Source: Minisyncoccota bacterium
GTDB lineage: Bacteria > Patescibacteriota > Minisyncoccia > Phycocordibacterales > JABAAK01
Length of the DNA stretch: 64,000 nt
Assembly (NCBI GenBank): GCA_963668425.1
Contig: OY764332.1
Location: forward strand, 259,903-323,902
Direction: 5' to 3'
Shown here: one piece after another, positions 1-64,000 of the stretch
Position numbering within the stretch: the first letter of the stretch is position 1
Layout of the letters: the number at the start of each line of letters is the position of its first letter
Translations under genes and position numbers: made by a program
Notes under the pieces: model-generated
Told to the model about the DNA's origin: nothing
What the model saw: the letters and a program-made list of their open reading frames with translations, nothing else
The model's database searches: none

Positions 1-972
1 GTGATATCTGACTGGCTACCACAGTCAGCGTGGGTGCTTGATTTCCCCGGTCCGTACAGAGAGTACACACCACCGGAAAGTAATCCCGAGGACTTCGTCG
101 GTCGGGTGTGTATGGAGGTTCCACGTGGTAATGACGACTGGGCTAACGTGGACTACATAGCACCAGTGTCTCTTGCCGTTGTGACCATAACACATGGCCC
201 AAGAAAAGGAGAACAAGTAACTACCGACGAAGGTGGCTACTTCCACTTTCCAAATGTAAAAGGAGACAAGATGTACCTCCGGGTACAGCGGGCATACCTT
301 GAACCAAAAGAGGTTATAGTACACCGCAATAAACCTACCGAACTTCAGCAACTAAGACCGAACGAGGTCTTTGACGCTGAGCATCAAAATCGAGAACGAC
401 CACAAAACGCCCCGGGTATAATTCTAGTAGGGATACGGTGGCCAGATGCAGTCCGCTCCATCCTAGAATCTGAGCCACTCCCGCATGATCTGTTGCTTAC
501 AATAGGTCCTGCGTTCTTTTATGATGATGATAGCGGGTTAATGACTGCTGGGTATTATATAGGGCATGTGGCTTCGGTCTACTATACATTCCCTGAGGAA
601 GAAGGTCGAATTTATCACCCTACCCTCGTCCACGAGCTCGCCCATGCACGGCAACACGCAGTTGCCATTATGCATGGTGACAATAGTTTGTTTGATTGGG
701 AAAAAACCCCTGAGGGTAAAGAGTACCAGGCGGCGTTGGAGAAAGATTTGGCAGAGATTCCGTACAAACACTGGATTGGCACGCTTGATAAGAACGAATA
801 CCTTGGATCAAGCATGCTTGAAAACGCCGCTGAGCTTTACGTTATGTACTGGTATTTTGGGATCGAAGAATTCCTAGGAGGTTCTGAGACACCTGGAGAC
901 GGCGGCATACGAGCAAGAGCCCCCAACCGCTTTAAATGGTGCCAAAAGTATATTAGAGCAAGGCACAACTGA
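1..972 (+). CDS. Zinc metallopeptidase paralog (HExxH motif VHELAHARQH; carboxypeptidase-regulatory-like beta domain), 5' end cut by the window edge
   Basis: The ORF runs from the window start. About 85-90% aa identity to residues about 216-534 of the 7564..9168 peptidase. HELAH zinc-binding motif present. Confidence 0.6.
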   Translation: MISDWLPQSAWVLDFPGPYREYTPPESNPEDFVGRVCMEVPRGNDDWANVDYIAPVSLAVVTITHGPRKGEQVTTDEGGYFHFPNVKGDKMYLRVQRAYLEPKEVIVHRNKPTELQQLRPNEVFDAEHQNRERPQNAPGIILVGIRWPDAVRSILESEPLPHDLLLTIGPAFFYDDDSGLMTAGYYIGHVASVYYTFPEEEGRIYHPTLVHELAHARQHAVAIMHGDNSLFDWEKTPEGKEYQAALEKDLAEIPYKHWIGTLDKNEYLGSSMLENAAELYVMYWYFGIEEFLGGSETPGDGGIRARAPNRFKWCQKYIRARHN

Positions 973-986
973 CCTTTAGTAAACAA

Positions 987-1021
987 GACGACCAACATTT
1001 TTTGCGTTGGTCGTTTTTTTC
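987..1021 (+). terminator. Rho-independent terminator (gacgaccaac...gttggtcgt plus T-run)
   Basis: GC stem-loop followed by 7 T residues, immediately after the peptidase stop codon. Confidence 0.6.
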
Positions 1022-1519
1022 ATCTATACAAACCAGTACACCACCACCAAAGATACACTCAAAACAAAAGGAAGTCATTTTCAATGTATAAGGGGTACAA
1101 AAGAGAGTACGGTTTAGTTGTGGTACCAAGTCATGGAGACAGACATATTCCGATCGGAACAATGCGCGCTATTGTGAGACAATCCGACATTCCGAGAGAA
1201 CAATGGGAAAAATGATTTTCTTTGTGTGTACTGTGAATCACTATTCATACTAGATTATCTGCAATGCAAAACACTATTTGTGCTACTCACGAAGCGGAGA
1301 AAAATGGTAGAAATATGTACAGCAAATTAAGTCCTTTTTTTAAGAATAAGGTGGAGTACTGTAATGTTTTTCCGACTGCAGATAGGTGACTTATTCAGTA
1401 TTTTCCGCATAATTTGGTATGGTATGTACATACTACCTGTTGCTTTTTTAAGAATACGGGTGCTGCTTATTATCCACTAGAATTATGGACAAAGTATCAG
1501 CAGCGTGGGTATACTGTGA

Positions 1520-1771
1520 TTGTGTATGCAAAACGAGATAGATAAAAATTATGAGGCATTTCTGAAGGAATTGCCTGAATTGCTGAAAGATAAAAACAAT
1601 CTTAATAAGTTTTCTCTTTGGCATGATGGTAGCATGGTTGGTATTTTTGACACGGAGTCGGATGCTATTAACATTGGAAAGGAAAAGTATAAGGAGTTTG
1701 GAAATTTTTCTATTCAGCAAATAACAAATAATGATGGGCTTGATCTTGGTTTTATCTCCTTATGTCAGTAA
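1520..1771 (+). CDS. Hypothetical small protein (83 aa), overlaps the start of the downstream aspartic protease gene
   Basis: ORF only. The 10-bp overlap with the next gene suggests translational coupling. No recognizable motif. Confidence 0.3.
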   Translation: MCMQNEIDKNYEAFLKELPELLKDKNNLNKFSLWHDGSMVGIFDTESDAINIGKEKYKEFGNFSIQQITNNDGLDLGFISLCQ

Positions 1772-2148
1772 TATCTTCAGATTTTCGTATCCCGCATGAC
1801 AATAGACCTCATTTACATGTTGATGTTTTGTATGGTGAGAAACACATTACTGTGGTTGCCTTGATTGACACAGGAGCACAGAATTGTTGTATTTCAAATG
1901 AAAAAGCGGCAGAGTTAGGTCTTCCTGTGTTAGGAAAGACAGTCATGCAAGGATCCGCAGGAGAGACACCAACAAATATCTATAAAATTGATTCTATTGT
2001 GTTACCAAACGGGTTTGTTTATAGGAAGGCTGGTATTGTTGGTTATACGAAATGTGCTGCTACTGCTGACATTATCTTAGGGATGGATTTGTTAGGATTG
2101 GGATTCTTCTCTGTTTCTTTTGACGGAACGATGATTATTGCGCTATAA
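1762..2148 (+). CDS. Retropepsin-like (clan AA) aspartic protease, 128 aa
   Basis: Catalytic motif hhhALIDTGAQ (VVALIDTGAQNCCIS) and a C-terminal IILGMDLL motif typical of dimeric retropepsin-type proteases. Confidence 0.6.
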   Translation: MSVISSDFRIPHDNRPHLHVDVLYGEKHITVVALIDTGAQNCCISNEKAAELGLPVLGKTVMQGSAGETPTNIYKIDSIVLPNGFVYRKAGIVGYTKCAATADIILGMDLLGLGFFSVSFDGTMIIAL

Positions 2149-2187
2149 GGTATTCCTATTTTCTAAGGAATATTGGATGAATTCGCA

Positions 2188-2292
2188 GAAGGTGAAATTT
2201 ATTACCCTGTCCTCGTCCACGAGCTCGCCCATGCACGGCAACACGCAGTTGCCATTATGTATGGTGGTAATAATTTGGACACTATTACTTAA
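2188..2292 (+). pseudogene. About 100-bp fragment of the zinc metallopeptidase gene (HELAHARQHAVAIM region)
   Basis: Matches 625..700 and the reverse complement of 7860..7930 at the DNA level. Translates to YYPVLVHELAHARQHAVAIMYGG followed by a stop. No start codon or upstream coding sequence. Confidence 0.55.
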
Positions 2293-2304
2293 AACATAGG
2301 AGGT

Positions 2305-5300
2305 TTAGTGCCTTTTGTGACTACACCCACCACTTGAGTGGTTGTGTCCGGTACTGCCATAACATGATCCTGACTTCACTCCATCATGCCAATGACAACA
2401 AGAAGAAGGAGAAGAAGATCTACAACTACCACCTGAACAACCGTTAGAGCAGCTTGACGTACTCCATGCCTTTACACATGAGCCACTTCGTGTTGTACAG
2501 TAACACCGTTTAGTGCCGCCGTTATGACACCATGGTGATTGTGAACCGCAACCGCACTCATTGCCGCTACACGAAACAGATCCTCCCCCCGTAGAACACC
2601 CCGAAGTAGTACAAGAGCGAGAAGAAGGTCCTGAAGGAGGAACCACCACAGGAAGCACCGTTACAGGAGCGACTCTGGGTACCTGCGGTAGAGCTGTCAG
2701 AGGTGCTGGAAGTACAACTACAGGAACTCCAACTTCCGTAGGTTCCGTCGACACGGGTGCAAGAAGGTTTACAACTACCATTAGAGCAACCGTTAGGGCA
2801 GTTTGACGTACTCCATGCCTTTACACATGAACCACTTCGTATTCTACAGTAACACTGTTTCGTTTGAGTGCTGGTATTACACCATGGTGATGTGTTACCG
2901 CAACCGCACTCATTGCCGCTACACGAAACAGATCCTCCCCCCGTAGAACACCCCGAAGTAGTACAAGAGCGAGAAGAAGGTCCTGAACAGGAACCACCAC
3001 AGGAAGCACCGTTACAGGAGCGACTCTGGGTACCTGCGGTAGAGCTGTCAGAGGTGCTGGAAGTACAACTACAGGAACTCCAACTTCCGTAGGTTCCGTC
3101 GACACGGGTGCAAGAAGGTTTACAACTACCATTAGAGCAACCGTTAGGGCAGTTTGACGTACTCCATGCCTTTACACATGAACCACTTCGTATTCTACAG
3201 TAACACTGTTTCGTTTGAGTGCTGGTATTACACCATGGTGATGTGTTACCGCAACCGCACTCATTGCCGCTACACGAAACAGATCCTCCCCCCGTAGAAC
3301 ACCCCGAAGTAGTACAAGAGCGAGAAGAAGGTCCTGAACAGGAACCACCACAGGAAGCACCGTTACAGGAGCGACTCTGGGTACCTGCGGTAGAGCTGTC
3401 AGAGGTGCTGGAAGTACAACTACAGGAACTCCAACTTCCGTAGGTTCCGTCGACACGGGTGCAAGAAGGTTTACAACTGCCAGAAGTACACGTCTGTCCG
3501 CTGGGGCATTTGGTGCCGGCGGGGCAGGATTTTTTGCTTCCAGAGCAGTTAATCTCGGAGCAATCTGCCTTTTCTCCTTTTTTGCAGGTAGCAGAAATAG
3601 GAGAATTACAGGAAACAGAGGAAGGACTCGGGCAAGTCCAGGAAGGAGTACGGTATTGACATAATGCAGAGCAAGAATTACTCTTCTTTGTCCAAGAGCC
3701 GTTGTCGCAGGTGTAGGAACAAGAGCCGTTAGAAACGGAACAAGATCCTACTGATTGACCATGACTGGCTGTAGGTAATGAACAATTTGACACTTTTCCC
3801 CCTTGACAAGATGTACGACTGCAACCGCCATTCCGAGACCAAGAGCCGTTGTTGCATGAATATTGACAGGCACCACTATAGCCATCGGCACACGCCAACC
3901 ATTGTGTAGTATTACCATGTTCGACTGCAGGCAAGGGGCAACCTGACACTGTTTTTGCGGGGCAAGATTTTTTTGAGGTTGCGCCAAAACAAGAATTACT
4001 GTTCTTTTTCCAAAGGCCGTTATTATTGCAGGTGTAGGAACAAGAGCCAGTGGAGACACAAGAACCTGCTGATTGACCATATTTGGTTACCGGCAATGCA
4101 CAACCTGTTATTGTTTTGCCCCCGCAAGATGTTTTTACTGAGGATAAACAAGAATTATTGATCTTTATCCAAGAACCGTTATTGCATCTGTAGTTACAAA
4201 AATATACAGGAGCCACAGAAGATTTCTCAATACAACTTCCAGTTTTGCCGTCACCATGTTGTGCTACCCCTAAAGTGCAATTTGACAGTATCTTGGGAGC
4301 ACAGGATGATTGTGCTTTTGAGTCGCAGTGGTACCGTGAGAATTCACATTCTTGACCAGCAGGACAGTGAGAATGTGTGGTACATTCCTTACATAGTACT
4401 CGATTAAGTATGGTCCTATAACATCCGAGGGCACAAGTTTCAACATCTCTTGACTTAACAACAGTACCATTTTTTTTGCAGTTCTGACGGATGTTTCCAT
4501 TATTAGCACAAAAACGACCACCCCAATTTGAGCAAGAAGCGGGACTAGATTTACACGTACCACTTGAACTTGCACAACCGTTAGAGCAGTTTGTCGTAGT
4601 AAACGCCTTTACACACGTATTGTTTTTTTCAACGCAACTACACGATAACGAATTATTACCCTGACAGAATGGTTGTTTTGGTCCACAGTTGCAGTCATTT
4701 TTTCCATCACGGCAATGACGCTCTGGTTTTTTTTCACACTTACCACCCTTACAAGTACCCTCGGAACACTTCGTACCCGTCACGCTTGGTGGAGGACCAC
4801 TACACTGCACGGGGTTACAGTTACTATCTTGTCCAGTGTTACAAGAGGCATAACCTGTCTTACCGCAGTCAATGGAAGATTTTGAAGGGGTGCTCCAAGA
4901 GGCAGGTTTAGAAGGGCAGATTTTGTTTTTTGTACAATCCTTCGTACCCGTCACGCTTGGTGGAGGACCACTACACTGCACGGGGTTACAGTTACTATCT
5001 TGTCCAGTGTTACAAGAGGCATAACCTGTCTTACCGCAGTCAATGGAAGATTTTGAAGGGAGAATCCAAGAGGCAAGTTTAGAAGGGCAGATTTTCTCTT
5101 TTGTACAATCCTTCGTACCCGTCACACTTGGTGAAGAACCACTACACTGCACGGTGTTACAGTTACTATCTTGTCCAGTGTTACAAGAGGCACTACGTGT
5201 CTTACCGCAGTCAATGGAAGATGCCGAAGGGGTGCTCCAATAGGCAGCTCTAGGAGGACAGGATCTACTTGTACAATCTTTCGTACCCGTCACACTTGGT

Positions 5301-7216
5301 GAAGAACCACTACACTGCACGGTGTTACAGTTACTATCTTGTCCAGTGTTACAAGAGGCACTACGTGTCTTACCGCAGTCAATGGAAGATGCCGAAGGTA
5401 GAGCACTCCAAGAGGCAGATCTGGGAGAACAGGATCTACTTCCACAACCCTTCGTACCCGTTACGCTTGGTGAAGAACCACTGCACTGCACGGTGTTACA
5501 GTTACTATCTTGTCCAGTGTTACAAGAGGCACTACGTGTCTTACCGCAGTCAATGGAAGATGCCGAAGGTAGAGCACTCCAAGAGGCAGATCTAGGAGAA
5601 CAGGATCTACTTCCACAACCCTTCGTACCCGTTACGCTTGGCGAAGAACCACCACACTGCACGGTGTTACCACAGCTATCAACACCAGGAATGCAAGATG
5701 CACTCTTAGTAACACCACAGGCAACAGTAGATGCTGCAGGAAGGTCAGTCCAGGAAGGAGTGCGGGGAGTGGTGTTGCAGGCAGGAGTAACAACACAACG
5801 ATCGCCAGAGCATTTTCCACTTGCACACTTCGTACCCGTTACCGTTGGTGAAGAACCACTACACGACAAACCACCACATGAAGGACTTGGGTCATTGCAA
5901 GTTGCCGTCTCTGTAGTACCACAGGCAATGGAAGACGCCGAAGGTAGAGCACTCCACCCTCCATTCACAGGAGAGCAACCTCCCGTAACACAACTCCCCC
6001 CAGAGCATGTTTGCCCTGCGGCGCACGCTGTACCAGTACCAGTACAGGTTCTAGTAGGTCCAGCACCACTACACCCTATAGCAGAACAGGTAGTAGTTAC
6101 TCCAATACGGCAGTTGTCAGAGGCGGTGTTAGGTATAGCAGTACCACAGGCAACAGAAGAAGCACTTGCACAGTCCGGAGCAGGATACCAAGAAGCAGCA
6201 CGGTAGGTACAGGTTAGACTCGGTACAACACTTACGCTACGATACGCAGACCAAGCAGTGCAGGAATGTTTGCCCTGCGGCGCACGCTGTACCTTGTTCT
6301 TGCGCCTGAGACAAACATAGTAGGTACTACCGTTGGTGAGACCACCATAGGACTTGGATCGGGTTGTTTGTGTAGCGTAGGAGCCACCAGCACAGGTACT
6401 GGAGGTGGTAATCTTTGCTTGGTAGTCGTATAAAGCGATGTTGGTGAAACCAAAGTTGGTGGAACCAAAGTCAGCAATCGCTCCAGTGTTTTGTGGGCGT
6501 GTGGAAAAAAGCGATGGCTGTGGTGCAGTAGTGCAGGAGGTAACACAACTCCCCCCAGAGCATGTTTGCCCTGCGGCACATGAGAGGTACTGCGTCTTTT
6601 TGATGACAGATCCTACTCTGCAATAACGAACACGTCTGTTGTTGTCACTGCAAGTGTAGGCATCGTCCCACGTGCAGGGTATGCACCTCTGCTCTGCCTT
6701 GTTACAGAAAGTGGCACCAGAGCAGTGGCTGTCTTGCGTACACTGCACACATCTGCCGATAGCAGTATTACAAGCCGGAGTTGGTACAGCACAGTCACTG
6801 TCACGTTTACAAGGACTGCCAACACACTTAAGCCCCAAAGTGGTCAAAGCAGCAAACTCACCCACACTACAGCAGTCAGCACAGTCGGTGATATAGGTGC
6901 TTGCTCTGTTGGTAAGCGGAAAGCACGAAAGCCCTGTTGGAGTAATCTTTAGAAACTCCCCAGAATTACAGCACTCAGATGGGGTGTCACATTCATTACT
7001 CCATGTGTCAGTCGGTGCGGCGCAGACGATACCTTGGTGGGTGAGTGTGGCATACTCGTCAGTAGCACAGGTTGTCACCACATCAAGAGGGCTTTGACGA
7101 GTGGTCGGCGAGCGTGCCTCTACCGCCACACTTCCGACGAGTAAAGCATGAATAACCATCGCAATAAGCAACGCCGACAGTAGCACAAACCTAGTAGAAA
7201 AAATAAACAAAGGCAT
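2305..7216 (-). CDS. Giant secreted Cys-rich repeat protein (about 1630 aa if continuous) with thrombospondin-type-1-like (TSP1) repeats. An apparent +1 frameshift near 2625-2640 splits it into ORFs 2567..7216 and 2305..2781
   Basis: N-terminal signal peptide (MPLFIFSTRFVLLSALLIAMVIHALLVGSVAVEA). Repeated W-S-x-W-S...C...C-G-x-x-x-x-R/S-x-C modules, for example SWSSCSCTSSTSDSSTAGTQSRSCNGASCGGSCSGPSSRSC. The C-terminal repeat copy differs from the upstream copies by one inserted base, and the sequence continues in the 2305..2781 frame. Confidence 0.7.
2440..3490. repeat. Three tandem 351-bp intragenic repeats inside the giant gene
   Basis: Shadow ORFs 2821..3132 and 3172..3456 are identical. 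The DNA period is 351 bp. Confidence 0.85.
4775..5900. repeat. Six to seven tandem intragenic repeats of about 160-175 bp encoding a repeated 55-57-aa Cys module
   Basis: The motif cttcgtacccgt(c/t)acgcttggtg(g/a)ag recurs at 4775, 4931, 5101, 5279, 5451, 5626 and 5826. Confidence 0.8.
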
Positions 7217-7311
7217 ACTGTGTTTATTGTACTACTGCAAAAATATAAAGAAAGAGATAATGCACATACTGTTCTTTGAGTAAGCAATCTCTATGAAGAA
7301 TGGCTCACCTT

Positions 7312-8523
7312 ACACACAAAGAAAATCATTTTTCCCATTGTTCTCTCGGAATGCCGGATTGTCTCACAATAGCGCGCATTGTTCCGACCAGAATATGTCT
7401 GTCTCCATGACTTGGCACCACAACTAAACCGAACTCTCTTTTGTACCCCTTATACATTGAAAATGACTTCCTCTTGTTTTGAGTGTATCTTTGGTGGTGG
7501 TGTACTGGTTTGTATATATGAAAAAAACGACCAACGTGGTTTGTTGGTCGTTTTTGGTAAGGTTCAGTTGTACTTTACTTTAAGATACTTTTGGCACCAT
7601 TTGTAACGGTTTGGAGCTCTTGCTCGTATGCCGCCGTCTCTGGTTGCTTCATGGACTCCCAGGTTTCCTTCCCTCTCAACATCCCAGTAATAAACGTGAA
7701 ACTCAGCGGCGTTTTCAAGCATGTCTGATTCAGTGTGTTCGCTCTTGTCAAGCGTACCGATCCAGTGTTTGTGCGGAATCTCTGCCAAGTCCTTCTCCCA
7801 CGCCGCCTGGTACTCTTTACCCTCAGGGGTTTTTTCCCAATCAAACAAACTATTGTCACCATGCATAATGGCAACTGCGTGTTGCCGTGCATGGGCGAGC
7901 TCGTGGATGAGGACAGGGTGATAAATTTCACCTTCTTCCTCAGGGAATGCATAGTAGACCCCAACCTCATGCGATCCATAAGTCCCAAAAGTCATTCCTT
8001 CCCCATGATCAACGAACGCAGGACCTATTACAAGAAACAGATCATGCGGGAGTGGCTCAGATTCTAGGATGGAGCGGACTGCATCTGGCCACCGTAGCCC
8101 TACTAGAATCATACCCGGGGCGTTTTGTGGTTGTTCTCGATTTTGATACTCAGCGTCAAAGACCTCGTTCGGTCTTAGTTGCTGAAGTTCGGTAGGACGA
8201 GAGCGATAGGCGATTACCTCTTTTGGTTCAAGGTATGCCCGCTGTACCCGGAGGTACATTTTGTCTCCTTTTACATTTGGAAAGTGGAAGTAGCCACCTT
8301 CGTCGGTAGTTACTTGTTCTTCTTTTCTTGGACCATGTGTTATGGTCACAAGAGCGTTCTGCACTGGTGCTATGTAGTCCCCGCCAACCCATTCGTCATT
8401 ACTAGCATCTGGAACCTTCATACACACCCGACCGACAAAGTCCTCGGGATTACTCTCTGGTGGTGCGTACTCTCTGTACGGACCGGGGAAATCAAGCACC
8501 CACGCTGACTGTGGCAGCCAGTC
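7312..8523. repeat. Right arm of the about 1.2-kb inverted repeat (partner 1..1229)
   Basis: See the left arm. Confidence 0.8.
7521..7558 (-). terminator. Rho-independent terminator downstream of the peptidase gene (minus strand)
   Basis: Hairpin cgaccaac...gttggtcg followed by a T-run on the minus strand. Counterpart of the 987..1021 terminator. Confidence 0.6.
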
Positions 8524-9168
8524 AGATGCCACAGTGCCGTTATAGTATCCGTGGGTGATCGGCTCTTCTACTAGACCTGGTAGCCCTATCGTATCGGACT
8601 GTGTTACCTGCAGTTTCTTTGGGTGATGGTAAAACTTTGTGAGCGTGTTACCATCAAGGTCTGCTGATAATTTGCCGACCATGATGGACACCGCTTTGTC
8701 TGGCATTACGTACCTACAAATGTAGTCGTCTGTGCCAGAACCTAATGGCTTTGCATAGCCATGGATCAATTTTTCTTTGGGCGAGGTAACCTTGAAGCGT
8801 TCCATCGGGCTACCTCTTTCTTTGTACCAAAGCACCGGTCTACCGCTACCCTCGCCTGTAACAATATGCTCCATTGGCTCAGAGAAAACGATCTTAATAA
8901 AAACTGTTTCTCCTGCTTCAGCCGATTGTATCTCCTTGGTGAGTTTCCAGTCACTGTAGTAGCCGACTGATATTACCCTCGGAGTACCTATCGCCACGTT
9001 CATTGGAGCACTTGGAGCGTTTTCTGGAGTTCTTAGAGAGCCCAGCAAACCAAGTGTTTCATTATCGTCCAATACCAGTCCGTCTGGCTCCTCACCACAA
9101 CCCATGAGCAGAGCAATGGTTAGCACTGCAATTGCAATGTTCGCCACATGTTTCAATACATGTTTCAA
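7564..9168 (-). CDS. Lipoprotein zinc metallopeptidase (HExxH) with a carboxypeptidase-regulatory-like domain, 534 aa
   Basis: Lipobox signal (ALLMGCGEE). HELAHARQH motif. Beta-sandwich TITHGPRKEEQVTTDEGGYFHFPNVKGDKMY resembles the CarboxypepD_reg-like fold. Confidence 0.7.
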   Translation of the reverse strand: MKHVLKHVANIAIAVLTIALLMGCGEEPDGLVLDDNETLGLLGSLRTPENAPSAPMNVAIGTPRVISVGYYSDWKLTKEIQSAEAGETVFIKIVFSEPMEHIVTGEGSGRPVLWYKERGSPMERFKVTSPKEKLIHGYAKPLGSGTDDYICRYVMPDKAVSIMVGKLSADLDGNTLTKFYHHPKKLQVTQSDTIGLPGLVEEPITHGYYNGTVASDWLPQSAWVLDFPGPYREYAPPESNPEDFVGRVCMKVPDASNDEWVGGDYIAPVQNALVTITHGPRKEEQVTTDEGGYFHFPNVKGDKMYLRVQRAYLEPKEVIAYRSRPTELQQLRPNEVFDAEYQNREQPQNAPGMILVGLRWPDAVRSILESEPLPHDLFLVIGPAFVDHGEGMTFGTYGSHEVGVYYAFPEEEGEIYHPVLIHELAHARQHAVAIMHGDNSLFDWEKTPEGKEYQAAWEKDLAEIPHKHWIGTLDKSEHTESDMLENAAEFHVYYWDVEREGNLGVHEATRDGGIRARAPNRYKWCQKYLKVKYN

Positions 9169-9506
9169 TTCTGTATCCTCCTTTTTTTACTGTGAAAGGT
9201 CTGTATTCAACGCCTCAAATCCTAACTTATACTATACAACAATATTACTCTCTCGTCAAATATCTTTTCAGGCATTTTTCAATACCTGATCTAGTAACTA
9301 GTATACTGCATTTCATACTATCTATGTCCTTTTTGTCAACATCCATAGTGTATATCTATTAACCTTACAGCAAAACACTTTACATGTACTATGAAAATAA
9401 ACATCGTAAAAAACCCTTATCTTAAAAGGCATTTGAGCATTTTCCTCTTTATTTTCATATAGCACCTTTGAAAATATAATTTTCTTGTTCTTGCTAGGAC
9501 TTATTC

Positions 9507-9728
9507 CTATCCTTGCACTAATGCATACCCACTACATGAGGAACCTCCATAATCAGGAGAAGGGTTGGTGCAGGTAACGGTCTGTGTAGTACCACAGGCA
9601 ACAGAGGAATCCGAAGGAAGAGATTTCCAGGAAGCAGAAGAAGTAGAACAGGTGCGGGTGTTTGTGCAAGGGGTAGAACAACTCCCCCTGAGCAAACACC
9701 AGCAGAACAGTAGGTGCCAGTACCACAA
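9507..9728 (-). pseudogene. Isolated fragment of a TSP1-like Cys-rich repeat module (remnant of a giant-protein paralog)
   Basis: Translation SWKSLPSDSSVACGTTQTVTCTNPSPDYGGSSCSG matches the repeat modules of 2305..7216 and 37564..40293. It has no signal peptide and no flanking coding sequence. Confidence 0.5.
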
Positions 9729-9970
9729 CTTGGACTATTGCTTGATGAGCAGCTGATGGAGGTGCCGTCAGTATCAATTAGAAAACACCATTGACTGATG
9801 CGATCAACACTAACTTCTCAAAATCTTCAACTGATCCTCAGATGCTTTTCTGATAACTCGCTTCATCATTCTTTTACGTTTTTTTGAACTCATATTTGCA
9901 AAATCTCTGGAAGCCTGCTCTGCAGGTGATATAGTTTCATTATTTTTATTTTTCCAGAAAAAAGAGAAAA

Positions 9971-10693
9971 TCATGATATTATACGCAGTATTTCTTCGCT
10001 ATCACTATACACTTTAGTGTACATCTTTTTTATATAGTCATCAACATTTTGTACATTAAACTCAAACTTCTCCTGCATCGCTTCGTTTCCTTCAGAAACT
10101 GTCTTCAAGACAAAATGAATCTTGATTTTTTCTTCAAATGTATTTTTAATTTCATTCACCACCTCCCGAGAACCGATAAACTGCCTGGCAAATGATTCCT
10201 TTGGTACTACTCTTCCTTCCACTTGTTCTCGTTTTTTTACAAATTTCCACGCACTCTTCGGTTCTTGATACACAAAAAACACTTCCACCCGGCACCCTCT
10301 TTTTAAAGATCGTTCTACATTACTTCTCGCTTTCTTAAAATTTGAAAATGTTGAATCTAACACAAAGTTATACCCCTTCTTGAAAATATGATCCAAGACC
10401 TTTTCCACTCCCAAGGATGCCGCTCCGTGATATTTCTCCGCATTATTCCCCGAGTATCCAGGTAACAACGACTTAATCACATCTTGGTCAATGTGAACAA
10501 AGGAGGTGTCAGAAATCTCTTCTATCAGACGTCTCGCTGTCTCAGTCTTTCCTGCACCTGGAGAACCAGACATAAACAACGCATTCTTTGTTTTCACTGA
10601 CTCACAATCCTTGCATACTTCTTCTATAATCTGATGAGCATTCTTTTTGACCCAATCCTTCAACGATTCTTCTGCTTGTTCCATGCTATCCAT
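9971..10693 (-). CDS. Zeta-toxin-like P-loop kinase (zeta toxin / AAA_33 superfamily). The true start is likely the Met at 10693; the 10786 start overlaps a peptidase-gene remnant
   Basis: Walker A motif FMSGSPGAGKTE near the N-terminus. Size and layout typical of zeta/PezT-type UNAG kinases. No epsilon-like antitoxin ORF nearby. Confidence 0.6.
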   Translation of the reverse strand: MDSMEQAEESLKDWVKKNAHQIIEEVCKDCESVKTKNALFMSGSPGAGKTETARRLIEEISDTSFVHIDQDVIKSLLPGYSGNNAEKYHGAASLGVEKVLDHIFKKGYNFVLDSTFSNFKKARSNVERSLKRGCRVEVFFVYQEPKSAWKFVKKREQVEGRVVPKESFARQFIGSREVVNEIKNTFEEKIKIHFVLKTVSEGNEAMQEKFEFNVQNVDDYIKKMYTKVYSDSEEILRIIS

Positions 10694-10803
10694 TATCCCA
10701 TACTCCTTATAACTCTCATACCATCTCGTGATCTGAATCAAACATGCTTGAAAACGCGGCTGAGTTTTGTGCCATGCATTGGACATTACAATGGAAAAAT
10801 AGT

Positions 10804-10930
10804 GCGCAAGGAATTTGTAAAAATACCCTTATTTCATAGGATATTTTGTCAAAATTCATTCCTTGTATATTGTAATTGACAAGGAATGCTACTTACTTGT
10901 ATATCGTAATATACAAGGAATTATTTTAGG
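10804..10930. promoter_or_regulatory. Conserved divergent promoter/operator cassette with the palindrome TTCCTTGTATA-N-TGACAAGGAA; copy 1, between the zeta-like kinase gene and Fic-1
   Basis: An about 130-bp stretch near-identical to 20677..20838. It contains the inverted repeat ttccttgtatattgtaattgacaaggaa plus a degenerate second copy. Confidence 0.55.
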
Positions 10931-11006
10931 TAAGGATATATTGCACTTTACAAAAAACAGATTTACGGCATTGTTTTAGTTTATATTGCGAGTTTTTGCC
11001 TAACAT

Positions 11007-11017
11007 TGTGATATAAT
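11007..11017 (+). promoter_or_regulatory. Extended -10 promoter element TGTGATATAAT upstream of Fic-1
   Basis: TGn plus TATAAT. The same element sits upstream of Fic-2 at 21035..21045. Confidence 0.4.
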
Positions 11018-11037
11018 ATTATTATGAGAAAAACATA

Positions 11038-12177
11038 GTGGGAGAACGCATATTTGCGTTTTTGGACATAATTGGATATAATTGGACATATATACCTATA
11101 TCCATATGTATGCAAGAAGATAGATTTATTAAACGAATCCCCATCACTTCTGAGATTATGCAAAAAATCTCTCGCATTGATGCTTTTAAGGGTTTTTGGG
11201 AGGGTGGACTGCGTTTGCATCCACGTGTTTTGACACAGCTGAAGAAGTGGGTTATCATCACCTCAACAGGTGCATCAACGCGTATTGAGGGGTCAAAAAT
11301 GAGCGATGCAGACGTTACAATGTTTCTACGTGGTTTACGTGTAAAGTCACCAAAAAATAGGGATGAGCAAGAGGTTGCGGGGTATGCTGACCTTGCCGCA
11401 AGAGTATTTGACAACTATACAATATTACAACTGACAGAAGGATATATTTTGCAGTTTCATAAGATTTTATTGCAGTTCTCAAAAAAAGATCAAAAGCATT
11501 TTGGGAAGTATAAAGCATCAGACAACATTGTCATTGCCCGCACTGATGATGGTGAGGAGAAGGTTCTTTTCAGACCAACTCAACCATACTTAGTAAAAAA
11601 AGAGATGGATGATGTGCTTGAGTGGACACGATCAACGCTTGCATCTGAAACACTGCACCCTATTCTTGTTATCTGTAACTTCATTTTTGAATTTCTTGCG
11701 ATTCACCCGTTTGTAGACGGTAATGGACGACTTTCTCGTATTTTAACAAATATGCTCCTGTTGCAGGCAGGATATGCTTATGTACCGTATGTTTCTTTAG
11801 AAGAAATTATTGAAAATCATCAGGTAGCATACTATAGGTCACTACGGGAAACACAAGTCAAGCATAAAACAGGGCATGAAGATATCGCTCCGTGGGTACA
11901 CTTTATGCTTGATATACTACTTGAACAATCTGAAAAAGCACAATCTGTTATGCAATCCGAGCATCCGGAGAAAATGCTATCAGAAAGCCAAACGACTATA
12001 TATACTCTGTTCACCGCCGACGAAGAGCTTGCCATTGCTGATATTGCTATGAAACTTCGTGATACTATTCCTCGGACAACTATAAAGCAAGCTGTGTTCC
12101 GCCTTATGCGACTTAATTTGTTGGAGCGAATCGGGAGCGGGAGAGGGACGCGATACCGTCGTATTATTCAACCATAG
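11038..12177 (+). CDS. Fic family protein (AMPylation-type Fic motif HPFVDGNGRLSR) with a C-terminal winged-helix region
   Basis: Canonical HPFx[DE]GNGR motif. N-terminal IEGS region as in the Fic_N domain. GTG start at 11038. A homologous ATG at 11024 is followed by a stop after 4 codons. Confidence 0.8.
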   Translation: MGERIFAFLDIIGYNWTYIPISICMQEDRFIKRIPITSEIMQKISRIDAFKGFWEGGLRLHPRVLTQLKKWVIITSTGASTRIEGSKMSDADVTMFLRGLRVKSPKNRDEQEVAGYADLAARVFDNYTILQLTEGYILQFHKILLQFSKKDQKHFGKYKASDNIVIARTDDGEEKVLFRPTQPYLVKKEMDDVLEWTRSTLASETLHPILVICNFIFEFLAIHPFVDGNGRLSRILTNMLLLQAGYAYVPYVSLEEIIENHQVAYYRSLRETQVKHKTGHEDIAPWVHFMLDILLEQSEKAQSVMQSEHPEKMLSESQTTIYTLFTADEELAIADIAMKLRDTIPRTTIKQAVFRLMRLNLLERIGSGRGTRYRRIIQP

Positions 12178-12384
12178 CACTTCCTCTTTTTTATGGTGTT
12201 GTTGTAGTGAGATACTTAAAAAGTGTCAGCTACCGTAAGTACTGTGCGAGGAATATATGGTGTACTTTAGAGATCTTTTCTGATGTATCTTTCTATATAT
12301 GCACCTGAACTTATGTAGTTTTGCTTGTTTGTGTTTTTTTGGCGCGGTACAAAGTAAAAGTAGCGGTGAAATCAATATGTTTAT

Positions 12385-13875
12385 TTACTCAGACACTATC
12401 ACTACCCCCCTTGCCTGCGGGTTGATGTGGTCGTGGTACTGCCACTCCCCTACTTCGTTAAACCGAAACGCATACACCGCACCGGTACCCATTGCCTCAC
12501 AAGCATCAAAAATCATCGCTCGTTCATCGGTGGCACATTTCATGATATTTGATCCGGGATACTGCTTGTGTGTTGGGTGAAGATTTGCTGCAGGCCAGAA
12601 CACCTGATCTTCGTTCCTCCACATTACCACCTGCCCGGGTTGTATAGACACTGTGTTTGGTTGGAACTGTCTCTCCCGATACGTAATAACCTCCGCATCA
12701 GACCCGATAGTGTCAGGAATCATGCCTCCTCTGGGAAATGCAAAAGACACTGCGCTATCTTTTGTTGACATCTCATCATGCGTATGCTCGGTTTCATCAT
12801 GGTGCTCACCACCTTCCTCCGCACCTCCAAACAAACCAGCAAAGAACGATTTGATGCCATCAAGCAATTTCTGCAACCATGATCTTGAGACATCATGTTT
12901 CTCATCTACCATTACCTCCTCAGACAGTGCCTTGACAGCGCTGTGATGATGCTCAATGCCGGAGCGTGCGTTGCGCACTGATTGCCGACACACTTCCTCA
13001 TACACCCCTGCACCGACACACTTATCAGCAATAGGAAACGACTCGTCGCCAAATCGATGTAATAGATACTTTCCATGGTTTTTGTAGCATTTCTCACGGT
13101 ACTGCTCCTCTATTGTGTTGCACGGAGCAGATGCATCATCGTCAATGAAGCCATCACCGCCACCAGACGCAATATACTCATTCACATTCTCCATAAACAC
13201 ACCATCCCAACAATGCGATTGAAACTCCGGGGGTAATGCGTCGCACACCGCAAGCGCAGGAGCGAGTACGTGGTTGTTGCGTTTCATAAACATATGCCCC
13301 ATTTGGTGGTAGCATGCCTCTTGCTCGGCAACATCGGCATCTGTGGTAGTGACACAAATGGTTTCCGCGAAAAAATTATCTGGCTCAACACCATCAGCAG
13401 TTGAGGAGAATGCCTCAAAGAAGCCATATGCACATCCGTAGTCAAAATCATTCCCACACAACCCAAACTGGTTCTCTCTGTCTGCAAGCAGTTGCTCTCC
13501 AAGCACACGCCCTATTCTCTGAGCGAGTGCATATGCATCAACATCAAATGCTTGCACAGACACCAAGTCAGCCAATACTGCCTTTGCAAACTTTGGACCA
13601 GATCCCGCTATCGCCGCATCAACAATATCTTCCATGCATTCCTCTACCACACCACCTTCGCAAAGAGCAAGATAGCATGCCTCCTGCTCACCCGATGAGA
13701 TCACATGACAAATATTTACCTCAGATGGCAAGTTGTCATGTTTTTCATCACCATGCGCAAACACCACATTTACAGAAGAGAGCATGCCAAGCAAAAAGAG
13801 AAGAAAGGCAGTGATAACAATAGTACGTGTTGCCATGTTAGTAGCAGTATATAGTAATACAGCATTCATACACAA
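12385..13875 (-). CDS. Secreted Cys/His-rich modular protein (one M module, a His/acidic linker, and a cupredoxin-like C-terminal domain), 496 aa
   Basis: Signal peptide (MATRTIVITAFLLFLLGMLSSVNVVFAHG). The M module (ACYLALCEGG...FGLCGNDFDYGCAYGFFEAF...CYHQMGHMF...GVFMENV...PCN) is shared with the two downstream genes. The C-terminal V-x-W-x-NED...HPTH...YHDH...GVVIV follows cupredoxin spacing. Confidence 0.6.
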   Translation of the reverse strand: MCMNAVLLYTATNMATRTIVITAFLLFLLGMLSSVNVVFAHGDEKHDNLPSEVNICHVISSGEQEACYLALCEGGVVEECMEDIVDAAIAGSGPKFAKAVLADLVSVQAFDVDAYALAQRIGRVLGEQLLADRENQFGLCGNDFDYGCAYGFFEAFSSTADGVEPDNFFAETICVTTTDADVAEQEACYHQMGHMFMKRNNHVLAPALAVCDALPPEFQSHCWDGVFMENVNEYIASGGGDGFIDDDASAPCNTIEEQYREKCYKNHGKYLLHRFGDESFPIADKCVGAGVYEEVCRQSVRNARSGIEHHHSAVKALSEEVMVDEKHDVSRSWLQKLLDGIKSFFAGLFGGAEEGGEHHDETEHTHDEMSTKDSAVSFAFPRGGMIPDTIGSDAEVITYRERQFQPNTVSIQPGQVVMWRNEDQVFWPAANLHPTHKQYPGSNIMKCATDERAMIFDACEAMGTGAVYAFRFNEVGEWQYHDHINPQARGVVIVSE

Positions 13876-13931
13876 ATATTATACAGAACATTTCCTTCCT
13901 ATACCCATCTATCCATAACTCCTTCTGCACT

Positions 13932-15179
13932 TTATTCAGAAACTACCACCACACCGGTCGCCCGTGGGTTGCTATGGTCGTGATAGCGCCACCGCCCAGG
14001 TTCAGTAAAGACAAATGAATACTCAGTGCCATAGGGTAACTCTTTGCATGCATCAAAAATACTTTCCTGTTCTGCTGTCCCACATTTTTTAATATCTGAC
14101 CCAGGATATGCTGCATGAGTTGGGTGGATGTTGGATGCTGGCCAAAACGACTCTTCAGTGTCTTCATTCACCCACGTTACTTCTTGCCCGACTGCTATGT
14201 GTATAACATCTGGCATATACTCCCCTCCTTGGTAGCGTATCACTGCGTTTTCAGTCTTCTGAACGGTAGAGTAAGGTGTCTGTGTAGTACCGACATCCGT
14301 AACAGATAACGAAACAGCTTTTGGTGTTTTGCGTTCCATACATTCTGACTGATATCGATCTGGTAATGTCCGGCAGAAATCAGGTAACCCATCTGTTGAG
14401 ATAACCTCTGTCGCCTGTGTCATAAGACGATCATAACAAATTTCTTCAAAAGAAGAATCCGAAGACAGCGCGCAAAATGCGACCGCGCCCGTCTCCTGTG
14501 ATGGATCCCAAAATAAATTATTCAATGCCCCCTCCAAACACCCATTTCTACCGGGTACATACGCTATACGCATACACACCTTCCTACTTTGCACTGGATC
14601 CAGCAGCATCTGACCGGACACCGTCCGCCCCATGCTATGAAAACAAGCAAACCGAAAATGCTCCGGTGCATCAGCACACGCGATACCAACTGCATCAAAA
14701 TCACCGAGCAATCGGTGCATATGATCGGTTTGTAGCCAATAACACTCATGCTTATACTTCTCCTTTACTGCATTACACGGATAGTGTGGGTCATCATTTA
14801 GATACTGCGTATAGTGGACACCACCTTCTGCTTGCTCATCTTGCACGATACCACCGACAACATTCTCCATGAACACGCCGGAATAACAGGATTTCTGATG
14901 ATACTGTTGACGAATTAAATCACACGCCTCCAGCGCATCATATATCTTATAGTCATACCACGCCATCAGCCCATGTCCAATACCGTGAATACACTGGTGC
15001 ATATGAAACCTATTCCCTGCCTCATCACCACAGAGTGTATGCAAACTGTCAATTAAGTCAGTAGTGCCATTTGCCGCAAAAAATGCCTCAGTTGCTCCGT
15101 GTCGGCATCCAGAGTGACACTCTATCCCACAACTCTTAAACGACTCACCACCGAACAAATCATACGCCCGCCGACCCAT
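13932..15179 (-). CDS. Secreted Cys/His-rich modular protein, paralog (M module plus cupredoxin-like domain). It probably starts at about 15349 with a frame disruption near 15180-15250
   Basis: Same M-module motifs (CIHGIGHG, GVFMENV, PCN) and the same C-terminal domain (TWVNEDTEESFWPASNIHPTH...RYHDHSNPRATGVVVVSE). The ORF 15122..15349 encodes a signal-peptide-like N-terminus (MGKDVRFAVFVLAIFCGAMA) in another frame. Confidence 0.55.
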   Translation of the reverse strand: MGRRAYDLFGGESFKSCGIECHSGCRHGATEAFFAANGTTDLIDSLHTLCGDEAGNRFHMHQCIHGIGHGLMAWYDYKIYDALEACDLIRQQYHQKSCYSGVFMENVVGGIVQDEQAEGGVHYTQYLNDDPHYPCNAVKEKYKHECYWLQTDHMHRLLGDFDAVGIACADAPEHFRFACFHSMGRTVSGQMLLDPVQSRKVCMRIAYVPGRNGCLEGALNNLFWDPSQETGAVAFCALSSDSSFEEICYDRLMTQATEVISTDGLPDFCRTLPDRYQSECMERKTPKAVSLSVTDVGTTQTPYSTVQKTENAVIRYQGGEYMPDVIHIAVGQEVTWVNEDTEESFWPASNIHPTHAAYPGSDIKKCGTAEQESIFDACKELPYGTEYSFVFTEPGRWRYHDHSNPRATGVVVVSE

Positions 15180-15437
15180 CTCATGCGCTCTGTTGTGGCA
15201 ATCAATCCCCTTTGAGTATTCAAGTCAGGGGTTAGTGCTGTAGTCGGCTTCTCCTGCCACCCGTCAAAACTAAACATTGCCATAGCACCACAGAATATAG
15301 CCAACACAAAAACAGCAAAACGGACATCTTTACCCATGTGGAGCAACATACTTCACCCCAAACAGCATTACTGCCTTAGATTTGACTTATCTGCATACAG
15401 ACATCTTGATACATCCCTTTTGGTATTTGACACCTAT

Positions 15438-18400
15438 CTATTTTTTAAACATGTTGATCAGGTATCTCACTACCCTGCTGAACAGATTGAGATGATCTTC
15501 ATACTCTTCCTCATTGATACGATTCACCTCATCGGTGCTTGCAGTCCATTCAGCCACAAACGTAACACTTTCTTCACCATTATGATATGGATGCAAGCAA
15601 TCATTATAATATATCTCCGGCACCTGATTGCAAAATTTGTACAGATCTGTCTCATCTTTCACCTTACCCCCGACATTCCTCCCGATGACCTTCCAGCATC
15701 TACTCCTATATCTTTCGTTCAATTTTCCGCAAAATTCCTTTGTGTTCTCTATCCCATAATAAGTAAAATTCTGATCAATTGCCGGTTCGTAGCATCGCAT
15801 ATGATATTCTTCGCTAAATTGATTACAAATGAAAATGGTTTTGTCTATGAGGTTTCCTGAAATACTGTCATCCAACAACACATCCTGGGTACTTGCATAG
15901 ATAGACTGTGCGCCAAGGTTATATACACAGTCCTGCACATAGCCGTCTTCAACCTTGTTGCACATATCAATCATTTTTTTTAAATCCCATTGTAGTGCAT
16001 ACAACCAATACGATACTTGAGATTGATAGCAGAGTGTTTTATACCGCTCATTAAGATTGTTACATGGAGCAAAAGGGTCTTCAGTGCGAAACCCATTATC
16101 AATTTCATCATTTGTTTTCCTGCCTTGTGCACCACTTACATTTTCCATAAATACTCCACTATAGCAATCCCATTTTCGATGCTCCCTCTCCAACAAATCA
16201 CACTGTTCTAATGGCTTATACAGTCCATAACTGTAATTCATTACCAATGCGTGACCTGATCCGTGATAGCATGCAGTTTTTGCATATGGTGGAGTGTCCG
16301 GCATATTACTACAGGTATTTTCTATGAACTCGGCGGGGCTAGGAACAACAGCAAGACCGGCTTCAAAAAATCCATGATGGCAACCGTAGTCAAAATCAAT
16401 TGGACACTTGAGAAATGCTTCTCCGGTTAACCCAAATTTCTCTCCTGTTGATCTTCCTATAGTGTGTGTTATTTGATGTGCAGATGACGGCTCAAACAAA
16501 AACTCTCCCTCCCATGTCATGTCATGTAGTGCCCTGATGGACTCTTTCGGACCTGATCCAAAAACTAGTTGGGTAACAATTTCTTCTGCACAGAGATATC
16601 CTGGCTCATATTCACACAACGATGCGTAGCAACCTGCTCTCCCCACATCCAAAGCTGCACACTCCTGCGCACTATCAAATAAATTTTTGTTAAACTTTTC
16701 TTCCTGCAGGTGTTGCTGCCAATCCTGTGCAGATGCCGGTAAAGTAACTGCGCTTACCGCACTCTTAACTGCATCTAAAATACTTTGTGTGATTTTTTTA
16801 AATAAAGAAACCAGGTTTCTCTCCTTCTCTATTTTTGTTACTGGTAATTCTCCATATACATCTTCACCATGCTGAATATCTGCACTTACGTTATTATCAA
16901 GTCGATATCCAAACAAACATTCATTTCTATACTCATCCGGCACATCTACACACTTTTCTGTTTTCTCCTCTTCATGCACAACCATATCCTGTAACCTTCT
17001 ACCCATCTCTCGATAACAATTTCGTTCATACTTTTTATCAATTTTTACACAAAACTCAGATGTTTTTTTTGCTCCGTAGAATATGAAGGTTTGATTTATT
17101 GCCCAGAGATAACATGTCTCACGGTACTTTTCTGGAAAATGATTGCATAGATATATTGTTTTATCTATAAAGTTTCCTTCTATGTGTGGCATCAGTTTTT
17201 CTTGAATCTCTTTATACATCCCATACCCTCCAACGCCATGTGCACATGATTCTGCCTCTTCACCGGCGTCTAGACATGTATCAACGACACCTTGAATATC
17301 ATAGTCAAAATACCATGCTAAATATGGCAAATGTGTTTCATAACATACATCTCGATATCCGTACCCCTCTCCATCCTCCACCAATGTGTCGCATGGAGCG
17401 TGTGGATTATTTTCATCAAAACTGTTATTTTCTGTATATATCTCTTGTATCCTTCCTGATACAAAAGCGTCTACGTTTTCCATGGTCACGCCGGAGAAAC
17501 ATGTAAATGGCTGTGGTAACGCCTTGCAAATATCCAGTGCCTCATAGAGATCATAGCTTGTGTTCATGAGTATGCCGTGACCAGCACCATGATAACAATT
17601 CACCTTATCAAGTGACGGCTGATCGGGCAAGGTTTCACATATCTGTTTTACTGCCTCAGCAGGTGATTGTGCCTCTACAAGCGCAACCTCAAGAAACCCA
17701 TGGTGGCAACCTGAATCAAATGATGTTGGACATCTCAGAAATGCTTCTCCTGAACCATTGAACCTTTTTGCTGTTTTTCTCCCAACAACATGTGCAAGTC
17801 CATGCCCCTCATCTGCCGAAGAGAATGAAAAGGGGGTTGATGGTATAATTTCTCTGAGTATCTGCATACCTAACTCCGGACCATTGTGTTCAACTGCTGT
17901 TTCTACTATTTTCTCTGCACACAAATATCCAGGTTCATATTCACACAGAGAAGCGTAGCATTCCGCACGACCATCCTGCTGGTTGATGCACCGCTCAATT
18001 GCGAAAAAACTGGTATCAGGTGCATCAACAGAATCCTTGACACTTTGTGCAGAAACAGGTCCAGCAAATAGAGCGGAGAGGTTTCTGAAAAGGGTAACAA
18101 AAAAATCTTTAACCTTTATGAGTAAGTAGTCATTCTGATCAACATCATCTGCCATCGCCTTATTTACAGCAGTGGTGGCACTTTCCTCAAAATCTGAAAT
18201 AACAACCTCAGCATGCCTTGTATACGGATCTAAACAATCCTGCTGATATATGGTAGGGATCTCGGCACATGCTGACTGTTTCACCTCCTCACTCCCTAAA
18301 TGATTTAAATATGAGCCGGCTTGTTTGAAACATGCTGCTCTGTGTCTCATTTCAATGCTACCACAAAACGTGCTAACTCGATGCATGGAGGGGTAATCAA

Positions 18401-19436
18401 AGTTCAACAACGCACCAACTAGCGGAATATAGCACGATGCCTTGTAGCCATCTGGGAATTCACTACACAAAAAAATAACTTTTTCCATGTATGGACGATC
18501 GGTAATACCAAAGCTATCAAAAACAATATTGGTTCGCTGTGCATTCTGCAACATTAAGCCGATACCAGAGAGACAATCAGCAGTATGATTTCCCGCCTGT
18601 AAACATATCGCGACCAATCCATCAAATGAAGTGGTATGCTCATGCATCAGATACCCATAGTGCTCCATATAGCATGTCGGTCTGAAATCTGCATCAAGCG
18701 CGTTGCATGGATAGAGAGGGTCGTCCTTGCGAAAGTTATTGCTCTTCTCTTCCCATGCTCTCGTTGGCCACGCATTTTCCATGAACACACCACTCAGGCA
18801 CACCGTGTGCCACCGATCAGGAACAGCGGTACAGGCATCTATACTGGCATCAAGATTATAATTTTCATTCATGAGGAACACATGTCCAGCGCCGTGATAA
18901 CAGTACGACTTCTCTTTATCTGAAGTCGTTTCTGACGGCATGTCTTCACATATACTGATTGCGACAGTCACTGGGTCATCAACCTTCACTAACGTATCTT
19001 CAAAAAACCCGTGATAACAGCCATCATTAAAATCATGTGGGCATCGTAGAAAGTTCTCCCCCGAAGAGCCAAATACTCGTGAAGTCGTCCGCCCAATAAC
19101 ATGCGACAGTAAGTGCCCGTCGGTAGTAATGGCAAATGCCGGGCTCGCCATAATATCATGTAGCACTTCCATTGCTCGTGCAGGGCCGGCAACCTCAACC
19201 GCCACATCCGACAACTCCTCCGCGCACAAATATCCAGGTTCATAGGTACACAAATCCGCATAGCATGTGTCGTTCCAAGTATCCTGCAAACACACTTCAA
19301 TTCCTTCGAGCATCGCTTCTCGTGCATCACCACTGACCTCCTCTGTCGCCGAAACATTCTGCATAGTAAGTATCACAAGAAGTAAAAAAATGGGCAGAAT
19401 AAAACCAAAAAACAAGAATATTTTGCGAACAAGCAT
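15438..19436 (-). CDS. Giant secreted Cys/His-rich protein with three tandem M modules and no cupredoxin-like domain, 1332 aa
   Basis: Signal/TM N-terminus. Three about 400-aa repeats, each with CYA(D/S)LC(T/E)YEPGYLCAE, GH-x-L-x-H-x-x-GR, GE(A/N)FL(K/R)CP-x-(D/S)FD-x-GC-x-HGF(F/L)E, CYHG(A/S)GH, GVFMEN and PCN motifs. Confidence 0.65.
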   Translation of the reverse strand: MLVRKIFLFFGFILPIFLLLVILTMQNVSATEEVSGDAREAMLEGIEVCLQDTWNDTCYADLCTYEPGYLCAEELSDVAVEVAGPARAMEVLHDIMASPAFAITTDGHLLSHVIGRTTSRVFGSSGENFLRCPHDFNDGCYHGFFEDTLVKVDDPVTVAISICEDMPSETTSDKEKSYCYHGAGHVFLMNENYNLDASIDACTAVPDRWHTVCLSGVFMENAWPTRAWEEKSNNFRKDDPLYPCNALDADFRPTCYMEHYGYLMHEHTTSFDGLVAICLQAGNHTADCLSGIGLMLQNAQRTNIVFDSFGITDRPYMEKVIFLCSEFPDGYKASCYIPLVGALLNFDYPSMHRVSTFCGSIEMRHRAACFKQAGSYLNHLGSEEVKQSACAEIPTIYQQDCLDPYTRHAEVVISDFEESATTAVNKAMADDVDQNDYLLIKVKDFFVTLFRNLSALFAGPVSAQSVKDSVDAPDTSFFAIERCINQQDGRAECYASLCEYEPGYLCAEKIVETAVEHNGPELGMQILREIIPSTPFSFSSADEGHGLAHVVGRKTAKRFNGSGEAFLRCPTSFDSGCHHGFLEVALVEAQSPAEAVKQICETLPDQPSLDKVNCYHGAGHGILMNTSYDLYEALDICKALPQPFTCFSGVTMENVDAFVSGRIQEIYTENNSFDENNPHAPCDTLVEDGEGYGYRDVCYETHLPYLAWYFDYDIQGVVDTCLDAGEEAESCAHGVGGYGMYKEIQEKLMPHIEGNFIDKTIYLCNHFPEKYRETCYLWAINQTFIFYGAKKTSEFCVKIDKKYERNCYREMGRRLQDMVVHEEEKTEKCVDVPDEYRNECLFGYRLDNNVSADIQHGEDVYGELPVTKIEKERNLVSLFKKITQSILDAVKSAVSAVTLPASAQDWQQHLQEEKFNKNLFDSAQECAALDVGRAGCYASLCEYEPGYLCAEEIVTQLVFGSGPKESIRALHDMTWEGEFLFEPSSAHQITHTIGRSTGEKFGLTGEAFLKCPIDFDYGCHHGFFEAGLAVVPSPAEFIENTCSNMPDTPPYAKTACYHGSGHALVMNYSYGLYKPLEQCDLLEREHRKWDCYSGVFMENVSGAQGRKTNDEIDNGFRTEDPFAPCNNLNERYKTLCYQSQVSYWLYALQWDLKKMIDMCNKVEDGYVQDCVYNLGAQSIYASTQDVLLDDSISGNLIDKTIFICNQFSEEYHMRCYEPAIDQNFTYYGIENTKEFCGKLNERYRSRCWKVIGRNVGGKVKDETDLYKFCNQVPEIYYNDCLHPYHNGEESVTFVAEWTASTDEVNRINEEEYEDHLNLFSRVVRYLINMFKK

Positions 19437-19494
19437 ATCAGTAGTATAAAATACAAAAAATGCGTTTAATATCCGCCTTTCCTGTATATACTAG

Positions 19495-19553
19495 TGGCAC
19501 CTGTTTTCATTGACCTGAACTATAAGCTGGATTCTGTACTCGCTTTACGTGGG
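19495..19553 (-). repeat. Partial duplicate of the RNase P RNA 3' end plus terminator flank (about 60 nt); left direct repeat of a 3.0-kb islet
   Basis: tggcacctgttttcattgacctgaactataagctggattctgtactcgctttacgtggg is about 92% identical to 22495..22554, exactly 3000 bp away. Confidence 0.65.
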
Positions 19554-19766
19554 CAGAGACGTACCTCAACAAACAGTACGACTGATCTTTAACTCTTACA
19601 TAAAACGATCAACAGCATGTTGGTCGTTTTATTTTGCTACATAGCGCCTTGCAAATAAAGCGTAAAATACCCCGTAGAACAAGAGTTACTGATTGCAGCG
19701 TGAATAACTTATTGACAAAAGTAAAGATCTTGGGATACACTATTCTTATGAAAGAGGTTCCGGGCC

Positions 19767-20483
19767 CTAGAGGACATCCGGGCCTCTTTCGCTTTGCAAT
19801 GATACCGCTGGTATAGAAACACATAAGCGACTCATATCACAGACACTTTTAGCGCGTTGAATAATATCAAGCATCTGTATTGGCAAGCAGTATCTTGAAT
19901 CTACTTGCACAACATGCGTGGGGAGAATTTTTGGTAAATTAATTTGATGCCTGTGTGAAAATATATCTTCTTTAGTGCGTGAAAGAGTTTTCTCAGTAAG
20001 ATATTTTCTCAAATTATCTGAATCTTTTTTGTTTTCAGCATAGCGGTCTATAATCAACTCTATCGGCTTTCCGAATGTAAATAATAATTCTTTTGCTGAT
20101 ATATACTCCAATGCTTTCTTTAAAACAAAGTTCCTGAACCAAAGAGGGTTTCTTTGGTACTTACCATCTCTGAGATATGGACCGATATATTTTGTTTTAT
20201 CTATCATCATTTCATAAAATTGCACATCGTTCAGATATGGTATTTTTTCTACAAGGTTTTTTAAATTTTTTCCACTGAGTTTTTTCAATTCTTTTTTATG
20301 ACCGTTAAAAAATTTAAACCCTGCAATGAGGTATTCTATATCTCCAACCCCTTGTTCAGTCGCTATGCCTATATTTATAGTAAAATGCTGACTTGATGAC
20401 CGATGTGCAACTGGATCACCGGCATCACCGCTCTCATCTATAAACACAAAAAGTTTTTTGGCTTTACTGTAATCCATATTCAT
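19767..20483 (-). CDS. DUF3800-like protein (N-terminal FIDESGD motif), 238 aa
   Basis: KLFVFIDESGDAGD near the N-terminus matches the DUF3800 (PF12686) signature as recalled from memory. No other recognizable domain. Confidence 0.55.
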   Translation of the reverse strand: MNMDYSKAKKLFVFIDESGDAGDPVAHRSSSQHFTINIGIATEQGVGDIEYLIAGFKFFNGHKKELKKLSGKNLKNLVEKIPYLNDVQFYEMMIDKTKYIGPYLRDGKYQRNPLWFRNFVLKKALEYISAKELLFTFGKPIELIIDRYAENKKDSDNLRKYLTEKTLSRTKEDIFSHRHQINLPKILPTHVVQVDSRYCLPIQMLDIIQRAKSVCDMSRLCVSIPAVSLQSERGPDVL

Positions 20484-20676
20484 TCATTATACTTTGCTCG
20501 TTTTTTTGTGACACGCACTAGTATACCTCCTGAAACTTAATACTTTTTGTTTGAACAGTAGGAGTGCGTTATTCCGAAAGATTGCCATATTATACCCGCT
20601 TTTTGTCAAAAAAGCGGGTACAAAATTTGTAATACATAAAAAAACGGGTATACCATGTGTACTGTAGAAGACAAAT

Positions 20677-20838
20677 GCGCAAGGAATTTGTAAAAAACTC
20701 CTTATTTTATAAGATATTTTACCAAAATTTATTCCTTGTATACTGTAATTGACAAGGAATGCTATTTCCTTGTATATTGCAACTGACAAGGAATACTACT
20801 TCCTTGTATAGTGCAATTGACAAGGAATTATTTTAGGC
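20677..20838. promoter_or_regulatory. Divergent promoter/operator cassette, copy 2 (three TTCCTTGTATA-N-TGACAAGGAA palindromes), between the DUF3800 gene and Fic-2
   Basis: Near-identical to 10804..10930 but with an expanded palindrome array at about 20732, 20766 and 20800. Confidence 0.55.
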
Positions 20839-20888
20839 AGAGATCTATTATACTTTACAAAAAGTAGATATGTTGTATTATCTTGGTT

Positions 20889-21010
20889 TATATTATTAGT
20901 TTTGCTTAAAAGTTGCAATATGAAAATTTATATTATTAGTTTTGCTTAAAAGTTGCAATATGGAAATTTATATTATTAGTTTTGCTTAAAAGTTGCAACA
21001 TGGAAATGTA
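20889..21010. repeat. Three tandem 40-bp repeats (tattattagttttgcttaaaagttgcaatatg(a/g)aaattta)
   Basis: Direct repeats with the block tattattagt at 20891, 20931 and 20971. Confidence 0.8.
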
Positions 21011-21050
21011 TATTGCAAGTATTTATCTAAAATTGTGATATAATAGTACT

Positions 21051-22220
21051 ATGATAAAAACAAGAGAAAAGGGATATGGTGATTTTACGGCAGGAATACA
21101 TAAAAAACACTTTTATAACAAAGAGTATGCATATGAGAGTTTTGTTCCACATTCTGTGAACAGAGAGTATGCTTTTCAAGATTCCAGAATACTTACCCTC
21201 CTTGAAGAGGCGACTAGACATCTTGCGGAATTAAACGCATATTCTGATTTGGTTCCTGATGTTGATTTCTTTATTCAAATGCATGTACGAAATGAGGCGG
21301 TGAAATCAAGTAAAATTGAAGGCACACATACAGACATTAGTGAAGCTGTTCTCTCAGAAAAAGAGATTGAGCCAGAGAAAAGAAATGATTGGCAGGAGGT
21401 TCAAAATTATATAACCGCAATGAATTATGGAATAAAAAAGTTGGAGAAACTGCCTTTGTGTATGCGTCTGTTGTGTGAGACGCATGCAAAGCTGATGCAC
21501 GGTGTTAGAGGGGAGAACAAACAGCCGGGAGAGGTGCGATTAAAGCAGAACTGGATTGGTGGTGTCAGTATTAAAACAGCGTCTTTTATACCACCCCATC
21601 AGGACGATGTCCCCGAACTGTTGAAAGATTTAGAGAAGTTTTGGAATGATAAAAATAATCTTATCATGCCGGATCTGATAAAAGTTGCTATTTCTCATTA
21701 CCAATTTGAAACAATTCATCCGTTTAATGATGGTAACGGCAGGATAGGTCGTATATTAATAGTACTCCATCTTATGCAGATGGGTATATTAAGCAAGCCA
21801 ACGCTTTACCTATCTGATTTCTTTGACAAGCACAAGAGTGCCTACTATGATGCGCTGATGTTTGTAGGAGAGAGAGATGACCTTGATCAATGGATACTCT
21901 TTTTTCTGTCGGGCGTTGTTGAAACTGCAAAAAAAGGAAGAAGTATTTTTCAAGACATTATTGAGTTACGGAGTCAATATGAACAAAAATTGCTTAACCT
22001 TGGCGGTCGCGCGAAAACAGCGAATAAATTACTTCAGTTTTCCTTCTCTCATCCTGCATTTGATACTGTGACAGTATCAGATTACCTTAATATATCACGC
22101 AGTTCAGCAAACATACTTGTGAAACAGATGTCAAGCATGGGCATATTAAAAGAATCAACTGGTTTTTCAAGGAACAGAATCTTTACATTACATCAATATC
22201 TTGACCTGTTTAACACGTAA
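21051..22220 (+). CDS. Fic family protein (HPFNDGNGRIGR) with a C-terminal winged helix. The ATG is only 5 nt after the TGTGATATAAT -10 element, so the mRNA may be leaderless
   Basis: Canonical Fic motif. IEGTHT in the N-terminal domain. Promoter element at 21035..21045. Confidence 0.8.
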   Translation: MIKTREKGYGDFTAGIHKKHFYNKEYAYESFVPHSVNREYAFQDSRILTLLEEATRHLAELNAYSDLVPDVDFFIQMHVRNEAVKSSKIEGTHTDISEAVLSEKEIEPEKRNDWQEVQNYITAMNYGIKKLEKLPLCMRLLCETHAKLMHGVRGENKQPGEVRLKQNWIGGVSIKTASFIPPHQDDVPELLKDLEKFWNDKNNLIMPDLIKVAISHYQFETIHPFNDGNGRIGRILIVLHLMQMGILSKPTLYLSDFFDKHKSAYYDALMFVGERDDLDQWILFFLSGVVETAKKGRSIFQDIIELRSQYEQKLLNLGGRAKTANKLLQFSFSHPAFDTVTVSDYLNISRSSANILVKQMSSMGILKESTGFSRNRIFTLHQYLDLFNT

Positions 22221-22277
22221 TATATCTCTGTATATACACCGGCAATGCATGAGGATAATGTATTGTATTGAAAAGAT

Positions 22278-22450
22278 GTGAGGGTGTTTTTGGACATAAT
22301 TGGATACAATTGGACATATATACCTATATCCATATGTAGGCAAGAAGGTGGATTTATTAAACGAACCTTACTTGTGCTTCTGAGATTGTGTAAAATTTTT
22401 GCACTGATGCTTTCAAAGGGCTTGTATGCTGGCGCTTTTGTTTGTTGTGG
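22278..22450 (+). pseudogene. Degraded copy of a Fic-1-type 5' end (95-bp direct-repeat/palindrome element plus diverged N-terminal coding sequence)
   Basis: tttttggacataattggata(c/t)aattggacatatatacctatatccatatgta...gatttattaaacgaa matches 11040..11130. The downstream sequence still aligns loosely to the Fic-1 codons, then stops. Confidence 0.45.
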
Positions 22451-22476
22451 CAAGGTTTAGATTGTGTCCTTATGTG

Positions 22477-22505
22477 AAAACAAGGTGCCGATTTGGCACC
22501 TTGTT
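22477..22505 (-). terminator. Terminator hairpin (caaggtgcc...ggcaccttg plus U-run) at the 3' end of RNase P RNA
   Basis: Perfect 9-bp stem followed by TTTTC on the minus strand. Confidence 0.6.
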
Positions 22506-22855
22506 TTCATTGACCTGAACTATAAGCCGGATTCTGTACCCACTTTACGTGGGTGGTAATCATTTATCTTGACACGCCGTTGCCGGCGTGTTCTTTGCGG
22601 CACTCCGTTGCATTGCTGCCTCGGCACGACCTTGCACTCAGGTAGGAATTTAGCCGTTTCACCACCGCGTTGCCACGGTATTCACCTCAGAGAGGTGCCC
22701 TCACTTCTCAGATTGGGCGTCACTGCTCGCATCCCTCGGTTTTCACCAGACGGGCGTTACCCGCTACCCTGCTCCACCAAAGAGTGGGAGTGTCCGGACT
22801 TTCCTCTCGTTGCTTGTTACAACGAGCGATTACCTGTTCGGGTAGTTATAGTATA
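22506..22855 (-). ncRNA. rnpB: RNase P RNA (bacterial type A), about 350 nt
   Basis: The minus strand carries the universally conserved P4 strands: AGGAAAGUCCGGAC near the 5' end and ACAGAAUCCGGCUUAUAGUUCAGGUCA at the 3' end. P1 pairing ACUAUAA/UUAUAGU. ORFs 22569..23440(+) on the opposite strand are spurious. Confidence 0.85.
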
Positions 22856-22914
22856 TCTTTTTACCTCACTATGTAAAGTTTTACTTGTTTGTGTTTTTTT
22901 TGGCGTGGTTATCC

Positions 22915-23403
22915 TTACTTTTCTTGCAGTAGGAGTGTGTCGTTGATAGCTATTCTGCCGTTTGTATACCCTGCCGGCACCTCTAGTACATACCGTGCGG
23001 GAGTGGGCGAGCGAAACGGCTTTGGATATGTTTCTGGTGTTACTGTTTGTTCAATGTGTACTACTCTCATTGCCACGTCTATCCAAACGATATCTATCGG
23101 AAACTGCATATCTTTCATCCACATTGAATGTTTGCCGTCGGTGTTAAATATAAATAACATTCCTTTCCCCTGCTTAAGTGATTTTCTGTGTGAGAGTCCG
23201 ATTTTTTGCTGTTGTGGTGTTTCTGCTATCTCAACTTGTAGTACTGTGTTACCTACTGTCAGTGTCCTTTCTTGTAGCCCGCTGTTTTGCAGTGGGTTTG
23301 GTTGTATGGTGTGTTCTTTTTGCTGTTGTAGCGCAATGCCGATTCCTACGAGCAGTATAATGCTACCAGTAATGAACAGCATGTTACTCTTTTTCTTTAT
23401 CAT
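22915..23403 (-). CDS. DUF192 (COG1430) family protein, signal-anchored
   Basis: Motifs GMLFIF, MWMKDMQFPIDIVWID and YVLEVPAG are typical of DUF192. Confidence 0.6.
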   Translation of the reverse strand: MIKKKSNMLFITGSIILLVGIGIALQQQKEHTIQPNPLQNSGLQERTLTVGNTVLQVEIAETPQQQKIGLSHRKSLKQGKGMLFIFNTDGKHSMWMKDMQFPIDIVWIDVAMRVVHIEQTVTPETYPKPFRSPTPARYVLEVPAGYTNGRIAINDTLLLQEK

Positions 23404-23813
23404 TTTTCCCGCTTCTGTAGTGATAGTGCGCAGGAGTTAATGCAGTAACGCTCTCCGGTGGGGGTGCTTGGTGCGTCATTGAACACGTGCCCGAGGTGTG
23501 CGTCGCATTTTCTACAGGACACTTCGGTACGTACCATGTCGTTTGAGTCGTCTGGTGTAAGCTTTAATGTGTCCGTGCCAGTTGTTTCATAAAAGCTTGG
23601 CCACCCTGTGCCTGAGTCAAACTTTGTGCCTGAGTCAAATAGTGCCGCTCCGCACACTGCACAATGGTACATGCCGTCATCTTTTGTTTTGTAATATTCC
23701 CCAGTGAATGGTGGCTCGGTCCCTTTCTCTTGTGTTACTTTGTATGTTTCCTCTGATAGTTGCTCCTGCAAGTTTTCTTTATTCTTATGAGCATCATTGC
23801 TAACCATCATCAT
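23400..23813 (-). CDS. msrB: Peptide methionine-(R)-S-oxide reductase MsrB
   Basis: Motifs GTEPPFTGEY, CAVCG, GWPSF and RTEVSCRKCDAHLGHVF (SelR domain with CxxC zinc site). Confidence 0.85.
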   Translation of the reverse strand: MMMVSNDAHKNKENLQEQLSEETYKVTQEKGTEPPFTGEYYKTKDDGMYHCAVCGAALFDSGTKFDSGTGWPSFYETTGTDTLKLTPDDSNDMVRTEVSCRKCDAHLGHVFNDAPSTPTGERYCINSCALSLQKREK

Positions 23814-24035
23814 ATATTTTTATTATATCACTAGAACCTCCCCTCTACGTTCTTATGTTTTTGCATAATTCTGGTTGGTGAGTATACCGTAATGTGGTGT
23901 CAAGGGATAGTCGCCAAATATTTAAACGGACTGACTTGAATTATAAAGGTAGCAGTGGAAAACAGCAAACAGAGTATGACGACTATATTACATATCTCCG
24001 TGATACTATTGACTAATACTCTGCCTCGTAACCAG

Positions 24036-25613
24036 CTACTTGAGCACCCTTTTGAGCCGTCCCATCATTCCTTTTGCCCTCTCTTGTGCTGTTTTTACAT
24101 AGTGTTCAATATCTTCTATTTTTTGTATTGCGCCATTTGCAACTTCGTAGCATGATCCAATTTCTAATCCTTCAAGAAACCAACGGTTGTGTGAAACCAA
24201 CAATACGATGCCGGTGTATTTTTTTAACATTTCTTTGAGAGCGGTTACTGCTTCCATGTCCAGATGATTGGTCGGTTCATCTAGTATCAAGACATTTACT
24301 CCGAGCGCGATGAATACCGCGAATAGCAGTCGTGCGCGCATACCGGAAGAGAGTCCTCCTACTTTTTGTTGCATCATCTGTTCATTGAATCCGGCTTTTT
24401 TCAGCATATATATTGTTTCTTCATCGTTTTTGTTGGTTTGTGTTGTGAAAAAATGTGTTGCTTTTTCATCTCTGCTCGCCCGTTCGTGTTGTTGTAGTAA
24501 ATCACCTACTATAACTCCTTCAGTTTTGGTAACAGCTCCGCTTACCGGCGGTATCGTGCCGGTTATTGTTTTTAAGATGGTGCTTTTTCCTTCACCATTC
24601 ATTCCCATCAGGCATATCCTGTCTCCCATCTTTAGAGTCAGCGATGTTGGAGATAGTGTGATCCCGTCTGTATACCCCGCAACTACTTCATCAAGTACTA
24701 TTTCAATATCTCCCTCTGACTGTCGCGCCTCTAAGGTAAGCGTGAATGGCTCTTCCTCAAATGGCTTCTCTACTGCTTTCATTCTTTCAACGCGTCGCTT
24801 CATCACTTTTGCCCGTCGTTGACTTGCCGATGCTTTGTCCATTCCTGCTCGCGCGATATATTTATCGCTGTCAGATAACTCAAGCGCATCTCCTCTTTCA
24901 ACCTGTTTTGCTGCCGTTTTGCTTGATTTTTCAATTCGTTCTATCTCCTCTGTGTATCGTGCATGCTCTTTCATCTGTCGATCAAATTCTTTCTTTTTTC
25001 GCTCTAAATAGTCGCCGTAGGTACCACGCTCCATGGTAAGTGAGCCGTTTTTTAATTCAAGTACTCGGTTGGTAATATTGTTCAAAAATACTAAATCATG
25101 GGAGATACTAATCATTGCTTTTTTTGATTCTGCGAGAAATGCTTCCAGCCATAGTAGTGCTGGGATGTCAAGGTTGTTTGTTGGCTCGTCTAATAAAAGA
25201 ATGTCAGATGGCTCTAGCAGGAAGCGTGTGAGTACTATCTTGGTCTGTTGTCCCCCGCTCATTTTTGAAAGTTGCTGCGCGGCAATTTGCTGTGATACCC
25301 CTAACCCTTCCAAGATAGGAAAGAATTGATGTGGTTTGAGGTCGGTGCCGTTCTGTATGTATGCCACCCCTGTTTGGCTGTCTTTTACCACCATCTCTTG
25401 TGGTAGATATGCTATTGATCGACCGCTTGTTATAGCTACCTCTCCGTTATCCGGCTCAATAAGCCCTGCAATAATCTTCATTATAGTGCTTTTCCCCGCT
25501 CCGTTTCTTCCTACTAACGCAACTTTATGTCCTTCATCAAGCGTGAATGAGATATCACTAAAAATTTGCTCTCCGCCGAAACGTTTTTCAATTTTTTGTA
25601 CTGACAGTAACAT
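24036..25613 (-). CDS. ABC-F family ATPase (two tandem ABC domains, no TMD)
   Basis: Two Walker A motifs (GRNGAGKST, GMNGEGKST) and two LSGG signatures, with an inter-domain linker. Confidence 0.8.
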   Translation of the reverse strand: MLLSVQKIEKRFGGEQIFSDISFTLDEGHKVALVGRNGAGKSTIMKIIAGLIEPDNGEVAITSGRSIAYLPQEMVVKDSQTGVAYIQNGTDLKPHQFFPILEGLGVSQQIAAQQLSKMSGGQQTKIVLTRFLLEPSDILLLDEPTNNLDIPALLWLEAFLAESKKAMISISHDLVFLNNITNRVLELKNGSLTMERGTYGDYLERKKKEFDRQMKEHARYTEEIERIEKSSKTAAKQVERGDALELSDSDKYIARAGMDKASASQRRAKVMKRRVERMKAVEKPFEEEPFTLTLEARQSEGDIEIVLDEVVAGYTDGITLSPTSLTLKMGDRICLMGMNGEGKSTILKTITGTIPPVSGAVTKTEGVIVGDLLQQHERASRDEKATHFFTTQTNKNDEETIYMLKKAGFNEQMMQQKVGGLSSGMRARLLFAVFIALGVNVLILDEPTNHLDMEAVTALKEMLKKYTGIVLLVSHNRWFLEGLEIGSCYEVANGAIQKIEDIEHYVKTAQERAKGMMGRLKRVLK

Positions 25614-25718
25614 AATACGTACTATACCATTTTGAAATGATTGTTCGTACCATTACTCTTTGAACAGGGCTTGCTTTTATTCGCCAATAATTGATTTCTC
25701 CTGTATTATAAGGAGTAT

Positions 25719-27878
25719 ATGAAACATCTTGTGATTGTTGAGTCCCCTACAAAAGTTAAAACTATACAGCAATATCTCGGCAAGGACTATGCTGTTATTG
25801 CATCAGTTGGTCATATTCGTGACCTGCCGAAGAGTGAAAAAGATGCTGTAGACATTGAAGGCGGATTTGCGCCAAAATATATCATTAGCGCTGATAAGAA
25901 AAAGGTGGTGAATGCTATTGTGAAGCAGGCGGATGCTGCTGATCATGTTATCCTTGCCACCGACCCTGACCGCGAAGGGGAGGCAATCGCTTGGCACATT
26001 CAACAGGCAGCAAAGCTTAAAGACCCTGACCGCATTGTTTTTAATGAAATTACTAAGGATGCGGTACAGGAAGCATTGCGACATCCACGCAAAATAGATG
26101 AGTCATTGCGCAAGTCGCAGGAAGCTCGTCGCGTGCTGGATCGTCTTTTCGGATACACTCTCAGCAAGCTCATTTGGACAAAGGTGCGCTATGGTCTTTC
26201 GGCGGGACGTGTGCAGTCCCCCGCTCTTCGTATTTTGCTGGAACGTGAGCGTGAGATTAGAAAATTTAAGCCGGTTACGTATTGGGAACTGGGAAGTGTT
26301 TTTAAGCGAGATGACGGCACTGAACATATTGCTGAATGTGAGAAGATCTTTGAGGATAAGAAAGAGGTTGCCGCTATCCTTGCACAAGCAAAAAAATCTC
26401 GCTGGACAGTTGCTGATATACAGGAGAAGACACAAAAACGAAACCCGCGTGCGCCGTTTACCACCTCAACCCTGCAGCAGGCGGCAAATACGGTATACGG
26501 CTGGTCTCCTTCTAATACTATGCGTGTTGCCCAAAAATTATATGAAGCAGGGCAGATCACGTACATGCGCACGGACTCAACCAATCTTTCTAAGACCGCG
26601 CACGCTGCTATTAAAAAACGTATTGTGAATGAGTATGGTGACAGGTATTATAAACAGACCTTTTACAAGACAAAGAGTAAGGCGGCACAGGAAGCACATG
26701 AGGCGATCCGACCGACTAACCTTACTAACCTGTTCTGTGGTGTTACTAAGGAGCAAAAAGTGCTTTACGAACTTATTTTCAGAAGGACTGTTGCTAGTCA
26801 GATGATCCCTGCGGAGATGCTTCGCACTGTTGTGTCATTTCAGGCGGATGCCATACCGTTGTTTTTGATTCGTGGTGTTACTATTAAAGAAGAGGGGTGG
26901 TTTAAGGCAGATCCGCACGCGGTCGGGCAGGAGGTGCTACTACCTTCTTTTCAAAAAAATGAGCAGGTTATTTGTACTGATATTCAGTCAATAGAAAAAC
27001 AAACATCTCCGCCGCCACGTTACTCGGAAGCTGGTTTGGTGAAAGAGCTGGAGGCGCGTGGTATCGGTAGACCTTCTACCTATGCCTCCACTATCCAAAC
27101 ACTTGTGAGCCGGCAGTATGTTGAGAAGGAGCAGCGGGCGTTGATGCCGACTGATCTTGGTGATGTAGTGAGTAGTTTTGTGGAGCGAAACTTTGAAACC
27201 TATATCAGTGATTCGTTCACTGCTGATATGGAACAAATACTTGATGACATTGCCTCTGGTACTAAAGAGTATGAAAGCACACTTACTGATTTTTACTTTC
27301 CATTTCGTGATGCAGTGGAAGCAAAGAAAGATGTGCCAAAATTGACCTCTCTTGGTCCAGCGCCAAAAGATTTTCCCTGTCCGGTTTGTGATGCACCGAT
27401 GGAGTTTAAGCTTTCAAAGACCGGCACTTTTATGAGCTGTACAAAGTTTCCTGAGTGCCAAGGGGGGCGCACTAAAGAAGGTGAGGAGATTAAACCACCA
27501 ACACCGATTGGCAAGCCGTGCCCTGAGTGTGGAGAGCCGCTGGTATCCCGTACTGGACGATTTGGTGACTTTGTCAGCTGTCAATCGTATCCCAAGTGCA
27601 AACATATTGAAGAAGATCCTGAGGAGAAGAAGCGTCGTGATACTGGTGTGCAATGTAATACATGCAAACAGGGGACTATTATAGAGCGACAAGGTCGTTT
27701 CGGTCCGTTTTGGGGATGTTCAGAATACCCAAAATGCAAGAATACCATGCGCGCAAAACCTACTGGAGACAAGTGTCCGGAATGTGGCGCGCTTATGATG
27801 GAGGGCACTAAAACTATTCCCGATCGTTGCTCTGTTAAAACTTGTCCGATGCATAATCCTCACAAGTTGGATAAGTAA
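25719..27878 (+). CDS. topA: DNA topoisomerase I with C-terminal zinc-ribbon repeats
   Basis: TOPRIM N-terminus (IVESPTKVKTI...GHIRDLP), active-site region, and four C4 zinc-finger repeats (CPVCDAPM..., CPECGEPL...). Confidence 0.9.
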   Translation: MKHLVIVESPTKVKTIQQYLGKDYAVIASVGHIRDLPKSEKDAVDIEGGFAPKYIISADKKKVVNAIVKQADAADHVILATDPDREGEAIAWHIQQAAKLKDPDRIVFNEITKDAVQEALRHPRKIDESLRKSQEARRVLDRLFGYTLSKLIWTKVRYGLSAGRVQSPALRILLEREREIRKFKPVTYWELGSVFKRDDGTEHIAECEKIFEDKKEVAAILAQAKKSRWTVADIQEKTQKRNPRAPFTTSTLQQAANTVYGWSPSNTMRVAQKLYEAGQITYMRTDSTNLSKTAHAAIKKRIVNEYGDRYYKQTFYKTKSKAAQEAHEAIRPTNLTNLFCGVTKEQKVLYELIFRRTVASQMIPAEMLRTVVSFQADAIPLFLIRGVTIKEEGWFKADPHAVGQEVLLPSFQKNEQVICTDIQSIEKQTSPPPRYSEAGLVKELEARGIGRPSTYASTIQTLVSRQYVEKEQRALMPTDLGDVVSSFVERNFETYISDSFTADMEQILDDIASGTKEYESTLTDFYFPFRDAVEAKKDVPKLTSLGPAPKDFPCPVCDAPMEFKLSKTGTFMSCTKFPECQGGRTKEGEEIKPPTPIGKPCPECGEPLVSRTGRFGDFVSCQSYPKCKHIEEDPEEKKRRDTGVQCNTCKQGTIIERQGRFGPFWGCSEYPKCKNTMRAKPTGDKCPECGALMMEGTKTIPDRCSVKTCPMHNPHKLDK

Positions 27879-28030
27879 CTTGCGTGCTTCTTCACAGTAT
27901 GTGCTACACTGGCAGTGAAAGTTGTTGAGGAGGTGTTTTAATTGGCTTTGACCTTATTGGTTGTTTCTGTTGTTTATTATATTTTGTGTCGATCTCTTAA
28001 TTGACGTTGCAAAAAAGAGTAGGGGGAGGT

Positions 28031-28171
28031 ATGCTGGTTATCACTGTTTCTATAGCAACAGTTTGTTTTATTGTAATCGTATCGCAAGTGCTATACAAGG
28101 TGCGGAACAGGTGGAACAAAAAGTTTGTAAAAAAGAGAGTTGGTAAACTGAAAAACAAAAGCCCCAAGTAA
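28031..28171 (+). CDS. Possible small membrane protein (46 aa) with a strong SD (GGGGGAGG); its stop lies inside the terminator stem
   Basis: SD 5 nt upstream of the ATG. One hydrophobic helix plus a basic tail. Not in the supplied ORF track (too short). Confidence 0.3.
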   Translation: MLVITVSIATVCFIVIVSQVLYKVRNRWNKKFVKKRVGKLKNKSPK

Positions 28172-28181
28172 GGGGCTTTTC
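28157..28181 (+). terminator. Rho-independent terminator (gcccc aagtaa ggggc plus TTTT) after topA and the small ORF
   Basis: GC hairpin plus T-run. A second, bidirectional hairpin lies at about 28249..28280 (aaaaaagccacc...ggtggcttttt). Confidence 0.55.
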
Positions 28182-28320
28182 ATTGTGTGTATGTGTTTGA
28201 TGCAAGGTGCCGACTATACCTACACTTTACATTTACTACCATTATGAAAAAAGCCACCTTTTTGTTGGTGGCTTTTTGTGTTAGTGTGTAGAACATTGTC
28301 CTCTTGATTGTAAATACGAC

Positions 28321-28632
28321 CTAATGGGACTTGTAGTATCTCCCCCCTGTCCTTGCCTCCTGGCGCTTCTGGCGTAACAGCAACAACTGAAATGCGTAGA
28401 TTCGGTTGCTAATAGATGTCTTTTCTGACTCAATCTCATACGGTGTCTTTCCCATATCTAACTCAACAGCCACAAGTAGCGACTGCAATCTGGCTATTTC
28501 CGCCTCCAAGTCAGTAATGACATACCTGGCGCTGTTCTTTTCAGCAATTGTATTTGTCTTGACTGTTGTAACACCACAGCCAGAAACCAAAATGACGATT
28601 AGCACTGCCAATGGCAGAAAAATGTACCGCAT
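28321..28632 (-). CDS. Small lipoprotein (likely start MRYIFLPLAVLIVILVSGCG)
   Basis: Lipobox LVSGC after a hydrophobic h-region. No other homology recognized. Confidence 0.4.
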   Translation of the reverse strand: MRYIFLPLAVLIVILVSGCGVTTVKTNTIAEKNSARYVITDLEAEIARLQSLLVAVELDMGKTPYEIESEKTSISNRIYAFQLLLLRQKRQEARTGGRYYKSH

Positions 28633-28875
28633 TTTTTTCACCTCCATTAAAGAGATTACTATGGAACATTGACTGTTTTTATTGTACCACATAATGCGTC
28701 GTGAACACACTACTATTTGTTGCCGTCTATACTACACCGCCTACAGTGAGTTCCTTGGCACTGAAGCCACTGTCGCGTTTTCTTTGCTATATCCTGTGCG
28801 TTATCTTTGTCAGAGCCAACCCAAAGACAGCATGGATTCACACAGCATGTAAATGCATAGTAAAAGATGTGTGTA

Positions 28876-29220
28876 TTATTCCTGCTCTATGACGTTGAAT
28901 CGTATTTCATTTTTTGAAAATGGTTTGTTTTTGTTCGGTGATAACTCAACACCACGCAATTCAATCTTTTTCAGTCGATCAACTGCTGTTGTGCCGGTGT
29001 TTTCTGAGTCATACATTTGTTTTTGTGTGTGTGTTTGTAAATTTTCCAGTTGTGCTTCAACATATGTCTTCTCGTTGTGTGTACTTTTCAATCTTTCTTG
29101 TGCCGCACGGTAAACAAAAAATGATTTTTGTAGGTGTAGTATACTCACCGAAGTGAAGAGCAGTAACACAAAACCAAGCCCCCAAAACAAAAACAATTTT
29201 TTACCCTTTTTCCTCTTCAT
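28876..29220 (-). CDS. Membrane-anchored coiled-coil protein, possibly FtsB/DivIC-like septum initiator
   Basis: N-terminal TM helix followed by a heptad-like segment (AAQERLKSTHNEKTYVEAQLENLQ). About 100 aa, as for FtsB. Confidence 0.35.
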   Translation of the reverse strand: MKRKKGKKLFLFWGLGFVLLLFTSVSILHLQKSFFVYRAAQERLKSTHNEKTYVEAQLENLQTHTQKQMYDSENTGTTAVDRLKKIELRGVELSPNKNKPFSKNEIRFNVIEQE

Positions 29221-29540
29221 GCGCCTATGTAGTAGTATATACTTATAGTAATATGGCTAAAAAAATGAACTATATGAGGCGACAGGCGCATGCGTTGAAG
29301 AGTTTGCTGACAAGACGTGTTGATCTGTTTTCTTCTTTGCGGGGCGTATTACCTTCGGTGTTTTTTAAGGAGATTACGTATCTCCCTTACCTCAAAAAAA
29401 TACCTGTTTTCCTCCTCACTGGTCTTGTTATTGTCTCATTTATTGTTACTTCATTGCCTCATATTTTCCTTGCATAGAGGTGCTGTTTGAAAAAATAAAC
29501 AGGCATACCGTGGTATGCCTGTCTTTGAGATGTGAGGCGC

Positions 29541-30287
29541 TTATTCTATAACGTTGTATGGCTCACCCACCTCGTAAGGTATGCTTAATGTGTTTGATGA
29601 GATCTCATAGTCACCAATTTCTGTCATCAAAACTGCTGCTATGGTGATTTCACTGGATCCTCCTGGGACATATTTTCCAAAGTATATACTCCAAACACTT
29701 TTCATGTTCCCTTTACTTGACCACGTTGCCCATTGGGTATACGTGGCATCATTGACACTTGTTCTATGCTTCAGCCCAAGGGTTCTTCTTGACTCATCGG
29801 ATCTTTCAAAATAGATATCAATTCCGTCTGTGTATTCATTGATTGCAAATCCATGAATACCGGGGGCTGGGATTTTTTTGAATTCTTCTACATGCTCTCC
29901 CAGAGTGTACTCTGGGGATGTCCAGTAGAAATCATACACTAATCCTGACTTAATGTCATTGACATTAGCCACAGCAAGATAAAAGCGTTTTATTTTCTCA
30001 CCCTTGGAGAACCACTCTGGCTCCCTCTGAATCAAGGTACCGCCCTGTGCTGTCAGAATGACAATCTCTGGGTTTCCGGACTCATCGGCGAAACGCTCCA
30101 TCATATCCACTGTTCCCATGTGTTCAGGGATCATAAGCTGGTCGCTCTCATAGATATGCGACCTTTCTATATGTGTCATGAAAACATCCTGAACCGGGTT
30201 GGAAACTCCATCACACCCAATAACAATAATGGTTGCGAGAAACATAATTCCTAATGCAATGTGCTCAAAGATACGTATATTCTTCAT
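29541..30287 (-). CDS. Lipoprotein of unknown function (248 aa)
   Basis: Signal sequence with lipobox VIGCDG. Confidence 0.45.
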   Translation of the reverse strand: MKNIRIFEHIALGIMFLATIIVIGCDGVSNPVQDVFMTHIERSHIYESDQLMIPEHMGTVDMMERFADESGNPEIVILTAQGGTLIQREPEWFSKGEKIKRFYLAVANVNDIKSGLVYDFYWTSPEYTLGEHVEEFKKIPAPGIHGFAINEYTDGIDIYFERSDESRRTLGLKHRTSVNDATYTQWATWSSKGNMKSVWSIYFGKYVPGGSSEITIAAVLMTEIGDYEISSNTLSIPYEVGEPYNVIE

Positions 30288-30524
30288 TTCTATCTCCTTA
30301 AGAATATGGCACTATTGTGCCGCTAGGGTTAGTAAAAAGGTACGTGCAGAATTATTTTTATACACCCCTTTAAACTGTAAAGGTTACCATTACTATACCG
30401 TTCAAACTCATATGAGTCAACTCTCTCTCTAACATATCTTGTAAAATAAGGTTTTTTTGGAAAATATTCATTAATGAGTAAGATGCTGATCTTGCTGATA
30501 CGGTGTGTTTTCTAAGGTGGTTTG

Positions 30525-32282
30525 TTATGGATATATGGTGTTTTTCTCGTTTAGTATGCGTACGCATTCGTTACTATCTACTACTTGTTTTTTGTCATCC
30601 ATCTCAAGGGTTACTGTGTTATCTGCGACTTCTTTTTTTCCGATAACCACCCGAGTTGGAACTTTTTCTGCGTGTGCTCGTGCGATTTTTTTGCCAATGC
30701 TTTCATTTCGCTTGTCAATTGCCGCGCGCAATCCTGCGGTGCGTAGTGTATCTACTACTTTTTGTGCATACTGATGCTCATCTGCACCGATTGGTAGTAC
30801 TAGTACCTGTACTGGGCATAGAAAGAACGGAAAGTTTCCGGCAAAATGCTCTATCATGATACTCAAGAACCGTTCTAATGATCCAGAAATGGCACGATGT
30901 ATCATTACTGGTGTTTTCTTTTTGCCATCAGAATCGGTATATGTTAATCCAAACCTCTCAGGCATTACAAAATCAAGCTGCACTGTTGCTAGTTGTCGTT
31001 TTCTTCCGAGCGAATCACGAAAATGAAAATCAATTTTCGGTCCGTAGAATGCTGCTTCGCCTTTTTCAACGGCATAGGTTACTTTTGCCTCCCGCAATGC
31101 ACTCTCTAGCACTTTTTCTGCCTGATCCCATATTGCATCAGCACCGAGATACTTTGTTTTATCTTCACCACGCACTGACAGGAACACCTCACAATCATCT
31201 CCTTTGAAAAATCCAAGTGCGGTATAGAATTCAATGATGAGAGCGATGGTTTGAGATACCTCTTCGGCGATTTGATCTTTTGTGCAAAAAATATGCCCAT
31301 CATCCTGGGTGATACTTAACACTCGTGACAAGCCGAGTAGCTCACCTTTCTGTTCGTCACGATACACGGTAGTAAACTCTGCGTATCGTACTGGTAGGTC
31401 GTGATAACTTTTTGGTGTTGACGCATATATTTGTGTATGATGTGGGCAATTCATTGGCTTCATCACAAACTCTTCGTTTTTTCCGCGCACTTTAAATAAT
31501 TCATCTTCAAATTTTTCCCAATGCCCTGATGTTTTGTAAAGATCGGGTTTTGCTATGTGTGGTATCCATACTTTTTCATACCCATATTTGTCCAGCAATT
31601 GTGATAGTGCATTTTCAAGTGCGGCTCGTAGTGCCGCACCCTTTGGGGTGAATAATGGCAACCCCGCCCCGACCAATGGTGAGAAAGAAAATAGCCCTAA
31701 CTCTTTACCAATTTTTCGATGATCCCGCTCTTTTGCCATCTCTAACATTGCCTTGTGTGCGTCCAGTTCTTTCTTGGAGTCAAATGCCAGACCATATATT
31801 CGTGTTACCATCTTGTTTTTCTCATCACCCCTCCAATATGCCCCTGCGACGGCATTGAGGGTAAACCCATCCAGCGCTACCTCTTTCATGTCTTTTACAT
31901 GTCCGCCGCCACAAAGATCAATGAATTCACCTGATTGATATAGGGTGATTTCCTGTCCTTCGTTGGCAAATTGCTCAATGAGTTCGCTTTTATAAGGGTT
32001 GTCTTTGAAGTGCGCCAATGCTTCCTTTTTTGATACAACCTTTTTTTCAAAAGACGACCACTCTTTTACTAATTCTCGCATTTTTTTTTCTATCGTCGGC
32101 AAATCATCGGTAGATATTGTCGTCGGTATTTCCGCATCGTAGTAAAATCCATCATCTATTGCGGGTCCAATGGCTAATTTTGTGTCAGGATAGAGCGCAA
32201 TCAGTGATGCGCCGAGTAGATGTGCTAATGAATGTCGTTTTCGCACCAATGCATCATCTTTGCTGTTCATATAGTTTAGCAT
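30525..32282 (-). CDS. thrS: Threonine--tRNA ligase, short form lacking N-terminal TGS/editing domains. The annotated upstream start at 32432 would overlap uvrC by about 120 bp, so an internal Met at about 32282 is more likely
   Basis: Class II core motifs (HRKIGKELGLF, FTTVYRDEQKGELLGLSRVLSITQDDGHIF) and a C-terminal anticodon-binding domain. Confidence 0.85.
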   Translation of the reverse strand: MLNYMNSKDDALVRKRHSLAHLLGASLIALYPDTKLAIGPAIDDGFYYDAEIPTTISTDDLPTIEKKMRELVKEWSSFEKKVVSKKEALAHFKDNPYKSELIEQFANEGQEITLYQSGEFIDLCGGGHVKDMKEVALDGFTLNAVAGAYWRGDEKNKMVTRIYGLAFDSKKELDAHKAMLEMAKERDHRKIGKELGLFSFSPLVGAGLPLFTPKGAALRAALENALSQLLDKYGYEKVWIPHIAKPDLYKTSGHWEKFEDELFKVRGKNEEFVMKPMNCPHHTQIYASTPKSYHDLPVRYAEFTTVYRDEQKGELLGLSRVLSITQDDGHIFCTKDQIAEEVSQTIALIIEFYTALGFFKGDDCEVFLSVRGEDKTKYLGADAIWDQAEKVLESALREAKVTYAVEKGEAAFYGPKIDFHFRDSLGRKRQLATVQLDFVMPERFGLTYTDSDGKKKTPVMIHRAISGSLERFLSIMIEHFAGNFPFFLCPVQVLVLPIGADEHQYAQKVVDTLRTAGLRAAIDKRNESIGKKIARAHAEKVPTRVVIGKKEVADNTVTLEMDDKKQVVDSNECVRILNEKNTIYP

Positions 32283-32313
32283 ACCACATTTCAAAAAATG
32301 ACTTTTGCTTTTT

Positions 32314-33558
32314 TTATGTAAACATCGCCTTAGATCTTTTTCTCTTATGTCGTGCGGTAGCGAAGCGGTGTGCTTCGGCATTTGCCGTGATAATTTCTTT
32401 TTCATGTGCTTGCGTATACTCTGTTGGACCAAGAACCTCTCTTGGTGTGTGTTTTTCTGTTTTTACTACCGACACAACTGGAATCTGTATTTCATTACCT
32501 TTTAGTACCGCTTCAGCGGCAGTGATGTGCGTTTTCCCTCCATCAACAACAATAAGGTTTGGCATTTTCCATTCTGGATGCCCAAGTCGTCGTGATAGTA
32601 TTTCTCGTAGCGCTCCGACATCATCACCTTCTGTTGCATTGCGTACTGTAAAAACTCTATATTCGCTCGGTGTTGTTTCGCCATCAACAAGCACCACCAT
32701 CGCTCCGACGGTCTGTGTTCCTGCTGTGTGTGCGATGTCATATGCTTCTATTCGAAATGACGTGTTGTTATTTTCTGTTTCTGTGTTGTCTTTTTTTAAG
32801 AGTGAGACATCCTGTATGTGCTGTAGTGCGAATATGCGTTTCCTTATACTTTCTGCCTCTTCAAATTCTTGCTTTTGCGCATATTGCTTCATATCTTTCT
32901 CCAACATTCTGATTAATTGCTTTTTTTTGCCGCCTAAAAACAAACGTATCTCCCTTATCCGTTTTTTGTATCCTTCTTTATCCATTGTCCCGTCGCAGAC
33001 ACTGGGGCATAGCCCTATTTGTGCTTGGAAACATTTTTTCTGTTGTTTCTTTCTTTGTGGATTGTATGATGCACACTTGTCATGAAATGGCAGTATTTTA
33101 CGCAGGATGCGGAGCGCTTCTTTTAGGATCGCACCCTTTGGGAATGGTCCGAAAATATCTGAAAATGTTGCCTCTATTGTCCCCTGCTCTAATTCTCGTC
33201 CTCGTATTACTAGTACGCGCGGAAAGTCCTCCTTTGTAATGCCAATAAATTGAAAGCTTTTGTTATCTTTATCAATCACATTAAACGTCGGCTGGTATTT
33301 TTTGATCAGATTTGCTTCTAGAATATATGCTTCAAGCACACTGTCGGTTTCTATTGTTTCTATGTGCTTTGTCTGTTTTACCGCCTCTGTTAGTCGCTGG
33401 CCTCTGTCAACAGCTAATCTATCAGAAAAATAGCTTCGTACCCTGCTTCGCAAATCAGTTGCTCGTCCCACATACAGCACGATATTTTTTGTGCTGCGAA
33501 ATATATATACTCCTGGCACTTCTGGCATTGCCTTAAGATTGCTATCTTCCCGCTTCAT
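32314..33558 (-). CDS. uvrC: UvrC-like excinuclease subunit (GIY-YIG, UvrBC-interaction and RNase-H-like endonuclease domains; no C-terminal HhH)
   Basis: GIY-YIG (PGVYIFRS...LYVGRATDLRSRVRSY), a Cys-rich region after it, and the C-terminal motif NLIVVDGGKTHI. At 414 aa it is shorter than canonical UvrC. Confidence 0.7.
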   Translation of the reverse strand: MKREDSNLKAMPEVPGVYIFRSTKNIVLYVGRATDLRSRVRSYFSDRLAVDRGQRLTEAVKQTKHIETIETDSVLEAYILEANLIKKYQPTFNVIDKDNKSFQFIGITKEDFPRVLVIRGRELEQGTIEATFSDIFGPFPKGAILKEALRILRKILPFHDKCASYNPQRKKQQKKCFQAQIGLCPSVCDGTMDKEGYKKRIREIRLFLGGKKKQLIRMLEKDMKQYAQKQEFEEAESIRKRIFALQHIQDVSLLKKDNTETENNNTSFRIEAYDIAHTAGTQTVGAMVVLVDGETTPSEYRVFTVRNATEGDDVGALREILSRRLGHPEWKMPNLIVVDGGKTHITAAEAVLKGNEIQIPVVSVVKTEKHTPREVLGPTEYTQAHEKEIITANAEAHRFATARHKRKRSKAMFT

Positions 33559-33611
33559 ATAGCTATATAGTACATAGAAAATGGTGGTATTCAGAAGGTG
33601 ATATTCGGCGA

Positions 33612-36377
33612 CTACATCAACTGCTCTCTCGGAGAGGCATACTTTTCTCTCAGTAATATCTTTTTAATGATCTCTATTACGGTGATATGGTAGAATGCAC
33701 TGATTGGTATTACCCAGAAAACCCAGGTTGGTACCGGCACCACTTTCAGTACGGCAGCAAGTGGCGGTACCGCAAAGACAATCCCGAGTAGTAGTATGCT
33801 GATGACAATAGCGGCAATAAGCCATTTATTGTCAAGCAGATTGGTGGTGAAGATGCTTTTATTCAGTCGCTTGAGTGATATTGCCATAAATACAGAATCA
33901 ATGGAAACGGTTAAAAACATTACGGTTTGTACTTGTTCGTGTGAGAGAGTGGTGAACTTGTCCAGAAATATGTACATGCCAAATAAAAACAATCCGGTCA
34001 TGATGGCAATGATGATGATAGAGTGTTTGATATTTTTGCTTATGATATTCCCCTTCGGATCATTTTTCGTATCATATTTTATACTACCTGTATCTCCTTT
34101 TTCAAAAGCAAAGGAAAATGCCATAAATGCTTCCTCTATGATGTTTGCCCACAATATTTGTATAGGATGTATCGGCAGTACTGCGGTTGCTAGCAAACCA
34201 CCTGCTACTAAAATTGCTTCACTGAATGAAGTTGAAAGTAAATAGATTAAAATCTTTTTTAGATTTCCTATAATCTTTTTTCCTTCAAGTATGGATGCGG
34301 TGATAGTGGAGAAGGAGTTTTTAAGTAGAATTAGATCGGATGCCTCTTTCGCTACATCAGTCCCTGATGCAACTGCTATACCTATAGATGCTCGGTGCAA
34401 TGATGGTGCATCATTTACCCCATCGCCGGTCATGGCAACCACTTCCTTTCGGTCTAATAATACCCGCAGTAGGCGTGATTTTTGGTCTGGTGCCATGCGC
34501 GCAAATACCCGTACCGTTCTTGCTTTTGCAAACAATTCTTCATCAGATAGACCTTCCACATCCTCTCCAGTGAGTGTTTCTTGTGAGTCACCCGTGCTAA
34601 TGATGCCTGCCTTCTGAGCAATATGTAGTGCGGTGTATTGGTTGTCGCCAGTTACCATCGTGAGTGTTACGTGTGAGCTGCGAATTTGTCGTATTGCATC
34701 TGGTACGTCAGCACGTACTGTATCTTCTAAAGATAGCATTGCCAGAAATGCAATGTTGTGATTATCCTGCTCAACGACTGACTGTGTTTGTTCTTTTGTA
34801 TCCGCTACATTGTCTGTGCCGGTCTCTATTTTTGCGGAACCGATGGCAATGACCCGTCGCCCCTTCCCTGCTTCTTCAGCAAGTGTTGTTTGTAACTTTT
34901 TTCTATCTGTATCTGTTAGTGTCACCACCTTTCCCTGTTTATGTACTCTTTCTGATTGTTTAAGCACCACTTCTGGTGCTCCAATTATGTAATAATACTG
35001 TTCTCCGCTTTGTTCTTTGGTGATTGCACAGGAGTATTTTTTTATGGAAGTAAACGGTACATATGCGACTCGTTTATCTCGACTTGGTGTTTCTGTGCAC
35101 ACTGCTTCGCATGCCCGCACTAATGCCTGCTCAATAGCTGTTCCACTGAATACAATTTCATCTGAATCTGTATCTTCATGGCTGTGTTTGCGGTCAAGGC
35201 GTCTGCCATCTGTGGTCAAAAAGGCATTGTGTACAATACCCCGTCCGAATGATGAAATTGTCTCATCCGAAACCTCCTCTCGCTTGTCGGCGTAGAGTAT
35301 TTCGGCGAGTACCATGTTTCCATTTGTCAGTGTGCCGGTCTTGTCCATCAATATCCACGATGTTCCGCCGAGTGTTTCAGCTGCGAGCATGTTTCGTACT
35401 AATCCGTTGTTTTGCAGTACTGAGCGCATTCCTAGTACCAGCACTACTGTAATTGCTGCTGGTAAGCCGGATGGAATGCCGGCAATTGCAACGGCGATCG
35501 CGGTAATTATTACTTCGTTAATCTCTATACCCTTCAGCACTCCTATCACAATGATACCTACCACCGCTAAAACTACCAACCCCATGATCCATTGCGCTAA
35601 TTTTTGGATTTGCTGTTGGAGCGGTGTCTTTGCCTCTTCTTCGTATAATTCTTTTGCTATGTTGCCGACTGCAGTTCGCTCGCCAGTATTTACCACAATA
35701 CCACTGCCGTTGCCGGTAATCACTGTCGTCCCCTTCCACGCCATATTTGTTTGCTCCGCGAGCATTTTTTTGTTGGCAAGTGTGATGACCTGCTTATTTA
35801 TCGGCGCCCACTCTCCGGTGAGTATTGATTCATTGATTTGTAAATTATTTTCGCTCAATATTCGTATGTCAGCGGGGATTTTTGATCCGGCTTTAAAGAA
35901 TACAATGTCTCCTGGTACCAGGTTGTTTGCTGCAATTTCTATTTGCTTTCCGTCACGCAATACTGATGCATATTGCCGATCTATCTTTCGCAGCTGCTCA
36001 AATGCTCGTGATACTTTGCCTTCCTGCAAAAAGGCGATTGTTACGTTGATAATCAATACCGCTAGAATGATATATGCATCTGCCGCAAAATCAATGATAT
36101 ATAGCACGACGCTTGCTAGTAGTAAAATTGAGACGATTGGATTTTTGATTTGTGCTATAATTCGTCGTAGTCGCACAAAATACTTCTTACGTTGAATTTT
36201 ATTTTGACCGTATGTTTCTAGTCGTGTGTTTACCTCCTGTTGTGTTAGCCCTTTTTTAGAGGATTTAAATGTTTTCAACACCTCACCTTCTGAGTATTCG
36301 GAAAAATGCCCAGCTTGTGAAGAAATATCTTTACCTGTATGTAATACTGGTTCCACTTTAAGTAGTATACAATACAT
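33612..36377 (-). CDS. P-type cation-transporting ATPase (P2-type, Ca2+/Mg2+-like)
   Basis: Phosphorylation motif DKTGTLT, TGDN (MVTGDNQ) and hinge GDGVNDAP, with 8-10 predicted TM helices. Confidence 0.85.
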   Translation of the reverse strand: MYCILLKVEPVLHTGKDISSQAGHFSEYSEGEVLKTFKSSKKGLTQQEVNTRLETYGQNKIQRKKYFVRLRRIIAQIKNPIVSILLLASVVLYIIDFAADAYIILAVLIINVTIAFLQEGKVSRAFEQLRKIDRQYASVLRDGKQIEIAANNLVPGDIVFFKAGSKIPADIRILSENNLQINESILTGEWAPINKQVITLANKKMLAEQTNMAWKGTTVITGNGSGIVVNTGERTAVGNIAKELYEEEAKTPLQQQIQKLAQWIMGLVVLAVVGIIVIGVLKGIEINEVIITAIAVAIAGIPSGLPAAITVVLVLGMRSVLQNNGLVRNMLAAETLGGTSWILMDKTGTLTNGNMVLAEILYADKREEVSDETISSFGRGIVHNAFLTTDGRRLDRKHSHEDTDSDEIVFSGTAIEQALVRACEAVCTETPSRDKRVAYVPFTSIKKYSCAITKEQSGEQYYYIIGAPEVVLKQSERVHKQGKVVTLTDTDRKKLQTTLAEEAGKGRRVIAIGSAKIETGTDNVADTKEQTQSVVEQDNHNIAFLAMLSLEDTVRADVPDAIRQIRSSHVTLTMVTGDNQYTALHIAQKAGIISTGDSQETLTGEDVEGLSDEELFAKARTVRVFARMAPDQKSRLLRVLLDRKEVVAMTGDGVNDAPSLHRASIGIAVASGTDVAKEASDLILLKNSFSTITASILEGKKIIGNLKKILIYLLSTSFSEAILVAGGLLATAVLPIHPIQILWANIIEEAFMAFSFAFEKGDTGSIKYDTKNDPKGNIISKNIKHSIIIIAIMTGLFLFGMYIFLDKFTTLSHEQVQTVMFLTVSIDSVFMAISLKRLNKSIFTTNLLDNKWLIAAIVISILLLGIVFAVPPLAAVLKVVPVPTWVFWVIPISAFYHITVIEIIKKILLREKYASPREQLM

Positions 36378-36428
36378 GTTGCTTGGTAACGGGGTATACT
36401 ACTGATACACTAATGTTGTGGTGTGTGG

Positions 36429-36519
36429 GAGAGGTGGCTGAGCGGTCGAAGGCGCTCCCCTGCTAAGGGAGTAGGGGGTTTAATAGCCCCCTCGAGGGTT
36501 CGAATCCCTCCCTCTCCGC
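36429..36519 (+). tRNA. tRNA-Ser(GCT), long variable arm
   Basis: Hand-folded cloverleaf: acceptor GGAGAGG/CCTCTCC, anticodon loop CUGCUAA, T-loop GGTTCGAATCC, no encoded CCA. Confidence 0.85.
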
Positions 36520-37017
36520 AGGTAAAAATATTGGTTTTTAAAAAAAGAAGAAGAAAGGAGGGGGAGTAGCGTGCATAGTAATGCACGCTACGTTGGGATT
36601 CGAAAGGCGGAGGCGGTCTACGATTTTGCGAAGCAGGGCGAAGCAAAATTGTCGCCGAGCCCGGGCAGGAAGTTCTTAGTGAGCGATAGCGAGCTTAGAA
36701 ACTTGACGCCGAATCCCTCCCTCTCCGCAGGTAAAAAATAGTAGTTTTTAAAAAGGAGAGGGAGTAGTGTGCATAGTAATGCACACTACGTTGGGATTTG
36801 AAAGGCGGAGGCGGTCTACGATTTTGCGAAGCAGGGCGAAGCAAAATTGTCGCCGAGCCCGGGCAGGAAGTTCTTAGTGAGCGATAGCGAGCTTAGAAAC
36901 TTGACGCCGAATCCCTCCCTCTCCGCAGGTAAAAAATATTGGTTTTTAAAAAAGGATGGGGAGTAAGGAGGGGGAGTAGTGTGCATAGTAATGCACGCTA
37001 CGTTGGGATTTGATATA
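36503..37017. repeat. Tandem array (2.5 copies, period 198-209 bp) immediately downstream of tRNA-Ser(GCT); each unit ends with a copy of the tRNA 3' terminal about 27 nt
   Basis: gaatccctccctctccgcaggtaaaaa recurs at 36503, 36712 and 36910. Each unit contains a perfect 9-bp palindrome (agcgtgcat-agtaa-atgcacgct) and an SD-like aaaggaggggga followed by GTG. Confidence 0.85.
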
Positions 37018-37022
37018 CCCTG

Positions 37023-37484
37023 TTATAACTCAGATACAAGATGTAGTGCTTCCTGTGCGTGTCCTTGTGCTTGCACACTCTTCCAGTGTTTTACTACTAC
37101 ACCGCTTTCATCTATTAGCACTGTGCTACGGATAATACCCATGGATTTTTTGCCGAATTTGTTTTTTTCTCCCCATGCGCCGTATGCTTCAAGCATTTTG
37201 CCATCTTCATCACTTAATAAATCAATGCTGAGTCCGTGCTTACTACAAAACTGTTTGTGTGATTCAACGGTATCTTTGGAGATACCAAATATACTAGTGT
37301 TGTACTTTTCAAATTCTTCACGTAATGCTGAAAACTCCAACCCTTCGGTTGTACATCCGGGAGTATCGTCTTTTGGATAAAAATATAACACCGCTCGCTT
37401 CCCTACTAAGTTGGTAAGTGACACCATCTCTCCGTTTTGATTTCTTACTGAAAATGTTGGTGCCCTTTCGCCTTCTGTGATCAT
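37023..37484 (-). CDS. bcp: Thiol peroxidase, Bcp-type peroxiredoxin
   Basis: Motif YFYPKDDTPGCTTE (peroxidatic Cys in the T/S-x-x-C context). Start probably MITEGERAPTF. Confidence 0.8.
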   Translation of the reverse strand: MITEGERAPTFSVRNQNGEMVSLTNLVGKRAVLYFYPKDDTPGCTTEGLEFSALREEFEKYNTSIFGISKDTVESHKQFCSKHGLSIDLLSDEDGKMLEAYGAWGEKNKFGKKSMGIIRSTVLIDESGVVVKHWKSVQAQGHAQEALHLVSEL

Positions 37485-37563
37485 TGATGAAAGTGTAGCA
37501 TATTTTCTTGTGCATGTTTGTTGTGCTTGCATGAGAGGTATTTTTACCCTTTATAATGAGGTT

Positions 37564-40293
37564 ATGTTGCTTTTTAATCATAAGACACTTGCCCGTCGCA
37601 TTGTTTTGATTGTGTCTGTTGTTCTTGTTGTGTTTGCTTACTTGACTGATGCCCAGGTGCAGGATGGTGTACACACCCTTGGTTCAACCTCCCCTCCTTC
37701 CTACCCTAGCCACACTTCTGTCTCCTGCAGCGACAATGAGTGCGGTTGCAGTTCACAATCACCATATTGTGCTAGCAGTAGCGTAAAAAAGAGATGTTAC
37801 TGTACAACACGAAATGGCTCATGTGTAAAGGCGTGGAGTACAATATCTTGTTCTAACGGCTGTTCAGATGGCAGGTGTAAATCTCGACCTTCTACTCCTA
37901 CCTACTCCTCTCCTTCTTACTCTTCTCCTTCCTATCCTAGCTACACTTCGGCCTCCTGCACTACCGCACCACAGCCATCGCTTTTTTCCACTCGCCCACA
38001 AAGCACCGGAGCGGTTGCTGACTTTGGTTTCACCAACATCGCGCTATACGACTACCAATCAAAGATTACCACTTCCAGTACCTGTGCTGGTGGCTCCTAC
38101 GCTACACAAACAACCCGATCCAAGAGCTATAGCGGTCTCACCAACGGTAGTACCTACTATGTTTGTCTCAGGCGCAAGAACAAGAGCGGTTCCTGCAACG
38201 ACTGGTCTACGTATCGTAGCGTAAGTGTTGTACCGAGTCGAACCTGTGCCTATCGTGCTGCTTCTTGGTATCCTGCTCCATCTTGTGCAAGTGCTTCTTC
38301 TGTTGCCTGTGGTACTGCTATACCTAACACCACCTCTGACAACTGCCGTAGTGGAACAGATACTGACTGTTCTGCTATAAGTTGTAGTGGTAATGCACCT
38401 ACCAGAACCTGTACTGGTACCGGTACAGCATGTACCGCAGGGCAAACATGCTCTGGAGGGAGATGTGTTACCTCCTGCACTACCGCACCACCAACATTTA
38501 CCATAACTGAAGGTAACACAACACTGAGAGCAACCTTTACATTGGACACGAGAAACTATGATTACGATCGGGCGATAAGTAGTTCTTCTTCAACCTGTGC
38601 TGGTAGTACCTGGAGAATTGAAAGTAATGGCTACCAAAACTACAGTAACCTTACCAACGACACCACCTACTATGTCTGTCTCAGACGCAGAAACAATAGT
38701 GGTTCCTGTATCAGTTGGTCATCTTCTCGTGTAGTCAGTGGTACACCTTCTGCTCCTTCCTCTCCTCCTTCCTATCCTAGCTACACTTCTGTCTCTTGCA
38801 GCGACAATGAATGCGGTTGCGATTCACAATCACCATGGTGTGCTAGCAGTAGCGTGAAAAAGAGATGTTACTGTACAACACGAAGTGGCTCATGTGTAAA
38901 GGCATGGAGTACAATATCTTGTTCTAACGGTTGTTCAGGTGGTAGGTGTAAATCTCGACCTTCTTCTCCTTCTGGCTCTTCGTGTACTGCTGTTAACGGA
39001 GGATGGTCTACTTGGAGTTACTGTAGGTGTACTCCCAGTACCTCTGATGCTTCTACTGTAGGTGAGCAGACTCGTCGCTGTAACAATCCTTCTCCTTCTT
39101 GTGGTGGATCCTCATGTTCAGGTCGCTCTTATCGCAGTTGTAATACTTCAGGGTGTGCTGTCCCTTTTAGAAGATGTAGTAGCTGTGTAGGAGGGACAAC
39201 TACATGTTCAGGCAATAAAGTCGTATCTTCGGGTTGGAAGAGTGCATATGATAATTCGGACTGTGGAGGTTGTGGGAAGAGTACTACCTGCTCTAACGGT
39301 TGTTCAGGTGGCAGTTGTAAATTGGGCTCCTGTAAGACTGGACACGTCCTGGATAACGGTGCCTGTTGGTCTTCATGGAGTTACTGTGCTTGCACTTCCG
39401 ACAAATCTGATTCTGCTACAAGTGGTGTACGGTACCGTCACTGTCGCAGTGGTGCTTGCCAGGGATCCCAAACTAAATCCTGTACTGTCTCAGGAGGGCT
39501 GTGTTCTACTTCCACTTCTCCTTCTAACACCGGAATCTGGTCTGATTGGTCTCGTTGTGGGTGTACCTATGATAAAAGTGATTCTGCTACAAGTGGTGTA
39601 CGGTCCCGTACTTGTATTGGTGGTCGTTCTTGCGTTGGTGATACTTATGAATATTGTACCACCTCAGGGTGTGCTGTCTCTTCTTCTCCCACCTACTCTT
39701 CTCCTACCTATTCTACCTCTGGTTCCTGTAGGAGTAACAGTGATTGTGGCGGTGATACGTGCTCTGGAGGAGTGTGTTGGGTTTGTGTAAAGTGCAATAC
39801 ATGTACACATGGGTACGATTGTACACGGAAGTCTGGGTCATCATCTCCTTCCTACTCTTCTCCTTCCTATTCTCCAACGTATTCACCAACATACTCCCCT
39901 ACGTATTCTCCAACGTATTCACCAACCTACTCCTCTCCTACCTATCCTTCTTACTCTTCTTCTTGTTGTCATTGGCATAGGGGAGGGATAACAAGATCAT
40001 GCTCTTCTACTAGGTCGTCCGAACACAACCACCCAGGTAGTGGACGTTCGGATTGTAATCACGTAAGCCACAACAATCTCACCTCCCCTCCTTCCTATCC
40101 TTCTTACTCCTCTCCTACCTACTCCTCTCCTACCTACTCTTCTCCTACCTACTCTTCTCCTTCCTATCCTTCCTATTCTCCTAGTTCCTGTAGCAGTAAC
40201 AGTGATTGTAGTGATATATGCTCTAGCGGGGTGTGTTGGGCTTGTACAAAGTGCAGTACATGTACACATGGGTGGGATTGTAAACGGGAGTGA
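37564..40293 (+). CDS. Giant secreted Cys-rich TSP1-repeat protein, paralog of 2305..7216. Likely start MLLFNHKTLARRIVLIVSVVLVVFAYL, about 910 aa
   Basis: It shares long blocks with gene 1 (CTTAPQPSLFSTRPQ...YYVCLRRKNK..., SCSDNECGCSSQSPYCASSSVKKRCYCTTR..., CCHWH C-terminal motif). TSP1-like units WSTWSYCRCTPSTSDASTVGEQTRRCNNPSPSCGG. Ser/Pro/Thr/Tyr heptad-like linkers (YSPTYSPTYSPTYS). Two C-terminal CWxCxKCxTCTHGxDC knots. Confidence 0.7.
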   Translation: MLLFNHKTLARRIVLIVSVVLVVFAYLTDAQVQDGVHTLGSTSPPSYPSHTSVSCSDNECGCSSQSPYCASSSVKKRCYCTTRNGSCVKAWSTISCSNGCSDGRCKSRPSTPTYSSPSYSSPSYPSYTSASCTTAPQPSLFSTRPQSTGAVADFGFTNIALYDYQSKITTSSTCAGGSYATQTTRSKSYSGLTNGSTYYVCLRRKNKSGSCNDWSTYRSVSVVPSRTCAYRAASWYPAPSCASASSVACGTAIPNTTSDNCRSGTDTDCSAISCSGNAPTRTCTGTGTACTAGQTCSGGRCVTSCTTAPPTFTITEGNTTLRATFTLDTRNYDYDRAISSSSSTCAGSTWRIESNGYQNYSNLTNDTTYYVCLRRRNNSGSCISWSSSRVVSGTPSAPSSPPSYPSYTSVSCSDNECGCDSQSPWCASSSVKKRCYCTTRSGSCVKAWSTISCSNGCSGGRCKSRPSSPSGSSCTAVNGGWSTWSYCRCTPSTSDASTVGEQTRRCNNPSPSCGGSSCSGRSYRSCNTSGCAVPFRRCSSCVGGTTTCSGNKVVSSGWKSAYDNSDCGGCGKSTTCSNGCSGGSCKLGSCKTGHVLDNGACWSSWSYCACTSDKSDSATSGVRYRHCRSGACQGSQTKSCTVSGGLCSTSTSPSNTGIWSDWSRCGCTYDKSDSATSGVRSRTCIGGRSCVGDTYEYCTTSGCAVSSSPTYSSPTYSTSGSCRSNSDCGGDTCSGGVCWVCVKCNTCTHGYDCTRKSGSSSPSYSSPSYSPTYSPTYSPTYSPTYSPTYSSPTYPSYSSSCCHWHRGGITRSCSSTRSSEHNHPGSGRSDCNHVSHNNLTSPPSYPSYSSPTYSSPTYSSPTYSSPSYPSYSPSSCSSNSDCSDICSSGVCWACTKCSTCTHGWDCKRE

Positions 40294-40554
40294 CAATGGG
40301 ATGCATAGGGGGTGGGTGGACATTGGGGTATCGAGGTATAAGTGCTTCCGTTCCTTGTTCTTGTTAAGGACATATTGTGGTTTTTGTGATTGATATACTT
40401 GTAGTATTTTATTAAAAGTTTTACCACTTAGAAGGTGATACTTAAGAATGTTGTGGCTGTATTGCTTTGAAAAAAAGAACTGTCCAGCGTGGCGTTGTTC
40501 GTTTTTGTTGTGCTTGCATGAGAGGTACTTAGTGGTGGTGTACAATTTAGTCAT

Positions 40555-40626
40555 CTCCCCGTAGTTTAACGGATAGAACGCGGGCTTGCGGAGCTCGAAA
40601 TGTAGGTTCGATTCCTGCCGGGGAGG
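40555..40626 (+). tRNA. tRNA, anticodon apparently GCG (Arg)
   Basis: Hand fold: acceptor CTCCCCG/CGGGGAG, anticodon stem CGGGC/GCTCG, loop TTGCGGA, T-loop TTCGATT. The GCG anticodon is unusual for bacteria, so treat the isotype as provisional. Confidence 0.55.
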
Positions 40627-40644
40627 CAAGATGGGGTTATAGTT

Positions 40645-41090
40645 ATTTTTTACCTGCGGAGAGGGAGGGATTCGGCGTCAAGTTTCTAAGCTCGCTATCG
40701 CTCACTAAGAACTTCCTGCCCGGGCTCGGCGACAATTTTGCTTCGCCCTGCTTCGCAAAATCGTAGACCGCCTCCGCCTTTCGAATCCCAACGTAGCGTG
40801 CATTACTATGCACGCTACTCCCCCTCCTTTCTTCTTCTTTTTTTAAAAACCAATATTTTTACCTGCGGAGAGGGAGGGATTCGGCGTCAAGTTTCTAAGC
40901 TCGCTATCGCTCACTAAGAACTTCCTGCCCGGGCTCGGCGACAATTTTGCTTCGCCCTGCTTCGCAAAATCGTAGACCGCCTCCGCCTTTCGAATCCCAA
41001 CGTAGCGTGCATTACTATGCACGCTACTCCCCCTCCTTTCTTCTTCTTTTTTTAAAAACCAATATTTTTACCTGCGGAGAGGGAGGGATT
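40645..41090. repeat. Inverted copy of the about 209-bp tandem repeat array (2 units), downstream of tRNA-Ser(CGA) on the minus strand
   Basis: The reverse complement of the 36503..36920 units. acctgcggagagggagggattcggcgtcaag recurs at 40652 and 40861. Confidence 0.85.
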
Positions 41091-41165
41091 CGAACCCTCG
41101 ATACGAGTTTGAAATCGTATACCAGTTTTCGAGACCGGCGCTTTCAACCACTCAGCCACCCCTCC
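41075..41165 (-). tRNA. tRNA-Ser(CGA), long variable arm
   Basis: Minus-strand fold: acceptor GGAGGGG/CCTCTCC (one GU pair), anticodon loop CUCGAAA, variable hairpin GATACGA/TCGTATC, T-loop GGTTCGAATCC. Confidence 0.8.
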
Positions 41166-41188
41166 AGTGTGTATGATAGCGTACTTGA

Positions 41189-42259
41189 TTATTGCTTTTC
41201 TTGTTTTTCTGTGGCGATTTTCTCTAATGATTGTATTACTGCTTCGTTGGTGAGTAGTGAGGTGACATAGGTGTGGATTTGGTCATCATCCATATCGGTT
41301 TGTTTTTTCTTGAAGCGCTCAACCTCTTTTTGCACTTCATCTATGTTAGCGTGTATGTTTTCTTGTGTGCTTACGGCATTCATGATGAGTTGTATTTTTG
41401 CTCGTTTCCTTGCATCATCCCGCAACTGTTCCCATAACTTCCCTTCTGACATGTTTTGTGCTTTGAGGTATTCCTCTATTGTGGTATTAAAATGGCTTGC
41501 TTGTGATTTCATTTCTTCATATGCTCGCTTACTCTCCTCTTCAATCATTATCTCCGGTATAGTGATGGTAGTATTCTCCGCAATGGTATCTATTATTTTT
41601 TGTCGAAATAGTGCCCGTGCTTGCAGTGCTTTTTCCTGTGTTATGGATTCCTGTATTCCTTTTTTAAAGCTTTCTATGTCTTTATGCTGTTGCGATATCT
41701 CTTGTATATATATATCGGTGAGCTCTGGCAAATCGTCTTCGTCTTTTGGAAAATCTTTTTCTGGGTGTGCTTTTTTATATAATCCCTTTCGTACATCCAG
41801 TAATACCTGTTGCACTTCGTCATCGGTCGCACTTTTCGGCTCTTCTGGCTTTTCTATTTTCTGTAAGAGATCTTTATACTCTGGCAGGGTTACTTCTGGC
41901 ATTACATAGAATTGAATTTGAAATGAAACATTACCCTTGTCAGCAATACTTGTTATTTGGAGTTGTGGCTGCCCTAGCGGCACCACTCCCTCTCCTGCTA
42001 CTATTTCGGCAAAGTGTTTTGTTATTACTTCTTGCGCGCCTTGTCGCCAAACCTCCAGCGACCCAACTTCTCGCTCTACAACTTCTGTCGGAGCGGTTCC
42101 TTCTCTGAATCCATCTATTTTTTTATTTTTTCCGATTTTTTGCAATACTTCACTATATACTTTGCTGATCATGTCTTTCGGCACCACACCTTCAATTTTG
42201 GTGTGTGCTTTTTTGCTGTCTTTTTGTGTTTGTATTGAAAATTGTTCTTGTGTAGTCAT
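41189..42259 (-). CDS. tig: Trigger factor, short form
   Basis: N-terminal ribosome-binding signature KKIDGFREGTAP (consensus GFRxGxxP). The acidic, helical remainder is consistent with a reduced Tig. Confidence 0.55.
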   Translation of the reverse strand: MTTQEQFSIQTQKDSKKAHTKIEGVVPKDMISKVYSEVLQKIGKNKKIDGFREGTAPTEVVEREVGSLEVWRQGAQEVITKHFAEIVAGEGVVPLGQPQLQITSIADKGNVSFQIQFYVMPEVTLPEYKDLLQKIEKPEEPKSATDDEVQQVLLDVRKGLYKKAHPEKDFPKDEDDLPELTDIYIQEISQQHKDIESFKKGIQESITQEKALQARALFRQKIIDTIAENTTITIPEIMIEEESKRAYEEMKSQASHFNTTIEEYLKAQNMSEGKLWEQLRDDARKRAKIQLIMNAVSTQENIHANIDEVQKEVERFKKKQTDMDDDQIHTYVTSLLTNEAVIQSLEKIATEKQEKQ

Positions 42260-42265
42260 GATGTT

Positions 42266-42634
42266 TTATTCTTCCCTGATTGGTAAAATTTCCATTTCAA
42301 GTTTTTTCAGTTTTTCTTGATTTTTTTCCCCTGACTGTAGTAATGTATCTATTATTCTCACTGCCTCGTCATTGGTCAGATTTTCATAGAGTATGGTGCC
42401 TTGTGGTGCTATGTCCTTGTTTCCCGGTAATCCTTCTACCACAATACTTTTCTGTGCTCGTTCATCTCTTGTCTCTCTACTATCACTGAGAATTTTCTTT
42501 ATTGCATTATATGCCATTGCGACAATGATCAATACTATCAATATCATTGCGAAAATCGCACCATATGTTGAGCTGTTTTTCTGGCTACCCTCCATAATCG
42601 CACGATACACTGTTCTGTTAGTTTGTGCAACCAC
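42266..42634 (-). CDS. Hypothetical membrane-anchored protein (122 aa)
   Basis: ORF with one TM helix. Codon usage matches its neighbours. Confidence 0.35.
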   Translation of the reverse strand: MVAQTNRTVYRAIMEGSQKNSSTYGAIFAMILIVLIIVAMAYNAIKKILSDSRETRDERAQKSIVVEGLPGNKDIAPQGTILYENLTNDEAVRIIDTLLQSGEKNQEKLKKLEMEILPIREE

Positions 42635-42652
42635 GCACTACCCTAACCCCAC

Positions 42653-43300
42653 TTAACGATTTTGTGTTATTGAGTTTATCTTGGTGTAGAGTAGTGCTAT
42701 CTCTTTTCTTAGTGCGTATGACTCCTCCTGTATTTCATTCAGATCACTAATAATACCCTTTCTGTTGATGTGATGGAGTAGCCACTCAGTAAATGAAGTG
42801 TAGAGATTATACTTTTCAACTACCGCATAGCTAAGGGTCGCATCGTTTTCTATGTGTGGGAAAATTGCTATTTTTAACCTCTCTGCTTCAGTATTATGTT
42901 GATCTATCTCCTCTCGGTAGCCATTTTCCAGTTTTTTGGGAAATTTCTCAATAAGGGTATATAGTATTTGTGTTAATTCGTTGTTTTCTCTTATTCCCTG
43001 CGCGATTCGTACTCGGTATTCGTCAACATCCTGTATGTAATTATATGCACCTTCCGGCACTTGTTTTCTCACCTTCCCAAAGAGTGATGAGAGTAATACG
43101 TTGTAATCCTTTTCTGCTATAGATATAATCAGTTGACTATCTGTTACACGTGTTTCTGCGGCAACGTGCCAGAGCGGAAATGATACTGCTACAATGCACA
43201 ATAGTATTGTTATTAATAGCACTAATGCATCAGCTTTACCACCGCTTTTTCTTGTTCCAAGATTTTCATCAATACTATTGTTCTGTGGTGTAAAATACAT
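42653..43300 (-). CDS. Hypothetical membrane-anchored protein (215 aa)
   Basis: ORF with an N-terminal TM segment (ALVLLITILLCIVAVSFPLW). Confidence 0.4.
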   Translation of the reverse strand: MYFTPQNNSIDENLGTRKSGGKADALVLLITILLCIVAVSFPLWHVAAETRVTDSQLIISIAEKDYNVLLSSLFGKVRKQVPEGAYNYIQDVDEYRVRIAQGIRENNELTQILYTLIEKFPKKLENGYREEIDQHNTEAERLKIAIFPHIENDATLSYAVVEKYNLYTSFTEWLLHHINRKGIISDLNEIQEESYALRKEIALLYTKINSITQNR

Positions 43301-43303
43301 ATG

Positions 43304-43840
43304 TTAATCTTGCTTATTGAATTTTTCTTTGTACATCCTACGTGACCGCTCAAATGCTTCTTTTGCTTCTTTTGCTGTGCCAACACCCTGTATTTCTACT
43401 GCCTTGTTTTGAATCTTTTTGTAGGTTTCAAAGAAGTGTTGTATCTCTTTTATTGTGTGTTTGTTCACATCATTAATATCTTGCACTTCACTAAAGCGTG
43501 GATCATTTGCTGGCACGCTGAGAATCTTATCGTCGCTTTCTCCATCATCTATCATTTTGAAAATGCCAACTGGTCGCACAGGAACGAGAATACCGGGATA
43601 TAGCGGGTAGGTAGTAATGACAGCAATATCCAGTGCGTCGTCGTCGTCCCATAAGGTTTGTGGGACAAATCCATAGTCAACTGGATAATCTTGAGCGGTA
43701 TGCATCGCACGATCAAGTGCAATGATGCCTGTCTCTTTGTCTATCTCATATTTGTTCTTTGATCCACATGGTATCTCTATAATGGCGTGCATTACATCGG
43801 CATTACCGGGATCAATATCGTGTAATAAATTCATACACAC
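43304..43840 (-). CDS. ppa: Inorganic pyrophosphatase (family I)
   Basis: Motifs EIPCGSKNKYEID and DDDALD... typical of soluble PPase. Confidence 0.85.
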   Translation of the reverse strand: MCMNLLHDIDPGNADVMHAIIEIPCGSKNKYEIDKETGIIALDRAMHTAQDYPVDYGFVPQTLWDDDDALDIAVITTYPLYPGILVPVRPVGIFKMIDDGESDDKILSVPANDPRFSEVQDINDVNKHTIKEIQHFFETYKKIQNKAVEIQGVGTAKEAKEAFERSRRMYKEKFNKQD

Positions 43841-43978
43841 TTATATTTACTCTTCCATTGTACCCTAAAAAATATATTGTGCAAGCGGGTCATTCTCTTG
43901 CCTCTTTGGTATTTTTTTATCCATATTTTTGACTTTTTTTTCTTATGTGATTTTGTTTTTTGATGCCGCTGCTGGTGT

Positions 43979-45292
43979 CTACTCTTTATCACTCATCTCT
44001 TTTTCAATATCCTTAGTATCTGTTATTTCTTCTGTTTCGGTACGTTCGTTGTCCTTGCTGCCCGTTACTTCTTCCACTTCAGCATGTTCGTTGTCCTTTG
44101 TTATTTTTTCGCCTTCGTTATTTTCTCTTCTCTGCTCTTGATTATCTCTTTTAAATATTGTTATCTCTCCTTCTTGTGTTGCTTGTGCTATCTCGGTGCC
44201 GTTTGGGTCGGTAATGACAATTTTCCAGCCGGTGAGTTTTGATGCAAGTTTTAGGTTTTGCCCGCCACGTCCGATGGCGACTGGTATTTGATCATCGCTT
44301 GTTTTTACTAACGCTCTTTTTTCTTTCTCATTGATATTTACTTCCATTACTTCTGCCGGCAGCAACGCTTCGCCGATAAATTCTGCTATATTACTCGGCC
44401 AGTTGATGATGTCAATTTGTTCACCGTTTAGTTCACTCTTTACCGTCATTACTCGCACTCCTCGTTGCCCGACAAATGCTCCTACAGGGTCTACTGACGT
44501 ACTTTTGCTTTCAACCGCTACTTTAGTGCGGACACCTGGGTCTCGTGCAATTGCTTTTATTTCAAGCACTCCTTCAGTGAGTTCTGGCACTTCTGTTTCA
44601 AACAGTCGTATTACAAATCGTTCGTCAGATCGAGATAGTCGCACGAAGCCACCGCTACGTCGCTCGGTGTTTATTGATTGCACAAATGCCCGAATAGTGT
44701 CTCCCTGATTAAATCGTTCGCCGCGAATCTGTTCTGAGAATGGTAGTATTGCCACAGTTCTTCCGAGATCTATAAACACGTTCCCTCGTTCAATGCGTTG
44801 CACCTGTCCGTGTACCAATTTCCCTTCTTTTCCTTGAAATTCTGTCATCGCCGCCTCTCGTTCTGCTTCGTGTATTTTTTGGGTAATTGCCTGCCGTGCT
44901 GACTGTGCTGCAATTCTACCGAAATTAGTTTTTGATTCTAAAGGAAACAAAATTTCTTCGCCCTGTGTGACACCTTGTCGCACTAATTGTGCATCATCTA
45001 CCATCATATGTCGTTCAGGGTTAAATCGTACCCGCTCTTCACCTTCTTCTTTTGGTGTTTCGTCTTCTGGTAGTATGTGTGCCTCATCCAACACCTGCTT
45101 TACCTGAAAAAAATTTGCATCTCCGCTTTCTTGATTGATTCTGCATCGGATGATTTGGTCATTTTTACCGTATTCTCGCTTATATGCTGTTGCGAATGCT
45201 ATTTCAAGTGCTTCCCATAGGGCATTTTCCGGTAAGTGTCGTGCTTCTGCTATTTGTTGTACAACTGTTTTTATTTCTTTGATGTCAAACAT
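43979..45292 (-). CDS. nusA: Transcription termination/antitermination factor NusA with an acidic C-terminal tail
   Basis: N-terminal domain, S1 (GEILFPLES...), two KH domains (GQRGVRV..., IGRGGQNLKLAS). Confidence 0.85.
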   Translation of the reverse strand: MFDIKEIKTVVQQIAEARHLPENALWEALEIAFATAYKREYGKNDQIIRCRINQESGDANFFQVKQVLDEAHILPEDETPKEEGEERVRFNPERHMMVDDAQLVRQGVTQGEEILFPLESKTNFGRIAAQSARQAITQKIHEAEREAAMTEFQGKEGKLVHGQVQRIERGNVFIDLGRTVAILPFSEQIRGERFNQGDTIRAFVQSINTERRSGGFVRLSRSDERFVIRLFETEVPELTEGVLEIKAIARDPGVRTKVAVESKSTSVDPVGAFVGQRGVRVMTVKSELNGEQIDIINWPSNIAEFIGEALLPAEVMEVNINEKEKRALVKTSDDQIPVAIGRGGQNLKLASKLTGWKIVITDPNGTEIAQATQEGEITIFKRDNQEQRRENNEGEKITKDNEHAEVEEVTGSKDNERTETEEITDTKDIEKEMSDKE

Positions 45293-45595
45293 GGTATTTC
45301 TTTCTTACTAGTTGCCGATTCTTAATAAAAAATTCCGCCCAAGGCGGAATACTTACATCAGATGTTACAAGTATATCTCTTTTCCCCTGCTGTGTCAACT
45401 GACCTTTCCACTGTATCGTTGCATATATGACACTCTTTTTTCTACAATGTTATACTGCTCCTGTGGCAGATATATACTAGAAAATATATTCTGTACGCTT
45501 GTCCATTTCGCGAGATATATGCGTAGAGCATATACTCATTTGTTCGTAGCACAAACAAAATAAAAGGTGTTTTCTTTTGTTTGTTTGCTCACTAT

Positions 45596-45666
45596 GCGAG
45601 TATAGTTTAGTGGTAGAACGCGGCCTTGCCATGGCTGAGACGGGAGTTCGATTCTCCCTACTCGCA
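45596..45666 (+). tRNA. tRNA-Gly(GCC)
   Basis: Hand fold: acceptor GCGAGTA/TACTCGC, anticodon loop TTGCCAT, T-arm GGGAG-TTCGATT-CTCCC. Confidence 0.85.
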
Positions 45667-45871
45667 CTCTGGAATAATAGATGATGCATCCCTAACAAAC
45701 CTTTTAATCAATAAAAGCACGCCTTTTGAAAGTGTGAGTAAAATTACATCACACAATCTTTCCGCTCCACTCCTATACCAAAAGGTTTTTTGCCTACTAT
45801 GAATTTTAGAATTTTATATAAAACCTGAAAAATGGCAAAGGTTGCGTTTATATTTTAATTTGTATCCTGTC

Positions 45872-47680
45872 TTACCACATAAACATGTCTTTGCTATAGC
45901 GTAATAGATCTTGTGTGTCGGTGAATGGGTCTTCTGATCTGAGAATGATTGTTATAATGTGTCCTTCTTGTTTTGGCGATTTGAAAACTGTCGCGAGGTT
46001 GCGCTTTGCCCTCAGTGTTGTTCCTGTTTTACCACCCAATACCTGTTCTGCTATCTCTTGGTTGTTTAGTAACCTGTTGGTGGTTTTTATTGGTATTATC
46101 CGTCTGGTGTTGCCTGTGGTAATGATGTGATTTGGTTTTTTTAGAATGGCAAATATATCTTTTTTGTTTTCAAGCATGAAATGCAATAGTTTGGTTATAT
46201 CTGCTGTGGTTGCATAGTTCATTTCTTCACTGCCTACCTCTGGGTCAAGTCCGGTTACATTAGCGAAGTATGTATCATGCATACTCAGCTTGTGTGCTTG
46301 TTTGTTCATTTTTTGTATAAAGGTTTCTATGCCCACCACCTCTGCTACTGCTGTGGCGATTTCATTATTTGATTCTATTAATATTGCATGCAGTGCATCA
46401 TCAAACGTTATTGTTTCTCCTGCGACAAATTTCCCTGATATGCCCTTGCTGTTTAATGCACTCTGATTAATGGTGATGTGGTCATCAGGTTGTAGTGTTT
46501 CAGATGCAACCAACGCAGTCATTAGTTTGGTTATACTGGCGATTGGCATTTTTCTTTTTCTGTTTTTTTGTAGTAGTGTATGAACTTCCCCATCTGTGTT
46601 TACGAACACTGCTAGGGCGGCATTTGCTGATAGTGCAAGTCCTTCTTTGTCGTCATACTTTGGAGTTGGATATGTGCTGTTTTGCTTTTTTATTGTGATG
46701 TCATTAAATCCTTTTTGTTGTTTGTATAATGCTGTTGCAATAGTAACTCCGACAAAGCGCCACTGCCAGGGCTTTGGCTGTTGAGCGATGCTATCTATTT
46801 CTTTCGGATAACTCATTACAAATCCATATTTGTGTGCATTTTTTTTCATCCACCTACCGCCGGCACTTTTGTTAAAGCGTTTATCTAGAGCAGTGTATTT
46901 GATTGATGCGTCTGTTATGTTGATTGTGGTACCGAGCTGATGTTCTGATTTACCCGGCTCAGCAATGATATCTTCTGGCATTGATCTATCTTTATATTTT
47001 GCGCGCCAATATCTATAGAGGTATTGTTGCACTTCGTATTCTCTGTATCCTGATGAGATCGCAAGGTGCACGCCATCTTTTTTTGCTTTTTGAAACATTT
47101 GTTTCACACTTGGTATTATGTCTGTGTGCAAACATACAGTGCCGTTTGTTTTTACTTCACTTGCTATATTCTCAAGCATTGGTGGAATATAGTTTGCTGG
47201 AAGTGATGTTGTCTGTTCGGTTATCTTTTTTAATGAGAAATCTGGGTATATACTTTTTTGTTCTGGGCAAAGGTGTATTGATAGCACTTTGTTTATTTTA
47301 TTTTTGGTTGCTTCATCAAGCTTGCCTGTTTTTTGGATATTGTGGATTTCTTGAAATTTTTCTACTGCTGCTCTGGTTGTGTTTCCATAGTACCCTGTTA
47401 TCTTTTTTTCTGGATAGATATTTTTATCTTGTGCTAGTATTTGTTGTAGTAATATTACACTTGGTCCAGTCATGTTAGGGGATACTATTTGTTTTAATCT
47501 GTTTGCCCATCGCTGTGTTTTGATTGCTTCTATTTCAATTTTTGTGATCTGTGCGCGGTCAGTATGACCGTGTGTTTTGAAGTAGTGTGGTGCGTTGTTG
47601 ACGTATTGTAGAAACAATATTATGATGATGAAAATCGCAATGGTGGTGGTGATGTGTTTTTTGTCTATGTTCTTTTTCAT
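45872..47680 (-). CDS. Multi-domain D-alanyl-D-alanine carboxypeptidase: PG-binding domain, VanY-like M15 domain and PBP5-like S11 domain
   Basis: PG_binding_1-like segment (ILLQQILAQDKNIYP...TRAAVEKFQ). VanY motifs (SGYREYEVQ..., EPGKSEHQLGTTINI). S11 motifs SITKLM (SxxK), ESNNE (SxN) and GGKTGT (KTG). Confidence 0.75.
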   Translation of the reverse strand: MKKNIDKKHITTTIAIFIIIILFLQYVNNAPHYFKTHGHTDRAQITKIEIEAIKTQRWANRLKQIVSPNMTGPSVILLQQILAQDKNIYPEKKITGYYGNTTRAAVEKFQEIHNIQKTGKLDEATKNKINKVLSIHLCPEQKSIYPDFSLKKITEQTTSLPANYIPPMLENIASEVKTNGTVCLHTDIIPSVKQMFQKAKKDGVHLAISSGYREYEVQQYLYRYWRAKYKDRSMPEDIIAEPGKSEHQLGTTINITDASIKYTALDKRFNKSAGGRWMKKNAHKYGFVMSYPKEIDSIAQQPKPWQWRFVGVTIATALYKQQKGFNDITIKKQNSTYPTPKYDDKEGLALSANAALAVFVNTDGEVHTLLQKNRKRKMPIASITKLMTALVASETLQPDDHITINQSALNSKGISGKFVAGETITFDDALHAILIESNNEIATAVAEVVGIETFIQKMNKQAHKLSMHDTYFANVTGLDPEVGSEEMNYATTADITKLLHFMLENKKDIFAILKKPNHIITTGNTRRIIPIKTTNRLLNNQEIAEQVLGGKTGTTLRAKRNLATVFKSPKQEGHIITIILRSEDPFTDTQDLLRYSKDMFMW

Positions 47681-47780
47681 TGTCTTGCAGGTTCAGCGTG
47701 CTACATGTTATTGATGTCGTTTGGTTTGATAAGAATAATACACTTTAAGCATTTCATTTTTGTAGTATAGCATTATACTG

Positions 47781-48086
47781 ATGACCATGTTTAAGAAAAA
47801 AGTACTTGCCATTGTCTCTAGCATTCCGAGAGGATCGGTGATGACGTACAAGGGGGTTGCTATGTTGGCAGGGTCACCAGATGCGGCACGAGCTGTTGGT
47901 CATATTATGGCGAACAACTTTGATCCGTCAGTTCCCTGCCATCGGGTTGTGCGATCTGATGGTAGTGTTGGGGCATATAACCGAGGTGGCATTTCTCAGA
48001 AAAAACAACTTTTACATCGTGAGGGTGTACAGATGGAAAATGATTGTGTCGTTCCCCTATCTATTATAAAAAGTGTTTCTATGTGA
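47781..48086 (+). CDS. MGMT-family protein (O6-alkylguanine-DNA alkyltransferase DNA-binding domain only), 101 aa
   Basis: Motifs YKGVAMLAGSPDAARAVG and PCHRVV (active-site Cys). Confidence 0.7.
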   Translation: MTMFKKKVLAIVSSIPRGSVMTYKGVAMLAGSPDAARAVGHIMANNFDPSVPCHRVVRSDGSVGAYNRGGISQKKQLLHREGVQMENDCVVPLSIIKSVSM

Positions 48087-48560
48087 AACATGTTTCACGT
48101 GAAACGTTTTTTTGACTTTTCTATGTGAAACACTTTGGTCGTTTTAATTGAAAAACCTTGATTTCTTGTATAATAATGTGCTCAGAGTGTTTCACGTGAA
48201 ACGTTTTTGTGCTTTTTTTTGTGAAATGTGTTTCACGTGAAACGTTTTTTTGACTTTTCTATGTGAAACACTTTGGTCATTTTTATTGAAAAACCTTGAT
48301 TTCTTGTATAATAATGTGCTCAGAGTGTTTCACGTGAAACGTTTTTGTGCTTTTTTTGTGAAATGTGTTTCACGTGAAACGTTTTTTTGACTTTTCTATG
48401 TGAAACACTTTGGTCATTTTTATTGAAAAACCTTGATTTCTTGTATAGTAATGTGCTCAGAGTGTTTCACGTGAAACGTTTTTGTGCTTTTTTTTGTGAA
48501 ATGTGTTTCACGTGAAACGTTTTTTTGACTTTTCTATGTGAAACACTTTGCTGTTTTGTT
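48078..48560 (+). promoter_or_regulatory. Tandem array (3.5 units of 138 bp) of promoter/operator modules. Each has an extended -10 (cttgTATAATaatg) and two copies of the palindrome GTTTCACGTGAAAC 41 bp apart
   Basis: The 14-bp palindrome occurs at 48093, 48190, 48231, 48328, 48368, 48465 and 48505. The motif ttgacttttctatgtgaaacactttggtc recurs. The array lies upstream of yraN. Confidence 0.75.
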
Positions 48561-48631
48561 GTATAATCATTATTTGACGTGTATGTCAAATTATGTTTTA
48601 ACTGCTCTCTTTTTCTCATTTAGATTGTATA

Positions 48632-49009
48632 GTGTGTATAACTATGTTTATACTGTGTAAATTTTTTGGAAATATTGGGGAGAAGTATGCTGAAAAGTAT
48701 TTAAAAAGTTGTGGATATACGATTATTGCTAGGCAGTATCATGCAAAATTTGTGGAAATTGATATTTTGGCAAAACGGGGAAATACTCTGTATGTTTTTG
48801 AGGTAAAAAGTGTTTCACATAGAAACAATAGCCATGCGCCATTTCACCCCATTCATCGTGTCAGCCGTCGCAAGATTAAGAAAATGAATATGTTCGCTGA
48901 TTATTATTTGAACAGACATCAGGAATATGCCACTGCCTCGGTTGGGGTTGTTATTGTCTTTCTCGCTGAAGAGTTGTCGCACCCAGAGATTGAGATTATC
49001 TGGCTTTGA
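48632..49009 (+). CDS. yraN: YraN-family (UPF0102) endonuclease-like protein. Probable start at the Met of MFILCKFFGNIGEKY
   Basis: Motifs GEKYAEKYLKSCGYTII...EIDILAKRGNTLYVFEVK match the UPF0102 signature. Confidence 0.7.
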   Translation: MCITMFILCKFFGNIGEKYAEKYLKSCGYTIIARQYHAKFVEIDILAKRGNTLYVFEVKSVSHRNNSHAPFHPIHRVSRRKIKKMNMFADYYLNRHQEYATASVGVVIVFLAEELSHPEIEIIWL

Positions 49010-49067
49010 CCTCAAGTTTGAGGTTTTGGTTTTATGTTACAATTCTTGTTGTGATGGTTTCATCATA

Positions 49068-49143
49068 CGGGGAATGGTGTAACGGCTAACATGCCCGCTT
49101 TGGGAGCGGGTGATTCCGGGTTCGAATCCCGGTTCCCCGACCA
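49068..49143 (+). tRNA. tRNA-Pro(TGG) with encoded CCA
   Basis: Hand fold: acceptor CGGGGAA/TTCCCCG, anticodon stem CCCGC/GCGGG, loop TTTGGGA, T-loop GGTTCGAATCC, 3' ACCA. Confidence 0.85.
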
Positions 49144-49376
49144 CATTACTTTAGATGCCTATTGTATTGTTTGTTGCTGTGGTGTTTTGGTGCTTGACTC
49201 TTCTTGAGAGAGGTTGAGTGTTGGGTGAGGTTGGATATTGTAGGGTGTGTTTCTTGTTGGATGGATGTGTGACTTGCTCATTTATTCGGAGAAGTGAGTT
49301 TTTTATTGTTCGCTTGGATGTGGTCTTGGAGGCGGTGATGCAGGTAGTGGATTTAGTTGTATAGTGTTTTTGTGGA

Positions 49377-49448
49377 CGGAGGGTGATGCAAGGGCACCGC
49401 ACACGATGTAGGTTCGTGTGACTCTGGGTTTAAATCCCGGTTCTCCGA
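49377..49448 (+). ncRNA. tRNA-like element, aberrant (72 nt): acceptor and T-arm good, D-arm weak, 7-bp anticodon-like stem with loop UGUAGGU and G at position 33
   Basis: Acceptor CGGAGGG/TTCTCCG (two GU pairs). T-arm CTGGG-TTTAAAT-CCCGG. Preceded by a 230-nt G+T-rich spacer. Could be a pseudo-tRNA or a non-canonical tRNA. Confidence 0.3.
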
Positions 49449-49891
49449 CGGGCCGGTTTGCACCTTTGTTGTATGTTGGATTTGTTGTTTTTGTGGGTAG
49501 AGATGTTGCTGATATTTGTATGATTACTATTGCTCATCTTACTTCTTTTTAAAGAAAATGGCTGTTATACCAAGGTCTGTTGGTTTAGTGGGTGTAGTAA
49601 TATAATAAAATTGGGTTTTGGCAAGATTTTTATCCCCTTGCCTTTTTCTGAAAAATTGTTGTATTATATATATGTCGCCTGTAGGCGACTGATTATCAAC
49701 TAAACAAAATATTTTATGTTTATCTACAACAACGATAACTCTGGCATGGGTGGCGACGGCATGGAGAAAAAGGATGAGAATGCGTAGTGTATAGATTCGA
49801 CCTACAGAATAGTTTATTCACAAAAGCGAGGCATTATGCTTCGCTTTTGTGTTTTTATTATTTTCTTGATGCGGTATACTGCGTGTGTTCA

Positions 49892-49962
49892 GCGGGCGTA
49901 GTTTAGTGGTAGAACATCCGCCTTCCAAGCGGAAAATGAGAGTTCGATTCTCTCCGTCCGCA
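49892..49962 (+). tRNA. tRNA-Gly(TCC)
   Basis: Hand fold: acceptor GCGGGCG/CGTCCGC, anticodon loop CTTCCAA, T-arm GAGAG-TTCGATT-CTCTC. Confidence 0.85.
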
Positions 49963-50052
49963 CTACTCACCAAATGTTTTCTTTGTGAGCGGCATTTTGC
50001 AACCTTTGCTTATATACTGTAGCATTCAATATATCTTGCCCCTTGATATTGT

Positions 50053-51726
50053 TTACTTTGGCTGGTTGAGGAGATTGAGTATTGTCTGTTTTGGAAGTGC
50101 CCAGAGAAATGTACTGATGCGAGGTCCACTATCTTTGGTGATGAGGAGTTGATAGAGATGTTTGAAAAGTGTTCGTTGTGCTTTTTTTAATTCTTTTTCT
50201 TCAGTGTAGTTTTTTTTGGGAAGGGAATAGATATATTCTTCTAAGTCGTGTACTGATGGTTTTTGGTTTTCTTTCAGATACTCGTGTATATTTTTGATAT
50301 ATTGCTTGTTTTTATTATCTATCACTTGCCAATGTGCGGTATTTTGATTTTCACGTAGTGCTATTATTGCTTCTTTGTTGTGTTCAGTCAGCCATATTCT
50401 TGCTTTAGGAAGGCGGTATTTGATGGATTTTGTATCAAAGGAGAGATTTGATGCCCTGAGCATTGTGTTAAGTTTGTTCTCATCCCACTGTGCGATTTGT
50501 GCAAATCCGATGAGGTTGCGGAATGATATTGGGTTTTTATAGATATTGTGTGGATATATACCTTTAACCACTTCGGCGATTCTTTTTTCTGTATTGTTTT
50601 CTGCTGTTTGCTTTTTGAACAGTTTGGCAAGGAAGCTTTTTGGCTGTTTTGTAAGAACTCTATCTAATTCGTCATATTGACGATATACTTCCGTATCAAG
50701 GGCGATGGAAAATGTTTGAGAGGGAAGTCGGCGTAGATACATCCACAAGAGCAATGCCGGCTCATAGACGGAGAGGAGGGTTTGTGGGGTGACTACTATA
50801 CCTTTTGATCCAGACATTTTGGTTGATCCACCTTGTATACCAACAAAGCCGTATTCAGTGAATATTGGTGGTTCAATATTGAATATTTTCTTTGCAATGG
50901 CTGATGAGACATCATAGCTACTGCCTGGAGCCGCGTGATCGTTGCCGCCTGGCTCAAAGCAAACATCTTCGTGCTTCCAACGCATTGCCCAATCCACCTT
51001 CCAATTCAGTTTTGCGATTCGTGTTTTTGACAGATCTACCTCTTCTTCTTTTTTGGTTATTTTACAACGATAACGAATTGTTTTTTTGCCGTCGTAATTG
51101 AGTATCTCAGTCGCATCTTTGTTGGTGAAGCGGGAATAGAGCGAAATAGGGAAGTATGACTTACAATATTCACTGTCTACTATATTTCTATTCTTTTTTC
51201 CTTTTTCGGTCATGAAAGAGAGAAGGATGTTGGCTATCTCTTTCCTCTTGTGGAGTGCTTCAAAGATGTATTCATCATATATGCCTGATTTGTATAGATT
51301 TGTTTGGTATTTATAGGTCGGAGTGATGTTGAATGTTTTTAGAGATTTTTCAAATTCTTGCTGGTACTGTTCCGCATATGATTTTTTTTTGTCTTGTGGT
51401 GAGGGTATATTTGATAGTGCTTTTCCGATGTGTTCTTTGTATGTTTGTTCAATGTCTGCGGGTACTTTTCTAAAACGATCAAAGTCGTCCCATGAGTATA
51501 GGAACTCTGCCTGTTTTCCTCTGTCCTGTAGTGCTTTTACTACGGCAAAAGTGGTGATGACTTCTCGGAAGTTGCCAAAATGGATTGGTCCTGATGGGCT
51601 GATACCGGACGCACAGACGAATTTTTGTTTGTTTGGGTACTTTTGTATGAGATATTCAGCGATACCATCTGCCCAGTATGCTGTTTTTCCATACTCCTCT
51701 CCTCCTATTCTGGTACCGTGTTTCAT
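50053..51726 (-). CDS. lysK: Lysine--tRNA ligase, class I (LysK-type)
   Basis: Class I motifs GISPSGPIHFGNFRE (HIGH-like) and KMSGSKG (KMSKS variant). Archaeal-type class I LysRS layout. Confidence 0.8.
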   Translation of the reverse strand: MKHGTRIGGEEYGKTAYWADGIAEYLIQKYPNKQKFVCASGISPSGPIHFGNFREVITTFAVVKALQDRGKQAEFLYSWDDFDRFRKVPADIEQTYKEHIGKALSNIPSPQDKKKSYAEQYQQEFEKSLKTFNITPTYKYQTNLYKSGIYDEYIFEALHKRKEIANILLSFMTEKGKKNRNIVDSEYCKSYFPISLYSRFTNKDATEILNYDGKKTIRYRCKITKKEEEVDLSKTRIAKLNWKVDWAMRWKHEDVCFEPGGNDHAAPGSSYDVSSAIAKKIFNIEPPIFTEYGFVGIQGGSTKMSGSKGIVVTPQTLLSVYEPALLLWMYLRRLPSQTFSIALDTEVYRQYDELDRVLTKQPKSFLAKLFKKQTAENNTEKRIAEVVKGIYPHNIYKNPISFRNLIGFAQIAQWDENKLNTMLRASNLSFDTKSIKYRLPKARIWLTEHNKEAIIALRENQNTAHWQVIDNKNKQYIKNIHEYLKENQKPSVHDLEEYIYSLPKKNYTEEKELKKAQRTLFKHLYQLLITKDSGPRISTFLWALPKQTILNLLNQPK

Positions 51727-51810
51727 AGAGGTAGTGTAACATAGGCAAGGTTTGCTGCTTTGTATATAAAAATATGCCCCGAGATAGAGTTCTCGGGGCA
51801 GGGGGAGGGT

Positions 51811-52251
51811 TTAGCGACGGCGCTTGGTTCGTTTCGTCGTCCGCTTTCGCTCTTTCACCCTTTCTTGGGTGGTTGAACGAGAGCTGGCACGACGAGTTGT
51901 CGTCTGTCGTGTGACTGACTGGCGACTGCGGCTCACCTGCCTCCGTTGTTGTGGTTGGTAGGATTGTTGTACCACCCGCTGTGGGGCTGCTGGTACTGAC
52001 CTCACTGACCTTCCTTGGTGGTGGTGGTGTGAAGAAGTTGAGGTACTGCGATACCTTGCTTCCTGCACTACCACCTCTCGGTAGTGGTAGTTGTGATGCC
52101 CATACACGCACCCATAACCATAACATATCTCGCAGTATATGCGAGTGTACGTTTGGTGGTATGACGGTGCGGTATCTTGCATCACCACCACACATCCGCT
52201 TACTAGTAGCGGAAAGATGATCGCCATCATGGCGATCGTGGCTTTTTTCAT
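51811..52251 (-). CDS. Small lipoprotein with a basic, Ser/Arg-rich C-terminal tail (start MKKATIAMMAIIFPLLVSGC)
   Basis: Lipobox LVSGC. No other homology. Confidence 0.4.
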   Translation of the reverse strand: MKKATIAMMAIIFPLLVSGCVVVMQDTAPSYHQTYTRIYCEICYGYGCVYGHHNYHYREVVVQEARYRSTSTSSHHHHQGRSVRSVPAAPQRVVQQSYQPQQRRQVSRSRQSVTRQTTTRRASSRSTTQERVKERKRTTKRTKRRR

Positions 52252-52581
52252 CGCGCTTTCCTCCTGTTCTGTTGTTCTGTTGTTCTGTCTAAAAATATTA
52301 AAGGACCTTGACACCTATTGGCATCTGTTATATTATACCATATTGATATATTTCTGTCAATGCACACCCGGTAGGAACCTCACTTGACGGTGCCAAAACC
52401 ATCAGAAAACTATCTGCGGAGCGCAGTGTATATTTTTCTGATGGTTCTCGGCGTTCCGCTACGCTCCACTTACTCCACCCGTCAAGTTTTTGCTTTGCAA
52501 AAACCTATCGGCTATCGCCGATGTTCTTGTTGCCTGCTTATACAGTTACCATCTTACTCTTATTACTGTTTGGTTTTCTAG

Positions 52582-52655
52582 CACACCCGGTAGGATTCGA
52601 ACCCACGACCTCCCGGTCCGAAGCCGGGCGCTCTATCCAGCTGAGCTACGGGTGC
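52582..52655 (-). tRNA. tRNA-Arg(TCG)
   Basis: Minus-strand fold: acceptor GCACCCG/CGGGTGT (G1-U72), D-arm GCTCAGCTGGATAGAGC, anticodon stem CCCGG/CCGGG, loop CTTCGGA, T-loop GGTTCGAATCC. Confidence 0.8.
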
Positions 52656-52777
52656 ATAGTAGGATTGTAGCACGAAGGGTGACTCAGGTATCTGCTGAAC
52701 ATGCTTATTCTGAAGGAAGTGCTACGCAATCCTTTATTTTAAGTAACCAGACCTAACTGCCATCTGAATTGTGTTAG

Positions 52778-54343
52778 TTGCCTTGTCTACTAAAGTCGCT
52801 CAAAATAAAGATGGAGTACTTGTTGGTGGTGGGGTATATACTGTTGGTAACTATGGCTGAAAAAAACATGCTTTCTCTGTCAGTTCCTGATTTTGTTGTG
52901 GCGGTTGCACAGACCTTGCATGATGCTGGGTTTGAGGTGTATCTCGTTGGTGGTTGTGTTCGTGGACTAATCATGGGACGGGAGATCGCTGACTGGGATT
53001 TCACCACCAATGCAACGCCTGAGCAAATACAAGGACTTTTTGAGCATACTGTATATGAGAATGATTTTGGCACTGTTGGTGTTGTGCTGGATGAAGTGCC
53101 TGATGGTGACACAGATCATACAGTTGTTGAGGTTACGCCATACCGCAAGGAGAAGGGGTACAGTGATAATCGTCGCCCTGATGAGGTAGTTTTTTGTGAT
53201 TCTCTTGATGAGGATTTGTCGCGACGGGATTTTACCATTAATGCGTTGGCGTATAATCCGGTTACAAAGGAGCTGATTGATCGGTATGGTGGTATTGCTG
53301 ACTTGCATCTTGGTGTTATTCGTTCTGTTGGTGATCCTGCGGAGCGGTTTGAGGAAGATGCATTGCGACTTATGCGCGCGGTGCGGATTGCCACACAGTT
53401 AAATGGCACCGTTGAAGAAGGAACTTTGCGTGTCATACATGAGAAATCTGACTCGCTTACATCTATTGCTGCGGAGCGTGTGCGTGATGAGTTTGTAAAA
53501 ATTATTATGGCTGATACACCTGATATTGGTATTCGTCTACTCTTGCAAACCGGACTATTGACATATATTGTACCTGAATTGCTGCAGGGCGATGGTGTAG
53601 AACAGAGTCAGGCGCATCGATATGATGTGCTGGAGCATAGTATACGAACACTCGCACATAGTGGTGTGAAGCAGTTTCGTCTTGAGGTGCGGCTTGCGGC
53701 ACTGCTGCACGACATTGGCAAACCGAAGACGCGGGAGTGGCATAAGGAACGAGGTGACTGGAGCTTTCATGCACATGAGGTTGTTGGTGCGCGGATGGTG
53801 AAAAAGATTTTGCTACGATTGAAATTTTCAAAAGAAATTGTTGATACAGTTACATTGTTTGTGCGGTGGCATATGTTCTTTTCTGATCCTGATAAAGTTT
53901 CTCTTTCTGGGGTGCGACGAATGGTTGCACGGGTTGGTGAGCAACACATTTGGGATTTGATTGATTTGCGGATGTGTGATCGTATTGGCACTGGCAGACC
54001 AAAAGAGCAGCCATATCGCTTGCGGAAGTATATTGCTTTTGTGGAGGAGGTTTTGCGGGAGCCAGTTACACCTGGCACTCTTGTTATAGATGGCACAACA
54101 TTGATGCGGGATCTTGATTTACAACCCGGGCCGAGGATTGGACATATTTTGCATATTTTGCTTGCGGAGGTGTTGGATGATCCTAATAAAAATGTTGCGG
54201 ATGTTTTGCTCGTGCGGGCAAAAGAGTTGTTACAGTTGTCTGAGGCAGACCTTGTGGCACTTGGCAAGAAAGGGAAGGTGCGACGGTTTGAGGAGGAGGA
54301 AGGTCAGGTTGCGGAGATACGGAAGAAATATCACGTTGATTAA
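52778..54343 (+). CDS. cca: CCA-adding enzyme / tRNA nucleotidyltransferase with HD domain. Likely start MAEKNMLS at about 52853
   Basis: Pol-beta head (YLVGGCVRGLIMGREIADWDFTT, catalytic DxD), RLMRAVRIA, HD motif LLHDIGK. Confidence 0.75.
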   Translation: MPCLLKSLKIKMEYLLVVGYILLVTMAEKNMLSLSVPDFVVAVAQTLHDAGFEVYLVGGCVRGLIMGREIADWDFTTNATPEQIQGLFEHTVYENDFGTVGVVLDEVPDGDTDHTVVEVTPYRKEKGYSDNRRPDEVVFCDSLDEDLSRRDFTINALAYNPVTKELIDRYGGIADLHLGVIRSVGDPAERFEEDALRLMRAVRIATQLNGTVEEGTLRVIHEKSDSLTSIAAERVRDEFVKIIMADTPDIGIRLLLQTGLLTYIVPELLQGDGVEQSQAHRYDVLEHSIRTLAHSGVKQFRLEVRLAALLHDIGKPKTREWHKERGDWSFHAHEVVGARMVKKILLRLKFSKEIVDTVTLFVRWHMFFSDPDKVSLSGVRRMVARVGEQHIWDLIDLRMCDRIGTGRPKEQPYRLRKYIAFVEEVLREPVTPGTLVIDGTTLMRDLDLQPGPRIGHILHILLAEVLDDPNKNVADVLLVRAKELLQLSEADLVALGKKGKVRRFEEEEGQVAEIRKKYHVD

Positions 54344-54397
54344 TTTTTATTCGGACTCTTATAATGACAAACCAGAATTTTTATATTACTGCTTGGT

Positions 54398-54829
54398 GTG
54401 TATTGTATACTGCAGGCAATGGAGAAAACTATTTTTCAAAAAATTATTGATGGGGAAGTGCCAGCTGACAAGGTGCATGAGACGGATCACGTGTTAGCGT
54501 TTTTGGATATTAAGCCGGTGCATAAAGGTCACACACTTGTGATACCAAAGGTGGCAGTGCAAGACATCTTTACTCTCGGCAGTGAAGATGCAACACATTT
54601 GATGCGAGCAATCGTGGTGGTTGCTAATGCAGTGAGGGAAGTGACTGGTGCGCTTGGGATAAATATTGTCTCAAACAATGGTGCGGCGGCAGGGCAGGAG
54701 GTGTTTCATTTACATTTTCATATCATTCCGCGATTTGAAAAAGGTGAATTTCATCCGTTACCGCACACAGGGTATGAAAATGATGATGAGCGGGTAGAGT
54801 ATGCGAGAAGAATTATGAGCGTGATATAG
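54398..54829 (+). CDS. HIT-family (histidine triad) nucleotide hydrolase
   Basis: HxHxH motif in VFHLHFHIIPR. Start likely MEKTIFQKII. Confidence 0.75.
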   Translation: MYCILQAMEKTIFQKIIDGEVPADKVHETDHVLAFLDIKPVHKGHTLVIPKVAVQDIFTLGSEDATHLMRAIVVVANAVREVTGALGINIVSNNGAAAGQEVFHLHFHIIPRFEKGEFHPLPHTGYENDDERVEYARRIMSVI

Positions 54830-54843
54830 GGTTTCAAATTTTT

Positions 54844-55410
54844 TTATAGTAATACCGCACCTTGTCGCACCACTTTCAAAATAGCGTCACGTGCGTCCAC
54901 GACAGTGCTCGCCGGTCCGTGCAATTCTCCTGCATCAACTGCTATTGTAATGCCGTCTGGAATCTGTTCTAGTATTTCATGTATGGTGCATGCATCTTTT
55001 TCACCACTGATATTTGCGCTGGTTGCAGTAATCGGTCCGTACGTGGCGGCAAGTGTGCGGCAAAAATTACTATCAGGAATACGCACGCCAATTGTCTCTC
55101 CTGCATCTTTTTTGCTTTTTAGTATGATGGTTAGTTTGCCCGGCAGGTACTTGGATAGTGATTTTGCGGTGTTGGTGAGGTGTGCGTATTGACTGACTTG
55201 ATTTAGGTCGGAAAAAATGTATGATATTTTTTTCTCTGATGATCGTTTTTTGAGTGCAAATAGTTTTTTTATGGCATCTGCCTGCTTTGGATCTGCTCCG
55301 AGTGCGTAGAGTGTGTCAGTTGGGTATACAATCACCTCGCCTTTTGCAAGCACTTTGCACACTTTTTCAATCGGTGTATTTTTTTCGGTATAGACATTCG
55401 GCTTACTCAT
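54844..55410 (-). CDS. tsaC: L-threonylcarbamoyladenylate synthase (TsaC/YrdC family)
   Basis: YrdC motifs VYPTDTLYALGAD, IKKLFALKKRS, RIPD, TSANISGE. Confidence 0.7.
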   Translation of the reverse strand: MSKPNVYTEKNTPIEKVCKVLAKGEVIVYPTDTLYALGADPKQADAIKKLFALKKRSSEKKISYIFSDLNQVSQYAHLTNTAKSLSKYLPGKLTIILKSKKDAGETIGVRIPDSNFCRTLAATYGPITATSANISGEKDACTIHEILEQIPDGITIAVDAGELHGPASTVVDARDAILKVVRQGAVLL

Positions 55411-55417
55411 AGTAACA

Positions 55418-55975
55418 TCACACGTCGCCTTCAGTGATTTCTGTGAGTGGCTTTCTTGGTGTTCGCTCTTCTGCTTCGCTCGCCTGTTGTGTTGGTTTGC
55501 CCACTGCTATTGCAGCAAAGATTTCGTACTCATTTTTCTTGATACCTAGCACTTCATATGCCTGCTCTTCATTAAAGCCACCCATTGCATGCGCATTCAG
55601 TCCGATCAGATGTGCTTGTAGCGCAAGTGCCATCCATGCGGACCCTGTGTCAAATGCATAGTGGCGATTTTGTTCACCGGTTTCGCTTAGTGTTCGTTTT
55701 GCTGCGAGGAAAAAAAGTGCTCCTGCGTTTTTTGCCCACTTTTGATTCCCTTCAGCGAGTAAGGTGAGATAGTTTTCTCGTTGCGCTTCTGTTTTTGGGT
55801 AGTAAAATTTCCATGGCTGCTCATTGTAACTGGAGGATGTCCATCGCGCTGCTTCAATGAGTATGTTTATTTGCTCTTGTGTGAGTGGTGCACCATCAAG
55901 GTCGCGACTGCTCCATCGCTCAATAAATTGCTGTGCGACACCTTTTGTGTTTGTTTTTCTCATTACTTTCAGCAT
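55418..55975 (-). CDS. Nitroreductase-family protein
   Basis: N-terminal RWSSRDL..., NEQPW(K/R)F and the general fold signature of the NfsB/NfnB-like family. Confidence 0.7.
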   Translation of the reverse strand: MLKVMRKTNTKGVAQQFIERWSSRDLDGAPLTQEQINILIEAARWTSSSYNEQPWKFYYPKTEAQRENYLTLLAEGNQKWAKNAGALFFLAAKRTLSETGEQNRHYAFDTGSAWMALALQAHLIGLNAHAMGGFNEEQAYEVLGIKKNEYEIFAAIAVGKPTQQASEAEERTPRKPLTEITEGDV

Positions 55976-55984
55976 ATCAGATTT

Positions 55985-56085
55985 TTGTTTCTGTGAAACA
56001 GTGTGGCAATTTTATCCTTTAATAGCAAGAAAAAATTTTCTGTGAAACGTGTGAAACAGTGTTTCACGTGTTTCACAGAGCCATC
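55985..56085. promoter_or_regulatory. Cluster of GTGAAAC/GTTTCAC heptads (ctgtgaaacgtgtgaaacagtgtttcacgtgtttcacag) in the nitroreductase promoter region
   Basis: Same heptad unit as the 48078..48560 array. Overlaps the last codons of pgk. Confidence 0.5.
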
Positions 56086-57245
56086 TGTTTGGCAGTGGAT
56101 GGCTCTGGTTGTTTGATTTTCTTTTTGAATGCTTCAATAACAGGCAATGTTCCTTCCGCTAGATACGTGAGTAGTGAGCCACCACCGGTTGAAACGAACT
56201 TCCAATTGTTCAGAAGGTCTCGCTGCTCCAATAGTGCAACTGTTTCACCGCCACCTACAAATGAATACGTTTGTGTATTGGCAACTAATTCCGAGAGTAT
56301 TGCAGTTTGCGCACAAAACCCTTTTTCACACCAGCCGAGTGGTCCGTTTAGCAACATTGTTTTTGCGTCCTCAATATGATGTTGTATTGCTTTGAGTGTT
56401 TTATCACCAACATCAACAATTACTTCATCAGATTCAATTTCTTGTACTGGTATTGTTCTTACTTTTGAAAAATCTTTTTTGGCAACTATGACATCGTATG
56501 GGGTTATGATATTTCTACTCTCCAGAATGTTTTTTGTGATAGGCGTGTCATCCACTTTTGATGCACCGATGTGAAAACCTCGTTGTTTGAGAATGGAGTT
56601 GGCAATTACACCACCAACAAATATCACCTTGTATGTATTCAGTAGATTTTCAATGAGTGGTATTTTTGTGTTGCATTTTGCACCACTGACAATAGCAATT
56701 GCCGGCTTTTCCAGTCGTTCAGTTAGGCGAAGAACTGCTGTTACCTCTTCGTAGAATAGAATACCTGCATATGACGGTAGTGCATTGATGAGTCCAACGG
56801 TTGATGCATGCTCTCGGTGTGCTGCAGAAAAGTCATCAAAAACAAACATGTCGGTTTGTGCCATAATCTCTTCAACAAAAAGATCATCGTTTTCCATCTC
56901 TCTCGGATCAATTCTGGTATTTTCAAGTAATACCGCCTTGCCTGGTTGTAGATTTTTTCGTGCGGCATACGGCACTTCGCCGACTATGTGTGGAATAAAT
57001 GAAAGTGGTGTCAGTTTGTTTAGTGCTTGATGTACTGCTGTGAGTGACTCTTGGTTTCTTCCGAGATGTCCGATTACTGTTATTCGTACCCCTTTTTGTT
57101 TGAGAAATTCAATTGTCCGTGCGGTTTGTTGTAGGCGAAATATTCCGGCAACCTCACCGTCTTGTATTGGTACATTGAGACAGGCGCGTAGCAGGACTCG
57201 AGTGCCATGTGGAATGTGTGTCTGATGTATTGATGAAAACAGCAT
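56073..57245 (-). CDS. pgk: Phosphoglycerate kinase (start at the internal Met, which abuts the tpiA stop)
   Basis: PGK N-terminal RVLLRACLNVP and C-terminal GGGSLLTYLAEG. A start at 57245 leaves a 1-nt gap after tpiA. Confidence 0.85.
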   Translation of the reverse strand: MLFSSIHQTHIPHGTRVLLRACLNVPIQDGEVAGIFRLQQTARTIEFLKQKGVRITVIGHLGRNQESLTAVHQALNKLTPLSFIPHIVGEVPYAARKNLQPGKAVLLENTRIDPREMENDDLFVEEIMAQTDMFVFDDFSAAHREHASTVGLINALPSYAGILFYEEVTAVLRLTERLEKPAIAIVSGAKCNTKIPLIENLLNTYKVIFVGGVIANSILKQRGFHIGASKVDDTPITKNILESRNIITPYDVIVAKKDFSKVRTIPVQEIESDEVIVDVGDKTLKAIQHHIEDAKTMLLNGPLGWCEKGFCAQTAILSELVANTQTYSFVGGGETVALLEQRDLLNNWKFVSTGGGSLLTYLAEGTLPVIEAFKKKIKQPEPSTAKQMAL

Positions 57246-57246
57246 G

Positions 57247-57978
57247 CTATAGATATTGAAGGATTGTGTTGGCAGTGTTTGCATTTGTGCTTGCTCTCCC
57301 AAGTAGAAAGCCATTGATGTCGGCGATCTCTATTATTCCCTCGGCGTTTTCTGGATTTACTGCGCCGCCGTATATGATTGGTGTGTCTTGTAATTTGTGT
57401 TGTTGTATTGTTTCGCGTAATATTTTAACAATGTGTTTCACTTTTTCTGGGGCGAGTGCGTCTTGCGCACCGATGTGCTGTGTTGGTTCGTATGCAATGA
57501 TGATGCGTTGTTCGTTACTGAGTTTTTGTATTTCTTCTTTATTTTGTTGCAAAACCTCTTCTAACTGCTGCACAATCTCTTTGTCGTCTTTGTGCTCACT
57601 GTCACCCTGTTCACTTAGGCATAGTATTGGTATTAGATTGGATAGGAGTGCGTGGTGCACTTTGTCGGCAACCATAGCGTTTGTAACGCCGGCTGCGCGA
57701 GTTTCTGCGTGTCCGACGATGGCATACGTTGCACCTGCATCAGCTGCCTGTGCTCCTGATATATTTCCGGTTCGTGGATTGTCAGCGGCAGTGGAAATAT
57801 CCTGTATGCCGAGTGAAATATTTTTTTTATGAATTGTTTTTGCAACGACAAGAGAGTGTAGTGCGGAGGGACACACCACAACTTCTACACTGTCGGAGCC
57901 CTCTAGTGTATTTGCAAGTGTAACTGCTTCATCGTTTGAGGTTATGTAGGTTTTCCAATTATAGACAAGAACAGGTTT
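57247..57978 (-). CDS. tpiA: Triosephosphate isomerase
   Basis: Motif LVYNWKTY (NWK). Catalytic His region (AIVGHAETR), IIIAYEP, GGAVNPENA. Start likely MKPVLVYNWK. Confidence 0.8.
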   Translation of the reverse strand, partial: KPVLVYNWKTYITSNDEAVTLANTLEGSDSVEVVVCPSALHSLVVAKTIHKKNISLGIQDISTAADNPRTGNISGAQAADAGATYAIVGHAETRAAGVTNAMVADKVHHALLSNLIPILCLSEQGDSEHKDDKEIVQQLEEVLQQNKEEIQKLSNEQRIIIAYEPTQHIGAQDALAPEKVKHIVKILRETIQQHKLQDTPIIYGGAVNPENAEGIIEIADINGFLLGRASTNANTANTILQYL

Positions 57979-58060
57979 CATGCTGTTTATTGTACCATTC
58001 AGTGATATTGCCTTCGTGTTGGTTTGCAGGCGGGACAAGTTTGGGGTATAGTGTAGATAT

Positions 58061-58306
58061 ATGGCTAAGAAATGTCCGATTACTCAAAAGACCGGTTCTG
58101 TCGGAGGAGGGTATAGTAATCGCACCCGCGCAACAAAGTATAATCCGACTGGAAAGGTGCGCAAGCAGACAAATACACAGAAGAAAAAGGTTTTCGTGCC
58201 ATCACTCGGCAAGACCATTACGGTTGCACTTACTGTGAAAGGGCTTCGTATTTTAAAAAAGAAAGGAGTTGAAAAAGGTCTTCGTCAAGCGGGGGTTGTT
58301 TCATAG
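58061..58306 (+). CDS. rpmB: 50S ribosomal protein L28
   Basis: MAKKCPITQKTGSVGGGYSNRTRATKYNPTGKV... matches the L28 pattern M-x-[KR]-x-C-x-x-T-G-K...G...S-x-x...TKR. Confidence 0.7.
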   Translation: MAKKCPITQKTGSVGGGYSNRTRATKYNPTGKVRKQTNTQKKKVFVPSLGKTITVALTVKGLRILKKKGVEKGLRQAGVVS

Positions 58307-58360
58307 CTTTCATTATTGCTGTGCGGTTAGTTTTGTGGTTATGATTTTATGGTCCTATTA

Positions 58361-59041
58361 CTACCACACTATCGGTCGCTTGTTGTGCTGTTTGAGATAT
58401 TCGTTTGTTTGGCTGAAATGTTTGCAGCCGAAAAAGCCACTTGCAGCTGAATATGGAGAAGGGTGAGGTGAGGTGAGAATGAGATGTTTGTTTTTGTCTA
58501 TCAGGCCTTGTTTTTGTTTTGCAAAGTTTCCCCAAAGGAGGAAAATGAGGTTGCTTTGTTTTTCTGAGAGCAGATGTATGACATCGTTGGTAAACTGTTC
58601 CCAACCGATATTTCGGTGTGACGCTGGCTTGCGGGCTTCTACGGTGAGGATGGCGTTGAGCAAAAATACTCCTTGTGTTGCCCAGTGAGTAAGATCACCA
58701 TGTTCTGGGGGTGTGGTTCCAATGTCATTTTGTATTTCCTTGAATATGTTTTGCAGCGATGGCGGTGAACTCTTTCCTTGTGGTACGGAGAACGAAAGTC
58801 CATGCGCCTGTCCTACTCCATGGTATGGATCCTGTCCGAGTATGATAACTGCAACTTTATCAAACGGGCAGGAGTCAAAAGCATTGAAAAGATTTTTTGG
58901 TTCTGGATAAATGGTTTTACTTGGATCTTGATAGTATTGTCGCACTACATGTCGCAGGTTTTGCATATACGGTTCAGTTAATATCGGTGTCAGGTTTTCT
59001 TTCCACGACTGTTCAATTTTTATGTCTAATTTCTCGGTCAT
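58361..59041 (-). CDS. ung: Uracil-DNA glycosylase (family 1). Start likely MTEKLDIK
   Basis: Water-activating motif GQDPYHG. C-terminal HPSPYSA (the His is in the HPSPLS motif). Confidence 0.8.
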   Translation of the reverse strand: MTEKLDIKIEQSWKENLTPILTEPYMQNLRHVVRQYYQDPSKTIYPEPKNLFNAFDSCPFDKVAVIILGQDPYHGVGQAHGLSFSVPQGKSSPPSLQNIFKEIQNDIGTTPPEHGDLTHWATQGVFLLNAILTVEARKPASHRNIGWEQFTNDVIHLLSEKQSNLIFLLWGNFAKQKQGLIDKNKHLILTSPHPSPYSAASGFFGCKHFSQTNEYLKQHNKRPIVW

Positions 59042-59687
59042 TGTACATTTTTGGTAACATTGATCTTGGGTCCCACTGTTTTTGTATGTCGTCAACATTT
59101 GTGGCAGATTGATATTTCCCTTGCTGAGCATAGTCACTCTGGCGAATATCCCCTGTTTCAAAAAAGATAATTTGGGCAATGCGCCTGCCAACAATTAACG
59201 GAATGCGGTATTGTCGCGCGTTGTTCGTAATTTCCATTGTCCATCGGTTGGTATAGCCGACATCTCCCCAGCCGGCACATTTACAAACCTCAATAAAATT
59301 TCTTCCCCACGATGAACGAGCTTTCATCATCGTGGTAATGTGGTTTTTGCCACCAATAAATTCTTCAGTGTGTGCCAAGATGGTTTCTCCCGGCTCTAAT
59401 ATGATTATCAGATCATTCTCATTAATACCAACAAAATCAAACGGTTCGTTCACAAAAACTTCTTTTGCCAATTTTGCCTGCTGTGGTTCTGTTCCCCATA
59501 CGCGTTCTACATCTTTTTGATTGCAGGGGTTGTAGAGTGTATTTGTTATATTTTTTTGTTCGGAGAAATAGTACTTTCCGAGCGATACATCATAGCTTGC
59601 TGTTGAGAGATTTTCCTCTTGAAAGGGGGTGATGACAATATTGCTCCGTCCCATTTCTTCAAGGATTTTTTTATCAGATAGTGCCAT
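59013..59687 (-). CDS. dcd: dCTP deaminase family protein (dUTPase-like fold), long form
   Basis: N-terminal MALSDKKILEEM...IVITP...SYDVSLG matches the Dcd signature. Confidence 0.65.
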   Translation of the reverse strand: MALSDKKILEEMGRSNIVITPFQEENLSTASYDVSLGKYYFSEQKNITNTLYNPCNQKDVERVWGTEPQQAKLAKEVFVNEPFDFVGINENDLIIILEPGETILAHTEEFIGGKNHITTMMKARSSWGRNFIEVCKCAGWGDVGYTNRWTMEITNNARQYRIPLIVGRRIAQIIFFETGDIRQSDYAQQGKYQSATNVDDIQKQWDPRSMLPKMYNDREIRHKN

Positions 59688-59768
59688 ACTGTAGTATACA
59701 ATATGTATGATGTCGGCCTAAGTACCTGTGGTCGTTACACTGCACCACAATGCTGACATTGTTACACA

Positions 59769-59841
59769 CCACCTGTAGCTCAATTGGTAGAGCACTCGTC
59801 TTATACACGGGCGGTTCCTGGTTCGAGTCCAGGCGGGTGGA
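59769..59841 (+). tRNA. tRNA with anticodon TAT (Ile-UAU type)
   Basis: Hand fold: acceptor CCACCTG/CGGGTGG (C1-G72, one UG pair), D-arm GCTCAATTGGTAGAGC, anticodon stem CTCGT/ACGGG, loop CTTATAC, T-arm CCTGG-TTCGAGT-CCAGG. Confidence 0.7.
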
Positions 59842-59900
59842 CTATGTACTGACGCCCTTCCGTCAGTGTTTTGTTTATTAGAGACAACTCTGATGGTGGA

Positions 59901-60296
59901 TTATAGAATATCGGCATATTCAGGATGGTTTTTCTTGACAACACTTTTCCATTGCGTAGTTTCATTGCCAGAGCCAGCAAGGTCTGTCTTGTTGTATACG
60001 AGTAACACTTGTACCTCTTTTTTTTCAGTGTGTACTGCAACTATACACCGATTGCCCGATCCACCTTTTGATTGATTTGTTCCCGCAATACGGAATTTTG
60101 TTTTGCATATTTTAATACCTCTCTTCTCAATAATAGTTTCCGCAGTATTTTCTTCAAAAAGGAGATCAAAAAACTCAAACTCCCTTTGCAGGGCAACTAG
60201 CGTAATATCCCATCCTCTTTTGTATTTTTTTCTAAAGCGTTTTATGTAATGTCGTTCCGTGAAGGGGTGTATATAAACAGTGTATTTAATAGACAT
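59901..60296 (-). CDS. Small basic protein (about 131 aa from MSIKYTVYIHPF), candidate toxin partner of the upstream HTH-Panacea protein
   Basis: Translationally coupled (about 11-nt overlap) to 60286..60996. Motif GNRCIVAVHTEKKEVQVLLVYNKTD is vaguely RelE/HigB-like, but no confident family assignment. Confidence 0.4.
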   Translation of the reverse strand: MSIKYTVYIHPFTERHYIKRFRKKYKRGWDITLVALQREFEFFDLLFEENTAETIIEKRGIKICKTKFRIAGTNQSKGGSGNRCIVAVHTEKKEVQVLLVYNKTDLAGSGNETTQWKSVVKKNHPEYADIL

Positions 60297-60996
60297 ATTC
60301 TGGATCTTCCTGGGTGATGAGTTCGTATGATATATGTGCCCCTTCTTCACAAAACTTATACGGCATTTGGTTGTGCGTAAAGTCAACGATTTCTCGTGTG
60401 TTTTTATTTTTCCATTTTTTTGCTATCTTCGCAATGAATGTCTTTTCTTCTGCTGAAAGCAGGTCGGTTGGCTCATCAGCCCCTTTTCTTGTTTGAGATA
60501 TAAGCATTGCCCCTTCTTCCGTCTGCCGTATATCCAACTTTTTTTGTTCGTATAGGTCATCAATGATACGAAAATATGCATCAGGAACAGGACCATATTG
60601 TATTTTTCGGTACTGCATATCACTCATACTTTTCAGATGTTCGTAGTACCAACCGAAGTCGGCAAGATAGAGAAGTTTTGCAAGTTTTGTTTTTGGCACC
60701 TTTTTGCTTTTTGAAATATCGTTCCGTAGAAATGTAAACAGCATTTGCTTGTACTTCTCAAAGTTCTGCATAGGTTCACCAAGAAAGGTGCTGGCTTGTA
60801 TACCAAGGATATCAGCTAACTTTTTTGCCTCTGCTATGCATAATTCTCGTACACCCTTCTCAAGGGCGATATATGAGGCGCGAGAAATACCTAACTTGTC
60901 GGCAACTTGTTGTTGCGTGAGTTTTTTTTGTTTCCGTAGGTTATTTATAATTGGGCCGTTTGTTTTGTCTTTTTTGTTGCGCATAGTGTATGTCAT
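60286..60996 (-). CDS. HTH (XRE-type) plus Panacea/DUF4065 domain protein (PanA/SocA-like antitoxin architecture)
   Basis: N-terminal Cro/C1 HTH (LRKQKKLTQQQVADKLGISRASYIALEKG). C-terminal KLLYLADFGWY...YGPV block typical of DUF4065. Confidence 0.6.
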   Translation of the reverse strand: MTYTMRNKKDKTNGPIINNLRKQKKLTQQQVADKLGISRASYIALEKGVRELCIAEAKKLADILGIQASTFLGEPMQNFEKYKQMLFTFLRNDISKSKKVPKTKLAKLLYLADFGWYYEHLKSMSDMQYRKIQYGPVPDAYFRIIDDLYEQKKLDIRQTEEGAMLISQTRKGADEPTDLLSAEEKTFIAKIAKKWKNKNTREIVDFTHNQMPYKFCEEGAHISYELITQEDPEYVY

Positions 60997-61091
60997 TCTG
61001 CACTTTTCGGTACAAGAATGATACGAGTATCTTTATTGTACCGAACTTTTAAAATAATGTCAATAAAATTATACACACTCTGTCAAAGATA

Positions 61092-61120
61092 TTGACATCT
61101 AAACCCCAGAATGTTATAAT
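61092..61120 (+). promoter_or_regulatory. Sigma70-like promoter (TTGACA-17-TATAAT) for the 61130 gene; divergent from the HTH-Panacea operon
   Basis: ttgacatctaaaccccagaatgttataat. Upstream direct repeats tgtcaa...tgtcaa may be an operator. Confidence 0.45.
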
Positions 61121-61129
61121 GATGGAGTT

Positions 61130-61582
61130 ATGATTGAAAGAAGTTCATCAACAAATAAAAACACCTTCAAAAAACAGTGGTCTGATTTTTCCCAGGCAGC
61201 GTTTGCGCCAGAAACTGTCTTCTTTGCCGCAATAACACTGTTCTGTCTCCTAACATCCCTTCTCCCATTTGATTCTTCAACTGGTTCTCTGGCGACGTCT
61301 ATTTCCCCCGTTTTGAGAGTGTTGTCTGTTGCCCTTTCCGGTTTCACTGTTGCGGCATTTCAGAAGAACAATAATTCTGTTATAAGCAAGGAGAGTGTTC
61401 TTGGTGATGGCAGAACTGTTATGAGGCGTATTGTAGCTCTGGAATCGGATGTTGATAATCTGTTAGTATTAGCATCTAACAAAAAAGTTAATAAGCAGGA
61501 GCTGGCCAGGCATATCGAATCTTTTCCACGACATATAAAACTAATGAAGGATGATTTATTTGATCTTTTTCTTAGCGACTAG
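61130..61582 (+). CDS. Hypothetical membrane protein (150 aa)
   Basis: ORF with two TM helices, immediately after a good promoter. Confidence 0.35.
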   Translation: MIERSSSTNKNTFKKQWSDFSQAAFAPETVFFAAITLFCLLTSLLPFDSSTGSLATSISPVLRVLSVALSGFTVAAFQKNNNSVISKESVLGDGRTVMRRIVALESDVDNLLVLASNKKVNKQELARHIESFPRHIKLMKDDLFDLFLSD

Positions 61583-61721
61583 TCATGGGAAATGTATGTT
61601 GATCTGTGGGAGGTGTTTTGCTGGTGTACGGGGTGGAATTAAAACTACCGATAGGGTATTATTCTGGTCAGCAGCAGGATCTTCGTCTTTCTTTGATGAG
61701 AAATTGATTATTTGATGTGAG

Positions 61722-62147
61722 TTGTGTTGTGCATTATGTTTTAGTTTTTTATTGGCATACTGTATTTATATGTATATTAGGAAAAATATTGGGGAGGTGG
61801 TGAAGGTGGGACTTATTCCAGCACTTATTGCTTCGTTGTGTTGTTTGTCTCCGGTCTTGCTTGTTTCGCTTGGTGTGGTTTCGGTTAGTGTTGCTGGTGA
61901 TCTTACTGATGTGCTTTATGGAGAGCACAAATGGTTGTTTCGTGCTGCCGGGCTTGTTGCCCTTACTGTTTTTACTGTTTCGTATCTTAAAAGAAAGAAA
62001 AAGATTTGTACACTGAATGATGTGCATAGACGAAGAAATGAGATTATCAACACTGTGTTTCTTATACTCATCGTTAGTATTGTGCTTTATATTATCTTTT
62101 TGTATGGCGTTGTTGAATTAATTGGGTTGGGGTTGGGTATTTGGTAG
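61722..62147 (+). CDS. Hypothetical integral membrane protein (141 aa, 3-4 TM)
   Basis: ORF, strongly hydrophobic. Confidence 0.35.
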   Translation: MCCALCFSFLLAYCIYMYIRKNIGEVVKVGLIPALIASLCCLSPVLLVSLGVVSVSVAGDLTDVLYGEHKWLFRAAGLVALTVFTVSYLKRKKKICTLNDVHRRRNEIINTVFLILIVSIVLYIIFLYGVVELIGLGLGIW

Positions 62148-62241
62148 GGAATTTCTACGCATTAATAGAGTCAGTGTTTTGTAACACTGTTTCTGAAGTT
62201 GTTGTGATTGTATTTTTAGTGAGGGTTTTAATCCTTCTTAC

Positions 62242-62589
62242 TTATTGTGAGAGTTCACGGAGAGTTGTTTCTAGGTCTTCTACTGTTTTGAGACAGAAAC
62301 GATAAATATCTGCAAACAGTTCTTGGTTTTGGGATAATTCTTCTATATCAAGTTTTGGACTGCCTGTTATTTTTTTAATACACTCTCTTACCTCTGTTAC
62401 GTCGGTTACTGGTTCATAGGTGTGTTCAATTCTTTTTGGTTGTATGAATATAATGATTGCCACAATGACAATGATGCCCCCCGCTATTGCTATGCTTGTT
62501 GTTTTATTCTTATTCATTGCTGTAAGTATACAACACCGTTTTGGTGAGATGTGTTGTTTTGTGCTCTTGCGGTGTATAATTAGGAGCAA
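62242..62589 (-). CDS. Hypothetical membrane-anchored protein (115 aa)
   Basis: ORF with one TM helix. Confidence 0.3.
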   Translation of the reverse strand: MLLIIHRKSTKQHISPKRCCILTAMNKNKTTSIAIAGGIIVIVAIIIFIQPKRIEHTYEPVTDVTEVRECIKKITGSPKLDIEELSQNQELFADIYRFCLKTVEDLETTLRELSQ

Positions 62590-62590
62590 T

Positions 62591-62663
62591 GGTGCCTATG
62601 GTGTAATGGTTAGCACTTGGGCTTGTGGAGCCCACAGCGAGGGTTCGAATCCCTCTAGGCACC
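62591..62663 (+). tRNA. tRNA-His(GTG) with encoded G-1
   Basis: Hand fold: extra 5' G, acceptor GTGCCTA/TAGGCAC, anticodon stem TGGGC/GCCCA, loop TTGTGGA, T-arm GAGGG-TTCGAAT-CCCTC. Confidence 0.85.
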
Positions 62664-62923
62664 CCTATACTTACCTACCTGTTATTCCTGTCTTTGCATT
62701 TACTGTACATGTATATGTGATTTTTATTGTGCTGTGTGCTGTTGTGGAGATGATAAAAAATATTTTTCATGGTCTGGCACATTACCACAAAGCGTTGACA
62801 AAACTGTGTTTTGATGTATAGTTTTTGTCAAGATTGTGGATACTGTAAAAATACTTATACTGCCCTGTGATGGTGTGTGGTTTGTGAGTTATTACTAACT
62901 ACTATTTTAACTTACAAATTATT

Positions 62924-63283
62924 ATGACTACAACACAAAGAAAAGGACGACTGGTGATATTGTTTGTCATTTGTACTCTTGCCTGCATAACTCTCTTATG
63001 TATTACTACTTTTGTTGATGGTACTGTTCTGGCAACAACCTACTCTCCTGACCAGATGCATACTGGTCGCAGTTGGCAAATAGCACAGGTGGATGATGTG
63101 TTTGCTAACACGGTTTTGGTAGAGGATTCAATGGCGTATGTGCCGATTACTACAGGTGTCCAATGGTCAGGTGATTCACCTGACGTGGAAGCACAACACA
63201 CCGAATTTGGAGTTGTGTTGATACCTTATAAGTTGCACCCCCTACATTCTGGTCGCACCTTACAATTTGCACATATACGTTAA
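62924..63283 (+). CDS. Hypothetical secreted/membrane protein (119 aa)
   Basis: ORF with an N-terminal signal/TM segment. Confidence 0.3.
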   Translation: MTTTQRKGRLVILFVICTLACITLLCITTFVDGTVLATTYSPDQMHTGRSWQIAQVDDVFANTVLVEDSMAYVPITTGVQWSGDSPDVEAQHTEFGVVLIPYKLHPLHSGRTLQFAHIR

Positions 63284-63487
63284 TCTGTTGTGGAAACACA
63301 ACACATTACAATAGGGGTGGTATTGCTATTGAGTTTACACCTATTCTGTAGACAGCGGTCGTGATTGGAATGTATCACATTTTAATTATTGATTGCTATA
63401 CGACATAGAAATACTCGCGCATTTGTTTTGCGCGAGTATTTCTATTTTGTGTGTGAGGTGTTGTTTGCATGATATACTTCCATAGGT

Positions 63488-64000
63488 ATGCGTTTTATTT
63501 CTCGTAAGAATGTGGGTATTGTGTTGGTGGTGATTGTGCTCTTTGTGGGTGCATATCTTATTGTGGTACAACCTATGTCAGAACAAAAAAATCGTACACA
63601 AGTTACGCTCGCTCAACATCAGGATTTTGTGATTGCAACGGGGCGAGTTGAGGCACGGAATGATGTTACTCTTTCGTTTGAAGGAGGAGGATCTGTTTCT
63701 CGTGTCATGTATCAATCTGGCAATGTGGTCTCTAAAGAGGCGGTTATCGCTTCACTGGATGCAGGAGGTCTGCGTGCAGATGTTGAGGCACAGCGATTGC
63801 GGGTTGAGCAGGAATCTATTCGCTTGGACAGTTTTGTTGATGGCCCTGAGGACATTGAGCGGACACGAGTTGAAGCAGACGTTGCTGTTGTTGAGAAAAT
63901 GATGGATCAAGAAGTACATCTTGCTCTTGTTTTGGCACAAAAAATTGCTGGTACTGTTGAGAACATGATACGCACTGAATTTGATACACTCTTTGAGATG
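63488..64000 (+). CDS. Periplasmic adaptor / membrane-fusion protein (HlyD/MacA family), 3'-truncated by the window end
   Basis: Open frame from the ATG at 63488 to the window end. N-terminal TM anchor, then IATGRVEARNDVTLSFEGGGSVSRVMYQSGNVVSKEAVIASLD, typical of the MFP beta-barrel/lipoyl start. Not in the supplied ORF track because it has no stop. Confidence 0.5.
   Translation, partial: MRFISRKNVGIVLVVIVLFVGAYLIVVQPMSEQKNRTQVTLAQHQDFVIATGRVEARNDVTLSFEGGGSVSRVMYQSGNVVSKEAVIASLDAGGLRADVEAQRLRVEQESIRLDSFVDGPEDIERTRVEADVAVVEKMMDQEVHLALVLAQKIAGTVENMIRTEFDTLFEM

Follow-up and report, generated by a model that had tools for sequence, protein, structure and literature searches.

We found that a two-gene cassette in an ultra-small (CPR) bacterium, panAT, is on sequence grounds a genuine toxin-antitoxin cassette. 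It lies in the window, the 64,000-nucleotide stretch of contig OY764332.1 analyzed here, where its neighbours are housekeeping genes. With a probability of roughly three in four, we read it as a type II module of the PanAT kind, chromosomal and autoregulated, in which an endoribonuclease toxin of the HigB-2/RelE family (PanT) is paired with an HTH-Panacea antitoxin and repressor (PanA). The in silico basis for this reading consists of domain identities, fold, profile homology, catalytic-residue conservation, strict pairing and a conserved operator and promoter layout; from it we infer toxicity, ribosome dependence, the neutralizing segment of PanA and repression. The pair is not a chance combination of open reading frames, since the small protein has more than 250 homologues (counted as clusters), relatives in the genomes of at least 185 species, almost all of them ultra-small CPR bacteria, and a fold predicted with high confidence.

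Direct reading of the sequence placed both open reading frames where the first-pass annotation had put them (Table 1). That annotation described the gene following panA as encoding about 131 residues of high pI, with an overlap of about 11 nt; the product is indeed 131 aa with a pI of 9.6, and the overlap is exactly 11 nt. On the minus strand, panT starts with the ATG at 60296 and its stop lies at 59901. The stretch of panA that encodes the C-terminal tail of PanA also holds the ribosome-binding site and start codon of panT. In the public annotation, panA starts at Met5 (ATG 60984), giving a protein of 232 aa (P0391, 100% identical).

Table 1. Features of the panAT locus, with coordinates as positions in the window (strand "." for features without one).
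Feature	Coordinates	Strand	Basis or remark
panA, HTH-Panacea antitoxin gene, 236 aa	60286..60996	-	ORF; Pfam HTH_3 and SocA_Panacea; AF2 pLDDT 88.6
XRE-type HTH DNA-binding domain, PanA aa 17-71	60784..60948	-	HTH_3, HTH_19 and Foldseek
Panacea (DUF4065, PF13274) domain, PanA aa 105-214	60355..60684	-	PF13274 and phrog_1281
Acidic C-terminal tail of PanA, aa 215-236, ...ISYELITQEDPEYVY	60289..60354	-	Conserved; candidate toxin-binding segment
Shine-Dalgarno-like AGGAAG within panA, 9 nt 5' of the panT ATG	60306..60311	-	Sequence read
panA stop / panT start overlap, 11 nt, exact	60286..60296	-	Translational coupling; sequence read
panT, predicted 131-aa basic toxin, divergent HigB-2/RelE-family member	59901..60296	-	AF2, Foldseek, profiles
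Predicted catalytic core of PanT, aa 65-103 (K65, K67, SGNR83C, Y101, K103)	59988..60104	-	Conserved columns and HigB-2 alignment
Predicted panAT promoter: -35 TTGACA (61063-61058), 17-nt spacer, -10 TACAAT (61040-61035)	61035..61063	-	11/12 consensus matches
Divergent consensus promoter TTGACA-17-TATAAT for ORF 61130..61582	61092..61120	+	12/12 consensus matches
Operator-like box 1, exact palindrome TGTCAA-N5-TTGACA, general form TGT-N11-ACA	61081..61097	.	Repeat/pattern search
Operator-like box 2, TGTATAATTTTATTGACA, TGT-N12-ACA, overlapping the panAT -35	61058..61075	-	Sequence read
Near-perfect 40-bp palindrome, 19-nt arms, 89% complementary, 2-nt centre	61006..61045	.	Repeat I1

The proposed fusion of an HTH to a DUF4065/Panacea domain in PanA, whose translation includes KLLYLADFGWY...YGPV, held up in HMM search. 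The Pfam model HTH_3 matches residues 19-67 (E 3e-12) and HTH_19 matches with an E-value of 4.5e-11; by Foldseek, this domain resembles the HTH domains of C.BclI, CapH, SinR, HipB and HigA at rmsd values of 1-2 Å. The SocA_Panacea model PF13274 is matched over its full length (1-113 of 113; E 8.2e-16; 59.4 bits, with a gathering threshold of 25.7), and PHROGs returned phrog_1281 (E 6.5e-14). The Panacea assignment rests on the HMM matches, as Foldseek of the PanA model against the PDB matched little beyond the HTH domain. Confidence in the AF2 model falls to pLDDT 83-68 in the C-terminal tail, in which residues E220, Y224, Q229, E230 and P232 are near-invariant in the family alignment; across the family, the last 22 residues carry a mean net charge of -5.3. 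Region-wise mirror-tree correlations between PanA and the toxin did not discriminate between PanA regions.

PanT, which includes GNRCIVAVHTEKKEVQVLLVYNKTD, gave only noise when used as a single query against Pfam, NCBIfam, PHROGs, PADLOC and PDB sequences (phmmer), and its family is annotated everywhere as "hypothetical". The earlier statement that the protein fits no toxin family that can be named with confidence stands as far as the HMM libraries go and gives way to fold and profile comparison, which place it in the RelE superfamily. The AF2 model (pLDDT 90.9) has the topology β-α-α-β-β-β-β-α, with strands at residues 6-9, 52-58, 61-68, 82-89 and 94-102 and helices at 11-25, 27-41 and 112-123; it thus presents the N-terminal strand, two helices and antiparallel 3- to 4-stranded sheet that mark the RelE/ParE superfamily fold, in which the C-terminal helix is optional. 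Foldseek against the PDB gives RelE/ParE-fold proteins or domains at all but one of the top 41 ranks: those at 1-26 and 28-41 include aRelE, HigB2, YoeB, RelE, HigB, YafQ, the RelE-like domain of Cami1 and PfiT, and rank 27 is an unrelated carotenoid-protein domain. The best match has an E-value of 1.9e-3, a probability of 1.0 and a TM score of 0.71 on the target. The comparison with toxin folds that had been suggested as a check therefore yields a RelE/ParE fold, so PanT is not an unclassifiable new toxin. The RelE/ParE fold also covers gyrase poisons that are not RNases.

Profile comparisons narrowed the relationship. A narrow profile of the family (A1) matched nothing in the PDB, and a broader one (A2), run with hmmsearch against all PDB sequences, matched only V. 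cholerae HigB-2, at a marginal E-value of 0.017. Aligned by hhalign to an alignment of HigB-2 and PF06296 (A6), A2 gave a probability of 92% and an E-value of 6.5e-7 over 72 columns, a match that is confined to the C-terminal 60% of PanT and has an identity of about 21%. The PF06296 HMM did not match the PanT of the window even at E ≤ 1, and Pfam and NCBIfam scans of individual members found no consistent model, one of 65 reaching PF06296 (E 0.014). By sequence and model, we place PanT in the RelE superfamily as a very divergent member, with HigB-2/PF06296 as its closest family. A candidate assignment to the Gp49/PF05973 toxins (phage N15 gp49-type) was rejected, with an hhalign probability of 0.2% for A2 against the Gp49 alignment (A3); placing HigB-2 itself in Gp49/PF05973 is wrong, PF06296 being the right comparator. 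The sequence similarity of PanT to HigB-2 is weak.

In the alignment of the two toxins, SGNR83 of PanT falls on GGSR64 of HigB-2, Y101 on Y82, K103 on K84, K65 on K49 and K67 on R51. All 77 loci carry K65, R83, Y101, K103 and E112 without exception, and each of these residues is kept by 64-65 of the 65 distant members; the columns of R83, Y101 and K103, corresponding to HigB-2 R64, Y82 and K84, are invariant or at least 98% conserved. Alanine mutants of HigB-2 R51, R64, Y82 and K84 show a 170- to 3000-fold loss of activity (PMC5416850). Three of these four catalytic residues are kept in the family, and the position of HigB-2 Arg51 is not conserved, being K67 in the window and Glu or Asp in most relatives.

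Whether homologues of the small gene accompany Panacea genes elsewhere had been posed as a further check, and they do: the small gene directly follows one for an HTH-Panacea protein in every one of the 85 loci first examined (8 are duplicate contigs, which leaves 77 distinct loci) and in two more distant relatives, from Saccharimonadales and Coriobacteriales, with about 30-40% identity. We extracted 80 module pairs, that of the window and those of 79 related loci: 44 overlap by 11 nt and 20 by 14 nt (together 64/80), and in 79 the genes either overlap or are separated by 8 nt or less. Pairwise identities of PanA and PanT correlate (r = 0.71), with a mean of about 58-60% for both proteins across many CPR lineages. 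The FlaGs criteria of Kurata 2022 ask for a conserved locus of two or at most three genes, with the partner less than 100 nt away and conservation in at least 2 species; the panAT loci, which come from many species, fall within these limits. No conserved third gene was found among the related loci; their flanks vary, and the largest flanking cluster occurs in 5 of them. The genomic context of the cassette differs from locus to locus, and some copies adjoin tRNA genes. Insertion targeted to tRNAs was rejected as a general rule, since just 6 or so of 60 loci have a tRNA within roughly 150 nt. Accessory-island genes border the cassette in other genomes, among them those for an Mrr-type restriction nuclease, a Fic-like protein and a presumed RhuM-like protein.

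Upstream of panA, the strong divergent promoter with repeated tgtcaa boxes that had been noted earlier is recovered as two near-consensus or consensus promoters (Table 1), with three copies of TGTCAA/TTGACA and with sites that are conserved in relatives. The -35 element of the divergent, plus-strand promoter falls inside box 1, the equivalent of which sits 5' of the -35 in most related loci. Of 80 upstream regions, counting that of the window, 26 contain the box 1 pattern in its strict form, where the expectation is 0.6. The family equivalent of box 2, TGTTTGAC-N6-TTACA, overlaps the -35 in most loci. The window departs from the family norm in having a 38-nt leader and the 40-bp palindrome, which spans the -10 box and 5' leader and is specific to this locus. 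Most related loci appear to express panAT from leaderless transcripts.

We propose that PanT, when free, acts in the ribosomal A site, where it would most likely cut mRNAs under translation by means of K65, R83, Y101 and K103. The N-terminal XRE-type HTH of PanA, probably as a dimer, would bind the TGT-N11-ACA boxes around the -35 and repress the operon; in the window's locus, it probably represses the divergent promoter too. The Panacea domain, perhaps together with the acidic C-terminal tail, would bind and neutralize PanT, and the 11-nt overlap, with a Shine-Dalgarno sequence inside the 3' end of panA, would couple translation of PanT to that of PanA. PanA proteins are known to form complexes with their toxins, and 343 of them carry an HTH (PMC8832971). 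Against the proposal stand the weak similarity to HigB-2, the variable Arg51 position, the non-RNase members of the fold, the unusual promoter layout of the window and two points from the literature. Of the PanTs that Kurata 2022 assayed in E. coli, 8 showed no toxicity, and for 5 their own PanA gave no rescue (PMC8832971); Ernits 2023 argued that Panacea in multidomain PanAs may be a sensor and not the neutralizer (PMC10440598).

Related pairs are found in the part of Dataset S1 of Kurata 2022 covered here, in which the PanT clusters T14, T28 and T59 have HigB-2/RelE/ParE-like folds, with T14, whose members include WP_015641600.1, HigB-2-like by HHpred (99.7%) and marked 'notest' (PMC8832971). 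The T14 entries of Ca. Saccharimonas aalborgensis and a TM7 oral strain have, like panAT, an HTH-PanA, the order A|T and a distance of -11, and, like PanT, a toxin of HigB-2/RelE-like fold annotated 'hypothetical protein'. The PanT family reaches into Saccharibacteria, agrees with these entries in architecture, -11 overlap, CPR host and HigB-2 HHpred call, and is likely the T14 family; the same part of the data set has no entry from the window's lineage or from most of the 185 species (Paceibacteria, Kaiserbacteria, Magasanikbacteria and others). Of the earlier description as a possible novel toxin-antitoxin pair, the conserved, coupled, TA-like pair remains and the novelty does not. On the evidence of those entries, the pairing of a HigB-2-like toxin with an HTH-PanA is already catalogued by computation and is not a new kind of system.

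Among characterized systems, V. cholerae HigB-2 (Hadzi et al. 2017; PMC5416850) shares with PanT the RelE-type fold with a C-terminal helix, a Gly/Ser/Lys-rich loop before the catalytic Arg and an LL-x-x-Y-x-K motif, and HigA-2, like PanA, has an XRE-type HTH. However, PanT has some 20 extra residues at the N-terminus, and higBA2 is toxin first whereas panAT is antitoxin first. HigA-2 has an N-terminal disordered neutralizing segment, a C-terminal HTH and no Panacea domain; in PanA an N-terminal HTH is followed by Panacea and then the acidic tail. E. coli RelBE and YefM-YoeB, the canonical RelE-superfamily type II systems, resemble panAT in their antitoxin-first operons and in the RelE fold of the toxin (Foldseek ranks 6, 11, 20-21 and 29 for PanT), and they would also share autoregulation and ribosome-dependent mRNA cleavage, both predicted for panAT; they differ in that their antitoxins are RHH or Phd/YefM proteins, of a fold unrelated to HTH-Panacea, and there is no detectable sequence similarity. 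We take the acidic β2 residue of most PanT family members to recall YoeB Glu46. The MqsR-PanA pair of Burkholderia fungorum and Herbaspirillum (PMC10440598) likewise combines a RelE-like RNase with a PanA bearing an HTH and a C-terminal Panacea domain, but there an extra N-terminal Zn-binding domain neutralizes the toxin. As the window's PanA has no such domain, its Panacea domain or C-terminal tail would have to neutralize.

The same cassette could carry a ParE-like PanT that poisons DNA gyrase and does not cut mRNA. ParE shares the fold, ParE-type PfiT appears among the Foldseek matches at ranks 12-25, and ParE-like PanTs have been reported (PMC8832971). RNases nevertheless outrank the ParE-type matches with better TM scores, sequence-profile matches are solely to the mRNase HigB-2 family, and three of the four mutationally proven HigB-2 catalytic residues are invariant or near-invariant in the PanT family, so that we hold a gyrase poison to be highly improbable. 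Domestication, in which PanT would have lost nuclease activity and act as co-repressor or accessory of an HTH-Panacea regulator of nearby genes (for instance the divergent 150-aa ORF), would be in keeping with the unusually high conservation of both proteins for a TA pair, with the overlap of box 1 and the divergent -35 in the window and with the variable Arg51 equivalent. Yet 65 diverse members share the other catalytic residues without variation, which argues for chemistry that has been kept; flanking genes are not conserved and therefore offer no common regulatory target; and an antitoxin-first pair with tightly coupled translation is what a classic TA operon looks like. We regard a non-toxic pair as very unlikely. 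Scarcely credible is neutralization of the SocA (type VI) kind, in which PanA would be a proteolytic adaptor that hands the toxin to ClpXP without sequestering it: SocA is the founding Panacea protein (PMC8832971) and the NCBIfam SocA_antitoxin model matches PanA weakly (E 0.008), but the model's cut-off is 190 bits and PanA scores 15.9, PanT is unrelated to SocB, and five PanA-PanT pairs gave stable, type II-like complexes in pull-down (Fig. 2C-G; PMC8832971).

Unlikely, in our estimate, is that panAT is primarily an abortive-infection or phage-defence switch, its Panacea domain sensing a phage or host cue and freeing or activating the RNase. This reading concerns function and is compatible with the TA mechanism proposed here. 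It counts against this reading that no phage trigger is known to us and that CPR hosts are, to our knowledge, not yet routinely challengeable. The accessory-island neighbours seen elsewhere (Mrr-type, Fic-like and presumed RhuM-like) and the variable, sometimes tRNA-adjacent contexts speak for defence, as does the proposal of Ernits 2023 of a sensor role for Panacea, with links from TA networks to defence systems (PMC10440598); against it, PanT has no PADLOC match, PanA matches only generic HTH models there, and the neighbours in the window are housekeeping genes. We also think it quite unlikely that the PanT family is a mechanistically distinct RelE branch, almost restricted to CPR/Patescibacteria, mostly acidic at the Arg51 position and mostly leaderless in expression, with a Panacea domain that senses an episymbiosis-specific cue, a host or phage signal, and is not a plain antidote.

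Read as a probable autoregulated HigB-2/RelE-type module, panAT gives a family of "hypothetical" proteins a fold, a likely active site and a probable mode of action, and it widens the picture of Panacea as a "universal antitoxin" to a poorly studied part of the tree. With proteins of 236 and 131 aa and defined operator-like sites, the cassette is a compact candidate for experiment. It also lends itself naturally to asking which part neutralizes a RelE-type RNase, the Panacea domain or a short acidic tail.

ORF calls placed both genes of the candidate pair, panA and its small partner, where the first-pass annotation had put them, and confirmed an overlap of 11 nt between the panA stop and the toxin start (Table). 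A Shine-Dalgarno-like AGGAAG lies 9 nt before the toxin ATG, within the panA coding sequence. A public protein 100% identical to PanA begins at Met5, so the panA start codon may be 60984 instead of 60996. The proposed HTH-DUF4065 architecture holds: in the Pfam HMM scan, HTH_3 matched PanA residues 19-67 (E 3e-12), and the entire SocA_Panacea/DUF4065 model matched residues 105-214 (E 8.2e-16; score 59 bits, cut-off 25.7), with no domain found besides these two. By structure comparison, the HTH superposes at 1-2 Å on the HTH domains of C.BclI, CapH, SinR, HipB and HigA. The 22-residue C-terminal tail of PanA is conserved and strongly acidic (net charge about -5), and could plausibly bind the toxin's basic RNase cleft as a linear segment; its conservation is confounded, since the same DNA encodes the toxin RBS and start codon. 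At one related locus, L024, the strand opposite the cassette carries, just upstream, a second, divergent Panacea-like coding region (1708-2124, minus strand; 28% identical to PanA residues 75-213, E 5e-8), which suggests that PanA paralogues cluster.

Positions of features in the window and at related loci (L numbers)
Feature	Position	Strand	Details
RNase P RNA	22507-22845	-	bacterial class A, 128 bits
tRNA-Ile, anticodon TAT (UAU)	59769-59842	+	59 nt downstream of toxin gene, convergent
Toxin gene	ATG 60296, stop 59901	-	131 aa, pI 9.6
panA	60286..60996	-	ORF, 236 aa
40-bp palindrome	61006-61045		19-nt arms, 89% complementary, 2-nt centre: TTCGGTACAAGAATGATAC/GTATCTTTATTGTACCGAA
panAT promoter	61063-61035	-	11/12 consensus matches
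Box 1	61081-61097		exact palindrome TGTCAA-N5-TTGACA, intergenic region
Divergent promoter	61092-61120	+	12/12 consensus matches
150-aa ORF	61130-61582	+	hydrophobic stretches, apparently membrane-spanning by eye
141-aa ORF	61722-62147	+	MerT-like, PF02411, E 4e-8
Hairpin	L041 2212-2231	operon strand	
Hairpin	L046 2193-2212	operon strand	
Hairpin	L060 2219-2242	operon strand	
Hairpin	L072 2199-2220	operon strand	
Hairpin	L073 501-522	operon strand	
Hairpin	L082 2209-2236	operon strand	

The two genes form a strict cassette. An HTH-Panacea homologue (47-65% identical) lies immediately upstream on the same strand in 85/85 loci first examined, 77 of them distinct after allowing for eight duplicate contigs, and the pairing is kept in two distant members (~30-40% identical), one in a Saccharimonadales MAG and one in a Coriobacteriales MAG; the association suspected from the window is borne out elsewhere. 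Among 80 module pairs (79 related loci and the window's own), the overlap measures 11 nt in 44 pairs and 14 nt in 20, and a gap of 2-8 nt separates the genes in 15; the pairwise identities of PanA and toxin are correlated (r = 0.71). Flanking genes vary between genomes, with no conserved third gene; the most widespread is common to 5 loci at most. In the window, the cassette sits between tRNA-Ile(UAU), which comes after the housekeeping genes PGK, TIM, UDG and dCTP deaminase, and a few small membrane-protein ORFs; G+C from ~60.0 to 63.3 kb is slightly low, at 0.37-0.40 against 0.42-0.45 to the left. The UAU anticodon is uncommon in bacteria, where AUA is usually read by a lysidine-modified CAU tRNA; a second such tRNA occurs at related locus L038 (5750-5823). 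A tRNA directly adjoins the cassette in ~6/60 loci as well as in the window, and at L029 (Paceibacter, 1942-4691) the cassette lies amid a seven-tRNA cluster, with tRNAs within ~100 nt on either side. The RNase P RNA and nine tRNA genes of the window fit a chromosomal CPR segment better than they fit a phage or plasmid.

The divergent promoter with repeated TGTCAA boxes was also recovered, the panA intergenic region holding three TGTCAA/TTGACA copies. Comparison of 80 upstream regions (160 nt upstream of panA; L006-L085) defined a family box 1, (A/G)TGTCAA-N5/6-T(T/A)(A/G)ACA, and, ~23 bp downstream, a box 2, TGTTTGAC-N6-T(T/G)ACA, which includes the -35 and is followed by a TATACT/TATAAT -10. 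Strict box 1 was found in 26/80 regions, the window's own counted, against 0.6 expected from shuffles. The -10 ends just 6-9 nt before the panA ATG in 50/80, which implies leaderless or near-leaderless cassette mRNAs in many CPR genomes. In the window, box 1 is retained, as an exact palindrome, and a box still overlaps the panAT -35; the layout differs from that of the family in its 38-nt leader, in a 40-bp near-perfect palindrome over the -10 and leader, and in that box 1 also forms the -35 of the perfect-consensus promoter of the 150-aa ORF, which has no Pfam match. The box layout fits autorepression, in which the XRE-HTH of PanA would bind these repeats. The 40-bp palindrome, absent from most related loci, is a candidate second operator, structured leader or recombination scar. 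At L077, L033 and L054, GTAC-containing inverted repeats replace the TGTCAA boxes. Some related loci carry, ~110-130 nt upstream of panA and at one copy per locus, a hairpin whose stem is variable and co-varying and whose loop, (T/C)TCGAC(T/C)A, is conserved; looser copies occur in L018, L022, L027, L028, L054 and L056. The hairpin is absent from the window and could mark a cassette boundary or recombination site, or form a small structured RNA.

As a single query, the toxin had no match in Pfam, NCBIfam, PHROGs, PADLOC or PDB, and the first-pass annotation had left it outside any nameable toxin family. Despite this, it is, by sequence comparison, a member of a well-conserved family: a word-indexed search returned 258 clusters at 55-82% identity, every one annotated "hypothetical", an exhaustive HMM search found only 216 among 1.84 billion representatives, and 185 species-level genomes, almost all of them Patescibacteria/CPR, contain relatives. 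The AlphaFold model, built with 45 homologues, is of high confidence (pLDDT 90.9, pTM 0.85) and comprises a strand, two helices, four strands and a C-terminal helix. In a Foldseek search of the PDB, RelE/ParE-fold proteins or domains took ranks 1-26 and 28-41, namely archaeal RelE, HigB-2, YoeB, RelE, HigB, YafQ, the Cami1 RelE-like domain and PfiT (best match E 1.9e-3, probability 1.0, target-normalised TM 0.71); rank 27 was an unrelated carotenoid-protein domain.

Profile comparison pointed the same way. When an alignment of 65 diverse family members was used to search all PDB sequences, V. cholerae HigB-2 was the sole match, and a marginal one (E 0.017), with SGNR83-CIVAV...LLVY101-N-K103 opposite GGSR64-IIYY...LLTIY82-G-K84. 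Against an alignment of 11 HigB-2-type plasmid toxins, the 65-member alignment gave 92% probability in hhalign (E 6.5e-7, 72 columns). The V. tapetis homologue, with 93% identity across the fragment queried, matches PF06296 (E 1.4e-9). The toxin itself falls below the Pfam PF06296 threshold, and profile comparison found no similarity to the Gp49/PF05973 branch. In HigB-2, alanine substitution of Arg51, Arg64, Tyr82 or Lys84 lowers activity 170- to 3000-fold (Hadzi et al., PMC5416850). Residues R83, Y101 and K103 are the equivalents of Arg64, Tyr82 and Lys84, and K65 that of K49; all four are invariant in 77/77 loci and in 64-65/65 distant members. Together, the Foldseek, profile and catalytic-residue results argue for a very divergent HigB-2/RelE-type toxin, as predicted from sequence and model, and the fold matches and HigB-2 homology rule out a new fold. 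The suggestion of a novel pair is partly supported: it stands as to a PanA-type toxin-antitoxin pair, and is not supported as to an uncharacterised, possibly novel toxin. The Arg51 equivalent, residue 67 (codon 60096-60098, minus strand), is Lys in the window and two close relatives, Glu in 72/77 loci and Asp/Glu in 49/65 distant members; this variation may reflect a single family switching its general-base chemistry between a RelE-like (Lys) and a YoeB-like (Glu) form.

We favour, at a probability of roughly 0.75, a HigB-2/RelE-type PanAT explanation of the cassette. In such a type II module, PanA would repress the operon through its HTH and sequester the toxin, free toxin would act like HigB-2 and RelE in cutting mRNA on the ribosome, and toxin translation would be coupled to that of PanA. 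Stand-alone Panacea domains neutralise directly, whereas in multidomain PanAs the add-on domains neutralise and Panacea is perhaps a sensor (Ernits et al., PMC10440598); unlike the latter, the PanA described here has no extra domain.

Some cassette contigs (including L007, L019, L013, L021 and L055) are labelled as Gammaproteobacteria, Verrucomicrobiota, Nanoarchaeota or Bacteroidia MAGs. Since their copies are ~55% identical to those of CPR bacteria, mis-binning, mislabelling or else recent transfer probably accounts for them. A real non-CPR host may be represented by the Coriobacteriales copy (L089), which adjoins a molybdopterin oxidoreductase. In the literature searched, we found no paper on PanAT in CPR bacteria. 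PanAT systems were defined by Kurata et al. 2022 (PMC8832971), who counted 343 HTH-PanAs and catalogued 88 toxin clusters, among them T14, T28 and T59, of RelE/ParE fold (Dataset S1). T14 is HigB-2-like (HHpred 99.7%) and has every entry flagged "notest"; in its Ca. Saccharimonas aalborgensis and oral TM7 strain entries, the antitoxin is an HTH-PanA encoded first, at a distance of -11 (PMC8832971). The window cassette shares this HTH-PanA, gene order, distance and HigB-2-like toxin; judged from its sequence, it is real, well formed and ordinary in concept, a predicted toxin-antitoxin pair. Because the architecture matches and the toxin family extends into Saccharibacteria, that family is probably, by architecture and description, T14 itself or a sister cluster.
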